Below are positions 1 through 60,025 of a stretch of DNA of 60,025 nt, piece after piece; position 1 is the first letter of the stretch; every line of letters begins with the position of its first letter. Made by a program: the position numbers and the translations under genes. This DNA is from Tissierellia bacterium (GTDB lineage: Bacteria; Bacillota; Clostridia; Tissierellales; Tepidimicrobiaceae). The DNA lies in assembly GCA_012518955.1 (NCBI GenBank), contig JAAYRD010000168.1, forward strand, positions 1-60,025, in the 5' to 3' direction. The notes below the pieces were generated by a model, which was given only the letters and a program-made list of their open reading frames with translations, was not told where the DNA came from and did not search any database.

Positions 1-56
1 AGATTAAATTTAATATGACATTATCATAGAATAATCATATTTTTTTCTTAAAACCG

Positions 57-85
57 TTGACAAAGAACGAATGTTTGTATATAAT
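57..85 (+). promoter_or_regulatory. sigma-A type promoter of the LysM gene (TTGACA-17 nt-TATAAT)
   Basis: TTGACA at 57-62 and TATAAT at 80-85 with an exact 17-nt spacer. GAGGTGG RBS at 123-129 and ATG at 134 follow. Confidence 0.7.
64..77 (+). promoter_or_regulatory. LexA (Cheo/SOS) box 1, inside the promoter spacer
   Basis: AGAACGAATGTTTG matches GAAC-N4-GTTC with one mismatch (GTTT). It lies between the -35 and -10 elements. Confidence 0.6.
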
Positions 86-96
86 ATAATCAAACA

Positions 97-110
97 CGAA
101 CAAATGTTTA
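97..110 (+). promoter_or_regulatory. LexA (Cheo/SOS) box 2, just downstream of the -10
   Basis: CGAACAAATGTTTA matches CGAAC-N4-GTT(T). Second copy, 33 nt after box 1. Confidence 0.6.
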
Positions 111-133
111 GAACTTATGTGCGAGGTGGTTAT

Positions 134-451
134 ATGAAAAAAAGATATAGAATAGTGAATAAAAGAAAATTCATTTCTTTTTTAGCACTAATATTAACTA
201 TAATTACTATATCTACTATGTTTTTACTTATGAGGGATAATAAGGTCTACAGTTCTACATACGAAGAAAATTATATAAATGTAAAAGTAGAAAAAGGAGA
301 TACATTATGGAACATAGCAATAAATTATATGCCGAAAGGATATGATGTAAGAAAGATGGTCTTCGAAATAATAGAATTTAACGATATAGAAGGTGCTAGC
401 ATCTATCCTGGTGATTTAATTAAGGTACCCATCAAGTACAACTCAAAATAA
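134..451 (+). CDS. LysM-domain single-pass membrane protein; YneA-like SOS cell-division inhibitor candidate
   Basis: Track ORF is 71-451, but ATG 134 has a GAGGTGG RBS. It has an N-terminal hydrophobic helix (FISFLALILTIITISTMFLLM) and a C-terminal LysM motif (GDTLWNIA...IYPGDLIKVP). Size and architecture resemble B. subtilis YneA, and LexA boxes lie upstream. Confidence 0.8.
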   Translation: MKKRYRIVNKRKFISFLALILTIITISTMFLLMRDNKVYSSTYEENYINVKVEKGDTLWNIAINYMPKGYDVRKMVFEIIEFNDIEGASIYPGDLIKVPIKYNSK

Positions 452-488
452 AGATTAAGGGAGCTTCCTCGGAAGCTCCCTTAATCTT
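451..488. terminator. bidirectional intrinsic terminator between convergent genes
   Basis: AAGATTAAGGGAGCTTCC/GGAAGCTCCCTTAATCTT forms an 18-bp perfect inverted repeat. It overlaps both stop codons and has T-rich flanks on both strands. Confidence 0.75.
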
Positions 489-1458
489 TATTTAATCTAG
501 GTTTTACATTTGATAATGGATTACTATTAACTGCTTGTCTTAATCTTTCATCATCAATATGAGTATACATCTGGGTAGTTGAAACACTTTCATGTCCAAG
601 TATTTCTTGTAATGCTCTTATATCCACATTACCATGCTTATACATTAGAGTAGCAGCAGTGTGCCTTAATTTATGAGTTGAATAAATAGATGTATCAAAT
701 CCAGCTTGTTTAAGATATTTATCTATCATATGTTGTATAGCTCTATTACTCATTCGTTGTTTTCTCATGCTTAAGAATAGAGCTTGGTCATCTAAGGCAT
801 CTTTAGGTCTTACATTTATATAGTCATTTATTGCAGATATACAAGATTCATTTAAATAAATAGTTCTTTCTTTATTTCCTTTACCAACAACAGTCAAAGT
901 ATCATCTTTGATTTTGTTTAAATTAATACTAGATAACTCTGATAATCTTAATCCACAATTTAAAAATAATATAACTATTGCGTAATCACGTTTTCTAAAG
1001 ATCTTGTTTTTATTCTTTAGTATAGTATTTAATAATTTTTCACATTCTTCTAAAGTTAGGTATACAGGATGCCTATTATCAGTCTTTGGAAACTCTAATT
1101 GGGCTGCAGGATTTTTGGAAATCACGCCAACTTTATTATGAAGATAGTCAAAAAATGATTTCAAGCTAGCTACTTTTCTCGATTTAGCAAAATTACCATT
1201 TTCTCGATTTTTGTCAGCGTAAGATATAAAGGCGTGTAAGTCCTGTATGTTGATTTTGCTAATCAACTCCATGCTTATATCATCGATTTGAATCTCCTCA
1301 ATAGGAGTATTCCTATCTACAAGTTTATATCGAATCTTTAGAAACCTAAAAAAGGTTCTTAAATCAAAGAAATACTCTCTTATAGTGTTTGGAGAAATTC
1401 CTTTGATAGTATCCATATAATTCAAATAATCTTCAAGTATTAACGGCATTGCATGCAA
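481..1458 (-). CDS. tyrosine site-specific recombinase, XerC/XerD family
   Basis: Catalytic signature residues are present: GLRLSE (Arg), GKGNKER (Lys), HKLRHTAAT (His-x-x-Arg), LGHESVSTTQMYTH (His, Tyr). The N-terminal SAM-like core-binding domain is present. Confidence 0.9.
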   Translation of the reverse strand: MHAMPLILEDYLNYMDTIKGISPNTIREYFFDLRTFFRFLKIRYKLVDRNTPIEEIQIDDISMELISKINIQDLHAFISYADKNRENGNFAKSRKVASLKSFFDYLHNKVGVISKNPAAQLEFPKTDNRHPVYLTLEECEKLLNTILKNKNKIFRKRDYAIVILFLNCGLRLSELSSINLNKIKDDTLTVVGKGNKERTIYLNESCISAINDYINVRPKDALDDQALFLSMRKQRMSNRAIQHMIDKYLKQAGFDTSIYSTHKLRHTAATLMYKHGNVDIRALQEILGHESVSTTQMYTHIDDERLRQAVNSNPLSNVKPRLNKD

Positions 1459-1490
1459 TTTGACCCCTCTTTTCTATATTTTGTTATAAT

Positions 1491-1518
1491 TAGTCACAAA
1501 ATATTTATTTTGTGACTA
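1491..1518. repeat. perfect 28-bp palindrome (13-bp arms, 2-nt centre; also reads as 11-6-11), about 33 nt upstream of the recombinase start
   Basis: TAGTCACAAAATA-TT-TATTTTGTGACTA, read directly from the sequence. It lies between TATAAT-like hexamers and the AGAGGGG RBS of the recombinase gene. Confidence 0.85.
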
Positions 1519-1801
1519 ATTATATGTTTCGCCATAAGTTTAAAAAAACCTTTATTTATGACTAAAAAGTTTTCTATATTTTTTTTTATTTTTTATATGT
1601 TTTTATATTGTCGTTTTTAAAATTTTCCCAGCTTTAAATAACTTTAAATAACAATGTCATAAAACCATTATAAAATTACTAGCCTAAGATATTCTATTTT
1701 TAAAAAGCCCCATTGGTTCCAATTCGTTTTTTATATATCAATAGTCATCCTACTTTAAAACAAATTAATTATAAAATATACTTTTTATAAAACCAGCAAA
1801 C

Positions 1802-1915
1802 GCAACCTCTTATTTTGGCCTATATCGACTTTTAAACCACATAGCTATCCAAATGGACTAGAAGGCAGTAATCATTCCTTAAAGGCAACCGTGGAGCCTT
1901 AGAGGTTGTTTTTTA
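1802..1915 (+). ncRNA. candidate structured small RNA with a closing stem and U-tract (unclassified)
   Basis: GCAACCTCT (1802-1810) pairs with AGAGGTTGT (1901-1909), followed by a T-run. Internal hairpins are possible (for example 1845-1861). There is no ORF on either strand, and it sits in a 687-bp non-coding gap. Confidence 0.25.
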
Positions 1916-2145
1916 ATATTTTTATAATTTTTTTAAAAATAACTCAAATAAAGCATAGTTTTTAAATTAAATTCCAGATAAATATTATAGTTGTTTATGT
2001 ATAAATCCTGTAGATCCAATTTCTAAGAAAGAGTAAGTGGTTTACATAATAAAAATATGCAAACCATCTCTGTTTATTCTTTATTCTAGAACTTATAAAA
2101 TTAAACTATATATCCCATAAGGAAATTATAACATCTATCTTCCGT

Positions 2146-3339
2146 TTAATTACTTTCAACTATACTTTTAATTCTTTTAAGACCTTCCTCAATATTTTCC
2201 ATTGAAGTCGCGTAAGATAGTCTAATATAGTCATCATCTCCAAATCCTATTCCAGGTATAACTGCAACATTACCCTTATCTAGAAGTACCTTAGCAAAAT
2301 CTAAAGAGTTGTTCACTTTTACACCGTCTAAAATTCTTCCTTTCACTTTGGTAATATTCACCATTATATAAAAGGCTCCTCCAGGCTTTCTACAACTTAA
2401 GCCCTCTATTTTATTTATAGTATTTGCCATATAGTTTCTCCGTTTTTCGAAATGTTTTTTCATTTCTAGTACACTGCCTTGATCTCCTAGAAGACCAGCT
2501 ACACTAGCGTACTGAGAGATAGAACAGGGATTGGAAGTTGTATGACTTTGAAGGTTGCTCATTACTTTCACAATATCTTCATGAGCAGCTGCATAACCTA
2601 TTCGCCATCCAGTCATTGCATAAGCTTTAGACATACCGTTTATTACAATAGTTAAATTTTTAATATCATCATTAAAAGAAGCAATGCTTTTATGTTTTTC
2701 ATCATAAGCTAATTGTTCATATATTTCGTCGGAGATTATAAAAATATTATTTTTTACAGCCCAATTAGCAATTTCCTTTAATTCTTTTTCATTATATATG
2801 GAACCTGTTGGATTGCTTGGGCTATTTAAAATAACTGCCTTAGTATTATCAGTTAAAACCTTATCCAGATCCGAAACATTGAACTTAAAATCTCTATCTT
2901 CCTTCGTATGGATATATACAGGTTTACCACCTGAAATTCTTATTAATTCAGGATAACTTACCCAATAGGGTACTCCGACAATGACCTCATCTCCTGGATT
3001 TATAATAGCCATTAATGCGTTATAAATAGAATGTTTAGCTCCACTTGATATAATAATATTACTAGGCGAATATTCAAGGCCATTTTCTTTTTTTAACTTT
3101 TCACAAACAGCTTTTTTTAGTTCAATAATTCCTGATGCTGGAGTATATTTTACTAAGCCTTCCTCAATAATTCGAATACCTTCTTGTCTAATGTTTTTAG
3201 GTGTAATAAAATCAGGTTCTCCTGCACCAAAACTTATTACATCGATTCCTTCATCTTTCATAGCCTTTGCCCTTGCTGTAATTTCCAACGTTACAGATGG
3301 CGATATATTTAATCCTTTTTTCGATAAATCAAACTTCAT
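2146..3339 (-). CDS. aspartate aminotransferase (class I PLP-dependent aminotransferase)
   Basis: 397 aa with the SKAYAMTGWRIGY PLP-lysine motif, NPSNPTG, and overall AspC/AspB-like sequence. Confidence 0.9.
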   Translation of the reverse strand: MKFDLSKKGLNISPSVTLEITARAKAMKDEGIDVISFGAGEPDFITPKNIRQEGIRIIEEGLVKYTPASGIIELKKAVCEKLKKENGLEYSPSNIIISSGAKHSIYNALMAIINPGDEVIVGVPYWVSYPELIRISGGKPVYIHTKEDRDFKFNVSDLDKVLTDNTKAVILNSPSNPTGSIYNEKELKEIANWAVKNNIFIISDEIYEQLAYDEKHKSIASFNDDIKNLTIVINGMSKAYAMTGWRIGYAAAHEDIVKVMSNLQSHTTSNPCSISQYASVAGLLGDQGSVLEMKKHFEKRRNYMANTINKIEGLSCRKPGGAFYIMVNITKVKGRILDGVKVNNSLDFAKVLLDKGNVAVIPGIGFGDDDYIRLSYATSMENIEEGLKRIKSIVESN

Positions 3340-3404
3340 TTAATAACCCCCATTCAATATTTTTAAATTTACTTACTGATGGCTATTCAATTATCAAAGA
3401 TGTA

Positions 3405-3788
3405 CTAAAAGTTTATTTTATATATATCCTTTAATACATTTTGAATAATGCTTAGAGAGTCTTGAAAAAGAGATTTGTTTTGCAATAGTATTGTTTGATA
3501 ATGTTTATAACCATCATCAGTAAGACGATATCTTCTTATAGATCTTTTGTCTGGCTCGTCCCACCATCCAGCAATATATCCTTCTGTCTCTAAATTCCGA
3601 AGCAAGGGATATACCATTCCTGGGCTTGGTTCCCATTTTCCATCTAATCTGTTCTTTATTTCTTCTATAATTTCATTTCCATAAAATGTTCTATCTTTTA
3701 ATAAATGCAATATATAGAGTTTAACAAAAGAGGTTGTGCTGATCTTAGAGGGAAATTGTCTACTTCGTGCACCTTGATAATTTGTCAA
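3405..3788 (-). CDS. PadR family transcriptional regulator
   Basis: Winged-helix motif YGNEIIEEI...PSPGMVYPLLRNLETEGYI...RRYRLTDDG. The start abuts the stop of the upstream PHP gene. Confidence 0.85.
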   Translation of the reverse strand: MTNYQGARSRQFPSKISTTSFVKLYILHLLKDRTFYGNEIIEEIKNRLDGKWEPSPGMVYPLLRNLETEGYIAGWWDEPDKRSIRRYRLTDDGYKHYQTILLQNKSLFQDSLSIIQNVLKDIYKINF

Positions 3789-4616
3789 TTATACCCTTCC
3801 TTTCATGGTTGAAATATCGTTTAAATTAATATAATATTTACCCAATGGTGATTCTCCATTAGTTTTATCACCATGGAAGTCTGAACCACCAGTTGTAAAT
3901 AAATTGTGTTTTTGAGCTAGGTTTAGCATATATAATACATTTTCTTTATTGTGTTTTGGATGTATAGCCTCTAGCCCATCAATTCCCATATTAATACAAT
4001 AAGCTATTATCCCTTTCTGTTTGAGTATTCCAGGGTGAGCAAGAACAGCTAATCCATTAGATCTATGAATCAAATTAATAGTATCATTTATACTCAATCT
4101 ATATCTTTCCACATAGGCAGGTTTACCTCTATCAAGGTAAATATTAAATGCTTCCTGAATATTATTAACATAGCCATTTTCTATTAAAGCCCTTGCTATA
4201 TGAGGTCTTCCAATGTAATCATTATTTGATAAAGTCTGATTAATTTGGTCTAGCGATATATTTATCCCCATATTGTTTAGTTTGTTTATAATATGTACTC
4301 CTCTTTTTAATCTAGATTCCCTTAATTTATTGGTGATATTTATTATTTCAGATGATTTATAATCAATAAAATATCCTAATATATGTACTTCTTCATCTTT
4401 ATGTACGCAACCAAATTCTATACCAGGTATTATAATAAAATCGTTTAGACTTTTGCTAGCTTGAATAGCTGGTTCTATGCCAAATATGGTATCATGATCA
4501 GTAATAGCCATACCATTAAGTCCTTTATTAAATGCTAAATATACAGCTTCTTCAGGAGCAAATATCCCATCCGAAAAGTTAGTATGTACATGTAGATCAA
4601 AAATCACTTTACCCAT
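3789..4616 (-). CDS. PHP-domain metal-dependent phosphoesterase (TrpH/YciV-like)
   Basis: N-terminal DLHVHTNFSDG, then ITDHD, and C-terminal GGSDFHG PHP motifs. Confidence 0.85.
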   Translation of the reverse strand: MGKVIFDLHVHTNFSDGIFAPEEAVYLAFNKGLNGMAITDHDTIFGIEPAIQASKSLNDFIIIPGIEFGCVHKDEEVHILGYFIDYKSSEIINITNKLRESRLKRGVHIINKLNNMGINISLDQINQTLSNNDYIGRPHIARALIENGYVNNIQEAFNIYLDRGKPAYVERYRLSINDTINLIHRSNGLAVLAHPGILKQKGIIAYCINMGIDGLEAIHPKHNKENVLYMLNLAQKHNLFTTGGSDFHGDKTNGESPLGKYYINLNDISTMKGRV

Positions 4617-4705
4617 CCCCTATTCTATTACTATATATTATATACAAATCATTATAAATTAAAAGGATTAGTATGTATAAAATATGTATAAAAACAATAT
4701 AAAAT

Positions 4706-4736
4706 AAAAAAACCTGCTATATAAACAGGTTTTTTT
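4706..4736 (-). terminator. intrinsic terminator after spoVS
   Basis: AAAAAACCTG-9 nt loop-CAGGTTTTTT, 13 nt downstream of the spoVS stop. Confidence 0.8.
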
Positions 4737-4748
4737 ATTTTCTTAGAC

Positions 4749-5009
4749 TTATCTTGGTTCAACAATTAGTTTAATTGCCGTTCTTTCCTCGCCATCGATT
4801 TCAATGTCTGTAAAGGCAGGTATACATATTAAATCCATTCCACTGGGTGCTACAAATCCTCGTGCTATAGCTACTGCCTTAACTGCTTGATTCAAAGCAC
4901 CTGCTCCAATAGCTTGGATTTCAGCGTTTCCTTTTTCTCTTAAAACCCCAGCTAGTGCTCCTGCTACAGAATTTGGACTTGATTTTGCTGATACTTTTAA
5001 TATATCCAT
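4749..5009 (-). CDS. spoVS: stage V sporulation protein S
   Basis: 86 aa, MDILKVSAKSSPNSVAGALAGVLRE...AIKLIVEPR, the characteristic SpoVS sequence. Confidence 0.95.
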   Translation of the reverse strand: MDILKVSAKSSPNSVAGALAGVLREKGNAEIQAIGAGALNQAVKAVAIARGFVAPSGMDLICIPAFTDIEIDGEERTAIKLIVEPR

Positions 5010-5059
5010 TAAAAAATCCCCCTCTATATTATTTTATATGCTTTGTGGTTATAGTATTA

Positions 5060-5084
5060 ATTCTATAGATAACATAAAAACCCT
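5060..5084 (-). promoter_or_regulatory. candidate sigma-H type promoter upstream of spoVS
   Basis: On the minus strand, AGGGTTT-14 nt-GAAT resembles RnAGGwWW-N11-12-RnnGAAT. spoVS is sigma-H dependent in B. subtilis. Confidence 0.3.
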
Positions 5085-5166
5085 CTTTTATTTCAAAAAT
5101 AATATAAAAAATATTATTTTTTGTATTATTTAAACATAATAAAATATTTAGGATTATATAAATGCT

Positions 5167-6696
5167 CTACTTTGCATACTCAATGGCACGAGTTTCTCTA
5201 ATAACATTTACTTTTATTTGACCAGGGTAATCTAGTTCAGATTCAATTTTCTTTACAATCGCTCTAGCAGTATGAACTATTTGATCGTCTTTGATATTTT
5301 CTGGTTTTACCATAATTCTTAGCTCACGTCCTGCTTGTACTGCATAAGATTTTTCTATACCATCGAAGGAATTAGCGATTTCTTCCAGCTTTTCTAACCT
5401 TTTAATATATGCCTCTAAAGTTTCCCTTCGGGCTCCTGGTCTTGCTGCAGAAATTGCATCTGCTGCTTGTACTAATACCGCCTCTACTGTTTCTGCTTCC
5501 ACATCTCCATGATGTGCTGCGATTGCATGTAAAACTTCTTTAGACTCCTTGTATTTCCTGGCTAAATTAACACCAATATCTACATGTGGTCCTTCCACTT
5601 CATGATCAACAGCCTTACCTATATCGTGCAATAAACCTGCTCGCTTTGCGATCCTTACATCAGCCCCAAGTTCTGCTGCCATAATACCTGCAAGATGAGC
5701 AACCTCAATAGAATGTTTAAGCACATTTTGTCCATAGCTTGTTCTGTATTTTAATCTACCTAATAATTTAATTAACTCTGAGTGAAGCCCATGAATTTCA
5801 GTTTCAAAAGCTGCTTGTTCTCCCTCTTCTCTTATAATGTTGTCTACCTCTTTTTTAGCTTTTTCAACCATTTCCTCAATTCGTGCTGGATGAATTCTTC
5901 CATCTACTATTAATTTTTCAAGAGCAAGTCTTGCAACTTCCCTTCTTATAGGATCAAAGCCAGATAAAACTACAGCCTCTGGAGTATCATCTATAATTAA
6001 ATCAATACCCGTTAAGGTTTCTAAGGTTCTAATATTTCTACCTTCTCGTCCAATAATTCTACCTTTCATCTCATCATTTGGAAGAACAACTACAGTTACA
6101 GTAGATTCAATAACATGTTCAGCTGCATATTTTTGAATTGCACATGATATTATTTCCCTTGCTTTCTTTTCAGCTTCTTCTCTGGTTTTGTTTTCCATCT
6201 CTTTGATCATCAAAGCTGATTCATGTGTTATTTCTTTCCTAATATCATTTAATAACAATTGTTTTGCTTCTTCAGACGTCAAGCCAGAGAGTCTTTCTAA
6301 TTCTTCTACTTGCTTCTTATATAATTCATCAATTATGCTTTCTTTTTCATCTAGATTTTTGGACCTTTTAGCAATTATATCCTCTTTTCTCTCAAGCGCT
6401 TCACTTTTCCTATCGATGGATTCCTCTTTATTTAAGAGACGTCGCTCTAATTTTTGAATTTCGGTCCTTCTTTCTCTATTCTCTTTTTCATTGTCAATTC
6501 TTATTCGATGAATCTCCTCTTTCGCTTCTAGGAGAAGCTCTTTTTTATGAGTCTCAGCATCCCTGTTTGCATCTTCTATAATTCGCTTTGACAATTCTTC
6601 AGCATTATTAATTTTTCCTTCAGCAAGTATTTTTCTTGTATAAAAACCAATTAAAATTCCTGCAATTGCACTTAAAATTACATAAACAGTTTCAAT
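5167..6696 (-). CDS. rny: ribonuclease Y (HD/KH endoribonuclease), with probable non-canonical ATT start
   Basis: KH ([11 protein letters not shown]) and HD ([12 protein letters not shown]) domains. The track ORF starts at TTG 6594, but the frame stays open to 6714 and encodes the expected N-terminal membrane helix ([18 protein letters not shown]). GGAGGTG RBS at 6704-6710 lies 7 nt before ATT 6696. Confidence 0.85.
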
Positions 6697-6763
6697 AACG
6701 ATGCACCTCCTATTCTATTTAGTTTTCAAGTTTCATAATACATATTTCTGTAATTAAAACATT

Positions 6764-6795
6764 GAATAAAAATATAAACCGAGTAGTCCCGGCTT
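6764..6795 (-). terminator. hairpin plus U-tract downstream of the four-gene block and inside the rny leader
   Basis: Minus-strand RNA AAGCCGGG-ACUA-CUCGGUUU (8 bp including 2 G-U pairs), followed by AUAUUUUUAUU. Confidence 0.5.
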
Positions 6796-6838
6796 ATAGA
6801 GTCTACACATATAAATTTGTACAACTAGGTACGATTTC

Positions 6839-6867
6839 ATTTTATTACTTTTAACGAGATATGTCAA
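6839..6867 (-). promoter_or_regulatory. sigma-A type promoter for rny (TTGACA-17 nt-TAAAAT)
   Basis: Minus strand: TTGACA (6867-6862), 17-nt spacer, TAAAAT (6844-6839). It begins 6 nt after the stop of the upstream gene. Confidence 0.6.
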
Positions 6868-6872
6868 GAAGA

Positions 6873-7529
6873 TTAGTCAGATGTTATTTGGTCTAGGTGA
6901 CTTTCAGTTCCTTTCAAAGATACCCTATATGCCTTTGTACCAATGGAGGAAAGGTGATTGTTGTGAGTTACCATAATAATCTGTCTTTCAAACATCTCAG
7001 ATGTTCTTTTTAAAAAATCTGCTACGTTAAATATATAATCTTCACTTACATGTTTAGCTGGCTCGTCTAAAATAAGAGGCCCTTCTATTTTAGGTTTATG
7101 AGCTTGAAGAAAAGCTATACGTAAAGCTAAAGATATTATATCAACAACTCCACCACCTCTAGACTGTTCTGGTTTTGTTTTAATTGTGGCATCTTCTGCT
7201 TTTGTAATAACATAAAATTCTGCACTTGGTTTTCCATACAGTTCTTCAATTTCAATTTCAAATTCTACATTGTTTTCAAATATATATTGAATACAATTGG
7301 TTACTAAAGATTCTATTTGATTCTTAGCTTGGCTTCTTGCAAATTCAGAAGTTTTTTGTAATAACAAACTGACCTTTTCAATTAAACTAACTTTTTTATA
7401 AATTGATTTTATTAATTCTTTATTTTCACTAATTTGTTCTATTAACTTTTCTCTCTTACCTTCTTCTTTGGAAATAAAAGAATCAATTTGTGACAAACAA
7501 TTATCTAAAGTTTCATAATTATCGATCAT
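6873..7529 (-). CDS. Rad50/SbcC/SMC-like ATPase, C-terminal head half (signature-like motif, Walker B, H-loop) with a short N-terminal coiled coil
   Basis: SRGGGVVDIISLALRIAF (signature-like), PLILDEPAKHV (Walker B/D-loop), IIMVTHNNH (H-loop). The first roughly 100 aa are heptad-rich. ATG lies 4 nt after the upstream stop. Confidence 0.75.
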   Translation of the reverse strand: MIDNYETLDNCLSQIDSFISKEEGKREKLIEQISENKELIKSIYKKVSLIEKVSLLLQKTSEFARSQAKNQIESLVTNCIQYIFENNVEFEIEIEELYGKPSAEFYVITKAEDATIKTKPEQSRGGGVVDIISLALRIAFLQAHKPKIEGPLILDEPAKHVSEDYIFNVADFLKRTSEMFERQIIMVTHNNHLSSIGTKAYRVSLKGTESHLDQITSD

Positions 7530-7533
7530 AGAA

Positions 7534-7782
7534 TCACTTCTTTTCTAAAATATCTTTTGGTAATAAATCATTAGCTTCTTTAAATAGATTTTTTATTTCT
7601 TTAGTTAAAATATCTATTTCTTTTTCTAATTCCAAAGGGTTAACCCCTAAGTCTTTTAATTCTTTAATTATTTCCTGTTCTTGATTGTTAAGCTGCTCCA
7701 ATCGTGCTTCAGCCTTATATTTCAAAGTTTTAGCTTTTTCTAAGTCCTCTCTTAAAATATTTAAATCCTTTTCATAGTCCAT
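7534..7782 (-). CDS. 82-aa coiled-coil protein (unknown function), middle gene of the split Rad50-like module
   Basis: K/E/L-rich heptad sequence. It has its own GGAGGA RBS 8 nt before the ATG, so it is an independent ORF and not a frameshift remnant. Confidence 0.6.
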   Translation of the reverse strand: MDYEKDLNILREDLEKAKTLKYKAEARLEQLNNQEQEIIKELKDLGVNPLELEKEIDILTKEIKNLFKEANDLLPKDILEKK

Positions 7783-7796
7783 AGCAATATTCCTCC

Positions 7797-9239
7797 TTAT
7801 TTATAGCTATTTATAATCTCATCTATCTTTAACTTATCTATATTACCAAAGCATATGGGACATACTTCTATTTTAGTTAACATGAGCCTATATTGCTTTA
7901 GCAGTTTATTCATTTGTATATTAATGCCTTCCAGAGTAGTTTTTGTTTCCAGCTTATTATTCTTTATATAATAATAATTTTTTTTGCAATCCATCAATCT
8001 TTCCAAAAGGTTTGTTTTCATCTCTAATGATTCTTTTATTGCTAAAATAGAATCTGTTTTAGATAATTCACCTACATAAATTGTACCAATAGAAAGACTT
8101 TTCTTTATTTGCTCTAATTTATTTTTCAAATTTGAAAGTTTTGAAAGTTTTAAAAGATTATTTTCTATTAATTTGGTTTTTTTATCTATATCATAAATTT
8201 CCTTTAAGTTTACCAATATTTTTTTATGGCTATTAATTTTATTTATAGTATATTTATACCTTATGTTTAACTTATTTAATCTATTTAGTTTATTATATAA
8301 ATCAGTTATATCTTTAACAATCCTATCGGCTTCATTAAGATCTTGGAGATAAAATAAAAGTTTCTTATTATTTCCTATTTGAGTTTTAACATTTTTTAAA
8401 ATAGTGTATCTATTATTAATATAATTAAATTTTTCAATTTTTTCTTTTAAACTCTTTTCAATTTTTATGATTTGATAGATATTATTTAAATCTTCCAAGT
8501 CCTTTTTTAGCAATGTCGAATCTTCTTCTATTTTCTTTAAAAGAGTTAGAGATTTTTCTAGTTTTTTAAGCCTTACTTCATTATTGTAAATAATCTGCTT
8601 TATTTCTTTAAGCCTATTGAAGTCTTCTATCAATTTATCTAAATAATCATACTCGCTCAAATCTTTTTCTAGTTTCTCTAACGTATCTTCATGATTTTTT
8701 TTCCTTATATTTAAATTTCTAATATCTTTTAGTGTATCCTTTAAAGCATCATCAACTATGTGAACCCCAACTATTCTACCAATTGCGTTGGCTTTAGTTG
8801 AATTTTTTTCAGAAATTAAAAAAGGTCCCTCTAATTGTTCACTAATATTAATTGAATTAGACTGATTGCTATCTAGTTCTACTTTTCTTATAGAGGTTAT
8901 ATCTTTAATCTCTTGGGGAACTGAGGTGCCAAATCCTTCAAAAATCATTTCGTCCCCTGATGCATTATACAGATAATATGTGTTCTTACTTTTACTTCTA
9001 AACCTTTTTACCTTTACATTATCGTTAAATATAACGGTAACACTACATTCGCTTTCCCCTTCTCTAATAAAAAAGTCTCCAGCAGGCTCATTGAATAAAA
9101 CCCATTTTAATGCTCTTATAATTGCAGACTTGCCCTGATCAGAAGGACCTACAATAACGTTTAAATATGGATCAAGTTCTATTTCTGAATATTTATGAGA
9201 CTGAAAGTTTTCTAAAATTAACTTTTTAATATACTTCAT
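7797..9239 (-). CDS. Rad50/SbcC/SMC-like ATPase, N-terminal head half (Walker A), long coiled coil and CxxC zinc-hook-like motif
   Basis: IKKLILENFQSH...VIVGPSDQGKSAIIRALKWV (Walker A), about 290 aa of K/E/L/N/I coiled-coil sequence, then EVCPICFGN 21 aa from the C-terminus. Start could be ATG 9239 (1 nt after the upstream stop) or ATG 9251. Confidence 0.75.
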   Translation of the reverse strand: MKYIKKLILENFQSHKYSEIELDPYLNVIVGPSDQGKSAIIRALKWVLFNEPAGDFFIREGESECSVTVIFNDNVKVKRFRSKSKNTYYLYNASGDEMIFEGFGTSVPQEIKDITSIRKVELDSNQSNSINISEQLEGPFLISEKNSTKANAIGRIVGVHIVDDALKDTLKDIRNLNIRKKNHEDTLEKLEKDLSEYDYLDKLIEDFNRLKEIKQIIYNNEVRLKKLEKSLTLLKKIEEDSTLLKKDLEDLNNIYQIIKIEKSLKEKIEKFNYINNRYTILKNVKTQIGNNKKLLFYLQDLNEADRIVKDITDLYNKLNRLNKLNIRYKYTINKINSHKKILVNLKEIYDIDKKTKLIENNLLKLSKLSNLKNKLEQIKKSLSIGTIYVGELSKTDSILAIKESLEMKTNLLERLMDCKKNYYYIKNNKLETKTTLEGINIQMNKLLKQYRLMLTKIEVCPICFGNIDKLKIDEIINSYK

Positions 9240-9240
9240 A

Positions 9241-10227
9241 TTATAATCCATCTCCTAAATCTTTCATTTGGGATAGAGCTATTCTTCTAAGAGCCTCTTC
9301 TTTTACTTCATTCGATATTCCTTCCACACTAGAGATTTCCATTAGAATTTCATTTATTTCTAACTTTTCAAAATTAATAGCTTCATCAACAGATTGCTTA
9401 AACTCTAGTAATCTTTCGCTTTTAAATACATGATTTTCAATTTCCTGTCTATCTAATACGTCCTCACCCCTAGATGCAACTTGTAAATTCATAAGTCTAA
9501 TATTAATAGTTTCATCCAAATCTATCAAGGCCACTTGTGGTATTCTATTTATTTCTGATAAACTATTAGTGACACGTATAAGACTTCCTGGGTTTATAAA
9601 GTACTTTTCATCAATATTTATTATCCCAAAACCAGAATGATAATGTCCCGATAAGGTAATATTGGCCTTGGTAGATTTAATATCATCTATTAAAGTATAG
9701 GGTATATCTTCTATAAAAGGTTTGTTTAACAACATACCATGAACCATATGGATTGCATAGTTTACGTCTTTAGAAACATATTTTACAATGTAATTATCCC
9801 TATTGTTCTCATCATCTATATTATATGTATAAGGATAGCCTGTTAGTTGTACTTTTATATCATCTTTTTGTAAGAAAATAGTATCATCTCTATTGATTAT
9901 ATTTATTATATTTAAAGAATCTAATAACCCTAGCATAGTTCTATTTATTGTATCAGGATTATGTCCATATATATCATGGTTTCCACATACAATATAAACA
10001 GGTACCTTTATATCGTTTAATATTGAAGCAAAGCTACTTACAATGGAAACAGATATATCTGGTCTATCAAATAAATCTCCCCCATGAAGTACAAAATCAA
10101 CATTATGATCTTTTACAATTTTCACTATTTCTTTAAATTTATTCATCAATGTTATAGGTAAGTTATCCGTTCTATTTTTAGGAGTTGTACCCCTTATATG
10201 TGTATCAGTTAAAAAAAGTATTCTCAA
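9241..10227 (-). CDS. Mre11/SbcD-like calcineurin-fold metallophosphoesterase (DNA repair exonuclease family)
   Basis: Ordered motifs LTDTHIRG, HGGDLFD, CGNHD, MVHG and SGHYH. TTG start with GGAGTG RBS. C-terminal helical tail. Confidence 0.8.
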   Translation of the reverse strand: MRILFLTDTHIRGTTPKNRTDNLPITLMNKFKEIVKIVKDHNVDFVLHGGDLFDRPDISVSIVSSFASILNDIKVPVYIVCGNHDIYGHNPDTINRTMLGLLDSLNIINIINRDDTIFLQKDDIKVQLTGYPYTYNIDDENNRDNYIVKYVSKDVNYAIHMVHGMLLNKPFIEDIPYTLIDDIKSTKANITLSGHYHSGFGIINIDEKYFINPGSLIRVTNSLSEINRIPQVALIDLDETINIRLMNLQVASRGEDVLDRQEIENHVFKSERLLEFKQSVDEAINFEKLEINEILMEISSVEGISNEVKEEALRRIALSQMKDLGDGL

Positions 10228-10248
10228 TTAATTACACTCCTTATAAAC

Positions 10249-10270
10249 AAACCTCCCACATAGGAGGTTT
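10249..10270 (-). terminator. hairpin (terminator or attenuator) overlapping the recA stop codon
   Basis: AAACCTCC-6 nt-GGAGGTTT. The minus-strand RNA continues GUUUAUAAGGAGUG, running straight into the RBS of the next gene. Confidence 0.6.
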
Positions 10271-11321
10271 ATTTGGTTTTCTTTTCTATATTCTCTTCTT
10301 TATCTTTAATAGAGCTATTTTTTATAGGAGCCAAATTGTATTTTTCTCTTATTTTCGTCTCTATTTCTGCCATTATATCAGGATTGTCTCTTAAAAAATC
10401 CTTAGCATTTTCCCTTCCTTGTCCAAGTCTATGTTCTCCATAGCTATACCAAGAACCTGCTTTATTGATAATATCTGCATTTGCACCGGTATCTAGTATA
10501 TTGCCTTCTTTTGATATCCCAAGACCATACATAATGTCAAATTCGGCAACTTTAAATGGTGGAGCTACTTTGTTTTTTACAACTCTAACCCTTGTCCTGT
10601 TACCTATCATATTATCGCCTTGTTTAATTGTTTCAATTCTTCTTACATCTAATCGTACACTTGAATAGAATTTCAATGCTCTACCACCTGTGGTAGTTTC
10701 AGGATTTCCAAACATTATTCCAACTTTTTCCCTTAATTGATTAATAAAGATTACAGTTGCATTGGATTTGTTTATTGCACCAGCTAATTTTCTAAGTGCT
10801 TGGGACATCAATCTCGCTTGTAATCCAACATGACTATCTCCCATTTCACCTTCTATTTCTGCTTTTGGTACCAGTGCAGCAACTGAGTCTACAACCACAA
10901 TATCAATAGCCCCACTTCTTACCAATGCTTCCGCAATTTCTAGTGCTTCTTCTCCAGTATCTGGTTGAGATATAATTAGATTCTCCGTATCTACTCCTAG
11001 TTTCTTTGCATATCCGGGATCTAGAGCATGTTCTGCATCAATAAAAGCTGCAATTCCATCACATTTTTGAGCTTCTGCAATTACGTGGAGTGCTACCGTG
11101 GTTTTACCCGATGATTCCGGCCCATATACTTCTATTATCCTTCCTCTTGGAAGTCCTCCTATACCTAATGCTATGTCTAAATCTAGGGAACCAGTTGGTA
11201 TAACCCCAATTTCTTCAATTTTTGTATCGCCTAGCCGCATTATAGAGCCTTTTCCAAATTGTTTTTCGATTTGGCCTATAGCTACTTCTAATACTTTTTT
11301 CTTTTCTTTCATATCCGCCAT
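10269..11321 (-). CDS. recA: recombinase RecA
   Basis: GPESSGKTT Walker A and classic RecA sequence throughout. ATG 11321 is preferred over the track's GTG 11327. Confidence 0.97.
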
Positions 11322-11361
11322 TTTCACCCAGTTTAACTGGATACACCACCTTTCAAGTATT

Positions 11362-11375
11362 AGAACATAAGTTCT
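11362..11375 (-). promoter_or_regulatory. LexA (Cheo/SOS) box upstream of recA
   Basis: AGAACATAAGTTCT, a perfect GAAC-N4-GTTC palindrome a few nt downstream of the -10. Confidence 0.75.
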
Positions 11376-11381
11376 AATATA

Positions 11382-11410
11382 ATTGTATTATAATTTAAGA
11401 TATTAGTCAA
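11382..11410 (-). promoter_or_regulatory. recA promoter (TTGACT-17 nt-TACAAT)
   Basis: Minus strand: TTGACT 11410-11405, 17-nt spacer, TACAAT 11387-11382. Confidence 0.6.
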
Positions 11411-11429
11411 ACATTAAATATAATAAATA

Positions 11430-12650
11430 TTATAAGGCCTTTCTTAACTCATTAAAGGCTATCAAAGCAGCCTTATTTTGTATAGAGTCTCTATCTCCAC
11501 TTAGAGTGGTCTTTACAACATAGGAATTATCTTTAGTGGCTATTCCAATATATACAAGGCCTATGGGGTTTTCCCGAGTTTTTCCAGTTGGCCCTGCAAT
11601 ACCTGTAGTAGACAAGGTTATATCGACACCTGTTTTTTTGAGAAGACCTTTGGCCATTTCTAGTGCTATTTCCTCACTAACAGCACCATATTTAGATAAA
11701 ATATCTTCATCTATATTTAATTCTTCTATCTTTGATCTATTACTATAGCTTACAATACACCTATCAAAAACTTTAGAAGCTCCAGGTATTCTAGTAAACA
11801 TGCTAGCGATCAAGCCACCTGTACATGATTCACAAAAAGCAATTTTTTTATTTTGTTCTAACAGTTTTTTATATACAACCTCTTCAATACTTTCGTTATC
11901 ATAGCTATATATATACTTAGAGGCTTTATTGTCTATTGCTTTAATGATTTTATCTAGATTGCTCTCTATAACTTCTATATCATTTCCTTTCGCCATTATT
12001 TTTATATCTACCTTTCCCTCTTGAGCATAAGTAGCTATTGTAAAATCTTTTTCTTCTTCTATAATATCTTTTAACATCATTTCTAAAGAAGATTCACCAA
12101 TTCCTATTGTGTTTATTGTTTTTATCTTAATAATAGAATTTTGTTTTATTAAAGGAACAACCTGATCATTAAACATAGATATCATCTCTTTAGGTGGACC
12201 AGGTAGCAATATTATAACTTTGTTGTCTTTTTCAATATATATTCCAGGGGCAGTGCCAATTTTATTTATTAAAAATTTACTACCTTCAGGCAAATAGGCT
12301 TGTTTAATATTATTTGAAGGCATTGATCTATTCATTTTATTAAAATATTCCTTAATATTGGCTTCTAGGAATGAATTCAATACCAAATTTAACCCTAGGA
12401 TTTCACTAACAGCCTCTTTAGTCATATCATCCTCTGTAGGACCTAACCCTCCAGTGAAGATCAATAAATCAACTCTTTCTAATCCAATATTCACTACATC
12501 CTTTAATAATTCTGGATCATCTGTTACTGAGGTATGAAATAAAACATCTATGCCAATTTCTGATAGCCTTTGTGTTATATATTGGACATTCGTATTTAAT
12601 GTACTTCCTATGATGATTTCTGTTCCCACAGAAATAATCTCTGCTTTCAT
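11430..12650 (-). CDS. cinA: competence/damage-inducible protein CinA (MoCF-binding plus nicotinamide-nucleotide amidase domains)
   Basis: 406 aa, MKAEIISVGTE...FTGGLGPTEDD N-terminal domain and PncC-like C-terminal domain. Conserved position upstream of recA. Confidence 0.92.
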   Translation of the reverse strand: MKAEIISVGTEIIIGSTLNTNVQYITQRLSEIGIDVLFHTSVTDDPELLKDVVNIGLERVDLLIFTGGLGPTEDDMTKEAVSEILGLNLVLNSFLEANIKEYFNKMNRSMPSNNIKQAYLPEGSKFLINKIGTAPGIYIEKDNKVIILLPGPPKEMISMFNDQVVPLIKQNSIIKIKTINTIGIGESSLEMMLKDIIEEEKDFTIATYAQEGKVDIKIMAKGNDIEVIESNLDKIIKAIDNKASKYIYSYDNESIEEVVYKKLLEQNKKIAFCESCTGGLIASMFTRIPGASKVFDRCIVSYSNRSKIEELNIDEDILSKYGAVSEEIALEMAKGLLKKTGVDITLSTTGIAGPTGKTRENPIGLVYIGIATKDNSYVVKTTLSGDRDSIQNKAALIAFNELRKAL

Positions 12651-12665
12651 TATTATCCTCTCCTA

Positions 12666-13211
12666 TTATTTATCACCAGTTTGCAAAACAGTCTTGTTCT
12701 TATATATATAATCTATCCCCGACACTATTGTAAATACTAATGAAATATATAGCATAATAATATCAAAAGGAAAACCTACTAACTTAAACGGATAATTATT
12801 TAATAGTAAAGCTATTATAGAAACAAGCTGTGTAATAGTTTTAATTTTTCCCAAAGGACTTGCTGCTATAGTTATGTTCTCTGATGCAGCTATAATTCTA
12901 AAACCGGTTATAGTAAACTCTCTTCCAATTATAACTACAACAATCCAAGCTGGAACCTTCCCTAATTCAACTAAGGAAATTAACGCTGTTGAAACTAATA
13001 GTTTGTCTGCTAGGGGATCAATAAATTTTCCAAAAGTAGTTATTTGATTTCTACTTCTTGCAATATACCCATCTAAACCATCAGTCGCAGAAGCAATAGC
13101 AAATATTAAAGCAGCTATATAAGAGCTATTATCTATATTAGAAAACAGTATTATCATAAAAATAGGAATTAATAAAACCCTTATCAAGGTTATTTTATTT
13201 GCTAAATTCAT
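12666..13211 (-). CDS. pgsA: CDP-diacylglycerol-glycerol-3-phosphate 3-phosphatidyltransferase
   Basis: DGLDGYIARS...G...DPLADK CDP-alcohol phosphatidyltransferase motif. Polytopic membrane protein. Confidence 0.92.
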   Translation of the reverse strand: MNLANKITLIRVLLIPIFMIILFSNIDNSSYIAALIFAIASATDGLDGYIARSRNQITTFGKFIDPLADKLLVSTALISLVELGKVPAWIVVVIIGREFTITGFRIIAASENITIAASPLGKIKTITQLVSIIALLLNNYPFKLVGFPFDIIMLYISLVFTIVSGIDYIYKNKTVLQTGDK

Positions 13212-14538
13212 CTATTATCTCTCCCATCAAATCGTATTCTAATGCATCGGTTATTTTTACGTTGACATACTCTCCATATTCAAGTTCATTATGTGTCTTT
13301 ATAAATACCAGACCATCGATATCAGGACTATCCATATATGTCCTCCCTGAGTAAAGATTTTTCTCAATCATATCTTCTACTAATACCTCATAAACCTTTC
13401 CAACTTTTTGATTATTTAATGAATATGATATACGTTGCTGTAATCCCATCAATCGATCTCTTCTATATTGTTTAATATGTTCATCTATATGATCTTTAAA
13501 ATCGTATGCAGGTGTACCCTCTTCTTTAGAATACGTAAATATCCCTAGACGATCAAATTTAACTTTTTCTATAAAATTATATAATTCGTTAAAATTTTCT
13601 TCTGTTTCACCAGGAAATCCTACTATAAAAGTTGTTCTTATTATAATATTAGGAATTTCATTTCTTAAAGTCGATATTAGTTTTATAATATCCTTTTTAG
13701 AAGTCCTTCTATTCATTCTTTGTAAAATTGAGTCACTTATATGTTGCAAAGGTATATCAACATACTTTAAAACCTTACTATTTTTTCTTATGGAATCAAT
13801 AAGCCTATCTGTAATATTGTCAGGATAGAGATAGAGCAATCTAATCCATTTTAAATTTTCAATTTTATTTAATTCATCTAATAGTTTATGAAGGCTATAA
13901 TCTCCATAAAGGTCAATACCATAGTCCGTAGTATTTTGACCAATCAATATGACTTCTTTCACCCCATTATTGGCAAGAAATTCTACTTCTTTGATTATAT
14001 CTTCTATCTTCCTACTCCTATGTTTACCCCTAAGGCTAGGTATAATACAATAGGTACAAAAATTGTTGCAACCTTCCGATATTTTCACATATTTACTAGG
14101 AGTAAAATCTAATCTATTAATTCCTTCTAAATAATTTTCATCTATATTTTTTGTCTTTTCAAGTTTTTTTCTACCTTTTTGCAATTCAGTAATCATAGAT
14201 ATAATCTCTTTTATATTGCCCGTACCTATAACACCATCTACTTCATCTATTTCTTCTAATAATTCCTTAGAATATCTCTCAGCCAAACAACCAGCTAGTA
14301 TTATAAATTTACATCTTCCTTCCTTTTTATATCTAGTAATTTCCCATATTGTTTCTATAGATTCTTCTTTGGCATCTTTTATAAAGCCACAAGTATTTAT
14401 AATAATAATATCAGCGTCCTCCAATGAATTTACAATTATAAAATTGTTTTTCTCCATAAGAGCCAGCATTAACTCTGAATCTATTTCATTTTTTGAACAA
14501 CCTAATGTTATCACAGAAACATTTTTTATATCCATCAT
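13195..14538 (-). CDS. rimO: ribosomal protein S12 methylthiotransferase RimO (radical SAM)
   Basis: MTTase N-domain (LGCSKN), CNNFCTYC radical-SAM cluster, C-terminal TRAM domain. Confidence 0.9.
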   Translation of the reverse strand: MMDIKNVSVITLGCSKNEIDSELMLALMEKNNFIIVNSLEDADIIIINTCGFIKDAKEESIETIWEITRYKKEGRCKFIILAGCLAERYSKELLEEIDEVDGVIGTGNIKEIISMITELQKGRKKLEKTKNIDENYLEGINRLDFTPSKYVKISEGCNNFCTYCIIPSLRGKHRSRKIEDIIKEVEFLANNGVKEVILIGQNTTDYGIDLYGDYSLHKLLDELNKIENLKWIRLLYLYPDNITDRLIDSIRKNSKVLKYVDIPLQHISDSILQRMNRRTSKKDIIKLISTLRNEIPNIIIRTTFIVGFPGETEENFNELYNFIEKVKFDRLGIFTYSKEEGTPAYDFKDHIDEHIKQYRRDRLMGLQQRISYSLNNQKVGKVYEVLVEDMIEKNLYSGRTYMDSPDIDGLVFIKTHNELEYGEYVNVKITDALEYDLMGEIIDEFSK

Positions 14539-16691
14539 GATCTCTCCTTAAATAAAGAACCTACTTCATCCTTGGTTATTAAAACCTTTCTTGGCTTGCT
14601 ACCTTCAAATCCACCTATGATATTCCTATCTTCCATAGAATCGATAATTCTTGCTGCTCTTGCGTAACCAATCTTTAACTTTCTTTGTAATAAAGATATA
14701 GATGCCTGTCCTTCCTGTAAAACCAAATCGACAGCGTCTGCAAATAATTCATCTGAGTCTTCCATAGCATTTTCCAGTTCCACTTTATTTTTTATACTTT
14801 CAACGATTTCTTCATCGTATTCTGCTATATTTTGTTTCTTTATATAATCTACAACCTTTTCTACTTCTTTGTCGCTAACAAAAGCACCTTGAATACGGAT
14901 AGGCTTTGGCAAATTTGAAGGATAGAAAAGCATATCTCCTCTTCCTAATAGTTTTTCAGCACCTGACATATCCAGTATAGTCCTTGAATCTACTTGGGAA
15001 GATACTGCAAAAGATATCCTGGAAGGAATATTAGCTTTTATAGTGCCTGTTATAACATCAACAGATGGTCTTTGGGTAGCTACTATTATATAGATTCCGG
15101 CTGCTCTAGCCATTTGTGCTAATCGGCAAATATAATCCTCTATTTCCTGTGCGGCTACCATCATTAAATCAGCCAATTCATCAATTATAATCACAATATT
15201 GGGTATTTTATCTTCCTTTGTATTTTGAAACTTCTTGTTATAAGATTTAATATCCCTTACACTATTTTTAGCGAATAACTTATATCGTTCTTCCATTTCT
15301 TTAACAGCCCAATTTAGAGCGGAGGCAGCCTCTTTCGGTTCAGTAACTACAGGAATTAATAAATGTGGTATACCATTATATATACTCAATTCGACAACTT
15401 TTGGATCAATAAGAATAAGCTTAACCTCATCAGATGAACTTTTAAATAAAATACTCATAATAATAGTATTGATACAAACACTCTTACCAGACCCAGTGGC
15501 TCCAGCGATCAATAGATGAGGCATATTATCTATTGAAGATACAATTGGTTTACCGGATATGTTCTTTCCTAATGCTAATGGTAATTTACTGTTTAAGGTT
15601 ATGTATTCATCCGATTGTAAAATCTCTTTTAAACTTACACTATCTTTAATCTTGTTAGGAACCTCTATGCCAACAGCCGCTTTACCAGGTATTGGCGCCT
15701 CAATCCTTATATCTGAAGTTGCTAAACTTAAGGCTAAGTCATCGGATAAATTTAAAATTCTACTTACCTTTACACCAGGAGCTGGTTGTAGTTCATAACA
15801 TGTAACCGTTGGTCCCTTATTAATTTCACTAATTCTAGCATCAACATCAAAATTTTTCATAGTATCTTCAATTCGTCTTGCATTGTCTAGTATGTTTTTC
15901 TTATTATCATTATCGCGAGCTATTCCATGGTCACTTAGCAAATCTAAAGTTGGTAATGTATAGTCATTCTTGATGCCTTCTTCATAGAACTTTTTTTTAT
16001 TTTTTATTATACTATTGTTCTCTATTGTTTCCTTGGTATAGTCACGAATTATTATATCTTTACTCTTCTTTTGTTTCTTGTGTCTATCTGATAACAAACT
16101 ATTATTCTTAGTTTTTTCAATATTATTATTCTTGATAGTCCTTCTATTTATGTTTTTTATCTTAATCTTTATATGCTTAAAAAAATCTTTTATTTTTATT
16201 TCTGTAAATAATAGTACAGAAATAAAAATAATGAATAAAAGTATTACATAGGAACCTATGGAACCAAATAATTTATAAAATAGATAACCAAAAATTGTTC
16301 CAATAAATCCTCCACCTAGTCCTTTTTGGCTTAAATCTATAGATTGTTTTATTTTCATAGTAAAAGTAGCTGAATTTTGATTTCCTATATCTAATAAAGT
16401 CAAAAAACAAAAAAATATAACTAATAAATAAATGGATTTTTTATACCCACCTATATTTAATTTATTTATTATAAATAATCCTCCTATAGCTATAATAATT
16501 AAGGGAAAGATATATCCTCCAAAGCCCATTAAGGTAAAGTAAATCTTTTTCAAAAAAGCTCCAACTATACCTGTTTTATTACTAAATAAACTAATAGCAG
16601 ATAATATTCCAAAAGAGATAATGATTATACCCAGTATTTCTTTATTATATTTTTTATCCTTAATATTATTGTTTCCTCTCAAAGGTATCAC
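14535..16691 (-). CDS. ftsK: DNA translocase FtsK/SpoIIIE
   Basis: N-terminal transmembrane helices, GATGSGKSV Walker A, C-terminal winged-helix gamma domain (SISLLQRKLKIGYARAARIID). Confidence 0.95.
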   Translation of the reverse strand: MIPLRGNNNIKDKKYNKEILGIIIISFGILSAISLFSNKTGIVGAFLKKIYFTLMGFGGYIFPLIIIAIGGLFIINKLNIGGYKKSIYLLVIFFCFLTLLDIGNQNSATFTMKIKQSIDLSQKGLGGGFIGTIFGYLFYKLFGSIGSYVILLFIIFISVLLFTEIKIKDFFKHIKIKIKNINRRTIKNNNIEKTKNNSLLSDRHKKQKKSKDIIIRDYTKETIENNSIIKNKKKFYEEGIKNDYTLPTLDLLSDHGIARDNDNKKNILDNARRIEDTMKNFDVDARISEINKGPTVTCYELQPAPGVKVSRILNLSDDLALSLATSDIRIEAPIPGKAAVGIEVPNKIKDSVSLKEILQSDEYITLNSKLPLALGKNISGKPIVSSIDNMPHLLIAGATGSGKSVCINTIIMSILFKSSSDEVKLILIDPKVVELSIYNGIPHLLIPVVTEPKEAASALNWAVKEMEERYKLFAKNSVRDIKSYNKKFQNTKEDKIPNIVIIIDELADLMMVAAQEIEDYICRLAQMARAAGIYIIVATQRPSVDVITGTIKANIPSRISFAVSSQVDSRTILDMSGAEKLLGRGDMLFYPSNLPKPIRIQGAFVSDKEVEKVVDYIKKQNIAEYDEEIVESIKNKVELENAMEDSDELFADAVDLVLQEGQASISLLQRKLKIGYARAARIIDSMEDRNIIGGFEGSKPRKVLITKDEVGSLFKERS

Positions 16692-16794
16692 CCTTTTATA
16701 AAAATTTTAAAAATAGTATTATCTTATATATCTATTATACCATTAAAAATAGACTTTTCTCTTGAGATAGAAAAATCTTTATAACATTATTAAA

Positions 16795-16818
16795 TGACTT
16801 GGACTAAAAGCCAAGTCA
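16795..16818 (-). terminator. intrinsic terminator after the tepA-like gene
   Basis: TGACTTGG-8 nt-CCAAGTCA, followed by UUUAAUAAU on the minus strand. Confidence 0.6.
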
Positions 16819-16875
16819 CCCCCTTTATCATATTTTATATACTCATGCTATTATAGCATAGTTTAAATTATTATC

Positions 16876-17562
16876 CTATTTATATTCTTCATTTATAAGG
16901 CTTTCTAATTTGTTTAATGCCTGACTAAACCCTCCAACTTCATCTATTAAACCATAATCAACAGCTTCTTTACCAATCAAAATTGTGCCAACATCATTAG
17001 CTAATTCATCTGTAGAATACATAAGGGTTCTTAAAATATTTTTATCTATTTTAGATGTCCGTAAGATAAATTTTATAATTCTCTCCTGCATTTTTTCAAA
17101 ATACCTAAAAGTTTGAGGTACCCCAATTACTAACCCCGTAGTCCTAATGGGGTGTACTGTCATAGTAGCAGTTGGAACAATAAAAGAATAATCTGAAGCA
17201 GTAGCTAATGGAACACCTATACTATGTCCTCCACCTAATACTAAAGATACTTTCGGCTTATCCGTAGAATTAATCATTTCAGCTAATGCTAACCCTGCTT
17301 CCACATCACCACCTATAGTGTTCAATATAATAAGAATTCCTTTTATCTTAGGATCTTGCATAGATGCTATTAACATTGGTATTATATGTTCATATTTAGT
17401 GGTTTTTTTATCCGATGAGGATAGTGTATGACCCTCTACTTCTCCGATAATGGTTAAAAATTGGATATTTGTATTAATTTCTGGCACCTTAGAAACTCCT
17501 ACTTCTTTTATGTTATCTATACTACTGGTATTTCTATTATCATCACCTGTATCATTGAACAT
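16876..17562 (-). CDS. ClpP-fold protein, TepA/YmfB-like (translocation-enhancing protein family)
   Basis: ILNTIGGDVEAGLALAEMI...GGGHSIGVPLA...MTVHP, a ClpP/crotonase-like fold. Same position as B. subtilis tepA, next to ftsK. Confidence 0.8.
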   Translation of the reverse strand: MFNDTGDDNRNTSSIDNIKEVGVSKVPEINTNIQFLTIIGEVEGHTLSSSDKKTTKYEHIIPMLIASMQDPKIKGILIILNTIGGDVEAGLALAEMINSTDKPKVSLVLGGGHSIGVPLATASDYSFIVPTATMTVHPIRTTGLVIGVPQTFRYFEKMQERIIKFILRTSKIDKNILRTLMYSTDELANDVGTILIGKEAVDYGLIDEVGGFSQALNKLESLINEEYK

Positions 17563-17652
17563 TCTATAACCTCCACCTTTTTTATATTTTTCTATGTTAT
17601 AGTTTTTACAAGTTTGATAATTATATGCTTTCTATTATCGGATAATTAATAA

Positions 17653-17674
17653 AGCCTGATATTAAAATCAGGCT
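17653..17674 (-). terminator. intrinsic terminator after the aspartate kinase gene
   Basis: AGCCTGAT-6 nt-ATCAGGCT, followed by UUAUUAAUU on the minus strand. Confidence 0.7.
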
Positions 17675-17680
17675 AAAAGA

Positions 17681-18901
17681 TTACATATATAACTTAAATT
17701 CTTTATGAAGAGCGGATAATGCTTTTTCCATATCCTCTTCTTTAATTAAACACCAAATTGTATTATGAGAATCTGAGGTTTGAAGAACCTGTATATTTTC
17801 TTTTGACAAAGCTTTTATAATTTTGGCCATCACTCCAGGAACACCCTGCATTTTATATCCTATTGCGCTAATTTTGCAACAATCTTCAATTACTTCATAA
17901 CTTAAATCTTCTTTTTTTAAAATGGATATAAGTTTGTCTTTATCTTCTTTGCTAATTGTAAATATCTTTCTTTCAACTAAAAAGGTAATTAAATCTAAGC
18001 TTATATGATGTGAAGTTATTTCATCCATTAACCTATCTATTTTATCTTCATCCTTATAATCATTTATCGGTATACTTATTTGAACTCTCCCTTTTTTATA
18101 GGTTATAGCCGTAATTATTTTATTATGGAGTAATTCCTTTTTATCATTGCCAAAAGTTCCATTTACTCCTTCAATAGAAGTTCCATCGTTATCACTATAA
18201 GTATTTTTTATAATCAAAGGAATATTGAATTGTTGAGCCAGTTCCACAGCTCTTGGATGAATAACTTTTGCTCCATCTTCCGCTAATTGATATACTTCGG
18301 AATAACCCATTTTTTTCAATACTTTTGCCTCAGGTACTATTGTAGGATCTGCAGTCATTATTCCATCAACATCGGTAAAAATTTCCACATGTTTAGAATT
18401 AAGGGCCTTGCCTATAGCTACTGCTGATATATCGCTTCCTCCACGGCCTAATGTAGTAATTTCACCTTGCTCATTATGACCTTGAAATCCAGGTACTATT
18501 ACTATTTTATTTTCATTTAAATATTTTGTAATGTTTATCGGATTAATATCAATGATTTCAGCATTTCCAAAATTATTATTAGTTAAAATTCCTGCCTGAT
18601 AACCTGGTAAAACTACAACATCATAACCCTTTTCACAAAGATGGTTAGCTAATACCACAGAGGAAATAATTTCTCCACAGGACATAAGTAAATCCATTTC
18701 CTTGCCAGATACTAACTCTGGATCTATTAAATCTAATAGAGTATCAGTAGCATAGGGGTCTCCTTTACGACCCATTGCAGATACAACAACAACAACATTG
18801 TATCCCATATTATACTTTTCAATAATTTTATTAGATGCTTTTTCTCTGCTTTTTTTAGAGGATATGGAGGTTCCTCCAAACTTTTGAACTATCGTTTTCA
18901 T
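17681..18901 (-). CDS. dapG: aspartate kinase (DapG type)
   Basis: VQKFGGTSI...VVVVSAMG...TLGRGGSD kinase motifs and C-terminal ACT domains. Confidence 0.92.
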   Translation of the reverse strand: MKTIVQKFGGTSISSKKSREKASNKIIEKYNMGYNVVVVVSAMGRKGDPYATDTLLDLIDPELVSGKEMDLLMSCGEIISSVVLANHLCEKGYDVVVLPGYQAGILTNNNFGNAEIIDINPINITKYLNENKIVIVPGFQGHNEQGEITTLGRGGSDISAVAIGKALNSKHVEIFTDVDGIMTADPTIVPEAKVLKKMGYSEVYQLAEDGAKVIHPRAVELAQQFNIPLIIKNTYSDNDGTSIEGVNGTFGNDKKELLHNKIITAITYKKGRVQISIPINDYKDEDKIDRLMDEITSHHISLDLITFLVERKIFTISKEDKDKLISILKKEDLSYEVIEDCCKISAIGYKMQGVPGVMAKIIKALSKENIQVLQTSDSHNTIWCLIKEEDMEKALSALHKEFKLYM

Positions 18902-18976
18902 TTAGTATTTCACCCCTAGTATTTTATCTATAGTCTATAATACACTCTTTATAATTTAAAGTAAATTTTTCTACAA

Positions 18977-19210
18977 TTATATTTCGACTATAACCATATC
19001 GTTACCTATTTTTCTTATAGAATCCCATGGTATTTCCTTGTGTTCGCTTTGTCCAAATATACTAAATTGCAGTCTTCGTTCAGGTACTAATAAAGTTAAA
19101 AGCTTTCCAGTTTTTATGTCGACAATGATATCACAATCAGCAATAATTCCAAGCCTTTCTCCATTATTTAAATTTACTAGTTCTTTTCCACCTAGGTCAT
19201 TAAGCATCAT
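18977..19210 (-). CDS. YlmC/YmxH family sporulation protein (PRC-barrel)
   Basis: 77 aa, LGGKELVNLNNGERLG...EIPWDSIRKIGNDMVIV, the typical YmxH sequence. Confidence 0.88.
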   Translation of the reverse strand: MMLNDLGGKELVNLNNGERLGIIADCDIIVDIKTGKLLTLLVPERRLQFSIFGQSEHKEIPWDSIRKIGNDMVIVEI

Positions 19211-19310
19211 AATATCCTCCCCTTTATCACTATTTATTAAATACTATGATTAAATTTAAAAAATATTCGTTATCAATTATGATAAGGTCTGATATGATGC
19301 TATTTTTCAT

Positions 19311-19742
19311 CTAATAACCAGTGTGTCCAAAACCACCTGAATTTCTTTCTGTTTCATCTAAATATTCAACTTCTTTCAATTCTACTTTTTCGTACTTAAT
19401 AATAACCAGTTGGGCTATTCTATCTCCTCTATTTATTATATATTCTTCTTTGCCTAAATTTACTAATATTACTCCTATTTCTCCTCTATAATCACTATCT
19501 ATGGTTCCTATACCGTTAACTAAAGATATACCATGTTTTAAAGCTAGTCCACTTCTTGCCCTTATTTGTCCTTCATATCCTTCAGGTATGGCTATATGCA
19601 AACCCGTTGGAATTAATGCTCTATCCAACGGTTTCAATGAAATAGATTCATTAATATTAGCATATAGATCTAAACCAGATGAACCAGACGTTTTAGAACT
19701 AGGTAGATTAAAAGAGCTTCTATTCATTACCTTTACTATCAT
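19311..19742 (-). CDS. dut: dUTP diphosphatase
   Basis: GSSGLDL, RSGLALKHGI, GTIDSDYRGEI and GGFGHTG dUTPase motifs. Confidence 0.95.
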   Translation of the reverse strand: MIVKVMNRSSFNLPSSKTSGSSGLDLYANINESISLKPLDRALIPTGLHIAIPEGYEGQIRARSGLALKHGISLVNGIGTIDSDYRGEIGVILVNLGKEEYIINRGDRIAQLVIIKYEKVELKEVEYLDETERNSGGFGHTGY

Positions 19743-19786
19743 TTTTTCACCTCATTTATTATTTGCAATTTGTTTTTTTGATTAAT

Positions 19787-20494
19787 CTATTTTACCACAT
19801 TACCTACTGTTGTTATTTCATAATCTTTATCAAATAGATATTTAATTACCTCTGGTAAAGCTAACAAAGTTTCTTCAGTAGGATGCATTAATATAATAGC
19901 TGAATTGTGTATCTTGTTTATTACTCTGTCTATTATTTTATCTTTGGTTGCATCTTGGCGCCAATCTATAGTATCAATACTCCACATTATTATATCATAA
20001 TTTAAATCTTTTGCGGCTTTAATAGTATCATCGTTATATGCTCCTGATGGAGGTGCAAAATAAGTGGATTCAATTCCTAAGGTATTTTTAATAATGTTAT
20101 GGGCTTTTATAATTTCCTCTTTATTCTTTTCATAGCCTAATTTATCATAATCCACATGTCTATATCCGTGATTGCCAATTTCATGACCATGATCATATAT
20201 AGTTTTCAATAATTCGGGATTTTCTTCTGCCCACTTCCCTGTAACAAAATATGTTATTGTTATATCATAATCTTTAAATATTTCTAACATAGGTGGTATA
20301 TGTTCGTTGCCCCAGTCTACATTACAAGCAAATGTAACAACCTTTTCATCTACATTACCTTTATAGTATATATCTGTATTAAAAGTTTCATCTATTCTGC
20401 TATAGGTAGATATATATATACTCGCTACAATAATAATAAAAATAATTATCAATATGGTATATATGGTTTTTTTGTTAATAATTAAAAGCTTCAT
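19787..20494 (-). CDS. polysaccharide deacetylase family protein (YlxY/PdaB-like)
   Basis: NodB motifs (FACNVDWG, HEIGNHGYRH), N-terminal signal anchor, and the conserved position downstream of pnp. Confidence 0.88.
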   Translation of the reverse strand: MKLLIINKKTIYTILIIIFIIIVASIYISTYSRIDETFNTDIYYKGNVDEKVVTFACNVDWGNEHIPPMLEIFKDYDITITYFVTGKWAEENPELLKTIYDHGHEIGNHGYRHVDYDKLGYEKNKEEIIKAHNIIKNTLGIESTYFAPPSGAYNDDTIKAAKDLNYDIIMWSIDTIDWRQDATKDKIIDRVINKIHNSAIILMHPTEETLLALPEVIKYLFDKDYEITTVGNVVK

Positions 20495-20586
20495 ACTTAT
20501 CCCTCCAAATATTCTTTCTATAGTTATTTATATTCAGAGAAATAAAAATTATATTCTTTTTTTATTTTTTAATATAAAAATAAAAA

Positions 20587-20609
20587 CATGAACCTATTCT
20601 TGGTTCATG
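20587..20609 (-). terminator. intrinsic terminator after pnp
   Basis: CATGAACC-7 nt-GGTTCATG, followed by UUUUUAUUUUU on the minus strand. Confidence 0.8.
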
Positions 20610-20612
20610 CAT

Positions 20613-22724
20613 TTATTTCTTATCTTTATTATTTTTTTGGTTTTCTTCCTTAGGTAAAACGGCTTTTCTAGATAAATTTATTCTACCCTGGCCATCTATG
20701 TCTATTACCTTAACCAAGACCTCGTCTCCTACAGATAGGACATCCTCAACTTTTCTTATTCTCTCATGAGCAATATTTGAAATATGCACCAAACCTTCCT
20801 TGCCATTTAAAATCTCAATAAAAGCTCCAAAGGCTACTATTCTTACCACCTTGCCCATATAGATATCTCCAACTTCTACATCTTTTATTACCTGATTTAT
20901 TAACTCTACCGCTTTTTCTCCATTTTCAAATTTTTCAGCAGCAATTAATACTTTTCCGTCATCGTCTATATCAATTTTTACACCGGTTTCATCTATTATC
21001 TTATTGATCATCTTTCCTCCAGGTCCAATTATATCTCTTATTTTATCTGGATCAACTTGCATTGTAAGTATTCTTGGTGCATATGGTGATAACTCTTTTC
21101 TTGGACCAGATATAGTACTATTCATTTTATTTAATATAAATATCCTATCTTTTTTAGCCCTATTTAGTGCTTCTTCTAATATGGATTTATCAATCCCTGA
21201 AATTTTAATATCCATTTGAATTGCTGTTATACCTTTTTCAGTACCAGCTACTTTAAAGTCCATATCTCCTAGATGATCTTCCATACCTTGGATATCTGTT
21301 AGTATTGCTAATTTATCCTCAGATTTTATAAGTCCCATCGCAATTCCTGCTACTGGTGCTTTTATAGGTACACCTGCATCTAGTAATGCTAAGGTGCTAC
21401 CACATACACTTGCTTGAGAGCTAGAACCATTAGAGCTTAACACTTCTGATACTAATCTTATAGTATATGGAAACTCCTCTTCCGATGGTAACACAGGCTC
21501 CAATGCTCTTTCTGCCAAAGCTCCATGTCCTATTTCACGCCTACCTGGACCCCTCATAAACCTAGTATCTCCTACGCTATATGGGGGAAAATTATAATGG
21601 TGCATATATCTTTTAGATTCATCTTCGCTTATCCCATCTATAATTTGAACATCTCCTGATGCGCCTAAAGTTGCTACAGTTAGCACTTGGGTTTGACCCC
21701 TAGTAAACAAAGCTGAACCATGAGTTCTTGGAAGCAAACCAACGTCACAACTTATGGGGCGTATTTCATCTTCTTTCCTATCATCAGGTCTTATACCCTC
21801 TTCTAAAATCAATCTTCTAACTTCCTCTTTTACTATATCATCCAATATTTGCTTGATATTATCCTGCTCTTCTGGATATTCTTCTAGGAAGTTCTCTAAA
21901 GTTTCTTCCTTTACATTTTTGATATTATCTTCTCGCTCTTGCTTTTCATAAGTTTGTATTGCATCTACAAGTTTTTTTGCAGCAAACTCTCTAACCATTT
22001 TTTCCATTTCAGCGTCTGGTTTAAATACCATGTACTCTTGTTTTTCTTTTCCTATATCAGCTGAAATATCTTCAATGAACTTACATAACCCTTTAATATA
22101 TTTATGAGCAAACAATATACCTTCTAGTATTTTGGCCTCAGAAACCTCGTTTGCACCAGCTTCAACCATCATAATAGCATCTTTAGTCCCTGCTACTACT
22201 AAGTGTATATCTGATCTCTCACGTTCTTCACAATTAGGATTTATCACGAATTCACCATCAATTAAACCCACTAGCACGGACGCTGTAGGTCCTTTAAATG
22301 GAATATCAGATATAGATAACGCTATAGATGAACCTATCATTGCAACTATATCTGGAGTATAATCTTGATCTACAGATAAAACTGTTGCTATAACCTGTAC
22401 ATCATTCCTATATCCTTCAGGAAAAAGCGGTCTTATGGGTCTATCTATTAGCCTAGCAGTTAATATAGCCTTTTCACTAGGCCTACCTTCTCTTTTTATA
22501 AATCCACCTGGTATTTTCCCAACAGAATATAGTTTTTCTTCAAAATCAACACTTAAAGGAAAGAAATCTATTCCTTCTCTAGGTTGCTTAGAAGCTGTAG
22601 CTGTAACCAATACAACTGTATCCCCATGTTGTACTAAACAAGCCCCTCCAGCTTGCTCTGCTACCTTTCCCACTGTAACAGAAAGTTGCTTACCAGCTAA
22701 ATCATATTGATATCGTCTTTCCAT
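20613..22724 (-). CDS. pnp: polyribonucleotide nucleotidyltransferase (PNPase)
   Basis: 703 aa with two RNase PH domains, a KH domain ([10 protein letters not shown]) and an S1 domain ([19 protein letters not shown]). Confidence 0.97.
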
Positions 22725-22794
22725 GTTCTACCTCCTCTTGTATAATAGTATTATTATAACCTGTTCAATGAATAAAATCACTTAATAAATTAAT

Positions 22795-22818
22795 AGAGCG
22801 GGAAAAGTCCCCCGCTCT
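22795..22818 (-). terminator. rpsO terminator / pnp leader hairpin
   Basis: AGAGCGGG-8 nt-CCCGCTCT immediately after the rpsO stop, with an AU-rich tail. Confidence 0.75.
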
Positions 22819-22820
22819 TA

Positions 22821-23096
22821 TTAGCCTCTAAGTCCTAATTTTTCAATTAAAGCTCGATATCTTTCAATATCATTTTTTTCCAAATATCTTAATAAACCTC
22901 TTCTTTGACCAATCATTTTAAACAATCCTCTTCTGGAATGATGATCCTTTTTGTGAGTTTTAAGATGATTTGTTAAATAATTGATTCTATGACTTAAAAT
23001 TGCAATCTGCACTTCTGGTGATCCTGTATCACCTTCGTGTATCTTGTACTCATCAATAATTTGAGCTTTTTGTTCTTTAGTCAATGTCATAGCCAT
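22821..23096 (-). CDS. rpsO: 30S ribosomal protein S15
   Basis: [33 protein letters not shown]. The start may be the second ATG (23090), which has better spacing from the GAGGAGG RBS. Confidence 0.95.
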
Positions 23097-23170
23097 ACCT
23101 CCTCTTCTTTATAATTCACCATTAGCTAAGTAAATCGCCGAGGAAACGATGAACACAGCTGATGGTATAA
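23097..23170 (-). promoter_or_regulatory. candidate structured rpsO 5' leader (possible S15 autoregulatory element)
   Basis: On the minus strand, CCATCAGCT (23165-23157) pairs with AGCTAATGG (23127-23119), 8 of 9 bp. It encloses an ATCG...CGAT inner stem, about 20 nt upstream of the RBS. Confidence 0.3.
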
Positions 23171-23277
23171 ATAAAAATAGATACTAATATTTAATATAAT
23201 TATTATATCTATTTTGAACTCTATACTGAGAATATCATATTTTTTGACTATTATCAATATTTTTATCGATTAAATAA

Positions 23278-24192
23278 TTATTTAATCGATTCAATATCCA
23301 TTTTTATTTGGTTTATCAGTTCTTCCACTGTATTAAACTTTATATCTTCTCTAATAAAGTCGATAAACTCTACTTCGATTACCTCACCATAGATATCATC
23401 GCTAAAATTTAAAATATGGGTTTCAATTTTTAATTCATTATCTTTAAAAGTAGGATTGTATCCTATATTTGTAATGCTTAAATATTTTCTATTATTTAAA
23501 AAAGTGTTTGTTTTATAAACACCTGGTTTTGGTAATATATAGTTATGATTCAATTTAATATTGGCTGTAGGATATCCTAGCTTTGTCCCTCTATTTTTGC
23601 CTCCAATCACTACTCCCTCTATTGCATAATGACGACCAAGAAATTTGTTCGTTCTTTCTATATTGCCAGATTTTATTAATTCTCGTATTGCTGTACTACT
23701 AACAATATCTTCTTCCGAGTATATAGGATTTATAATATTAACCAAAAAACCTTTCTCTAACCCAAGTTTTTTCAAATAATGACTATCACCTGTTGCCTTA
23801 TATCCAAATTTATAATCAAATCCAACTGTAACCAATTTGGAGTTTAATTTCCCTATAATAATTTTTTCAACAAATTCTTTCCCAGTTAACTTCATTATAC
23901 TTTTATTAAAATTCATTATATATACAATCTCTACACCTAAATCTTGAAGAATTTTAAATTTCTGATCATTGGAAGTTATGATATTTACTTTAAAATCCTT
24001 ATTGCTTTCTAATATATCTTTGGTATGATTTTTAAATAGTAGAACAGAACTTTTAAGATCCCTTTCCTTTGCTTTCTCAACCATACTTTGTATTAAATAT
24101 CTGTGTCCTATGTGAATTCCATCAAAATTACCCAATGCTACTGCAGTCTCATACCTTTTTTCTTCATAATTATCTAAATCTATAATTTCCAT
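23278..24192 (-). CDS. ribF: bifunctional riboflavin kinase / FAD synthetase
   Basis: GNFDGIHIGH nucleotidyltransferase motif and C-terminal riboflavin kinase (GYPTANI). ATG 24192 has an AAGGTGA RBS; the track start is GTG 24201. Confidence 0.93.
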   Translation of the reverse strand: MEIIDLDNYEEKRYETAVALGNFDGIHIGHRYLIQSMVEKAKERDLKSSVLLFKNHTKDILESNKDFKVNIITSNDQKFKILQDLGVEIVYIMNFNKSIMKLTGKEFVEKIIIGKLNSKLVTVGFDYKFGYKATGDSHYLKKLGLEKGFLVNIINPIYSEEDIVSSTAIRELIKSGNIERTNKFLGRHYAIEGVVIGGKNRGTKLGYPTANIKLNHNYILPKPGVYKTNTFLNNRKYLSITNIGYNPTFKDNELKIETHILNFSDDIYGEVIEVEFIDFIREDIKFNTVEELINQIKMDIESIK

Positions 24193-24202
24193 CTTTATCA
24201 CC

Positions 24203-25096
24203 TTATATAAGAACTTTACTCATTTTTAAATATGGTATTTCATTTTCTTGAAAAACCTGTCCTATACCAATAAAGTTATCATTACAATATACTTTCAATG
24301 GTATACCCTCTTTATAATTTTCTGAACTCTGGTTTTCTATATATATAGTAGCACCATTAATTAAGCGTTTATAAAGTTTTTTATCTATAATTATAGAATC
24401 TAGGTGATGTAGCCCTTCATCCATAGGATAGATAATTGACTTTAACTTTTCTTTATCTAAGCTTTCTATATAATCTAAACTATAGCTATTTGATATTTTA
24501 AAATCCCCTACACCCACTCTAACTAGATAAGACATATATCCATATGTACCTAAAGCTTCTCCTATATCATCACATAATGTTCTTATATAGGTACCTCTAG
24601 AACACTTAGTATAGAAAATGATTTTTTTATTATCTATTATATTCAGTATATTTAAATCATATATATATATATCCCTAGGTTTTCTTTCAACAACTTTGCC
24701 TTCTCTGGCAATTTCATATAGTTTTTTCCCTTTATATCTTACAGCAGAATGCATAGGAGGAACTTGTTTGATTTTCCCCTTAAACTGATTAAAAACATTA
24801 CAAATTTCAGTTTCAGTAACTCTCTTAGATGATCTATTTAATACTTTTCCCCATTTGTCCTGTGTATCCGTAGCTAGTCCAAGGCATAGCTCTCCAATAT
24901 ACTCTTTATCAAGATCTAATAAGTATTCACTTACCCTTGTAGCTTTTCCAATGCATAAAGGCAAAACTCCTGTTGCATTTGGATCCAATGTCCCAGTGTG
25001 ACCAACCCTTTTAATTTTAAGTATCCGCCTTATTTTATTTACAACATCATGGGAAGTTATGCCTTTAGGTTTAAATATATTGATAATTCCATCCAT
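24203..25096 (-). CDS. truB: tRNA pseudouridine(55) synthase TruB
   Basis: GIINIFKPKGITSHDVV...VGHTGTLDPNATGVLP catalytic Asp motif. ATG 25096 follows an AGGTGA RBS. Confidence 0.95.
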   Translation of the reverse strand: MDGIINIFKPKGITSHDVVNKIRRILKIKRVGHTGTLDPNATGVLPLCIGKATRVSEYLLDLDKEYIGELCLGLATDTQDKWGKVLNRSSKRVTETEICNVFNQFKGKIKQVPPMHSAVRYKGKKLYEIAREGKVVERKPRDIYIYDLNILNIIDNKKIIFYTKCSRGTYIRTLCDDIGEALGTYGYMSYLVRVGVGDFKISNSYSLDYIESLDKEKLKSIIYPMDEGLHHLDSIIIDKKLYKRLINGATIYIENQSSENYKEGIPLKVYCNDNFIGIGQVFQENEIPYLKMSKVLI

Positions 25097-25101
25097 AAAA
25101 A

Positions 25102-26073
25102 TCACCTAAATGCCATTTCTATTTCTTTTAATATTAACTTTTTAGCCTCTTTAATACTGCCATAAATAGTACATCCCGCCGCTCTTATGTGTCCTCCACC
25201 ATTAAACTTATTACATATTTTAGAAACATCTATTGCTTTTTTACTTCTAATGCTAACCTTGACCTCTGACTCATCTATCTCCTTTAAAAGACAAGCTACT
25301 TCCACTGTATCAATATCTCTAACAAAAGATATTATCCCTTCTGTATCCTCCAATTTTGCATCATTAGACTCAAGCATATCCTGGGTAGTAGTAACAATAG
25401 CTACTTTATCGTCTAAAAGTATTTCTAAGGTATCTAAAGAGTCTAAAAATAATTTTGTTCTTTCCATGCTTCTGCTTTGGTAAATATTAATGTTTATGTC
25501 ATTAATATTTATACCAATTTTCAATAGCTCCGCTACAATTAAATGAGTCTTATAGGTAGTATTGCTATACATAAAACTGCCTGTATCTGTACTTATTGCA
25601 GTATATAAACATGTTGCAATATTTTTATCAATTTGAACATCCATTTTTTTTATAATTTTATACACTAGTTCTCCAGTTGCAGCAGAAGAAGGGGATACTA
25701 TATTCAAATCACCAAAATTATCATTCGTAATATGATGATCAATATTTACAATCTGTTTTGCCTTTAACGCCAGTTTTTTACCTGAACCTAATCTTTCCAT
25801 ATCCCCGCAATCTAATGCTATAAAAAGGTCAATATTCTCATCATCAAACTCTTTAATAAGCTCTATATTAGGTAAAAATTGATAATCAGAAGGTATATCA
25901 TCTACTTTTAATATCCTAACCTTACCTTTTAGTTTTTCTATGGCCATTCCTAAAGCTAATATGGATCCAATACTATCCCCATCTGGTTGTACATGAGAAG
26001 CAATCAATATATTATCAGATTCTTTTATTAGCCTAATAGCATCATCCATTAAAAAATCTATTTTTTTATCCAT
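25102..26073 (-). CDS. nrnA: DHH/DHHA1 phosphoesterase (NrnA-type oligoribonuclease / pAp phosphatase)
   Basis: SHVQPDGDSIGS, IDHH and GGGHIRAAG motifs. ATG 26073 overlaps the rbfA stop (ATGGATAA), so the longer track ORF is not needed. Confidence 0.88.
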   Translation of the reverse strand: MDKKIDFLMDDAIRLIKESDNILIASHVQPDGDSIGSILALGMAIEKLKGKVRILKVDDIPSDYQFLPNIELIKEFDDENIDLFIALDCGDMERLGSGKKLALKAKQIVNIDHHITNDNFGDLNIVSPSSAATGELVYKIIKKMDVQIDKNIATCLYTAISTDTGSFMYSNTTYKTHLIVAELLKIGININDININIYQSRSMERTKLFLDSLDTLEILLDDKVAIVTTTQDMLESNDAKLEDTEGIISFVRDIDTVEVACLLKEIDESEVKVSIRSKKAIDVSKICNKFNGGGHIRAAGCTIYGSIKEAKKLILKEIEMAFR

Positions 26074-26443
26074 TTGATCTTTCCTTTTTTTCTGCATCTT
26101 CCTTAGCAACTTTCTCTATTAGTTTTGACATGTATATCCCCTGCTCAATGGACTGATCTAGATGAAAAACCAATTCCGGAACATATCTTAAATCTATCTT
26201 ACTAGCTATCTCTTTTCTAATAAATCCCTTTGCACTTTCCAATCCTTTTAATGTATCTTCTTTTTCTTCTTTATCTCCCAGAACACTGACATAAATATTT
26301 GCATACCCTAAATCTCTTGTAATTTCTACATTGGTAACACTAGTCATAGGATTTATCCTAGGATCTTTCAGTCCAATTGTTAATAATTCTGAAACTATTT
26401 TCCTTACCTCTTCTGATATTCTGTTAATCCTTTTAATATTCAT
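26066..26443 (-). CDS. rbfA: ribosome-binding factor A
   Basis: RINRISEEVRKIVSELL...DPR...VTNVEITRDL...VPEL.F, the typical RbfA sequence. Confidence 0.95.
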   Translation of the reverse strand: MNIKRINRISEEVRKIVSELLTIGLKDPRINPMTSVTNVEITRDLGYANIYVSVLGDKEEKEDTLKGLESAKGFIRKEIASKIDLRYVPELVFHLDQSIEQGIYMSKLIEKVAKEDAEKKERSNG

Positions 26444-26456
26444 AAAGGTTCACCTC

Positions 26457-28472
26457 TTACCTTTCTACTTCTTTTAATACATAAGCTTCTAAAGTATCTC
26501 CCTCTTTGATATCATTATAATTCTCAAGTCCCAAACCACCCTCATAGCCAGATGATATTTCCCTTACATCATCCTTAAATCTTTTTAGAGAAGACACGTC
26601 ACCTTCAAATATAACAACATCGTTTCTTAATAATCTAATAGTGCTATTTCTTGTAATTTTACCTTGTTGAATGTATATTCCAGCTACTGTACCTGCATTT
26701 GGAACTTTAAATGTAGCTCTTACCTCCGCTCTTCCAATAACTTGCTCCACATATTTTGGCTCTAGCATACCTTTTATAGCAGATTTAATATCTTCAATTG
26801 CTTCATATATAACTCTATAGGTCCTTACATCTACATTTTGTTCCTTTGCTATATCCAAAGCGTTTAGTGTAGGTCTTACATTAAAACCAATGATTATTGC
26901 ATTGGAAGCAGATGCTAACATAATGTCACTTTCGGTTATGCCGCCTACACCCCCATGAATAATGTTAACTTTTACTTCTTCATTTTCTAACTGCTCAATA
27001 GATTGCTTAACTGCATCTATAGTTCCTCTTACATCTGTTTTTATAATTATATTAAGATCTTTAATTTCTCCTAATTGGATTTTTTCAAATAAATCATCTA
27101 AAGATACCTGTTGTGAAGATTTTAGTTGTTCTTCCCTTAATGTTTCTTTCTTTTTATTAGCATAGGTTCTTGCAGTTTTTTCATCGTCTACTACATATAT
27201 AATATCGCCAGAATTAGGTACGTCTGATAGACCTAAAATAATAGCTGGAATAGATGGTCTAGCTTTTTTAATGGACTTTCCTTTATCATCAAACATTGCT
27301 CTTACCCTACCATAAGCACTGCCACAAACTATCATATCTCCAACTTTTAGAGTACCTTTTTGTACTAAAACTGTAGCAACAGGGCCTCTCCCCTTATCTA
27401 ATTGGGCTTCAACAACCGTGCATACTGCATTTCGGTTAGGATTAGCCTTAAGTTCCTGCATCTCTGCAACAAGTAAAATCATCTCTAATAATTCATCAAT
27501 ACCCTCTTTTCTTAAAGCTGAAACAGGGACAATAATTGTATCTCCGCCCCAATCTTCAGGTACCAATCCATATTCAACCAATTCCTGTTTTATTCTATCT
27601 ATATTAGCATCCGGCTTATCAATTTTATTAACCGCAACAATAATTGGAACTTCAGCAGCTTTAGCATGATTTATAGCTTCTATTGTTTGTGGCATTACGC
27701 CATCGTCGGCTGCAACTACTAAGATTGCAATATCCGTAACCTGTGTACCCCGAGCTCTCATAGAAGTAAAAGCTTCGTGTCCAGGAGTGTCTAAAAAGAT
27801 TACCTTATTACCTTCTACATTTACGATAGAAGCCCCTATATGTTGTGTTATACCTCCAGCCTCTTCCTTGGTTACGCTTGTTTTTCTAATAGCATCTAAT
27901 AAGGATGTTTTACCATGATCCACATGACCCATTACAGTAACCACAGGCGGCCTTGATTTTAAATTTGATGGTTCATCTTCAAAGTCCAGATCAAATTCAT
28001 CATCTATTTCATCTTCTATTTCTATATCAGGTGAGATTACCTGAAAACCAAACTCTTCCCCTATAATACTAGCCGTATCAAAATCAATAGGTTGATTTTG
28101 ACTAGCCATAACTCCTAAACTTATTAACTTTGTAATTACCTGAGTTGGATTTACTGACATTTTCTCAGCAAAATCACTAACAATTATAGTATCCTCTATC
28201 TCTAAAAAGTTATCCTTAGTTTCTTCAATATCATTTTCTTTGTTTTGATTTTTTTCATTTTTCATATTTTTAGTCTTTTTATTTTTTCCTTTATCAGTTA
28301 TTTTTGCTTCATTTTCATCATCAATAAGCTGTTTAATAGTTTCCGCTTCATCACTTCCCAATGTACTCATGTGACTATTTACATTTAAATCTAATTCTTT
28401 CATTTTTTCTATCAAATCTTTACTAGCCATGTTTAACTCTTTAGCTAATTCATATACTCTTATTTTTATCAA
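26457..28472 (-). CDS. infB: translation initiation factor IF-2
   Basis: [13 protein letters not shown]-terminus and [21 protein letters not shown] GTPase motifs. TTG 28472 lies 6 nt after a GGGGGTG RBS; the track start is 28487. Confidence 0.96.
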
Positions 28473-28520
28473 ACTATACACCCCCAATGTTTTTTACAGG
28501 TGATAATTAGCATCACAGTC

Positions 28521-28787
28521 TTACTCATGTTTAATTATATCTCTAACCCTGTCATACAACTCATCTGGTATATTTACCTTTAAGGCCTTAGAAAGTTGTT
28601 TATTCTTTTTTGACTTATCTAGACATTCTTGAGTTGGGCAAATATAAGCTCCCCTACCATTCGCCTTTCCAGTTAAATCAATATCCAAATGACCTTCTTT
28701 GCTTTTTACTATTCTAAGCAATTCTTTTTTTGGCTTGTTTTCACTGCAAGCAACACATTTTCTTAAAGGAACTTTTTTTCTTTTCAC
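28521..28787 (-). CDS. ylxR: YlxR/RnpM family RNA-binding protein (DUF448)
   Basis: PLRKCVAC...GRGAYIC motif. Conserved nusA-ylxR-infB position. Confidence 0.9.
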   Translation of the reverse strand: MKRKKVPLRKCVACSENKPKKELLRIVKSKEGHLDIDLTGKANGRGAYICPTQECLDKSKKNKQLSKALKVNIPDELYDRVRDIIKHE

Positions 28788-28804
28788 TTATTACCCACCA
28801 CCTT

Positions 28805-29854
28805 TTATAACTCTAAACTTTCGTCATATTGGCTTTCGCTCTTAATATCTATCTTCCAAGCTGTCAACTTAGCAGCCAGTCTCGCATTTTGTCCTTCTTT
28901 ACCAATAGCTAAAGACAATTGATAATCTGGCACAACTACTAAGGCAGATTTTTCTTTTTCATAAACTTCAACTTTAATTACTTTTGATGGACTTAGACTA
29001 TTTGCAATAAATTCTTCTATGTTTTTACTCCAAATAATAATATCAATCTTTTCACCATTTAGTTCATCTACTATTGCTTTTACCCTACTTCCCTTAAAAC
29101 CCACACATGCTCCTACCGGATCAACGTTAGGGTCTTTTGAGTGAACCGCAATCTTAGTCCTTGAACCAGCTTCCCTGGATATAGCATAGATATCTACAAT
29201 ACCTTCATGTATTTCCGGTACTTCTAACTCAAATAATCTTTTTACTAGACCAGGATGAGACCTAGACAATATGATTTGTGGACCCTTTGTGGTTTTCTTA
29301 ACCTCCAAGATAAAAAGCTTTATTCTATCTCCTTGTTTATAGACTTCTCCTTCAATATGCTCTGTAAGAGGCAATATTCCTTCTGTTTTGCCTAAATCAA
29401 TATAGACATTGTTGTTGTTCATTCGTTGAACTGTACCAGTAATTATCTCGTTTTCCCTATTTATGAACTCATCAAATATTACATCTCTTTCCGCATCCTT
29501 AATCCTTTGAATCACTACTTGTTTCGCTGTTTGGGCTGCAATTCTTCCAAAGTTTTTTGGTGTTATTTCAATATTAACAATATCTCCTACTTGATATTTT
29601 TCATCTATCTCCTTTGCTTCTTCTATGTCTACTTCCATTAAATCATCCTCTACTTGTTCAACTACTGTTTTTTTAGCATAGACATTAACTTTTCCAGTGC
29701 TTTTATCTATCTCAATTTCAACGTTTTGCGATGACCCAAAATTTTTCTTATAGCTTGAAATAAGTGCAGATTCTAAAGCGTCCAATATGACTTCTTTAGA
29801 TACCCCTTTTTCCTTTTCTATATCCTCAAGGGCCTCTATAAACTCCACATTCAT
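28805..29854 (-). CDS. nusA: transcription termination/antitermination factor NusA
   Basis: N-terminal domain, S1 domain, and two KH domains (DPVGACVGFKGSRV; AIGKEGQNARLAAKLT). Confidence 0.97.
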   Translation of the reverse strand: MNVEFIEALEDIEKEKGVSKEVILDALESALISSYKKNFGSSQNVEIEIDKSTGKVNVYAKKTVVEQVEDDLMEVDIEEAKEIDEKYQVGDIVNIEITPKNFGRIAAQTAKQVVIQRIKDAERDVIFDEFINRENEIITGTVQRMNNNNVYIDLGKTEGILPLTEHIEGEVYKQGDRIKLFILEVKKTTKGPQIILSRSHPGLVKRLFELEVPEIHEGIVDIYAISREAGSRTKIAVHSKDPNVDPVGACVGFKGSRVKAIVDELNGEKIDIIIWSKNIEEFIANSLSPSKVIKVEVYEKEKSALVVVPDYQLSLAIGKEGQNARLAAKLTAWKIDIKSESQYDESLEL

Positions 29855-29869
29855 TAACTACACCCTCCC

Positions 29870-30334
29870 TTAAAAATCAATAGACAATTTAATATTTGCA
29901 ATAATATCTCTCTCTATTTCTTTTGCCCCTGATCCATCTTCCTTTATGATTACATAATCATTTGTAAAATCCAATAATTCACCAGTATATTTTTTCTTAC
30001 CATCTAAATTTTTATAAAGACTTATTTCCACATTTTTTCCTTTGTTTCTTTTTAAATCCTTATCTGTTTCCAGAGGTCTATCTAAACCTGGAGATGAAAC
30101 CTCTAGATAATAACTATCCTGTATAAGATCCAATTCGTCTAATTTAACGCCTACCTGTTCACTTACAATTTGACAATCATCAATGGTTATTCCTTCAGGT
30201 TTTCCAATATAAAATCTCAAAAAATATCTATTATTTTCCTTAACATATTCTAGTTCCACTAAATCATATCCTAGCTCTTCAACTATCGGTTCACAATGTT
30301 CTTTAATGGTTCTAATTATATTTCTCTTACCCAA
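29870..30334 (-). CDS. rimP: ribosome maturation factor RimP
   Basis: VELEYVKENNRYFLRFYI...LEVSSPGLDRPL motif. Confidence 0.93.
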   Translation of the reverse strand: MGKRNIIRTIKEHCEPIVEELGYDLVELEYVKENNRYFLRFYIGKPEGITIDDCQIVSEQVGVKLDELDLIQDSYYLEVSSPGLDRPLETDKDLKRNKGKNVEISLYKNLDGKKKYTGELLDFTNDYVIIKEDGSGAKEIERDIIANIKLSIDF

Positions 30335-30381
30335 AGTGTCACCTCCATAAAATTATATCTATTTTTTGTAATACTAATGAA

Positions 30382-30410
30382 AATATACTATAATGTTAGG
30401 ACTAAATCAA
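30382..30410 (-). promoter_or_regulatory. candidate sigma-A promoter of the rimP-nusA-infB operon (TTGATT-17 nt-TATATT)
   Basis: Minus strand: TTGATT 30410-30405, 17-nt spacer, TATATT 30387-30382. Confidence 0.45.
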
Positions 30411-30418
30411 ACAAATTA

Positions 30419-30439
30419 AGAGTGGGGTAAGCCCACTCT
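30419..30439 (-). terminator. intrinsic terminator after polC
   Basis: AGAGTGGG-5 nt-CCCACTCT, followed by UAAUUUGUUUGAUUU on the minus strand. Confidence 0.75.
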
Positions 30440-30501
30440 CTTCAATGCACAGTTTACATCTTGTCAACACCATTATAATTATATCACAATAATGTAAAAA
30501 A

Positions 30502-33500
30502 TCAAATGTTAAAAAGGCTCATCTGATTGCTTTCAGGCAAATCCGAAAGACAATTATGTTCTTTTAATGCTTCTAAGGCTGGTTTATTTACTTTTGCTCT
30601 AGTAACTAAATCTTCTATGGATAAAAACTTGGCCTTATGACGTTCCTCTACAATCTTTCTTGCTGCATTTTCTCCTAATCCATCTAAACTTTTAAGAGGC
30701 GGTAAGATTCCTTCCCCGCCTATTAAAAACTTATCACTATCGGATCTATACAGATCTACCCTTTCAAATTTAAATCCACGTGCATACATTTCTTCAACAA
30801 CTTCTAAAACAGTCAATAAGTTTCTTTCTTTAGCGGTCATATTATTGGATAGATTTTCAAGCTCTTTCAACTTCTCTTTAACAGCTTCTCTCCCTTGTAA
30901 GACTAAATGAGCATCAAAATCTTGAGCTTTTGTTGTAAAATATGTTGCATAAAAAGCTTCAGGATAATGAACTTTAAAGTAAGCTATCCTAAAGGACATA
31001 GTAACATATGCTGCCGCATGAGCTTTAGGGAACATATATTTGATTTTATTGCATGATTCAATATACCACTCTGGAACATTAAAACTTCGCATATATTCTT
31101 CATCTTCTTCTGTTAAACCTCGTCCTTTTCTAACCCTCTCCATTATATTAAAAGCCCTCATCTTATCAAGTCCAGAGTATATTAAATACAACATAATGTC
31201 ATCCCTTGTAGATATAACTTGACTCAGTGAAGCTGTATTGTTTCTTACTAAGTTTTGTGCATTATTTAACCATACATCGGTACCGTGGGATAATCCACTA
31301 ATTCTTACTAGTTCTGCAAAGGTCGTAGGCTTTGTATCTATTAACATTTGTCTAACAAATCTAGTTCCAAACTCTGGTATCCCCAGTGTTCCAACTTCAA
31401 TATCTATATCCTTTTCTTTAATATTTAAAGGTTCAATACTAGTGAAAAGCTTCATAGTTTCCTTGTCATCTAAAGGAATTTCACTAGGGTTTACTCCGGT
31501 AATGTCTTCCAACATTCTAATTATTGTAGGCACATCATGACCTAAAATATCTAATTTTAAAATCCTACCACTGATAGAATTATAATCAAAATGCGTAGTC
31601 ACAACTCCTGATTTTTTATCGTTAGCTGGATATTGTATAGGAGAAAAGTCGTATATATCTTTATATTTCGGTACTATCATCACTCCCCCAGGATGTTGCC
31701 CTGATGTACGTTTTACTCCAGTACACCCTTGTACTAATCTATTTATTTCCGCCGGATGAATGGTTATTTGATTTTCATCATGATACTTCTTTACAAATCC
31801 AAATGCAGTTTTATCAGCTATAGTTCCTATCGTTCCTGCCCTAAATACATATCCTTCTCCAAACAACTCCTCTGTATACTTATGAGCATTAGCCTGATAT
31901 TCTCCTGCAAAATTTAAATCTATATCTGGCTCTTTATCTCCTTTAAAACCCAAAAATACTTCAAATGGAATATCATGCCCATCTTTGTTTAACTTAGTTT
32001 GACATTTAGGACATTTTTTATCGGGCAAATCAATTCCCGAACCTATTGAGCCATCTTCAATAAATTCACTATACTTGCAATTTGGACATACATAATGAGG
32101 TACTAAAGGATTTACTTCTGTAATACCACTCATTGTTGCAACAAATGAAGAACCAACCGAACCCCTTGATCCAACCAAATATCCGTCTTCTATAGATTTC
32201 CAAACCAGTTTCTGAGCTATTATATACATTACGGCATACCCATTTTCTATAATTGAATTAAGTTCTTTATCTAATCTTTCCTTTACTATTTTAGGCAATG
32301 GAGTCCCGTATATATCAATAGCTCTATCGTATGTTATTTTTTTTAATTCCTCTTCAGCACCATCTATGACTGGTGGATATGTGCCTGTAGGAATAGGATC
32401 TATTTCATCTATCATATCTGAAATTAAATTAGTATTTTTAACGACTACCTCTTCTGCTTTCTCTTTGCCTAAATATTCAAACTCCTTCAACATTTCATCA
32501 GTAGTTTTAAAATAAAGAGGAGGTTGAAGTTCTGCATCTGAATAACCTTGGCCAAACATTAAAATTTTTCTATAAACCTCATCTTCAGGATCTAAAAAGT
32601 GTACATCTCCCGTGGCTACAACTAATTTATTAAATCGTTCTCCTAGTTTTACAATTTTTTTGTTTATATTTCTTAATTGTTCTTCATCGGATATTAATCC
32701 ATTCCTTATTAGATGCATATTATTATCTATAGGCTGTATCTCTAAATAATCATAAAAACTTACAATGTTTCTGATTTCATTATCATCTTTATTCTCTAAA
32801 ATCGCCCTATAAAGCTCTCCAGCTTCACAAGCACTTCCAATTATTAAGCCTTCTCTGTAAGTATTTAATAAAGACTTAGGAATTCTTGGTCTTCTGTAAA
32901 AATAGTTTAAATGAGATTCTGAAATCAATTTATATAAATTCTTTAGTCCTACAGTGTTTTTAGCTAATATAATTATATGAAAAGGCCTATCTTTAGAAAT
33001 GTCTTTTTTATTATTTAACCTATTTATCTGACAGAAGCTTTCTATACCATTATCGTCTAATAATTCCATACATTTAAGAAAGATTTCTGCTGTGGCTTCT
33101 GCATCATCCACAGCCCTATGATGATTTATTAAATCTACCTTTAAATGCTTTGCTACTATGTTAAGACGGTGACTTTTAAGTTGTGGAAACAGTGCCCTTG
33201 TTAATTCCAGCGTGTCTAAAACAGGATTGCTTATATCCTTACCTACGTTTGAAAACTGCTCTCTTAAAAATCCCATGTCAAATGAAGCATTATGAGCTAC
33301 TAAAGTCGAATCCTTGATAAAATTTTCAAAATCCGGCAGTATCTCATGAATTTTCGGTTTATCTTTAACCATATTGTCTGTAATTCCAGTGATATTTACA
33401 ATTTTACTAGGAATTGGTCTTCCTGGATTAATCAATTGGCTATATTTATCTACAACTACTCCATCTTCAATTTTAACTGCACCTATCTCAGTTATCATGT

Positions 33501-34770
33501 CATTCCTGGGAGAAAGTCCAGTAGTTTCTATATCAAAAACCACATACCTGTTATAACTTTGTTTTTCATCATAATTAGACACAATAGCTTTTTCATCATT
33601 AATTAAATATCCCTCAACCCCGTATATAACCTTAATGTTTAATTCCTTACTAGCTTCCATAGCTTCAGGAAATCCTTGCGCCACACCATGATCAGTTATT
33701 GATATAGCTTTATGACCCCATTTTTTTGCTCTTTCTGCAATCTTTCTATAACTGGTAACTCCATCCATAGAACTCATTTGAGTGTGCACATGAAGTTCGA
33801 CCCTTTTTACATCTGCTAAATCCATTCGCTCATGTTTTTCTAAAAGATTTAAAGATTTAAGCATTAACACTAAGTGCTTTGAATAGCTGTCAAATATAAT
33901 ATCTCCTGATACCTTTACATAAGAACCATCTTTTACATTTGTTTCAAAGTCTTCAAATTGTTTTTGGGTTAAAAATACTTTCACTGTAATAGAATCTGTC
34001 AAATCCGAGATGTTGAAAATTACCAATTTCTTGTTGCCTCTTATATCCCTGGTCTCCATTTGGAATATTTCCCCGCATATTGTAGCTACTCCTATATTTA
34101 GATTTATATCTTCGATTTTAATAGGATCCTCATCAATCTTCTTACCAAAAATATAATTTTTACTAGGAGTTAATTGCTTTTTCTTAGTTTTATTATTATT
34201 TTTACTACTTAACGTTTCTGCCGAAAGCCTTTTTTCTTCTACAATAGTACGCTTAATAACCTCGTCATCCTTATTCAAAATCTTAGAATTCTCTAAATAT
34301 ACATTAAAATCCATGTTCAACTCTTCTTTTATTTTGTTTCTAATTTTAACCTCTGCTTTATTGTTTTTCAACGCATAGTTAACTATAGTATTGGTCGTAA
34401 AGATAACAAAGGAATTGTCTTTTATCTTCCACTCTAAATCTTTAGTCCAGGAAGTACTTGAGGGAATTTCTTTTTCAATAAAATATATTATGTTATCCCA
34501 ATATTTCCTCATAATATTGAGTGGTTTTTCAGAAACATTATATTTAATCTTTAAATGCACTCTAAATTTTGGAAATTTATTTTTGAAGATTTTCTCTAGC
34601 TCTTCCAATACCTGTTCTTTTATGATGATTCTTGAAGTCAAAAATATTTTAATTATTTTTTTTTCATTGGAAATCTCAATTCCTTCCACAAATAGGCTGT
34701 CTATATCTAAGTTTACAGATATATTATTGTTTTCAAATAAAGTTAGTAGTTGGATTGTTGACTTGCCCAT
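30502..34770 (-). CDS. polC: DNA polymerase III alpha subunit, PolC type (with PHP and 3'-5' exonuclease domains)
   Basis: 1422 aa. PHP (VELHVHTQMSSMDG), DEDDh exonuclease (VVFDIETTGLS...HNASFDMGF...HRAVDDAEA), a CPNC...CPKC zinc module, and the polymerase core. Confidence 0.98.
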   Translation of the reverse strand: MGKSTIQLLTLFENNNISVNLDIDSLFVEGIEISNEKKIIKIFLTSRIIIKEQVLEELEKIFKNKFPKFRVHLKIKYNVSEKPLNIMRKYWDNIIYFIEKEIPSSTSWTKDLEWKIKDNSFVIFTTNTIVNYALKNNKAEVKIRNKIKEELNMDFNVYLENSKILNKDDEVIKRTIVEEKRLSAETLSSKNNNKTKKKQLTPSKNYIFGKKIDEDPIKIEDINLNIGVATICGEIFQMETRDIRGNKKLVIFNISDLTDSITVKVFLTQKQFEDFETNVKDGSYVKVSGDIIFDSYSKHLVLMLKSLNLLEKHERMDLADVKRVELHVHTQMSSMDGVTSYRKIAERAKKWGHKAISITDHGVAQGFPEAMEASKELNIKVIYGVEGYLINDEKAIVSNYDEKQSYNRYVVFDIETTGLSPRNDMITEIGAVKIEDGVVVDKYSQLINPGRPIPSKIVNITGITDNMVKDKPKIHEILPDFENFIKDSTLVAHNASFDMGFLREQFSNVGKDISNPVLDTLELTRALFPQLKSHRLNIVAKHLKVDLINHHRAVDDAEATAEIFLKCMELLDDNGIESFCQINRLNNKKDISKDRPFHIIILAKNTVGLKNLYKLISESHLNYFYRRPRIPKSLLNTYREGLIIGSACEAGELYRAILENKDDNEIRNIVSFYDYLEIQPIDNNMHLIRNGLISDEEQLRNINKKIVKLGERFNKLVVATGDVHFLDPEDEVYRKILMFGQGYSDAELQPPLYFKTTDEMLKEFEYLGKEKAEEVVVKNTNLISDMIDEIDPIPTGTYPPVIDGAEEELKKITYDRAIDIYGTPLPKIVKERLDKELNSIIENGYAVMYIIAQKLVWKSIEDGYLVGSRGSVGSSFVATMSGITEVNPLVPHYVCPNCKYSEFIEDGSIGSGIDLPDKKCPKCQTKLNKDGHDIPFEVFLGFKGDKEPDIDLNFAGEYQANAHKYTEELFGEGYVFRAGTIGTIADKTAFGFVKKYHDENQITIHPAEINRLVQGCTGVKRTSGQHPGGVMIVPKYKDIYDFSPIQYPANDKKSGVVTTHFDYNSISGRILKLDILGHDVPTIIRMLEDITGVNPSEIPLDDKETMKLFTSIEPLNIKEKDIDIEVGTLGIPEFGTRFVRQMLIDTKPTTFAELVRISGLSHGTDVWLNNAQNLVRNNTASLSQVISTRDDIMLYLIYSGLDKMRAFNIMERVRKGRGLTEEDEEYMRSFNVPEWYIESCNKIKYMFPKAHAAAYVTMSFRIAYFKVHYPEAFYATYFTTKAQDFDAHLVLQGREAVKEKLKELENLSNNMTAKERNLLTVLEVVEEMYARGFKFERVDLYRSDSDKFLIGGEGILPPLKSLDGLGENAARKIVEERHKAKFLSIEDLVTRAKVNKPALEALKEHNCLSDLPESNQMSLFNI

Positions 34771-34845
34771 TTTTATTGTACCTCCTTTGTCCTTAGCCAG
34801 GCCTTCATATGGATTTTATTAAATTCCCATTAGACTATAATAAAA

Positions 34846-34885
34846 ATTGAAACCCTTTTGGATAAAATGATTAAAGGGTTTCAAT
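34846..34885 (-). terminator. intrinsic terminator overlapping the ispG stop
   Basis: 13-bp stem ATTGAAACCCTTT/AAAGGGTTTCAAT, followed by UUUUUAUUAU on the minus strand. Confidence 0.7.
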
Positions 34886-35920
34886 TTCATTTATTAATTC
34901 ATCTATAAGGAATTCTTCCTTTACCTTTTTTATAACCTTTCCCTTTTTAAATATTAGACCTTCACCTTGTCCTCCCGCTATACCAATATCAGCCTCTCTT
35001 GCTTCTCCTGGACCATTTACAGGACATCCCATAATAGCTACTTTTAACGGCTTATTTATACCCTCTAATCTTTTTTCCGCTTCTTCTACTAAGTTGATCA
35101 GTTCTATTTTAGTTCTACCACAGGTAGGACAGGATATTACCTCTATACCTTCTTCCAGCAAACCTAGAGATCTTAAAATTTCTCGGCCAACTTTTACCTC
35201 TTCCACAGGATCCCCAGTTAAAGATATTCTTATGGTATCTCCAATACCCATAGACAGTAATGCTCCAATACCAACGGCTGATTTAACAGTCCCCCTCCAT
35301 ATTGGACCTGCCTCAGTAACTCCTAAATGTAATGGATAGTCTACCTTTTGGGACATCTTTTCATAGGATTTTATCGTTAAAGGGACATTACTAGCCTTTA
35401 AGGATATCTTTATATTCTCAAAGTTTAGATCTTCTAAAATTCTCACATGTTCTAAAGCACTATATACCATGGAATCTTCATTGACACCTTTATATTTTTC
35501 TAAATATTCCTTTTTTATAGATCCAGAATTTACACCTATGCGTATAGGTATTTGTCTTTCCTTGCATACATTCACAACCTCCATAACCTTAGCTCTTGAT
35601 CCTATATTGCCAGGATTAAGCCTCAAACAGTCAGCGCCTTTTTCTACGGCAGCTATAGCTAATTTATAATCATATTGAATATCCGCTATAAAAGGAATTG
35701 TTATCTGCTCTTTAATCTTTTTTATAGCCTCAGCATCATCTAAATCTGTTACAGCAGCTCTAATAATATCACATCCTGCCGCTTCTAGCCTTTGGATTTG
35801 TTTGACTGTATTAGCAATATCTTTAGTTTCTGTATTGGTCATAGACTGGATGCTAATTGAACTATTTCCACCTACAGGAACATCCCCTATCATGATCTTT
35901 CTTGTCTTTTTTCTCTTCAT
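34871..35920 (-). CDS. ispG: 4-hydroxy-3-methylbut-2-enyl diphosphate synthase (flavodoxin)
   Basis: IQSMTNT, RAAV and the CPTCGR...GCPVNGPGE Fe-S motifs. Confidence 0.96.
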   Translation of the reverse strand: MKRKKTRKIMIGDVPVGGNSSISIQSMTNTETKDIANTVKQIQRLEAAGCDIIRAAVTDLDDAEAIKKIKEQITIPFIADIQYDYKLAIAAVEKGADCLRLNPGNIGSRAKVMEVVNVCKERQIPIRIGVNSGSIKKEYLEKYKGVNEDSMVYSALEHVRILEDLNFENIKISLKASNVPLTIKSYEKMSQKVDYPLHLGVTEAGPIWRGTVKSAVGIGALLSMGIGDTIRISLTGDPVEEVKVGREILRSLGLLEEGIEVISCPTCGRTKIELINLVEEAEKRLEGINKPLKVAIMGCPVNGPGEAREADIGIAGGQGEGLIFKKGKVIKKVKEEFLIDELINEIETL

Positions 35921-35924
35921 AAAA

Positions 35925-36938
35925 TCACCTTCTAAATATATTAAACCTAATAATATCTGAGTAAGTAACAGTTAACATTAATAATATTAACAACACAAAT
36001 CCTATAAAATGTATGAAACCTTCCTTCTCAGGATTCACAGCCTTGCCTCTTATCATTTCAATAACTAGAAATACAATTCTACTACCATCCAATGCAGGCA
36101 AAGGTAGTAAATTGAAAAAACCTAGATTTACACTGATGAAACCCATTAAATATAATAGATTTATGACTCCATACTTAGCAGCTTCACCTATAGTATATAT
36201 TACACCTACAGGACCTGAAAGGTCTTTTGTACTCACTTCGCCTCTAAAGGCCATCTTTAAAAAATCAAACATCAATTTTAACATAGACCAAGTTTGTTCA
36301 AAGCCATTCCCTATGGACAATAGAAATGATTTTCGTGAAACAGGAACAATACCGATTACTATTCTATTATCATCACCTATTTTGGGTTGCAGAAAATAGT
36401 CAATTTTTTCCTCATTACGTAAAACAGTCACTTTCATTTCTTTATTAGGCTCTGAGCCATTTATTTTCTCAACGATAGAATCCCAATCATCTATCTGATC
36501 ATCATTGATACTCAATATCGTATCTCCTCTTTGAATACCCACGCTTTCAGCTGGAGAGTCTTGTTGAACGTCCTTAATAGTAGTCGTAGGCACTCCTAAA
36601 TTAAATGCAACTATAGAAAACACAATTATAGCTAAAATAAAATTCATCATAGCTCCAGCTGCTATAACGGCTATCCGCGATAATACTGGTACCCTATTAA
36701 AACTTCTTGGGTCGTTTGAATTTTCATCCTCTCCTTCCATACTTACATAACCGCCTATTGGCAGAACTCGAATGGAATATTTAGTTTCTCCTTTTTCTTT
36801 CTGAAAAATCTTAGGCCCCATACCTATAGAAAACTCATTAACCTTAATGCCTACAGTTTTTGCAACTATAAAATGGCCAAACTCATGGAACAGTATTACC
36901 ATTAAAAATACAAAAATTGCAGCTATTGCAGTTACCAA
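35925..36938 (-). CDS. rseP: RIP metalloprotease RseP/RasP (site-2 protease, M50)
   Basis: HEFGHF zinc motif, PDZ domain, and NLLPLPALDG motif. Confidence 0.95.
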   Translation of the reverse strand: MVTAIAAIFVFLMVILFHEFGHFIVAKTVGIKVNEFSIGMGPKIFQKEKGETKYSIRVLPIGGYVSMEGEDENSNDPRSFNRVPVLSRIAVIAAGAMMNFILAIIVFSIVAFNLGVPTTTIKDVQQDSPAESVGIQRGDTILSINDDQIDDWDSIVEKINGSEPNKEMKVTVLRNEEKIDYFLQPKIGDDNRIVIGIVPVSRKSFLLSIGNGFEQTWSMLKLMFDFLKMAFRGEVSTKDLSGPVGVIYTIGEAAKYGVINLLYLMGFISVNLGFFNLLPLPALDGSRIVFLVIEMIRGKAVNPEKEGFIHFIGFVLLILLMLTVTYSDIIRFNIFRR

Positions 36939-36957
36939 TTAAATCACCACCTATCTT

Positions 36958-37737
36958 TTACAATGAGAAATACTTTATAAAATAATATACAAAAGGTGCA
37001 GTAAATAGTATGCTATCAAATCGATCCAATATTCCCCCATGCCCAGGCATAATAAATCCAAAATCTTTTATGCCAGTAATTCTCTTGATTTTAGATGCCG
37101 CCAGATCTCCAATCTGAGCAATGATTCCTCCCAGAATAGCCAATAAAATTAGTTTCCATAGAGGATATAAGGTAAAATACTTAGCAAAACCTAAGGTTAG
37201 CAATGTAGAGCCAAGTATTCCACCCAATGAGCCTTCTATTGTCTTGTTAGGACTTATCTTTGGACACAATTTGTTTTTTCCAAACAAGCTACCAAAGATA
37301 TATGCAAATGTATCTGTACCCCACGCTGTTATAAAAACTAACCATATATATATATTACCATCTAGATATATAATATGCTGCATTAAAAAAGGTATGTAAA
37401 AAACTCCAAAAAGAGTTACGGATATATCTATTAGAGTAATATCTTTTTTAAATATTAATTCAATTAACAACGCTATTATCAAGTAAAAAAAAAGCAATTT
37501 AAAGGACATCCAGCTATATCCTAAGGAGTTAAGTAAAAATCCAATACAACTCAGGTACCCTATTATTTTTATAGGTTTGATATTTATTTCTTCTACTGCA
37601 TTATAAAACTCCCTCAATCCTAAAATAGATAGCAATAATATAAAGTATGATATAGGGGTTCCACCCCTTAATGTTATAAATATTGTAAATAAAACTATTA
37701 TAAGTCCACTAATTGTTCTAGTTATTAAACCCTTCAC
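36958..37737 (-). CDS. cdsA: phosphatidate cytidylyltransferase
   Basis: Polytopic protein with the C-terminal signature SKIKRITGIKDFGFIMPGHGGILDRFDS. Confidence 0.95.
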   Translation of the reverse strand: MKGLITRTISGLIIVLFTIFITLRGGTPISYFILLLSILGLREFYNAVEEINIKPIKIIGYLSCIGFLLNSLGYSWMSFKLLFFYLIIALLIELIFKKDITLIDISVTLFGVFYIPFLMQHIIYLDGNIYIWLVFITAWGTDTFAYIFGSLFGKNKLCPKISPNKTIEGSLGGILGSTLLTLGFAKYFTLYPLWKLILLAILGGIIAQIGDLAASKIKRITGIKDFGFIMPGHGGILDRFDSILFTAPFVYYFIKYFSL

Positions 37738-38481
37738 CTAAATTCCTCCAAATCTTCTATTTCTTTTTTGATAATCAAGAATAGCTTTATACAGGTACTC
37801 TTCCTTAAAATCCGGCCAATAAATATCCGAAAACCAAAGCTCAGTATATGCTATTTGATACAGCATAAAATTACTTAACCTTAATTCTCCGCTGGGCCTA
37901 ATTAACAAATCAGGATCGGGTATATCTTTTGTGTATAAATATTTCGAAAACAACTCTACATTTATATCATCCTTATCTATTTTACCCAAATTTACATCTT
38001 CTAAAATATTTTTTATACTACGAATTATTTCATCTCTACTTCCATAATTTAATCCAATATTTAAAACCATCTTTGAGTTGTTTTTAGTTTTTTCAATAGC
38101 CTTTTCCACTTCTTTTCTAGGTACTTTTGGAAGCAGGCTTATATCGCCCATAATTTTAATCTTAATATTATTTTTATGTATTTTATCCAATTCGTTTCTT
38201 ATATAAAAAACTAATATTTTCATCAATGCATCAATTTCTTTTTTAGGACGTTTCCAATTTTCAGTTGAAAAAGCATATAGGGACAAGTATTCTACACCAA
38301 GATTATTGGTTGCTTCAACGATGTCCACTACTCTTTTCATGCCCTCTTGATGTCCTGAAGTCCTTGGTAATGATCTATCTTTTGCCCATCTTCCATTACC
38401 ATCCATAATAATAGCAATATGCTTTGGGAGATTTTGAAAGTCTATTTTGTCTTTTAGTTCCAATATTTCATCTTTTCCCAT
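37738..38481 (-). CDS. uppS: isoprenyl transferase (undecaprenyl diphosphate synthase)
   Basis: HIAIIMDGNGRWA, AFSTENWKRP and RxSGE.RLSNF motifs. ATG 38481 lies 5 nt after a GGAGGATG RBS; the track start is 38502. Confidence 0.95.
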   Translation of the reverse strand: MGKDEILELKDKIDFQNLPKHIAIIMDGNGRWAKDRSLPRTSGHQEGMKRVVDIVEATNNLGVEYLSLYAFSTENWKRPKKEIDALMKILVFYIRNELDKIHKNNIKIKIMGDISLLPKVPRKEVEKAIEKTKNNSKMVLNIGLNYGSRDEIIRSIKNILEDVNLGKIDKDDINVELFSKYLYTKDIPDPDLLIRPSGELRLSNFMLYQIAYTELWFSDIYWPDFKEEYLYKAILDYQKRNRRFGGI

Positions 38482-38500
38482 AGTTTCATCCTCCATTATC

Positions 38501-38534
38501 AAAATTCCCCTTCCTATATAAGAAGGGGAATTTT
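38501..38534 (-). terminator. hairpin (terminator or attenuator) between frr and uppS
   Basis: 13-bp stem AAAATTCCCCTTC/GAAGGGGAATTTT immediately after the frr stop, followed by a U-rich tail. Confidence 0.65.
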
Positions 38535-39091
38535 TAGATTTCCAATAATTCTTCTTCTTTTTTATTAGTTAACTCATCAATGTTTTCAATATACTTATCC
38601 GTTATATTTTGTATTTCATTTTCAGCCAATTTTCGCTCATCTTCGCTAAGTTCTTTATCCTTCTCCATTTTCTTTATAACGTCATTAGATTCTCTTCTTA
38701 TATTTCTTATAGCTATTTTAGCATTTTCTGCATTTTTACCTACTAATCTAACTAGCTCTTTTCTTCGTTCCTCTGTTAATAATGGGATTGGCAGTCTAAT
38801 AATTTTCCCATCATTTGAGGGATTTAACCCCAAGTCGGATATTAGAATTTCTTTTTCGATAGCTGGTATTAAGTTGACGTCCCATGGCTGAATAACCAAT
38901 AATCTTGGTTCTGGTGCAGAAACACTAGCAACCTGTTTTAAAGGTGTTATTGTTCCATAACATTCAACATTAATTTGATCAAGTAAAGCTGGGTTTGCGC
39001 GACCTGCCCTTATACTTTTTAATTCTTCTTGATATGAGTCTATTGTTTTTTGCATCCTTACTTCAGTTTCCTTATGAATATCTAAATACAT
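38534..39091 (-). CDS. frr: ribosome recycling factor
   Basis: 185 aa, [15 protein letters not shown]...[14 protein letters not shown], the classic Frr sequence. Confidence 0.97.
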
Positions 39092-39093
39092 GG

Positions 39094-39810
39094 TTAATCC
39101 TCCTTTATATAAGTGCCTATTTTTCTCCCTAAAGCTACATCTATAATATTATTAGGTTTATCAATACCAAATACTATTATAGGTAAGCTATTATCCATAC
39201 ATAAAGAAGTTGCTGTGGAATCCATGATTCCTAATCCCATATTTAATATATCTATATATTTTAATGTATCAAACTTTTTGGCAGATGCATTAACATGTGG
39301 ATCGGAATCATAAACTCCGTCGACTCCTTTTTTTGCTAGCAGTATAACTTCCGCTTCAATTTCTGCAGCCCTTAGTGCTGCAGCTGTATCAGTTGAAAAA
39401 TAAGGATTTCCGGAACCAGCTGCAAAAATAACAACTCTACCTTTTTCTAAATGCCTTATAGCCTTCCTTCTTATATAAGGTTCAGCAACCTGTCTCATTT
39501 CTATAGCAGTTTGTACCCTTGTCTTAACATCAATTTTCTCTAATGCATCTTGAAGTGCTAAAGCATTTATCACCGTACCCAACATCCCCATATAGTCTGA
39601 AGTTGTCCTATCCATTTCCTTGGCAGTTCGTCCTCTCCAAAAATTCCCACCACCAACAACTATAGCCACTTCTATGCCTAAACTATGTATAGTTTTGATT
39701 TCATTAGATAGTCTTGTAACTGTTTCAGTACTGATACCATAACCTTCATCTCCTGCCAAAGCCTCTCCACTTAATTTTAATACTACCCTTTTAAAAATCG
39801 GTTCCGCCAT
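39094..39810 (-). CDS. pyrH: UMP kinase
   Basis: [11 protein letters not shown]...[10 protein letters not shown]...[20 protein letters not shown]. Confidence 0.97.
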
Positions 39811-39853
39811 ATGAATCCTCCCTTAATTAATGTATCAAGTAGCTAAGTATCTT

Positions 39854-39890
39854 AATTAAATGGAGAACAACCTGTGTTCTCCATTTAATT
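39854..39890 (-). terminator. intrinsic terminator overlapping the tsf stop
   Basis: 15-bp stem AATTAAATGGAGAAC/GTTCTCCATTTAATT with a 7-nt loop. Confidence 0.7.
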
Positions 39891-40536
39891 ACATGTTCAT
39901 TTGCTTTGCTACTTCACTAGCAAAGTCTTCATCTCTTTTTTCTAGTCCTTCTCCTACTTCAAATCTAACAAATCTTCTAATTTTAATATTTTCACCTATT
40001 TTTGCAATTTTCTCATTTAATAAATCTTTAACCTTAACACTTGGTTCCTTAATAAAAGGTTGCTCTAATAAGCATATTTGCTCATAAAATTTACCTAATC
40101 TTCCCTCAACAATTTTTGAAGCCACATGTTCTGGTTTTCCTTCATTTACCACTTGATTCATAAGTACTTCTCTTTCTCTTTTTATATCTTCTTCTGGTAC
40201 ATCTTCCTTGCTTACATACTTTGGACTTGAAGCAGCTACTTGCATAGCCATATCCTTTATAAATTGTTTAAACTCATCGGTTTTAGCTACAAAATCAGTT
40301 TCTGTATTTATTTCAATTAAAGCTCCTATTCTACCACCATGTATATATGATTCAACCAATCCCTCTGCTGCTATTCTACTAGATTTTTTTGCAGCTTGTG
40401 AAAGGCCTTTTTCCCTTAATAAGTCTATCGCTTTATCTATATCCCCTTCTGTTTCAACTAATGCATTTCTACAATCAAGCATACCTGCCCCAGTTCTTTC
40501 TCTTAATTCTTTTACTTGTGCTGCGCTTATGCTCAT
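39889..40536 (-). CDS. tsf: translation elongation factor Ts (short form)
   Basis: [22 protein letters not shown]-like N-terminus and a dimerisation core. Confidence 0.95.
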
Positions 40537-40613
40537 TCTATCCCTCCTCTTATTGTTAAAAATGGTAAGAGCATAAAGGATATCATATCCCTTTAAACCC
40601 TTACCCTTTTCTG

Positions 40614-41321
40614 CTAGTCTTCTACTTCTTCTATTTGTTCGCCTTGTTTACCTTCTAAAACAGCATCTGCCATAGTTCCCGTCAATAATTTAACCGCTCT
40701 AATAGCGTCATCATTTCCTGGTATTACATAATCAATCTCATCTGGATCACAGTTTGTATCTACTATAGCCACAACTGGAATTCCTAATATTCTTGCTTCA
40801 TTTACCGCAATTCTTTCTTTTCTAGGATCTACTACGAATAAGGCATCTGGAGTTTTATCCATCTCTTTAATTCCACCTAAAAACTTCTCAAGTCTTTCCC
40901 TTTCTCGATTAAGTTCTATAACTTCTTTTTTAGGTAATACATCAAATATACCCTCTTCTTCCATTTCACCTAGTTTATGAAGCCTATCAATTCTTTTTCT
41001 AATGGTCTTATAATTGGTTAACATACCACCAAGCCATCTTTGATTGACATAGTGCATTCCACATCTCTTAGCCTCAGCTTCAATTGCTTCCTGGGCTTGC
41101 TTCTTCGTACCAACAAATAAAATTTCTCCACCTTCTGCAGCTACTTCTTTTATAAAATCATAAGCCGTACCCACCATCTTTACTGTTTTTTGTAAATCAA
41201 TAATGTAGATTCCATTTCTTTCAGTAAAGATATACTGAGCCATCTTAGGATTCCATCTTCTAGTTTGATGTCCAAAATGCACTCCTGCTTCTAAAAGAGC
41301 TTTCATAGTAATAACTGACAT
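40614..41321 (-). CDS. rpsB: 30S ribosomal protein S2
   Basis: [22 protein letters not shown] 41321 follows a GGAGGTG RBS; the 15 extra N-terminal codons in the track ORF are unlikely to be translated. Confidence 0.96.
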
Positions 41322-41429
41322 AATTAATTCACCTCCATGTTTTATTCCTCCATCTTTATCATACATATAAGGAACCTTAAATAATAAGGCACAACCTTAA
41401 ATGTCAAAAGATGTGTGTAATCCCTTAAG

Positions 41430-41458
41430 TAGTATAACATATAGAATATTTTTAATCA
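41430..41458 (-). promoter_or_regulatory. candidate rpsB promoter (TTGATT-17 nt-TATACT)
   Basis: Minus strand: TTGATT 41458-41453, 17-nt spacer, TATACT 41435-41430. A leader of about 100 nt with duplicated TTAAGGTT follows. Confidence 0.5.
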
Positions 41459-41464
41459 ATCATT

Positions 41465-41920
41465 TTATAAGTTTATATTACCCCACATTTTAATTATTAT
41501 TTCCACTTCCCGCACACCTTTATTTAATCGCTTTGCAATTTCCTCATTGCTAAAACCTATTTCTCTTAAAGATATTATCTCTCTATATAAGGACTCGCTA
41601 GAATCTTTAAACCCCTCATCATTATCTTCAAAAATCTTGTTTATTTGTTTGTTTTTTTTGTTAGTTGCTTTATCGTCTATTTCTATAATTCTATTTTTAC
41701 TATTTAGATTATCTATTTTCTTTAAATTAGTTTGAACTAATTCGTAAAAACTATCTAAAGTATTATCTATAGCCAATGAATAATCCTTTATATCATTATA
41801 AATCAATCTAATTTCATTATATATGTCTTTTTCTTCCTGTGAAATCTTATTGATAAAAAATAAAGACAATGCTATAAATATTAAACCAACAATATTTAAT
41901 AGAACACTTAACATACGCAT
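41465..41920 (-). CDS. hypothetical single-pass membrane protein with a C-terminal HTH-like segment (last gene of the fla/che operon, in the SwrB position)
   Basis: N-terminal helix LSVLLNIVGLIFIALSLFFI. The C-terminal FSNEEIAKRLNKGVREVEIIIKM resembles a sigma region-4 / LuxR-type helix-turn-helix. Confidence 0.55.
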   Translation of the reverse strand: MRMLSVLLNIVGLIFIALSLFFINKISQEEKDIYNEIRLIYNDIKDYSLAIDNTLDSFYELVQTNLKKIDNLNSKNRIIEIDDKATNKKNKQINKIFEDNDEGFKDSSESLYREIISLREIGFSNEEIAKRLNKGVREVEIIIKMWGNINL

Positions 41921-41926
41921 CCCTAC

Positions 41927-42235
41927 TTATATTTTAATATCTATTCTTCCACCTAATTCAGTTCCGTTTTTTTTACTTGTTTTTTTCTTTTCTTTTCTTT
42001 TTCTATTTTGATTTTTGTTTTTTTCTTTCTTGTTTCTTTTATGCTTATCAATTGATAAGCTTTCATTCCGATTGGTATCTCTCACTTTTTTTATGTCCTG
42101 TTTAACTCTTTTATCCTGTTGTAAAAATCCTGCTTTAACTTCCATTTGAAACCTACTATTTTCTTCCTGTTTCTGTTTTGTTATTTCCTGCGATTTAGAA
42201 ATTAAACTTGTATAATCCACTGGCCTAATTGACAC
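41927..42235 (-). CDS. hypothetical Lys/Asn-rich low-complexity protein
   Basis: 102 aa, GTG start, C-terminal KRNKKEKNKNQNRKRKEKKKTSKK tract. No recognisable domain. Confidence 0.4.
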   Translation of the reverse strand: MSIRPVDYTSLISKSQEITKQKQEENSRFQMEVKAGFLQQDKRVKQDIKKVRDTNRNESLSIDKHKRNKKEKNKNQNRKRKEKKKTSKKNGTELGGRIDIKI

Positions 42236-42245
42236 GATATCACTC

Positions 42246-43658
42246 CTAGTATGGACCTACCCTAATATCCCCTTCATCTCTATAAAATGTGCACCTCTTC
42301 ATTTCATCCTTTACAAAATAGGTACTGTTTCCTATTGTAATTTTCACTCCTGGATATATGGTTCCTGCTACTTTTATTTTACCTTTAGATGATTTTTTTA
42401 TATTTTTATTTATAAGTTCCTCTTCCTGTTTTAAAGAGTTCAATTTCTTAGTTAAGCTATTTCTTGTTTTTATTAGTTTTACATACATCTTTAATTTTTC
42501 ATCATCTAATTCATGCACTCTTTTAAGATTGTCCAGTAAATTTATAGATTTTATAACTTTTTGTAAATTATCTTTAACAGTATCAATACTTTCTTTTAAG
42601 CTGTTAATCTTATTTTGATCCGAAGGTTCTCCCCCGATTTCCAAAACAGTAGTAGTGGCCATGTTCGAGCCAATTGTCTTGGCTCTAATTTCTTTTCCAG
42701 CTCTACAAATGCCACCAGCAATTAATCCCCTTTTACCTATAACTACTATGTTCTCACCACTAATAACATTGCTATGCATAATCGCTTCAGCTGTAATGTT
42801 TTTATCTGATTCTATTTTTGCATTTTCAATAAACTTTGTAATTATACTTCCTTTTGTCCTAACAGCCAATCTATTGTAGCCCTGTATACCTTGCTTGACT
42901 AATACATCTCCCGTATTTTGTATACATCCTCCTTCCACCAAACCTTTTACTTCTACATCACCATAAGCTTTAACCTTATATCCGTTTAAGATGTTTTTTC
43001 TTACAATAACAGTCCCATTAAAATAGATATTACCTACCTTTTTATCAACATTAGATACTTCAAAGACTTCAGATATTGTAACTTTACCATTATTTAATCC
43101 TACAAGACCGCTTTTTTCCGCTACTAAAAAAACTCCTTCTTCTAGTAAAGTAACATTTTTACCATACCTTAAAATAGGCTTTTTCCCCTTTTTATAAGGT
43201 ATGATTTCGCCAGTTACCTTAAAGCCATGTTTGCCTTCCTTAGGATGCACTAACTCTGCCAGCTGTTCCCCTTTGTTTACATTATTGATACTATCCAATT
43301 CTCTATAATCTACTGTTCCGTCTTTTAATATCTTAGGGGTTAATTTTTTTTCTCGATCAAAAAAATACTTTATATATCCATCTTTTCCGTCAATGGGCAA
43401 TACTCCTTCTGCAATACGTATTTTTTTATTATAATCTTTGTCTAGTAAAGCTTGTCTTAACTTATCTTCCTTTAAGCCTACAGTAATAATATCCTTTATT
43501 TCTTTTATTATCTCGTCTATTTCAACTTTTTTATAATTGTTCATATGATTTTCTTTGTTTTTTACAGCATCTAAGTTTTCATCTTCTATTAAAGTAATGT
43601 AAGCTTCCATTCCATCCTTAGACACCTCTAACATTATATTTGGCGAAATTTTATGCAT
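42246..43658 (-). CDS. FapA/DUF342 family protein (flagellar-assembly associated)
   Basis: 470 aa with a beta-helix-like repeated G-x-V/I segment and a C-terminal coiled coil. Typical position after sigD in clostridial fla operons. Confidence 0.7.
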   Translation of the reverse strand: MHKISPNIMLEVSKDGMEAYITLIEDENLDAVKNKENHMNNYKKVEIDEIIKEIKDIITVGLKEDKLRQALLDKDYNKKIRIAEGVLPIDGKDGYIKYFFDREKKLTPKILKDGTVDYRELDSINNVNKGEQLAELVHPKEGKHGFKVTGEIIPYKKGKKPILRYGKNVTLLEEGVFLVAEKSGLVGLNNGKVTISEVFEVSNVDKKVGNIYFNGTVIVRKNILNGYKVKAYGDVEVKGLVEGGCIQNTGDVLVKQGIQGYNRLAVRTKGSIITKFIENAKIESDKNITAEAIMHSNVISGENIVVIGKRGLIAGGICRAGKEIRAKTIGSNMATTTVLEIGGEPSDQNKINSLKESIDTVKDNLQKVIKSINLLDNLKRVHELDDEKLKMYVKLIKTRNSLTKKLNSLKQEEELINKNIKKSSKGKIKVAGTIYPGVKITIGNSTYFVKDEMKRCTFYRDEGDIRVGPY

Positions 43659-43672
43659 ACAATACCCCCTAA

Positions 43673-44335
43673 TTAATGTTCATAAATAGACTCTTTAATT
43701 AGTTGATTTTTAATATTTAAAATTGCCTTACTATGAATTTGAGAAATCCTAGATTCCGATAATTCCATTATGTATCCAATTTCCTTATAAGTTAATTCCT
43801 CATAGTAGTATAAAGATATTACAGTCTTTTCTTGAACCGTCAGCATATCAATGGCATTAGATAAGATTTCCTTTAACTCCTTTGACTCAAAAGCTTGTTC
43901 TGGTGTAGTAGAATTTTGATTACTCCCAATGCTGTATTCACCTTTGTTTATTAACAAATCTTCTAAGGAAATCATGTTAAAGTTTGCTATATCTGCTAAT
44001 ATTGATTCTAGTTCTTCTATTGGAATGTTTAAAAATTTAGATAGTTCATAATTAGACGGTACCCTTCCCAACTTATTTTCTAAACTTATCATTGCGCTTT
44101 GAATATCTTTTGATTTCTTTCTTAATGATCTAGGAACCCAATCAAGTTTTCTTATATTATCAATAATCGTGCCTCTAATCCTGATTTGAGCATAAGTTTC
44201 AAACTTAACATTTTTGCTTAAGTCAAAACGTTCTATGCTATCCATCAAACCCATAGCTCCAAAACCAACCAAGTCATCATATTCTATTTTACTCCCATAG
44301 AAATTATACATTCTACCAGCAACTATCTTTACCAA
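43673..44335 (-). CDS. sigD: flagellar sigma factor SigD/FliA, interrupted: the natural N-terminus (ATG 44419) is cut off by an in-frame TAA at 44357-44359
   Basis: Regions 2-4 are present (FETYAQIRIRGTIID; LTYKEIGYIMELSESRISQIHSKA). The upstream in-frame reading MKTDELWKRYAQTRDRDIKQ-stop-LIEEYIDLVKIVAGR aligns with the SigD N-terminus. Confidence 0.8.
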   Translation of the reverse strand: MVKIVAGRMYNFYGSKIEYDDLVGFGAMGLMDSIERFDLSKNVKFETYAQIRIRGTIIDNIRKLDWVPRSLRKKSKDIQSAMISLENKLGRVPSNYELSKFLNIPIEELESILADIANFNMISLEDLLINKGEYSIGSNQNSTTPEQAFESKELKEILSNAIDMLTVQEKTVISLYYYEELTYKEIGYIMELSESRISQIHSKAILNIKNQLIKESIYEH

Positions 44336-44444
44336 GTCTATGTATTCTTCTATTAATTATTGCTTTATATCTCTATCCCTTGTTTGAGCATACCTTTTCC
44401 ACAATTCATCTGTTTTCATTGTTTATTTACCCCCCTATAGGATA

Positions 44445-44927
44445 CTAAATAATCTTAACTCCGTGACCTATAGTTTTTACTAGTAATAAACCATCCTCGG
44501 CATTTAGTTCAATAGTTCTACCATAATTGCCACCAATATCTTCAGAGATAATTTGTATATTTAGTTCATTTAACTTTTTTTTAGTTGCTAATGTATTTCT
44601 TTGCCCTATCTTTAAGATATCGTTATTTTTACCGAAAGCAAACATTTGTGAACCCCCAGTAACCTTTGCAGTTAAATTTCTCTTAAAGGCGCCATTTTGA
44701 ATCATCTTTTCTATTAATAATTCTATCCCAGTATCAACAAATTTTGCTTTATTTTCATTGTTTCTAATTTCTTTACTAGATGGAAGCATTGCATGAGCCA
44801 ACCCAGCTACTTTGTTATATTTGTCATATAGAGCTATGCCTACACAGGACCCTAACCCAAGAGTTGTTAGTATTCCAGGAGTTTTTACCACATTTAAATC
44901 TGCCATACCAACTTTAATTATCTTCAT
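44445..44927 (-). CDS. cheD: chemoreceptor glutamine deamidase CheD
   Basis: LGLGSCVGIALYD...GLAHAMLP, the typical CheD sequence. Confidence 0.93.
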   Translation of the reverse strand: MKIIKVGMADLNVVKTPGILTTLGLGSCVGIALYDKYNKVAGLAHAMLPSSKEIRNNENKAKFVDTGIELLIEKMIQNGAFKRNLTAKVTGGSQMFAFGKNNDILKIGQRNTLATKKKLNELNIQIISEDIGGNYGRTIELNAEDGLLLVKTIGHGVKII

Positions 44928-44928
44928 A

Positions 44929-45537
44929 CTACGATACTCCTAAACTTGATAATATTTTTTCGAAAGAAACCATATCAGGCAACAAGAACAAATTACCTTT
45001 GACACTATTATTACCCTCTTCAAAAATAGTCTCTATCAACAAAACCTGATCAGAGATATAACCAAATTGAATAGCTGGAACACTTAGAATTGCTCCCGCC
45101 ATATCTATAGCCAGGGAAGGAACCGATATAGCTATATCTAAATTGGTTAGACTACTTAAGGAGTTTACATATGAAGAAGCTAATATGTTTCCCACTTCTG
45201 ATAAGGCTGACATTGCCATATCATCTAATTCATCTTTTCTCTCTGTCCTATTTAGCAGCATATTAGTCAAGTTTATAGCAGAATCCAAATCTAATATAAA
45301 CATAATATTACCACTAATATCCCTATTAAGATCTAAGTATATTCCGACTACTAATCTTTCCTCTCCACCTAGTACTTTAGCAACATCTTTAAACTCTAAT
45401 ATCCTCACTCTAGGCACATTCATATCAACTCGCTTTGATAACATTCTAGCTAGTGCTGTAACAGCATTGCCAGAACCAATATTACCTATTTCCCCTAATA
45501 TATCTATCATCATAGTGTTTAAATTTGTAACATCCAT
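44929..45537 (-). CDS. cheC: CheY-P phosphatase CheC
   Basis: Duplicated EIGNIGSGNA / EVGNILASS CheC motifs. Confidence 0.9.
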   Translation of the reverse strand: MDVTNLNTMMIDILGEIGNIGSGNAVTALARMLSKRVDMNVPRVRILEFKDVAKVLGGEERLVVGIYLDLNRDISGNIMFILDLDSAINLTNMLLNRTERKDELDDMAMSALSEVGNILASSYVNSLSSLTNLDIAISVPSLAIDMAGAILSVPAIQFGYISDQVLLIETIFEEGNNSVKGNLFLLPDMVSFEKILSSLGVS

Positions 45538-45551
45538 GGTTTTATTCTCTC

Positions 45552-45983
45552 CTAATACTCTAATACCTTAACTAAATCCAATAATATTATCAATCTATCT
45601 AAGGTTTTCCCTATACCACTTATAAATTCAGTAGATTCATTCCCTTCGGTTCTAGGAGGTGGGTCTATATTTTCTCTATCTATTTCTATTACTTCTGATG
45701 AAGAATCAACTATTAAACCTGCCACTATATCATCCATGGAGACCACTATTATTCTTGAGTTCTTATCATGTTCTTTTAGTTCTATATCCAATCTCATTCT
45801 TAAGTTTATTAAAGGGATTACCTCTCCTCTTAAATTAATTACTCCTTTTACATACTTTGGTGCATTTGGAACCCTAGTAACCTTTTCCACCTTTTCTATC
45901 GATAAAACATTGTCTATGGCAATTCCATAATATTCCTCGTCTAATTTAAATATTACATATTTGCTTTCCATTTCAGAAGACAT
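45552..45983 (-). CDS. cheW: chemotaxis coupling protein CheW
   Basis: 143 aa, YVIFKLDEEYYGI...GVINLRGEVIPLINLR. Confidence 0.93.
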   Translation of the reverse strand: MSSEMESKYVIFKLDEEYYGIAIDNVLSIEKVEKVTRVPNAPKYVKGVINLRGEVIPLINLRMRLDIELKEHDKNSRIIVVSMDDIVAGLIVDSSSEVIEIDRENIDPPPRTEGNESTEFISGIGKTLDRLIILLDLVKVLEY

Positions 45984-45996
45984 ATCTGGTCCCCCT

Positions 45997-48000
45997 TTAC
46001 ATTAATGAATTTACATCTAATATTAGAGATATATTACCATCTCCTAAAATTGTAGCACCTGATAAGTATTTAATATTAGATAGATATTTGCCTAAAGGTT
46101 TGATGACTATTTCCTGCTGTCCAATTAATCCATCTACTAGTAAAGCAGCCTGCTTTTCACCTTTTCTGGCTATAATCGCTATATATTCATCTGATTTTTC
46201 TATGTCATTTACTCCTACTATTCGATTTAATTCTATTATAGGTATGGTTTTTCCTCTATACAGTATAACTTCTTGATCATGAATACTTTTAATCTCTTCC
46301 TTTGAAATCTTAATTATTTCTGTTATCGAGCTCAATGGTATAGCATATATTTCATTGCTTAGCCTAATTAAAAGAGCTTGTATTATTGCTAAAGTAAGGG
46401 GAAGTCTTATAGTAAATTTGGTACCTTTATAAAGTTGAGTATCTACCTCGATAGATCCACTTATTGACTCTATCTTACTTTTTACTACGTCAAGACCTAC
46501 CCCTCTTCCTGAAATATCTGACACTTCTTCGGTAGTACTGAATCCTGGGGTAAATAATAGAGCAATAGCTTCTTCTTCGGATAATAGTTCTCCCTCTTGT
46601 TTGCTGATAACCCCTTTTTGTATAGCCTTTTCCTTAATCTCATTGCCATCCAAACCTTTTCCGTCATCCTCTGCTTCAATGATAACACTATTTCCATTCG
46701 CATAAGCTTTTAAAATTATAGTTCCCTCTTTTTTCTTACCACGCTTTATTCTTTCTTCCGGTGTTTCTATGCCATAATCTATGGAATTTCTTATTATATG
46801 TATTAATGGCTCTCCTATTTCATCAATAACAGTTCTGTCAACCTCAGTATCCTTACCAGACATTTGAAGGTTGATCTCTTTTTCTAATTCTTTAGATAAA
46901 TCTCTTACCATTCGAGGAAATCTATTGAAGACTCTCTCTATGGGAACCATACGTACTTTCATAACTGCATCATGGATGCTTGTGGTAATCCTTTCCAGAT
47001 ACTCAATAGCCTCAGCCATATTTTCTTTATTGGAAGATTGGCTTAACTCATCCATTCTAGTTTTTATTATTATTAACTCACTAACCAAGTTCATTAGGTT
47101 GTCCAATCTATCAATATCCACTCTAACCGTCTTACCAATCATGTTGGTTCTATTGGTTGTCTCATCCTTTTCATTTCTTTTCAATAATTCTTTTTTAAAT
47201 TTATTTGACTTTTCCGTGTTTTCTTCTATGGTTTGTAAATTGGTCATAAGACTATCTACATCTAATCTGTTTATAGAAAAATCATCAATTTCAGAGATAC
47301 TACTTAGTTCTTCTTTTATTTTTTCAGAATTAAATTCAGAAATAAAAACAACGGAAAACTTAGAATCAAATTTTTCATCTTCAATATCTTCCACAGAGGG
47401 ATTCGAATAAACTATTTCCCCAATAGACTCTAGATTGTTAAAGATAATAAAAGCTCTAGCTGCTTTAAGCATGCAGCTTGTGCTCAATATGATATCAATT
47501 TTATATGAAATTAATCCTTTGTTCTTAGCTTCTTCTAATATGTTTAATACGTATTCATTGATGTCCTCTAATTTTTTATGAGAGCTTTCATCACGATTTT
47601 CCTGCATTTGACTATCATCAGATATAGATCTTAATTTATGTATTAAATCTTTATAATCATCATCTTTTTCTTGTCCATTAGTTGCTATAAGATTAATAGA
47701 ATAATCCAACATATCAAAACATTCAAATATAATATCAATAATATCTTCATTTAAGGTAACCGCATTGCTTCTAACCCCATGTAATACATTTTCCATCTCA
47801 TGGGTCAAATTGCTCATATTTATAAATCCCATGGTTCCCGACATACCTTTCAATGTATGAGCTACCCTAAATATCTCATTGATTAAGGATATATTGCTTG
47901 TGTCTTTCTCAAGTTCCAATAATGCTTCATTCATATTTTGTAGATGTTCCTTAGCTTCTTCTACGAATACATCTATATATTGATTTAAATCTAAGTCCAT
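45997..48000 (-). CDS. cheA: chemotaxis histidine kinase CheA
   Basis: HPt (FRVAHTLKGMSGTMG), dimerisation and HATPase (GRGVGLDVV) domains, and a C-terminal CheW-like domain. Confidence 0.96.
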   Translation of the reverse strand: MDLDLNQYIDVFVEEAKEHLQNMNEALLELEKDTSNISLINEIFRVAHTLKGMSGTMGFINMSNLTHEMENVLHGVRSNAVTLNEDIIDIIFECFDMLDYSINLIATNGQEKDDDYKDLIHKLRSISDDSQMQENRDESSHKKLEDINEYVLNILEEAKNKGLISYKIDIILSTSCMLKAARAFIIFNNLESIGEIVYSNPSVEDIEDEKFDSKFSVVFISEFNSEKIKEELSSISEIDDFSINRLDVDSLMTNLQTIEENTEKSNKFKKELLKRNEKDETTNRTNMIGKTVRVDIDRLDNLMNLVSELIIIKTRMDELSQSSNKENMAEAIEYLERITTSIHDAVMKVRMVPIERVFNRFPRMVRDLSKELEKEINLQMSGKDTEVDRTVIDEIGEPLIHIIRNSIDYGIETPEERIKRGKKKEGTIILKAYANGNSVIIEAEDDGKGLDGNEIKEKAIQKGVISKQEGELLSEEEAIALLFTPGFSTTEEVSDISGRGVGLDVVKSKIESISGSIEVDTQLYKGTKFTIRLPLTLAIIQALLIRLSNEIYAIPLSSITEIIKISKEEIKSIHDQEVILYRGKTIPIIELNRIVGVNDIEKSDEYIAIIARKGEKQAALLVDGLIGQQEIVIKPLGKYLSNIKYLSGATILGDGNISLILDVNSLM

Positions 48001-49052
48001 TATTGCACCCCCACTATACTCATTATTTCATTAGCAATACCATTCAAAGGAATAATTTTATCTACACAGCCTGTTTCTATTGCTAATTTTGGCATTCCAA
48101 AAACTACAGATGATTCTTTGTCCTGAGCTATAATATATCCATTGGATTTTTTAATTTCAGTAATTCCCCTGGCACCATCTGAGCCCATGCCCGTCATAAC
48201 GATTCCAACTTTATCTAAGTTATCCAACTTTGCAACAGATTCCATCAGGATATCAGCTGCAGGTCTTAGTCCTTTTATAGGCTTTTCCTTATTAAGTCTT
48301 ATAATATGTTTATTGTTAATAGTTTCTACCCTCATATGATAATCCCCAGGAGCTATATAACAACATCCTCTTTTTAAAACATCCCCTTCTTCACCCTCTT
48401 TAACATTTATATTAGATAAAACATTTAATCTATCCGATAGGGATTTGGTAAATTTAGGAGGCATATGCTGTACTACTACTATAGCTGCATTAATTTTTGC
48501 TGACAACAAAGGCAAAACACTTTGTAAAGCTCGAGGACCTCCAGTGGATGTTCCTATAGCTATTATGTATTCAAATTCTTTAGTAGAGCTATTAGGTTTT
48601 GGTATATGAATTTTAGAAGGTCTTATAATACTTTTCTTTTTATAATCTAATTTTATTTTATATTTAGATGCAGCTTTTATTTTATTAGTTATATCTGACC
48701 TAATCTTTTCATCACTTAGTTTGAAAATATCTTTTGGCTTTGGTATAAAATCAATAGCTCCTTCTTCTAAAGCTTTCAAAGTCAAATTAGCTCCTTCTGT
48801 TGTTAAGCTGCTAATCATAACCACAGGAATATTGTAGTTTTTAGTGATATTTTTCAGTGTATCAATACCATCCATGATTGGCATCTCTATATCTAAAGTT
48901 ATTACATCAGGTTTAAGTAAGGGAATTTTCTTCAGGGCTTCCTCCCCATGTCCTGCCTCACCAACTACAATAATTTCTTCATCCTTTTTACAAATATCAG
49001 TTAATACTTTTCGCATAAATGGTGAATCATCTACTATTAGTAATCTTATCAA
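48000..49052 (-). CDS. cheB: chemotaxis response regulator protein-glutamate methylesterase CheB
   Basis: REC domain (LIVDDS...DIEMP) and methylesterase domain (GTSTGGP...VVQHMP...GMGSDG). Confidence 0.95.
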   Translation of the reverse strand: MIRLLIVDDSPFMRKVLTDICKKDEEIIVVGEAGHGEEALKKIPLLKPDVITLDIEMPIMDGIDTLKNITKNYNIPVVMISSLTTEGANLTLKALEEGAIDFIPKPKDIFKLSDEKIRSDITNKIKAASKYKIKLDYKKKSIIRPSKIHIPKPNSSTKEFEYIIAIGTSTGGPRALQSVLPLLSAKINAAIVVVQHMPPKFTKSLSDRLNVLSNINVKEGEEGDVLKRGCCYIAPGDYHMRVETINNKHIIRLNKEKPIKGLRPAADILMESVAKLDNLDKVGIVMTGMGSDGARGITEIKKSNGYIIAQDKESSVVFGMPKLAIETGCVDKIIPLNGIANEIMSIVGVQ

Positions 49053-49706
49053 TTAAATCAGCTCTTTTTCTCTTAATAATCGTTCTTTTAAAAATATAAA
49101 TTTTACTATACTGTCTCTATCGTTTTCACTTAGCTTTACAAAATCAATCCCCAAGCTATATTTATAATCGAATGTATCTACTTTCCCAACTCTTACGACC
49201 TTACATTTATTGTCTATAATATGATCTTTTATTTGAAACTTACATCGGATAATATCCCCAACCCTATGTTTAAAGTTAGAGTATATTTTTAATCCTGAAG
49301 CGCTAATATCCTTAGTTCTACATTCCTCAATTTTAATTTCGTTCTTAATTATACTTTCTTTTATTACCGGTATGGAAATATCAAATCTATAAAATTTTCT
49401 TCGCTGGTCTCTTTTAATATCAGATATTTTTTGAATTTCTAGTTGATAGATATCTTTATAGCTGCGCTTCAAAATTATTGCATCAAAAGTATACCTTCCT
49501 CTATTCTCCACCGTATAACTAATTTTTATCTTCTCATCTATATGCATCATAACTAAGTTCTGTCTATGAATAGGACCACTTATAATGAATGTTTCTTCCG
49601 TTGTAGTATTCAATACTTGGCTCGAATAAGATTTTTTAGACTTGGAAGTCAACTTGATTATTTCAATCCTATCGCCAATATGTGGAGTACCGTTCTGAGA
49701 TATCAT
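49053..49706 (-). CDS. PilZ-domain flagellar brake-type c-di-GMP receptor (YcgR/MotI-like)
   Basis: N-terminal YcgR-like barrel, then the PilZ motifs RRKFYRFD (RxxxR) and DISASGLKI (DxSxxG). Confidence 0.8.
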   Translation of the reverse strand: MISQNGTPHIGDRIEIIKLTSKSKKSYSSQVLNTTTEETFIISGPIHRQNLVMMHIDEKIKISYTVENRGRYTFDAIILKRSYKDIYQLEIQKISDIKRDQRRKFYRFDISIPVIKESIIKNEIKIEECRTKDISASGLKIYSNFKHRVGDIIRCKFQIKDHIIDNKCKVVRVGKVDTFDYKYSLGIDFVKLSENDRDSIVKFIFLKERLLREKELI

Positions 49707-49711
49707 ATATA

Positions 49712-50602
49712 TTAGTCACCCCGTCTCAAAATAAAGTTTTTTAATCTTTGAGTAAAGCTTGTCTTTCTATCTACTTCAATAGTATCACAGGAATTTGTAA
49801 GGTTTAATGCCATTGTATTCATTCTTTTAGATATGATTGACCTAGGGCTAGACATTAAAAACGGTTCTTGGCTTATGACTGCTTTGTTCACCACTTTACT
49901 CTTTTCTAAATACCCTAAAAAACGTAAGTTAACTTTTAAAAAAGTCTTAGAAACCTGGTTAAGTTTGTAAAATAAATTTTCAGCTTCTATTCTGTTATTA
50001 ACAATATTTGCTACTATGTTTAGTTTACCTTCATACTCTTTCATTGTCAAAGCCTTAATCATTGTATATCCATCCATCATAGAAGTAGGGTCAGGGGTTG
50101 TTACAAGTATAACTTCATCTGCTGTTATAATAAAATCTAAAACCATATTTGAAACTCCTGCACCTGTATCTATAATAATGAAATCCATAATAGTTTCAAG
50201 CTTTTTAAATTCTTTTAATATTTTTTTAATATTTTCAGTATTCATAGTTGATAATTCATAAAAACCAGAACCGCCAGATATAATCTTAATTCCCTCAGGC
50301 CCTTCTCCTATAATTTCATGAATGCTGACATCTTTGGTTATTAAATCTGTAATATTATACCTTGTATTTATTCCAACTAGTATTTCCACATTAGACAATC
50401 CTATATCTGCATCTAGTATTAATACCTCATATCCTAATCTACGCATCGAAATTGCTAAATTAACGGCAAAATTAGTTTTGCCTACGCCCCCTTTTCCACT
50501 AGTAATAGCCAACACCTTAGCTTTGGTTTTAGTCGTTGTTAATTTATCATTGCTTATTTCCTTAGCCATCAGTTCTCTTAGTCTTTCAGCTTGATCTTTC
50601 AT
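49712..50602 (-). CDS. flhG: MinD/ParA-type flagellar number regulator FlhG (YlxH)
   Basis: SGKGGVGKTNF deviant Walker A. ATG 50602 lies 6 nt after a GGAGAGG RBS; the track start is TTG 50617. Confidence 0.9.
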   Translation of the reverse strand: MKDQAERLRELMAKEISNDKLTTTKTKAKVLAITSGKGGVGKTNFAVNLAISMRRLGYEVLILDADIGLSNVEILVGINTRYNITDLITKDVSIHEIIGEGPEGIKIISGGSGFYELSTMNTENIKKILKEFKKLETIMDFIIIDTGAGVSNMVLDFIITADEVILVTTPDPTSMMDGYTMIKALTMKEYEGKLNIVANIVNNRIEAENLFYKLNQVSKTFLKVNLRFLGYLEKSKVVNKAVISQEPFLMSSPRSIISKRMNTMALNLTNSCDTIEVDRKTSFTQRLKNFILRRGD

Positions 50603-51680
50603 ATGGATCCTCTCCAATCAAACAACTAACTACTTTATCTTTATTCAATATCTCAATATCATCTGGCACATTTTGTCCAGTGGTTATATAGGAAATTGGG
50701 TTTTTAGTTAAGTATTTTACATTCAGTATATTTCCAAGTTCTTTAGCTTCATCAATTTTTGTAAAGATGATTTTATAGTTTTTTATAAAATCATAATGTT
50801 CTACAATTGATCTTAATACACTAAGATTTGTAGTTCCACTTAAGACTAGATATATCTCTTTGTTTTTGGTAGAGTTTATCATTTTATATAATTCATCTTC
50901 TTTGGTTACTTTTCTATGATTTTTACCAACCGTATCTACAAATATAAAATCCTTTTCTTTGAAATTAACTAGCGTTTTCTCAAAATCATTACTATTATAT
51001 ATAATCTCTAACGGTAATTTTAATATATCGCTATAGGTTTTCAGTTGGTCAACAGCTCCAATCCTATATGTGTCCGAAGTTATCAATCCTATTTTATATT
51101 TTCTTTCCATGGTCAATTTGGCAGCAATTTTTGCTAATGTAGTAGTCTTGCCAACTCCTGTTGGTCCTATAAAAAAAATTACTTTCTGTCTTTGATTCTC
51201 TATATTTATAGGTTTTACCTGACCAATATATTCTGATATAGTGTATTTAACAATATTACTAATGGTTTCATCATCTTTGTTGTCAAAATTTATCTGTTCA
51301 TCTAGTTTTTTTAAAATTGAGGTTGCTATGGAGTAATCTACTCCGTTCTTTATTAATTGTCCATGATATCTTTTAAGCTTTGGAGAAACTTCAGATTCTT
51401 TATCCCCAATAGTAGAAGAAATCTCTTCTATCATACTTTTCAATGTTATCAATTCACTATTAACTTTATTAATCCTGTCATCATCATGTGATTTAGACAA
51501 TAATAAACTTTTAGACTCACAAGCTGCAGTAATTTCTACAATTGGCTTTTTAAAAAGTCCCAAAAAACCTTTTTGTCTAACTGTTCTTGTATTTAAAACT
51601 ATGGCATCTGAGCCAAGCTCCCTCTTTAACCGGTTCATAGCTTCATAAGCTGTGGAGCCTGTATATTTTTTAACTATCAT
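50586..51680 (-). CDS. flhF: flagellar biosynthesis SRP-type GTPase FlhF
   Basis: GPTGVGKTTTLAKIA, DTVG and TKIDE NG-domain motifs. Confidence 0.93.
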   Translation of the reverse strand: MIVKKYTGSTAYEAMNRLKRELGSDAIVLNTRTVRQKGFLGLFKKPIVEITAACESKSLLLSKSHDDDRINKVNSELITLKSMIEEISSTIGDKESEVSPKLKRYHGQLIKNGVDYSIATSILKKLDEQINFDNKDDETISNIVKYTISEYIGQVKPINIENQRQKVIFFIGPTGVGKTTTLAKIAAKLTMERKYKIGLITSDTYRIGAVDQLKTYSDILKLPLEIIYNSNDFEKTLVNFKEKDFIFVDTVGKNHRKVTKEDELYKMINSTKNKEIYLVLSGTTNLSVLRSIVEHYDFIKNYKIIFTKIDEAKELGNILNVKYLTKNPISYITTGQNVPDDIEILNKDKVVSCLIGEDPYERSS

Positions 51681-53707
51681 TATATATTCACCATCCCAAC
51701 AGATTGAACTTCCACTGAGGGCTCTATTTCATTATAAGATAAAACTATTAAATCCCTGGTTAGTTGTTCAGTTAATCTTTTAAAATAAAGTCTAACAATG
51801 GGTGCTGTTAATATAATCGGCTGCTGACCAATAGACGTCAGCTTCTGCACTGATTTTAGAGTATTGTTTAATATTTTTTGAGCAACATTAGGCTCTAATG
51901 ATAAATAAGATCCGGTTTCTGTTTTGTTAATAGAGTTCATAATAATTTCTTCTACCTCATTATCCAGTGTTATTACACTCAGTGTACTGTTTTCTACATA
52001 TTTATTAGTTATATAACCAGATAATTTTTGTCTTACATATTCAGTTAGTAGGTCTGTATCCGTTGTAACATTTCCATAATCAGCTAATGTTTCTAGAATA
52101 GTAACCATATCTCTAATACTTATTTGTTCTTTAAGTAGATTTGATAGTACTTTTTGAATTTCTCCAATAGAAAACACCTTAGGTACTACTTCATCAACTA
52201 CTGCAGGATACTCTTCTTTTACATTATCAATCAATAACTTCACATCTTGTCTACCAATAAGATCGTAAGATTTTTCCTTTATTACTTCAGTTAAATGAGT
52301 CGCTATTACAGAAGGAGGATCCACCACCGTATACCCGAATATCTCTGCCTTTTCTCTTTCACTTTCAGTAATCCACTTGGCAGGTAACCCAAAGGCTGGT
52401 TCTATAGTCTCAATACCCTCTATTTCGCCCTCCCCGGTCCCAGGATCCATAGCTAAATAATGATCAAAGAAAATCTCCCCTTTAGTTATCTGAACCCCTT
52501 TTATCTTTATTATATACTCATTAGGACTAAGTTGAATATTGTCCCTTAACCGGACAATAGGAACCACCAAACCCAATTCCATCGCTATTTGTCTTCTTAT
52601 CATAACAATTCTATCTAGAAGATCTCCGCCTTGGCTAACATCCGCTAAAGGTATAAGTCCATATCCAAACTCTAGCTCTATATCATCTACTTTTAGTAAA
52701 CCTAGTACATTTTCAGGCTTTCTTAGTTCTTCAGCTTCAGATATTTCCTCCGGAGCTTCATCGATTTCTATCTCAATTTCCCTATCCATAGAATAACCTA
52801 GAAAAGCAAATATCAATCCTAAAACTATAAAGGTGGATTTTGGTAATGGTGTAAATACTCCAAATAAAATCGTAACTCCTGCAATTATATATAAGAGTTT
52901 TGAATTATTGCCAAATAGTTGTTTAATTAAATCTTGTCCTAAATTTGATTCTGAAGCAGCTCTGGTAACTATAAGGCCTGTAGCTGTGGATATCAATAGC
53001 GCTGGTATCTGACTAACCAAACCATCACCCACTGTTAACAAAGTATATTTTTGCATAGCTTCTACAAGAGGCATCCCTGATAAAATACCTATGGATAATC
53101 CAGCAACTATATTTATAATAGTTATAATAATACCTGCAATGGCATCTCCCTTAACAAATTTTGTAGCTCCATCCATGGCAGCGTAAAAGTCTGCATATCT
53201 TTGGATATCAGCTCTTCTTCGCCTTGCATCTTCTTCAGTTATTAATCCAGAGTTTAAGTCCGCATCTATAGCCATTTGTTTTCCAGGCATAGCATCTAAA
53301 GTAAATCTTGCAGATACCTCTGCAACCCTTTCAGCACCTTTGGTTATTACAACGAACTGGATTATTATAATTATAAGAAATATAATAAAACCTACTACAG
53401 CATTATTCCCTATAACAAATTTACCAAAAGCTTCTACTACCTTCCCCGCATCTCCATGTGCTAATATACCTCTAGTAGTAGATATATTTAAGGATAGTCG
53501 AAAAAGTGTAGCAATTAGTAATAAGGATGGAAAAATAGATATTTCTAACACATCTTTCGAATACATTGATATTAATAATATTAATAATGACAAAGCTATG
53601 TTAATGCCTAGCAAAATACTTAATAAAGTATTAGGTATAGGTATAATTATTATAATTACTATTGCAATAATGCCCAGTGCGACAATAATATCACCAAATT
53701 TCATCAT
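51680..53707 (-). CDS. flhA: flagellar type III export protein FlhA
   Basis: 675 aa, FHIPEP-family membrane domain plus cytoplasmic domain. Confidence 0.97.
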   Translation of the reverse strand: MMKFGDIIVALGIIAIVIIIIIPIPNTLLSILLGINIALSLLILLISMYSKDVLEISIFPSLLLIATLFRLSLNISTTRGILAHGDAGKVVEAFGKFVIGNNAVVGFIIFLIIIIIQFVVITKGAERVAEVSARFTLDAMPGKQMAIDADLNSGLITEEDARRRRADIQRYADFYAAMDGATKFVKGDAIAGIIITIINIVAGLSIGILSGMPLVEAMQKYTLLTVGDGLVSQIPALLISTATGLIVTRAASESNLGQDLIKQLFGNNSKLLYIIAGVTILFGVFTPLPKSTFIVLGLIFAFLGYSMDREIEIEIDEAPEEISEAEELRKPENVLGLLKVDDIELEFGYGLIPLADVSQGGDLLDRIVMIRRQIAMELGLVVPIVRLRDNIQLSPNEYIIKIKGVQITKGEIFFDHYLAMDPGTGEGEIEGIETIEPAFGLPAKWITESEREKAEIFGYTVVDPPSVIATHLTEVIKEKSYDLIGRQDVKLLIDNVKEEYPAVVDEVVPKVFSIGEIQKVLSNLLKEQISIRDMVTILETLADYGNVTTDTDLLTEYVRQKLSGYITNKYVENSTLSVITLDNEVEEIIMNSINKTETGSYLSLEPNVAQKILNNTLKSVQKLTSIGQQPIILTAPIVRLYFKRLTEQLTRDLIVLSYNEIEPSVEVQSVGMVNI

Positions 53708-53715
53708 CTTTCCTC

Positions 53716-54804
53716 CTAAAAATCATCTCTTAGACTATATACATAAGCCAATACCTCTGCTACAGCTTCGTATAAATTCTCTGGTATTAAATCCCCAATT
53801 TCCACCGTATCATATAAAGCCCTCGCTAACACCTTGTTCTCCACCAATAAAATTGAATTTTCCTTCCCTACTTTTTTTATATTTTCAGCAATCAAATCAA
53901 TGCCTTTAGCCAATACATAGGGTGCATGATACAAATCCTTATCGTATTTTATGGCTATAGCAATATGAGTAGGATTTGTAATTATTACATCAGCCTTATG
54001 TACATCATGCATCATTCTTGACATGGCTATCTTTCTTTGACTTTCCCTTATTTTAGATTTAATCAATGGATCTCCTTCAGTTTGTTTGTATTCCTCCTTT
54101 ACCTCTTGCTTTGTCATCTTAAGTTCTTTTTCGTATTCTCTCCATTGAAACATATAGTCTAAAAATGCCAATATTGCAGATACTCCAATAATTCTAATAG
54201 AAAATCCAAAAACCATACCAGCAAAGTTTTTCAAAATAATTGTTGATTCTAAATTAGATAAATTTATAATTTTAACAATGTTTTTTTCAATAAAACTATA
54301 GCCTACAAAGCCTATTAGCAAAATTTTAAGTATAGATTTAACCAATTCAACTAAAGCCTTTTTAGAAAACAACCTCTTAAAACCTTCTATAGGATTTATC
54401 CTATTTAGTTTAATTTGTAAAGGTTTTGTGGTAAACAAAAAACCTACTTGCAAATAATTAATAATAAGGGCAGCTAAAAAAGAAATGAGAAGCATAGGGG
54501 CTATTGCACTAAAAAAAACAATAATAATTTTTGTAAATCCAATCATCAGATTGTTTTCATGAAATAATTCATCTACATCTACAATTGTTTTATAAGTATT
54601 AGTCATGAATTCAATTAAATTATTTATTATATATTTACCAAATATCTTTAAACCTAAAAAAGCGGCTAATAGTATAAAAATCGCTGTTACTTCTTTGCTT
54701 TGAAGGACCTGGCCTTCTTCTCTTGTATCTTTCCTTTTTTTAGGGGTTGGTTTTTCTGTTTTCTCCGAATCTGCAAACAGTTGTAAATTAAAATCTAGTT
54801 TCAT
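53716..54804 (-). CDS. flhB: flagellar type III export switch protein FlhB
   Basis: LQLFADSEKTEKPTPKKRKDTREEGQV N-terminus and the NPTH autocleavage site (ITNPTHIAIA). ATG 54804 is preferred over the track start 54852. Confidence 0.95.
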   Translation of the reverse strand: MKLDFNLQLFADSEKTEKPTPKKRKDTREEGQVLQSKEVTAIFILLAAFLGLKIFGKYIINNLIEFMTNTYKTIVDVDELFHENNLMIGFTKIIIVFFSAIAPMLLISFLAALIINYLQVGFLFTTKPLQIKLNRINPIEGFKRLFSKKALVELVKSILKILLIGFVGYSFIEKNIVKIINLSNLESTIILKNFAGMVFGFSIRIIGVSAILAFLDYMFQWREYEKELKMTKQEVKEEYKQTEGDPLIKSKIRESQRKIAMSRMMHDVHKADVIITNPTHIAIAIKYDKDLYHAPYVLAKGIDLIAENIKKVGKENSILLVENKVLARALYDTVEIGDLIPENLYEAVAEVLAYVYSLRDDF

Positions 54805-54808
54805 ATTA

Positions 54809-55597
54809 TCAACCTTCAATAAACAATCTAAAGAAATTATATATTTCTTCAACAGTTCTATTAAATATACCAGTTGTTATAGAATAAAATATAGGCATAG
54901 ATACACTTATTAATAATAGTCCTACTAATATCTTCAAAGGCATTCCTACTACAAAAACATTCATCTGGGGTATAGTTCTTGCAAGTATCCCCAATAATAA
55001 ATCCGTTAAAAATATAATAGCAACCATAGGAGCACTCAGTTTAAAACCAATGATAAAAGTTTTAGATAATACATTAATTAATAAGTCAGCAGCATTTTTA
55101 GAAAAAACAAATTTACCAACAGGAAGAAATTCATAGCTATCTATCAATGCTTTTATAATGGTATGATGCCCATTAATGGACAGCAAGACTAAAAATGCTA
55201 ATATGTAATAAAAGTTCCCCATTATAGGGACCTGTACCCTATGCTGAGGATCCACAACATTAACCATGCCAAATCCTATTTTCATATCCACTATTTGCCC
55301 CATAACATAAAAGGCAGCAAAAAAAACATAACTAATGAAACCTATTATTGTGCCCACCATCAGTTCTTTAAAGATCAACTCTACAAAACTTAACTCCAAA
55401 AGATTTAAATCAATATCTAGAGTCACTGCTAAGAGGATTGAAACTATAAAAGAAAATCCTACTTTCATGGTATTAGGTATATTTTGTGAGCTAAAAAAAG
55501 GAGAGATGAAAAAGATTCCAGAAGTTCTAACTAGAATCAGTAAAAACATTTCATATTTACCAAATAAAGTTTGTAAAATACCATCCATATAAAACAC
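54809..55597 (-). CDS. fliR: flagellar export protein FliR
   Basis: 262-aa polytopic membrane protein at the conserved fliQ-fliR-flhB position. Confidence 0.92.
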   Translation of the reverse strand: MFYMDGILQTLFGKYEMFLLILVRTSGIFFISPFFSSQNIPNTMKVGFSFIVSILLAVTLDIDLNLLELSFVELIFKELMVGTIIGFISYVFFAAFYVMGQIVDMKIGFGMVNVVDPQHRVQVPIMGNFYYILAFLVLLSINGHHTIIKALIDSYEFLPVGKFVFSKNAADLLINVLSKTFIIGFKLSAPMVAIIFLTDLLLGILARTIPQMNVFVVGMPLKILVGLLLISVSMPIFYSITTGIFNRTVEEIYNFFRLFIEG

Positions 55598-55601
55598 CTA
55601 T

Positions 55602-55871
55602 CTATTGTATATATAAATTTATATTGCTCAGAAGTTCCGTTGTAAATTGAGTAATTAGTTTTAAAATCCAAGGTCCAAATATAATTACCGATAAAAACAC
55701 TGCAACAATTTTGGGCACAAAAGCTAATGTAGCTTCCTGTATTTGAGTTACTGCTTGAATAATACTAACTGCCAACCCTACTAGCAAACTAAATATTAAC
55801 ATTGGCGCTGACATCATTAAAATAGTTCTAGTAGCATCTTGAGCTAGTTTTAAAACATCCCCATGATCCAT
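55602..55871 (-). CDS. fliQ: flagellar export protein FliQ
   Basis: 89 aa with two transmembrane helices, typical FliQ sequence. Confidence 0.93.
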   Translation of the reverse strand: MDHGDVLKLAQDATRTILMMSAPMLIFSLLVGLAVSIIQAVTQIQEATLAFVPKIVAVFLSVIIFGPWILKLITQFTTELLSNINLYIQ

Positions 55872-55881
55872 TCTATCCCTC

Positions 55882-56640
55882 CTACTTAAAACCTAATACT
55901 ACTGATCTCACTATTAGGTTCCATCCATCTACTAAAACAAACAATAATATTTTAAAAGGCAAGGATATAATAACTGGTGGTAACATCATCATACCCATAG
56001 ACATTAATGTACTTGCTACAACCATGTCAATAACTAAAAATGGAATGTAAATTACAAAGCCAATTTGAAATGCAGTCTTTAATTCACTAATAACAAAAGC
56101 AGGGATTAGAACATGGCTAGGTATATCATCCAAGCCAGATACATTATCTATTTTTTTTATATTCAAAAATAGGCTCAAATCCTTATCCCTAGTCTGTTTA
56201 AACATAAACTCCCTAATTGGTTCCATTGCTCTTTCTAGGGCCATCTCCTGATCTATTTCTTCCCTTAAAAATGGCTGTATTGATTCACTATTTAATTGGG
56301 TCCCAATAGGCGCCATTATAAAAAAAGTTAAAAATAAAGCTAATCCTATAATTACTTGATTTGGAGGTGTTTGTTGAAGCCCTAATGCATTTCTTATAAA
56401 TGATAGAACTATTATTATTCGAGTAAAGCTTGTAATCATAATTAATATAGACGGTGCTAAAGTTAATACGGTTAAAGTAAATAAAAGTTGCAAAGAAAAT
56501 ACATAATCCTGAGGTGTCCCATCACCACCCAATATTGGATTGTTTCCAAATAGAGATACCTCAGGTTGTGCGTATGAATATCCTCTGCTTATTATAATTA
56601 TAAAAACCGATATTGCTAAAATCTTAACCCATCTTTTCAT
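55882..56640 (-). CDS. fliP: flagellar export protein FliP
   Basis: Signal peptide and conserved SFTRIIIVLSFIRNALG...AFQIGF. ATG 56640 follows a GAGGAAGAG RBS; the track start is 56658. Confidence 0.93.
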   Translation of the reverse strand: MKRWVKILAISVFIIIISRGYSYAQPEVSLFGNNPILGGDGTPQDYVFSLQLLFTLTVLTLAPSILIMITSFTRIIIVLSFIRNALGLQQTPPNQVIIGLALFLTFFIMAPIGTQLNSESIQPFLREEIDQEMALERAMEPIREFMFKQTRDKDLSLFLNIKKIDNVSGLDDIPSHVLIPAFVISELKTAFQIGFVIYIPFLVIDMVVASTLMSMGMMMLPPVIISLPFKILLFVLVDGWNLIVRSVVLGFK

Positions 56641-57148
56641 TGTTTTTCTCTTCCTCATCTATCAATTTATTAGAATCCTTTAAAAGTTCACTAATTTTTC
56701 TCTGAAACTTACTTATATATCTGTTTTTTTCAATAGAGTTGTATCTATATCTATCCAATTCTTCCTCAAATTGTCTATTGCTACTAATTTGAATTTCATC
56801 TTCTGAAAGTTTATCAAGAACTTCAATAGTGTTATTTGTCATGGCCAATATATATACAGTTTCACTGATTTTTATTATTGCTATTTTAGTATTAGGGTCT
56901 AGTTTTAAAATATCTATAACCTTCATGTAATTGCTATTTATAAACCTTCCAGAGCTTTTAGCTATAAACCTTGTTCCATATATCGTAAGTATGACTACAC
57001 CAATAAATATTAATGTGTAAAAAATTAACTTTAAAATTGTTTTTCCTAGATTAAAGTCTACACCGTCTGTAGCATAACTAATACCACCTGTCAATAAGAT
57101 AATTATCATACTCAAAAGTAATGTTCTATATTTGGAATTTGTCTTCAA
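56624..57148 (-). CDS. fliO: flagellar biosynthesis protein FliO/FliZ
   Basis: Signal peptide plus one transmembrane helix. Conserved cheY-fliO-fliP position. TTG start overlaps the cheY stop. Confidence 0.8.
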   Translation of the reverse strand: MKTNSKYRTLLLSMIIILLTGGISYATDGVDFNLGKTILKLIFYTLIFIGVVILTIYGTRFIAKSSGRFINSNYMKVIDILKLDPNTKIAIIKISETVYILAMTNNTIEVLDKLSEDEIQISSNRQFEEELDRYRYNSIEKNRYISKFQRKISELLKDSNKLIDEEEKNNEKMG

Positions 57149-57507
57149 CTTAAGACCTTCTTTACAGCCTCTATTACCCTATCAGATTGAAATGGTTTAA
57201 CTATAAAATCTTTAGCCCCAGCTTGAATTGCTTCAATAACCATTGCCTGTTGACCCATTGCCGAACACATTACTATTTTAGCATTAGAATCTATACGTTT
57301 TATTTCTTTAACTGCTTGAATTCCATCCATTTCTGGCATTGTTATGTCCATTATAGTTAACTCAGGATTAAGTTCTTTAAATTTTTCTACAGCCTTTACT
57401 CCATTTTCTGCCTCACCAATTACCTCAAATCCATTCTTTGTTAAAATATCCTTTATCATCATTCTCATAAAAGAAGCATCATCTACTATTAATATACCTT
57501 TCCCCAT
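57145..57507 (-). CDS. cheY: chemotaxis response regulator CheY
   Basis: 120 aa, ILIVDDASFMR...DITMPEMDG...KPF, a receiver domain. Confidence 0.95.
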   Translation of the reverse strand: MGKGILIVDDASFMRMMIKDILTKNGFEVIGEAENGVKAVEKFKELNPELTIMDITMPEMDGIQAVKEIKRIDSNAKIVMCSAMGQQAMVIEAIQAGAKDFIVKPFQSDRVIEAVKKVLS

Positions 57508-57546
57508 ATTTATTCCTCCTTTTCAATCTGAATATCGATTGCCCTT

Positions 57547-58662
57547 TTAAGACTTATCGATATCTGTTATTCTTATTCCAAAGTTATCATCAATTACTAC
57601 AACTTCACCTTTTGCAATATATTTCCCATTTGCATAAACATTCAATGGTTCTCCCAACAACTTGTCCAGTTCTATAATAGTACCTGGTCCATAGGATAAG
57701 ATTTCTCCAATCCTTTTAGTAGTTCTTCCCAATTCAACGGTAAGCTCAACAGGTATATCACCAACTAAGTCAATAGATTCATCGTAGTTTGGCTCCACAG
57801 TAGTATCGAAAGTTTCAAATTCTGGACTTTTCACAACTACATGTTCTTTTTTAAGATCTTCTTCTTTTTCAATATTTAAACTTTGTTCCATTTTTTTGTT
57901 TTCACCAATGTTTTCAGCTATACCACTAATGTTTGTGTCATCAGGCTTAACATATTCATCTACTTCTATTTCATCTTCCATAAAATCCTCTGACTTTCCA
58001 TGTAAATCTTCCACTATACTTTGTCCAAAATCTAAGGGTATCAATTGCATTAGTTCACTATCTATTAAGTCTTCAACTACCATTCTAAAGGACACTTTGA
58101 TTATAGGATCATCGGTCATTAAAACATCCAAAGTTTCCTTGCCTTCACTAAAAGTTATTTCCGATGATTGAGGGGGTGCTATATCTATTTTTTTCATGAA
58201 GATTTCAGATAGGGATGTGGATGCTGACCCCATCATCTGATTCATAACCTCTGAAATAGCACTTAAATCTAATTCTGTCAATTCTCTATCTATATCTATT
58301 TCATCTTTGCCCATCATAATATCCGTTATAATCTTTACATCATCAACATTGATCATCAATACATTAGAACCTTCTAACCCTTCCTTGTATCTAACATCAA
58401 CTGCAACGAATGGTATTGGATATTCATAGGATAGTTCTCCAGTATTTGTAACTGTTACCTGAGGAGTAGTTATTACAACTTTCTTGTTCAATAAAGTTGA
58501 TAGAGTTGTTGCAGCAGTACCCATACTTATATTTCCTATTTCCCCTAAAGTATCCTTTTCCATCTCTGTAATTATATTATCAAACTCATAATCATTGTCC
58601 ATATCATCTGTTCCTTTTAAGAGAAGATCTATCTCCTCTTGAGAAAGCATATCATTACTCAT
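57547..58662 (-). CDS. fliY: flagellar motor switch phosphatase FliY (CheC-like plus FliN domains)
   Basis: LGEIGNISMGTAAT and ISEVMNQMMGSAST CheC-type motifs, with a C-terminal FliN/SpoA domain. ATG 58662 overlaps the fliM stop (CATGAGTAA). Confidence 0.92.
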   Translation of the reverse strand: MSNDMLSQEEIDLLLKGTDDMDNDYEFDNIITEMEKDTLGEIGNISMGTAATTLSTLLNKKVVITTPQVTVTNTGELSYEYPIPFVAVDVRYKEGLEGSNVLMINVDDVKIITDIMMGKDEIDIDRELTELDLSAISEVMNQMMGSASTSLSEIFMKKIDIAPPQSSEITFSEGKETLDVLMTDDPIIKVSFRMVVEDLIDSELMQLIPLDFGQSIVEDLHGKSEDFMEDEIEVDEYVKPDDTNISGIAENIGENKKMEQSLNIEKEEDLKKEHVVVKSPEFETFDTTVEPNYDESIDLVGDIPVELTVELGRTTKRIGEILSYGPGTIIELDKLLGEPLNVYANGKYIAKGEVVVIDDNFGIRITDIDKS

Positions 58663-59650
58663 GTTGACCATCACCATCCTTTGCAACTTTTGCTACTTTT
58701 ACTGCCATCTTATTTTTGACAATCCCAATATTGCCCAAAAATTTAACCTGTGAACCTATTTTTATTCTAACCTCATCTCCAGTACCTCCATCAAGCTTTA
58801 CAACATCTCCTACTTGTAAATTTATAACATCTTTGACCCTTATCGAAGTAGATCCTAACTCCGCTCTAACTGGCACTTTCGTATTTAACATTCTTTTTCT
58901 AATTGATGCTAATTCATTTTCAGACAATTCTTTTTGGGCCGTTGAAAACCAATACTTGGTACTTAATTTATCTAGTATGGGCTCAATCACTAAATGTGGA
59001 ATACAGACATTTAACATTCCCTCTGTAGATCCGATTTCTATGTTCATAGTTATTAATGCGATGGTTTCATTGGGAGGGACTATTTGTGCAAACTGAGGAT
59101 TTACCTCAATTTTATCCAAGTAAGGGTCTAAGTCAATTACATTTATCCAAGCCTCTTGTATTATAGGCATTACCTTGTCCATCATACCCTTTAATAAGGA
59201 TAGTTCTATCTCTGTAAAGGATCTTATTGTCTGACTTTCTGTACCATCTCCTCCAAGAAGTCTATCTATTATAGAGTATACAATATTAGTAGAAATATCT
59301 GTAAGAATTTGACCATTCAGAGGACTGAAATCTATAATATTTAAAAAAGCCGGATTTGAAATCGCATTGCTGAATTCACTATAGGCAAATTGATCCACAG
59401 TTAAGATGGATATTTTAACTGGTGCTCTTAGGTAGCCTGATAAAAATGTCTGAAATAACCTACCTAGATTTTCATGTATAATTTCCAAGGTTCTTAATTG
59501 GTCCTTAGCAATTTTTTGTGGATTCTTAAAATCATAAGTTTTAACTTTTTTCGAGTTCTCAACCTCTTTTATTTCTTGAACATCTACCTCTCCTGAACTA
59601 AGTGCTTGAAGTAGGGCGTCAATTTCATTTTGTGATAAAACTTCAGCCAA
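58655..59650 (-). CDS. fliM: flagellar motor switch protein FliM
   Basis: N-terminal CheY-P binding peptide LSQNEIDALL, followed by the FliM middle domain and a C-terminal SpoA domain. TTG start after a GGTGGAGGTGGAGG RBS. Confidence 0.95.
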   Translation of the reverse strand: MAEVLSQNEIDALLQALSSGEVDVQEIKEVENSKKVKTYDFKNPQKIAKDQLRTLEIIHENLGRLFQTFLSGYLRAPVKISILTVDQFAYSEFSNAISNPAFLNIIDFSPLNGQILTDISTNIVYSIIDRLLGGDGTESQTIRSFTEIELSLLKGMMDKVMPIIQEAWINVIDLDPYLDKIEVNPQFAQIVPPNETIALITMNIEIGSTEGMLNVCIPHLVIEPILDKLSTKYWFSTAQKELSENELASIRKRMLNTKVPVRAELGSTSIRVKDVINLQVGDVVKLDGGTGDEVRIKIGSQVKFLGNIGIVKNKMAVKVAKVAKDGDGQHE

Positions 59651-59669
59651 TTGCCTCCACCTCCACCTG

Positions 59670-59903
59670 TTACTGTATAATCAAATCATCGAAATATACA
59701 TTTGTAATATTTTCCTCATTAAATAATTTTTTTAAGCTTTCTTTGATCTCACCTTGTAATTCAACCTGTCCTTCTTTCCCCTGTAGGTCCTCTTCAGTTT
59801 TATTTCTTATAATTTTATTGATATCATCTCTTATTAAAAATTGTTTTCCCTCTATTGTATCTAAAGCTTTTTTATCCTTTGTTTCAATGGTTATTTTAAC
59901 CTG
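59670..59903 (-). pseudogene. fliL: 3' fragment of fliL (flagellar basal-body protein), truncated at its 5' side
   Basis: The frame encodes QVKITIETKDKKALDTIEGKQFLIRDDINKIIRNK...NVYFDDLIIQ-stop, which looks like a FliL C-terminal domain. There is no start codon or transmembrane helix, and an in-frame TGA (59904-59906) lies at the junction with unrelated sequence. Confidence 0.65.
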
Positions 59904-60025
59904 TCAATAGTCAGTGAAAATGTCACCTAAAAGCATAAAGTTTTATTCAATGAAAATGTCACTATCAGAATTTAAAATAGAATAACCGCATTTATTCCAC
60001 GGTTCTATTGACATGGGGCCCCTGA
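59902..60025. mobile_element. probable terminal segment of a DDE-type transposable element (TG terminus plus repeated subterminal sites), running off the window
   Basis: It starts TGTCAATAG exactly where fliL homology ends. Two 15-mers, CAGTGAAAATGTCAC (59912-59926) and CAATGAAAATGTCAC (59948-59962), lie 36 nt apart. This segment has no coding continuity with fliL. Confidence 0.4.

Follow-up and report, generated by a model that had tools for sequence, protein, structure and literature searches.

What kind of machine is encoded by the four tightly packed genes (ORF1-ORF2-ORF3-ORF4) that the open reading frame list places on the minus strand between recA and rny in this Tissierellia bacterium, and is its ATPase naturally divided over several polypeptides? 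An earlier note on the 60,025-nt stretch of DNA analysed here (the window) had described the block as an Mre11-type nuclease gene followed by a Rad50 split in three. The block is indeed there (Table 1), with every motif quoted for ORF1, ORF2 and ORF4 present and conserved. Spacings are 14 nt between ORF2 and ORF3, 4 nt between ORF3 and ORF4, and -11 or +1 nt between ORF1 and ORF2, depending on the start chosen for the latter. A start of ORF2 at Met5 (position 9239), giving 480 aa, is likely in view of the position of the ribosome-binding site (RBS) and of the homologues.

Table 1. Features of the recA-rny interval and its surroundings, with positions in the window.
Feature	Position	Strand	Remarks
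recA	10269..11327	-	Open reading frame list; just upstream of ORF1, same orientation
recA promoter-like site	11410-11382	-	TTGACT-17-TACAAT; SOS box 7 nt past it
LexA/Cheo-type SOS box	11363..11374	.	aGAACTTATGTTCt; between recA promoter-like site and recA start
Hairpin	10249..10270	-	Between recA stop and ORF1 RBS; weak T tract in recA direction
ORF1	9241..10227	-	Predicted Mre11-fold metallophosphoesterase nuclease, 328 aa; C-terminal helical tail, residues 260-323
ORF2	7797..9251	-	Rad50 N-terminal head lobe, helical arm and putative zinc hook, 484 aa
ORF2 Walker A	9126..9149	-	GPSDQGKS, residues 35-42; G35, S37, D38, G40 and K41 invariant in 117 sequences
ORF2 arm	7926..8771	-	Residues 161-442; six exact 47-residue tandem repeats
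ORF2 zinc-hook motif (putative)	7851..7862	-	CPIC, residues 464-467; chain end 17 residues further
ORF3	7534..7782	-	82-aa helix-LGVxP-helix protein; strongest RBS of the block (AAGGAGGA)
ORF4	6873..7529	-	N-terminal helices (about 1-95) and Rad50 C-terminal head lobe, 218 aa
ORF4 signature	7149..7160	-	Deviant RGGG, residues 124-127, replacing LSGG(E/Q)
ORF4 Walker B and D-loop start	7059..7076	-	LILDEP, residues 152-157
ORF4 H-loop	6963-6965	-	His189
Terminator-like hairpin and T run	6773..6798	-	Terminator scan; 75 nt past ORF4 stop; 11-bp stem, then TTTTTATT
rny	5167-6594 (as listed)		Open reading frame list; downstream of ORF4

ORF1 matches PF00149 (7e-15) and has motifs I-V of calcineurin-type phosphoesterases with the full set of metal ligands, D8, H10, D51, N83, H84, H163, H195 and H197 being invariant in 32 sequences, distant lineages included. 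The best 50 Foldseek matches of its AF2 model (pLDDT 80, pTM 0.77) in the PDB are all Mre11 (E 1e-12 to 4e-10), with query-normalised TM values of 0.50-0.62 and, in 49 of them, 264-313 aligned columns. The predicted structure is that of Mre11 overall, with nuclease core and capping region, and not just that of a generic phosphoesterase, which bears out the calcineurin-fold Mre11/SbcD nuclease of the earlier note. The helices of the tail (260-283, 291-299 and 306-323) are predicted at a pLDDT of only 42-63. As for curated models, all matches of the module to those of Rad50, SbcC, SbcD and Mre11 are far under their cut-offs; ORF1 scores 37 bits against 77.65 for TIGR00619 and 24-31 bits against about 435-600 for the Mre11 equivalog models.

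The two lobes of a Rad50 head are found on ORF2 and ORF4, as had been proposed. Residues 8-118 of ORF2 match the NCBIfam archaeal Rad50 model (1.4e-12), and ORF4 covers positions 649-872 of its 872 (1.7e-11). In profile searches of the PDB, the best matches of ORF2 and ORF4 are the N and C halves of Pyrococcus furiosus Rad50 (3qkr_A, 8e-11, and 3qkr_B, 2.8e-14), each ahead of SMC proteins, and Foldseek finds the N lobe of Methanocaldococcus jannaschii Rad50 as the best match of ORF2. NFQSH, GPSDxGK(S/T) and the Q-loop Q139 are conserved in ORF2, while D155, E156, P157 and H189 of ORF4 are invariant in 61 diverse sequences. Judged from these motifs, the elements of an ABC-ATPase head are complete across ORF2 (lobe I) and ORF4 (lobe II). 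The canonical LSGGE/Q signature is absent from the ORF4 family, whose consensus is RGGGVVD; G126 is invariant, G125 and G127 are at least 90% conserved, and G125 falls on the signature Ser in the profile alignment to Rad50. As the signature lacks that Ser, engagement of the heads by ATP may differ or be weak. Residues 126-165 of ORF2, Q-loop included, are its most conserved stretch, yet they have a pLDDT of 36-47 in the AF2 monomer, as expected for an interface that would need ORF4.

Beyond the head, ORF2 carries an arm and what appears to be a hook. Among 149 lags of its profile autocorrelation the top three are 47, 94 and 141, the hydrophobic positions of the arm stack in register across repeats, and the helix breaks of the AF2 model (303-304 and 349-351) are repeat boundaries. 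The same period occurs with five or seven copies in distant lineages (5-7 overall). C464, P465 and C467 are invariant in 117 sequences, and CPxC is also present in distant, phage and plasmid members. The profile of the C-terminal 66 residues aligns with the hook of P. furiosus Rad50 (1L8D) over its full length, tail included (3.5e-5 over 65 residues), and PF04423 matches 6 of 20 family members, with a best value of 4.4e-4 that is under Pfam's cut-off. On these profile data we assign the CPxC motif to a Rad50-type zinc hook at the tip of the arm, away from the head.

ORF3 had been taken as the third part of the split Rad50. It is a conserved partner with its own strong RBS, but it need not be a piece of Rad50; family and structure searches returned no family or PDB structure. 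It is 56-84% identical over 80 related loci, against 38-63% for ORF2, and its homologues in distant Firmicutes hold the same gene position at 35-41% identity; P49 and P75 are invariant and G46 nearly so, distant Firmicutes included. It is present only alongside the arm and hook and missing where they are missing. By these sequence criteria ORF3 is a conserved accessory subunit.

A survey of related genomes, suggested by the earlier note, found both the split architecture and its location. In a set of 80 species loci, with order judged wherever the contig covers it, the arrangement recA-ORF1-ORF2-ORF3-ORF4-rny occurs in 80/80, always with separate ORFs, the two lobes never sharing a chain folded back on itself through an antiparallel coiled coil. 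Barring over-extended starts in automatic calls, ORF2 has 479-489, ORF3 81-88 and ORF4 216-231 aa. ORF1 overlaps or abuts ORF2, and recA, 73-88% identical, is always directly upstream of ORF1. The wider families tell a similar story: full-length ORF2 homologues (among 654 in all) have 479-490 aa where listed, and the ORF4 family comprises 1253 cluster representatives at E<=1e-10, the best 150 relatives being mostly of 205-240 aa, with stand-alone proteins of about 215 aa dominating. The module also occurs in many other Firmicutes and some of their phages and plasmids. The split is thus natural, as had been supposed, although 'inserted' was a misleading word for what is a fixed core-genome arrangement in Tissierellales-type genomes. 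The CPxC hook, the 47-residue repeat and the reach of the family far past this lineage had escaped the earlier note.

The closest known relatives are archaeal. The Mre11-Rad50 proteins of P. furiosus, M. jannaschii and Sulfolobus are the best sequence or structure matches for the N lobe, for the C lobe and hook, and for Mre11. Archaea also have a herA-mre11-rad50-nurA gene cluster (PMC2288612, PMC3326311), mirrored by the presence of nurA-herA at most two genes upstream of the module in six of seven distant Firmicute chromosomal loci. In contrast, recA is the neighbour in the window, and neither herA (PF01935) nor nurA (PF09376) was found in it, nor did any of the 80 related loci have one of them within 7 kb. 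Furthermore, archaeal Rad50 is one chain, whereas that of the module is cut just past the hook and comes with a small third protein; the 47-residue tandem repeat of the arm, the RGGG signature and the shorter ORF1 (about 328 aa) also set the module apart. Its new features are the stop of the chain about 20 residues past the hook and the arm of exact 47-residue repeats. The engineered two-chain Rad50 structures (PDB 1F2T, 1II8 and 3QKR) offer a parallel, an active-looking head being formed there by an N half and a C half on two chains; ORF2 aligns to chain A and ORF4 to chain B. However, these are laboratory truncations without arm or hook, while the split of the module is natural and leaves arm and hook entirely on the N-terminal piece.

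Bacterial SbcCD (that of Escherichia coli, or Mre11-Rad50 of Thermotoga maritima) likewise has its ATPase gene behind that of the nuclease, with the same superfamily folds, and SbcCD and ORF1 share GDxxD, not GDxxH, as nuclease motif II. The similarity is much weaker (3e-3 for E. coli SbcD and 1e-4 for T. maritima Rad50, with E. coli SbcC absent from the matches), and SbcC, unlike the module, comes as one chain of about 1000 aa. SbcEF (YhaN/YhaO) of Bacillus subtilis is a Firmicute-specific pair of an SMC-like ATPase and a phosphoesterase implicated in double-strand-break repair, in which YhaN, with about 960 aa, is one undivided chain. Likeness to SbcEF is seen by Pfam only, as weak matches of the YhaN-type AAA_27 domain in 19 of 20 ORF2-family members (best 6.6e-6).

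Direct homologues are found on mobile elements, where the nuclease is often fused to the N-terminal head protein. ORF1 and ORF2 homologues are joined in gp8 of phage 0305phi8-36 (34% and 36% identity), in Clostridium baratii pCBJ and in Geobacillus pGspE55-1; these natural fusions suggest a contact between ORF1 and ORF2, which are unfused in the window. Yoshida, Claverie and Ogata (2011; PMC3175470) described Mre11/Rad50 fusion proteins of this phage and of Firmicute plasmids, one P-loop NTPase segment of which 'was not observed' in the phage protein. The missing half of Rad50 is encoded apart from gp8, by gp5, and the small gene gp7 lies between the two. Of the split module as such, the searchable literature yielded no description or characterisation, so that it does not appear to be an already characterised family. 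A variant in Desulforudis (P0229/P0275) has N and C lobes fused in one coil-less chain, with addB-addA directly downstream.

The locus itself points to a link with DNA damage. The SOS box is the sole perfect match to GAACN4GTTC within the window, and the recA side is probably the source of transcription of the module, the sequence ahead of the ORF1 RBS leaving no space for a separate promoter. The hairpin in between was reported by the terminator scan on the plus strand only; as its T tract is weak in the direction of recA, it probably acts as a leaky terminator or attenuator. The hairpin past ORF4 is the probable end of the operon.

We propose, with a probability of about three in four, that the module encodes a machine of the Mre11-Rad50 type, linked to the SOS response, that acts on double-strand-break ends and assembles its ATPase head in trans. 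It would process DNA ends for recombinational repair, with a Rad50 made from separate polypeptides. ORF2 and ORF4 would rebuild the head in the manner of the engineered two-chain catalytic domains, and two such heads would engage on ATP and clamp DNA. A dimer of ORF1, docked on the stalk by its C-terminal helices, would cut blocked or hairpin ends. Two ORF2 chains may hold one zinc ion jointly through their CPxC motifs, and ORF3 may complete or cap the arm near the hook. Expression would probably come from read-through of the LexA-box-controlled recA promoter; the block would then be induced by DNA damage and pass resected ends on to RecA. Elsewhere among the Firmicutes, the partners of this module may be NurA-HerA or AddAB. 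Of the two roles put forward in the earlier note, DNA-end processing is favoured by these recA, nurA-herA and addBA contexts, while foreign-DNA surveillance found no specific support.

Surveillance would mean that, as in Lamassu, Gabija, PARIS or Wadjet, an SMC-like ATPase and a nuclease sense and destroy the ends of phage or plasmid DNA. ORF2 and ORF4 have weak PADLOC matches to LmuB, GajA, AriA and PtuA (best 9.9e-11, 39.5 bits), a CPxC hook is shared by many LmuB proteins, and Rad50 complexes can restrict extrachromosomal DNA (PMC10586767). However, most of these matches span just the first ~50 residues, a generic P-loop region, at no more than 40 bits, ORF3 has none, and the cognate partners LmuA, GajB, AriB and JetABD are absent. 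The combination of a strong ATPase match, an effector and a variable context that marks LmuB, GajA, AriA or PtuA was not found; the locus belongs to a core gene order fixed across 80 species rather than to a variable island, with recombination-type neighbours as above. The Walker B of ORF4 retains the catalytic Glu, unlike LmuB, which generally has Gln at that position (PMC10586767), and phages themselves carry the module. We therefore regard an anti-phage or anti-plasmid role as improbable.

Slightly less probable still is a domesticated or resident recombination module of a phage or plasmid, serving mainly to replicate or maintain the linear or concatemeric DNA of the element rather than to repair the chromosome. 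Such a role is conceivable because Bacillus phages (vB_BboS-125, 0305phi8-36 and phBC6A51), 29 IMG/VR contigs and non-mobilizable plasmids from Clostridium, Geobacillus and Paenibacillus carry homologous modules. The block is also A/T-rich, as had been observed, but the drop in GC (0.22-0.24 against 0.29-0.36 in the flanks) is confined to the ORF2 arm. It reflects a Lys/Asn/Ile/Leu-rich helical arm and not recent import, since all 80 of the related species loci examined have the block in the same gene context. Moreover, cinA, recA, rny and spoVS flank it in the same order there and in the window, with no phage genes around it in either, and identity falls gradually with synteny kept (ORF1 55-77%, ORF4 56-84%), as in the flanking housekeeping genes. 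Finally, ORF2, ORF3 and ORF4 lie head to tail in three reading frames and jointly resemble one Rad50, as would an sbcC/rad50 pseudogene broken by nonsense or frameshift mutations, but conservation rules this out: the same three ORFs recur at the same lengths in all related loci at 38-84% identity and again in other classes and on phages and plasmids, their catalytic motifs are all invariant, and no single-chain full-length relative occurs among the best 120 ORF2 and best 150 ORF4 matches listed.

If the module is an Mre11-Rad50-type machine, how is its arm built? In distant loci the arm changes by whole 47-residue repeats, while ORF3 (~80-105 aa) and ORF4 (~210-230 aa) stay roughly constant. 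A canonical intramolecular arm is thus unlikely, and a simple 1:1:1 antiparallel reconstruction of the Rad50 arm does not fit. By arithmetic, one unit corresponds to 13 helical turns, or about 7 nm, roughly two turns of B-DNA. It is tempting to speculate, albeit tentatively, that the arm is a homotypic assembly, for example a parallel pair of ORF2 chains that extend from the heads to a zinc shared at the CPxC, or an ORF2 helix with several copies of ORF3, the latter being a dedicated arm or hook subunit. If true, this would represent a new architecture for SMC-like proteins, and nature would then offer a Rad50 whose arm and hook can be separated genetically from head lobe II.

The recA-rny interval of the window contains four head-to-tail ORFs on the minus strand according to the ORF listing (table), so the four-gene block claimed in an earlier note on this DNA is real, and every motif listed there was found in the ORFs. 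ORF1 codes for an Mre11-fold nuclease, ORF2 for the Rad50 N-terminal head lobe (N-head) with an arm and a zinc hook, ORF3 for a small helical protein and ORF4 for short helices followed by the Rad50 C-terminal head lobe (C-head). We consider the module to be a Mre11-Rad50-type end-processing complex whose head is assembled in trans, with a probability of about three in four, and the overall interpretation of the earlier note was essentially right. ORF2 and ORF4 would together form the Rad50 ATPase head in trans, and the assembled complex would process DNA ends. Along ORF1-ORF4 the genes are spaced by -11 or +1, 14 and 4 nt. The Met5 codon of ORF2 is a likelier start than the called one, because an AGGAG box is located 12 nt 5' of it and most homologues are 480 aa long.

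Coordinates of the genes and putative regulatory elements of the recA-ORF4 region
Feature	Position	Strand	Remarks
Promoter-like site before recA	11382-11410		TTGACT-17-TACAAT
LexA/Cheo-type box before recA	11363-11374		aGAACTTATGTTCt, perfect
recA	10269-11327		one flank of the four-ORF block (ORF listing)
ORF1	9241-10227	minus	328 aa
ORF2	7797-9251	minus	484 aa as called; start at Met5 (9239) likelier
ORF3	7534-7782	minus	82 aa; RBS AAGGAGGA, strongest in the block
ORF4	6873-7529	minus	218 aa
Promoter-like site after ORF4	6839-6867	minus	TTGACA-17-TAAAAT, 11/12 matches
Terminator-like hairpin after ORF4	6798-6773		

The assignment of ORF2 and ORF4 as the two halves of a Rad50 head rests on converging comparisons. 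Residues 8-118 of ORF2 match positions 1-116 of an archaeal Rad50 model (1.4e-12), and ORF4 aligns through its residues 3-218 with the final 224 positions (649-872) of that model (1.7e-11). Among solved structures, the family profiles matched P. furiosus Rad50 best: its N-half chain for ORF2 (3qkr_A, 8e-11) and its C-half chain for ORF4 (3qkr_B, 2.8e-14), in agreement with the split Rad50 proposed earlier. In these searches SMC proteins scored at least three orders of magnitude worse than P. furiosus Rad50, T. maritima Rad50 reached 1e-4 only, and E. coli SbcC was absent among the matches listed. The top Foldseek matches of the ORF2 model were likewise Rad50 proteins, those of M. jannaschii and P. 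furiosus. The Walker A motif GPSDxGK(S/T) and Q139 of ORF2 are conserved, as are the Walker B motif LILDEP (D155, E156) and the H-loop H189 of ORF4. In contrast with canonical Rad50, whose signature motif contains a Ser residue, the ORF4 family has the unusual consensus RGGGVVD, with a Gly residue aligned with the canonical Ser. Canonical Rad50 further differs from the module in being one chain, whose arm is intramolecular. As both features are missing, the module is not an ordinary member of the Rad50 family. We found no description of a split Rad50/SbcC in the searchable literature; the classification by Krishnan et al. 2020 may mention one.

ORF1 matches the calcineurin-like phosphoesterase model PF00149 (7e-15), and its matches to the SbcD and archaeal Mre11 models are below threshold. 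Its family profile retrieved Mre11 structures at approximately 2e-7 and E. coli SbcD at 3e-3 only. The metal ligands D8, H10, D51, N83, H84, H163, H195 and H197 are invariant throughout an alignment in which distant lineages are represented, and the best 50 PDB matches in a Foldseek search with the AF2 model of ORF1 (pLDDT 80, pTM 0.77) are all Mre11 (E 1e-12 to 4e-10, query-normalised TM 0.50-0.62), which supports an Mre11-fold nuclease. Three helices predicted with low confidence by AF2 at residues 260-323 are candidates for a Rad50-binding tail.

The C-terminus of ORF2 reads ...EVCPICFGNIDKLKIDEIINSYK, and none of the 117 sequences compared deviates at the hook residues C464, P465 and C467. 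A CPxC motif is similarly found 13-32 residues before the C-terminus of the Thermacetogenium, Tumebacillus, Desulfovirgula, phage and plasmid homologues. The Pfam hook model matches 6 of 20 ORF2-family members below its cut-off (best 4.4e-4). When the last 66 residues of ORF2 were used as a profile, the best PDB match was 1L8D, the zinc hook of P. furiosus Rad50 (3.5e-5), in an end-to-end alignment that places CPxC over CPVC and the tail over LTDEHREELLSKY. The natural cut is therefore located about 20 residues past the hook, at a point where the descending helix of an ordinary Rad50 would go on.

A scan across GTDB species, each represented by one genome, gave 283 matches, of which the 80 best, mostly from Tissierellia-type organisms to judge by their record titles, were examined as loci. 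All 80 have the order cinA-recA-ORF1-ORF2-ORF3-ORF4-rny wherever the contig covers these positions, and spoVS and a PHP-domain gene usually come next. Every one of them has the three Rad50-related genes as separate ORFs, with spacings of -11 to +19 nt and products of 479-489, 81-88 and 216-231 aa if start-codon over-extensions of the automatic gene calls are disregarded. Identities across these loci are higher for ORF3 (56-84%) than for ORF2 (38-63%). ORF2 has 654 homologues, and the full-length ones among the matches listed have 479-490 aa, down to 41% identity. A search of 1.84 billion cluster representatives with ORF4 yielded 1253 matches at E<=1e-10; the majority of the best 150 have 205-240 aa, and named members come from Thermoanaerobacterales, Desulfovirgula, Thermacetogenium, Syntrophomonadaceae, Peptococcaceae, Desulfolucanica and Tumebacillus. 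Judging from these sequences, the Rad50 split is natural, as had been suggested, and old. Pseudogene decay is a much less likely explanation of the separate ORFs, and we ruled it out as the split is conserved across relatives. The block had also been described as AT-rich; this holds for the helical arm of ORF2, with a GC content of 0.22-0.24 vs 0.29-0.36 in the flanks, and is restricted to it. The idea of a recent horizontal island, prompted by the low GC, is ruled out by the gene order shared among 80 species.

The genes next to the module in various lineages, recA, nurA-herA and addBA, all have functions in double-strand-break recombination. Genes for PF09376 (nurA) and PF01935 (herA) are found at most two genes upstream of the module in six distant loci: those of Thermacetogenium phaeum (L081), Tumebacillus algifaecis (L083), Desulfovirgula (L085), an uncultured bacterium (L086), a Clostridiales MAG (L092) and a Bacilli MAG (L093). 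This linkage mirrors the archaeal herA-mre11-rad50-nurA cluster (PMC2288612, PMC3326311). No herA or nurA gene was found in the window or near any of the 80 related loci; weak HerA matches at 14.7-15.6 kb look like a different gene, for an ATPase of the FtsK/HerA superfamily. With the exception of Desulforudis (L095, 6040-8107), the products of the module in the distant loci measure 325-329 aa (phosphoesterase), 434-540 aa (N-head), 84-103 aa (small protein) and 216-228 aa (C-head). The Desulforudis variant lies directly upstream of addB-addA and has a phosphoesterase of 319 aa and, encoded after it, a coil-less single-chain head of 368 aa, whose C lobe comes straight after the N lobe, without arm, hook or ORF3. 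No Pfam model matches three proteins of 234-294 aa encoded next to the module: a 294-aa protein that, with an RNase_T-like exonuclease, takes the place of nurA/herA in a metagenome bin (L094, 3331-4215), one directly after the C-head gene of L092 (7670-8374) and one between the small and C-head genes of the jumbo phage 0305phi8-36 (gp6; L089, 5243-5959). As for the two roles suggested earlier, end processing is the best explanation of the module and foreign-DNA defence is much less likely: PADLOC matches are weak and mostly limited to the P-loop region, and we set a defence-system identity aside on these grounds.

Homologues are also found outside chromosomes. Searches by tblastn with ORF4 retrieved Bacillus phages and non-mobilizable plasmids. 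Phage 0305phi8-36, C. baratii pCBJ and Geobacillus pGspE55-1 encode fusions of the ORF1 and ORF2 homologues, proteins of 769-801 aa that end with CPxC; downstream of the fusion gene lie a small gene and a gene for a C-head of 212-236 aa. The 0305phi8-36 protein was described as an Mre11/Rad50 fusion in which one ATPase segment was not observed (Yoshida et al. 2011, PMC3175470). That segment is the separately encoded C-head, which resolves the old puzzle of the 'missing' second ATPase segment. ORF4 relatives are present on 29 IMG/VR contigs, 25 of which have both ORF1-like and ORF2-like genes nearby. Many viral contigs (L106-L124) have the order N-head, nuclease, C-head, with the nuclease gene between the Rad50 halves, and BLAST detected no ORF3-like gene there. 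In phage vB_BboS-125, gp32 is the N-head, gp34 the small protein and gp35 the C-head, and gp33 (L088, 5128-5700), a homing-endonuclease-like protein with HNH_3 and AP2 domains, is encoded exactly at the N-head/small-gene junction. This single example is a hint that insertion of a mobile endonuclease is tolerated at the split junction or may have given rise to it. A mobile-element role for the module itself is much less likely than end processing.

Autocorrelation of the ORF2 profile over residues 175-462 yielded 47, 94 and 141 as the top three of 149 lags, and when the sequence is set out in rows of 47 residues the hydrophobic positions line up between residue 161 and the hook, which makes six repeats. 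Other lineages show the same period, and a motif resembling VLxxTxGLxxAE is found at the repeat boundary. There are six repeats in Tissierellia-type homologues, five in Thermacetogenium phaeum, Desulfovirgula and the uncultured bacterium L086, and seven in Tumebacillus; N-head sizes of 434-444, 480-494 and 534-540 aa are consistent with five, six and seven repeats, respectively. The AF2 monomer of ORF2 has confident helices, interrupted only at 303-304 and 349-351, both repeat boundaries; with a pTM of 0.31, the global arrangement of the arm is not readable from it. Since 47 residues make 13 alpha-helix turns (3.6 residues per turn, approximately 7 nm), every repeat would show the same face. 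The arm varies by whole repeats, whereas ORF3 and ORF4 are nearly constant in length, so a simple 1:1 pairing of the arm with ORF3 and the stalk of ORF4 does not fit. The partner of the arm could be a second ORF2 or several ORF3 copies, or the arm could fold back on itself.

ORF3 is predicted to form two helices flanking an LGVxP motif, with invariant P49 and P75 and a nearly invariant G46. As it is lost along with arm and hook in Desulforudis, ORF3 is tied to that part of the machine. It is not a stand-alone arm repeat, to judge by hhalign (E 0.18-0.26), and its similarity to the ORF4 N-terminus is unconvincing (E 2.4e-4 at 44% probability). Searches of Pfam, NCBIfam, PADLOC and PDB found generic or designed coiled coils only, and no solved or curated relative.

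Upstream of recA, a promoter-like site is followed by a perfect LexA/Cheo-type box (table). The stretch from the recA stop to the ORF1 RBS is too short for a promoter and holds only a hairpin, whose T tract on the coding strand is poor, and the terminator-like hairpin after ORF4 is better than that after recA. The simplest reading of these features is that transcription from the SOS-controlled recA promoter would read through into ORF1-ORF4. Another promoter-like site, a strong one, lies between the ORF4 stop and the terminator-like hairpin, upstream of an rny leader of approximately 140 nt that holds the hairpin. At the 5' end of rny (6594-6717, minus strand), the codons for the RNase Y membrane helix precede the first ATG/GTG/TTG. 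Given an in-frame stop (6717-6715) and a GGAGG (6710-6706), rny probably starts at ATT 6696-6694, or at ATC 6702. The aligned codon is ATT in 33 of 65 related loci, inside a conserved GGAGGTG..GTTATTGAA; L011 and L014, two of the related loci, have an ATG two codons upstream of it.

How the long arms and zinc hook of Rad50 signal to the ATPase head and Mre11 is still debated and, to our knowledge, tests to date have used engineered truncations. The module is a natural, widely conserved version of Rad50 with a head made in trans, arm and hook confined to a single piece, an additional small subunit that would be required and an arm length in exact 47-residue steps, and hence a ready-made system to separate the functions of arm, hook and head. 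Annotation would gain as well: members of the ORF4 family are now called 'ATPase', 'chromosome segregation ATPase', 'RecN' or 'hypothetical', and ORF3 is nameless. Bacterial end resection is usually pictured as AddAB or RecBCD plus SbcCD; many Firmicutes have an archaeal-like Mre11-Rad50 set, often with NurA-HerA, which fills a gap in that picture.
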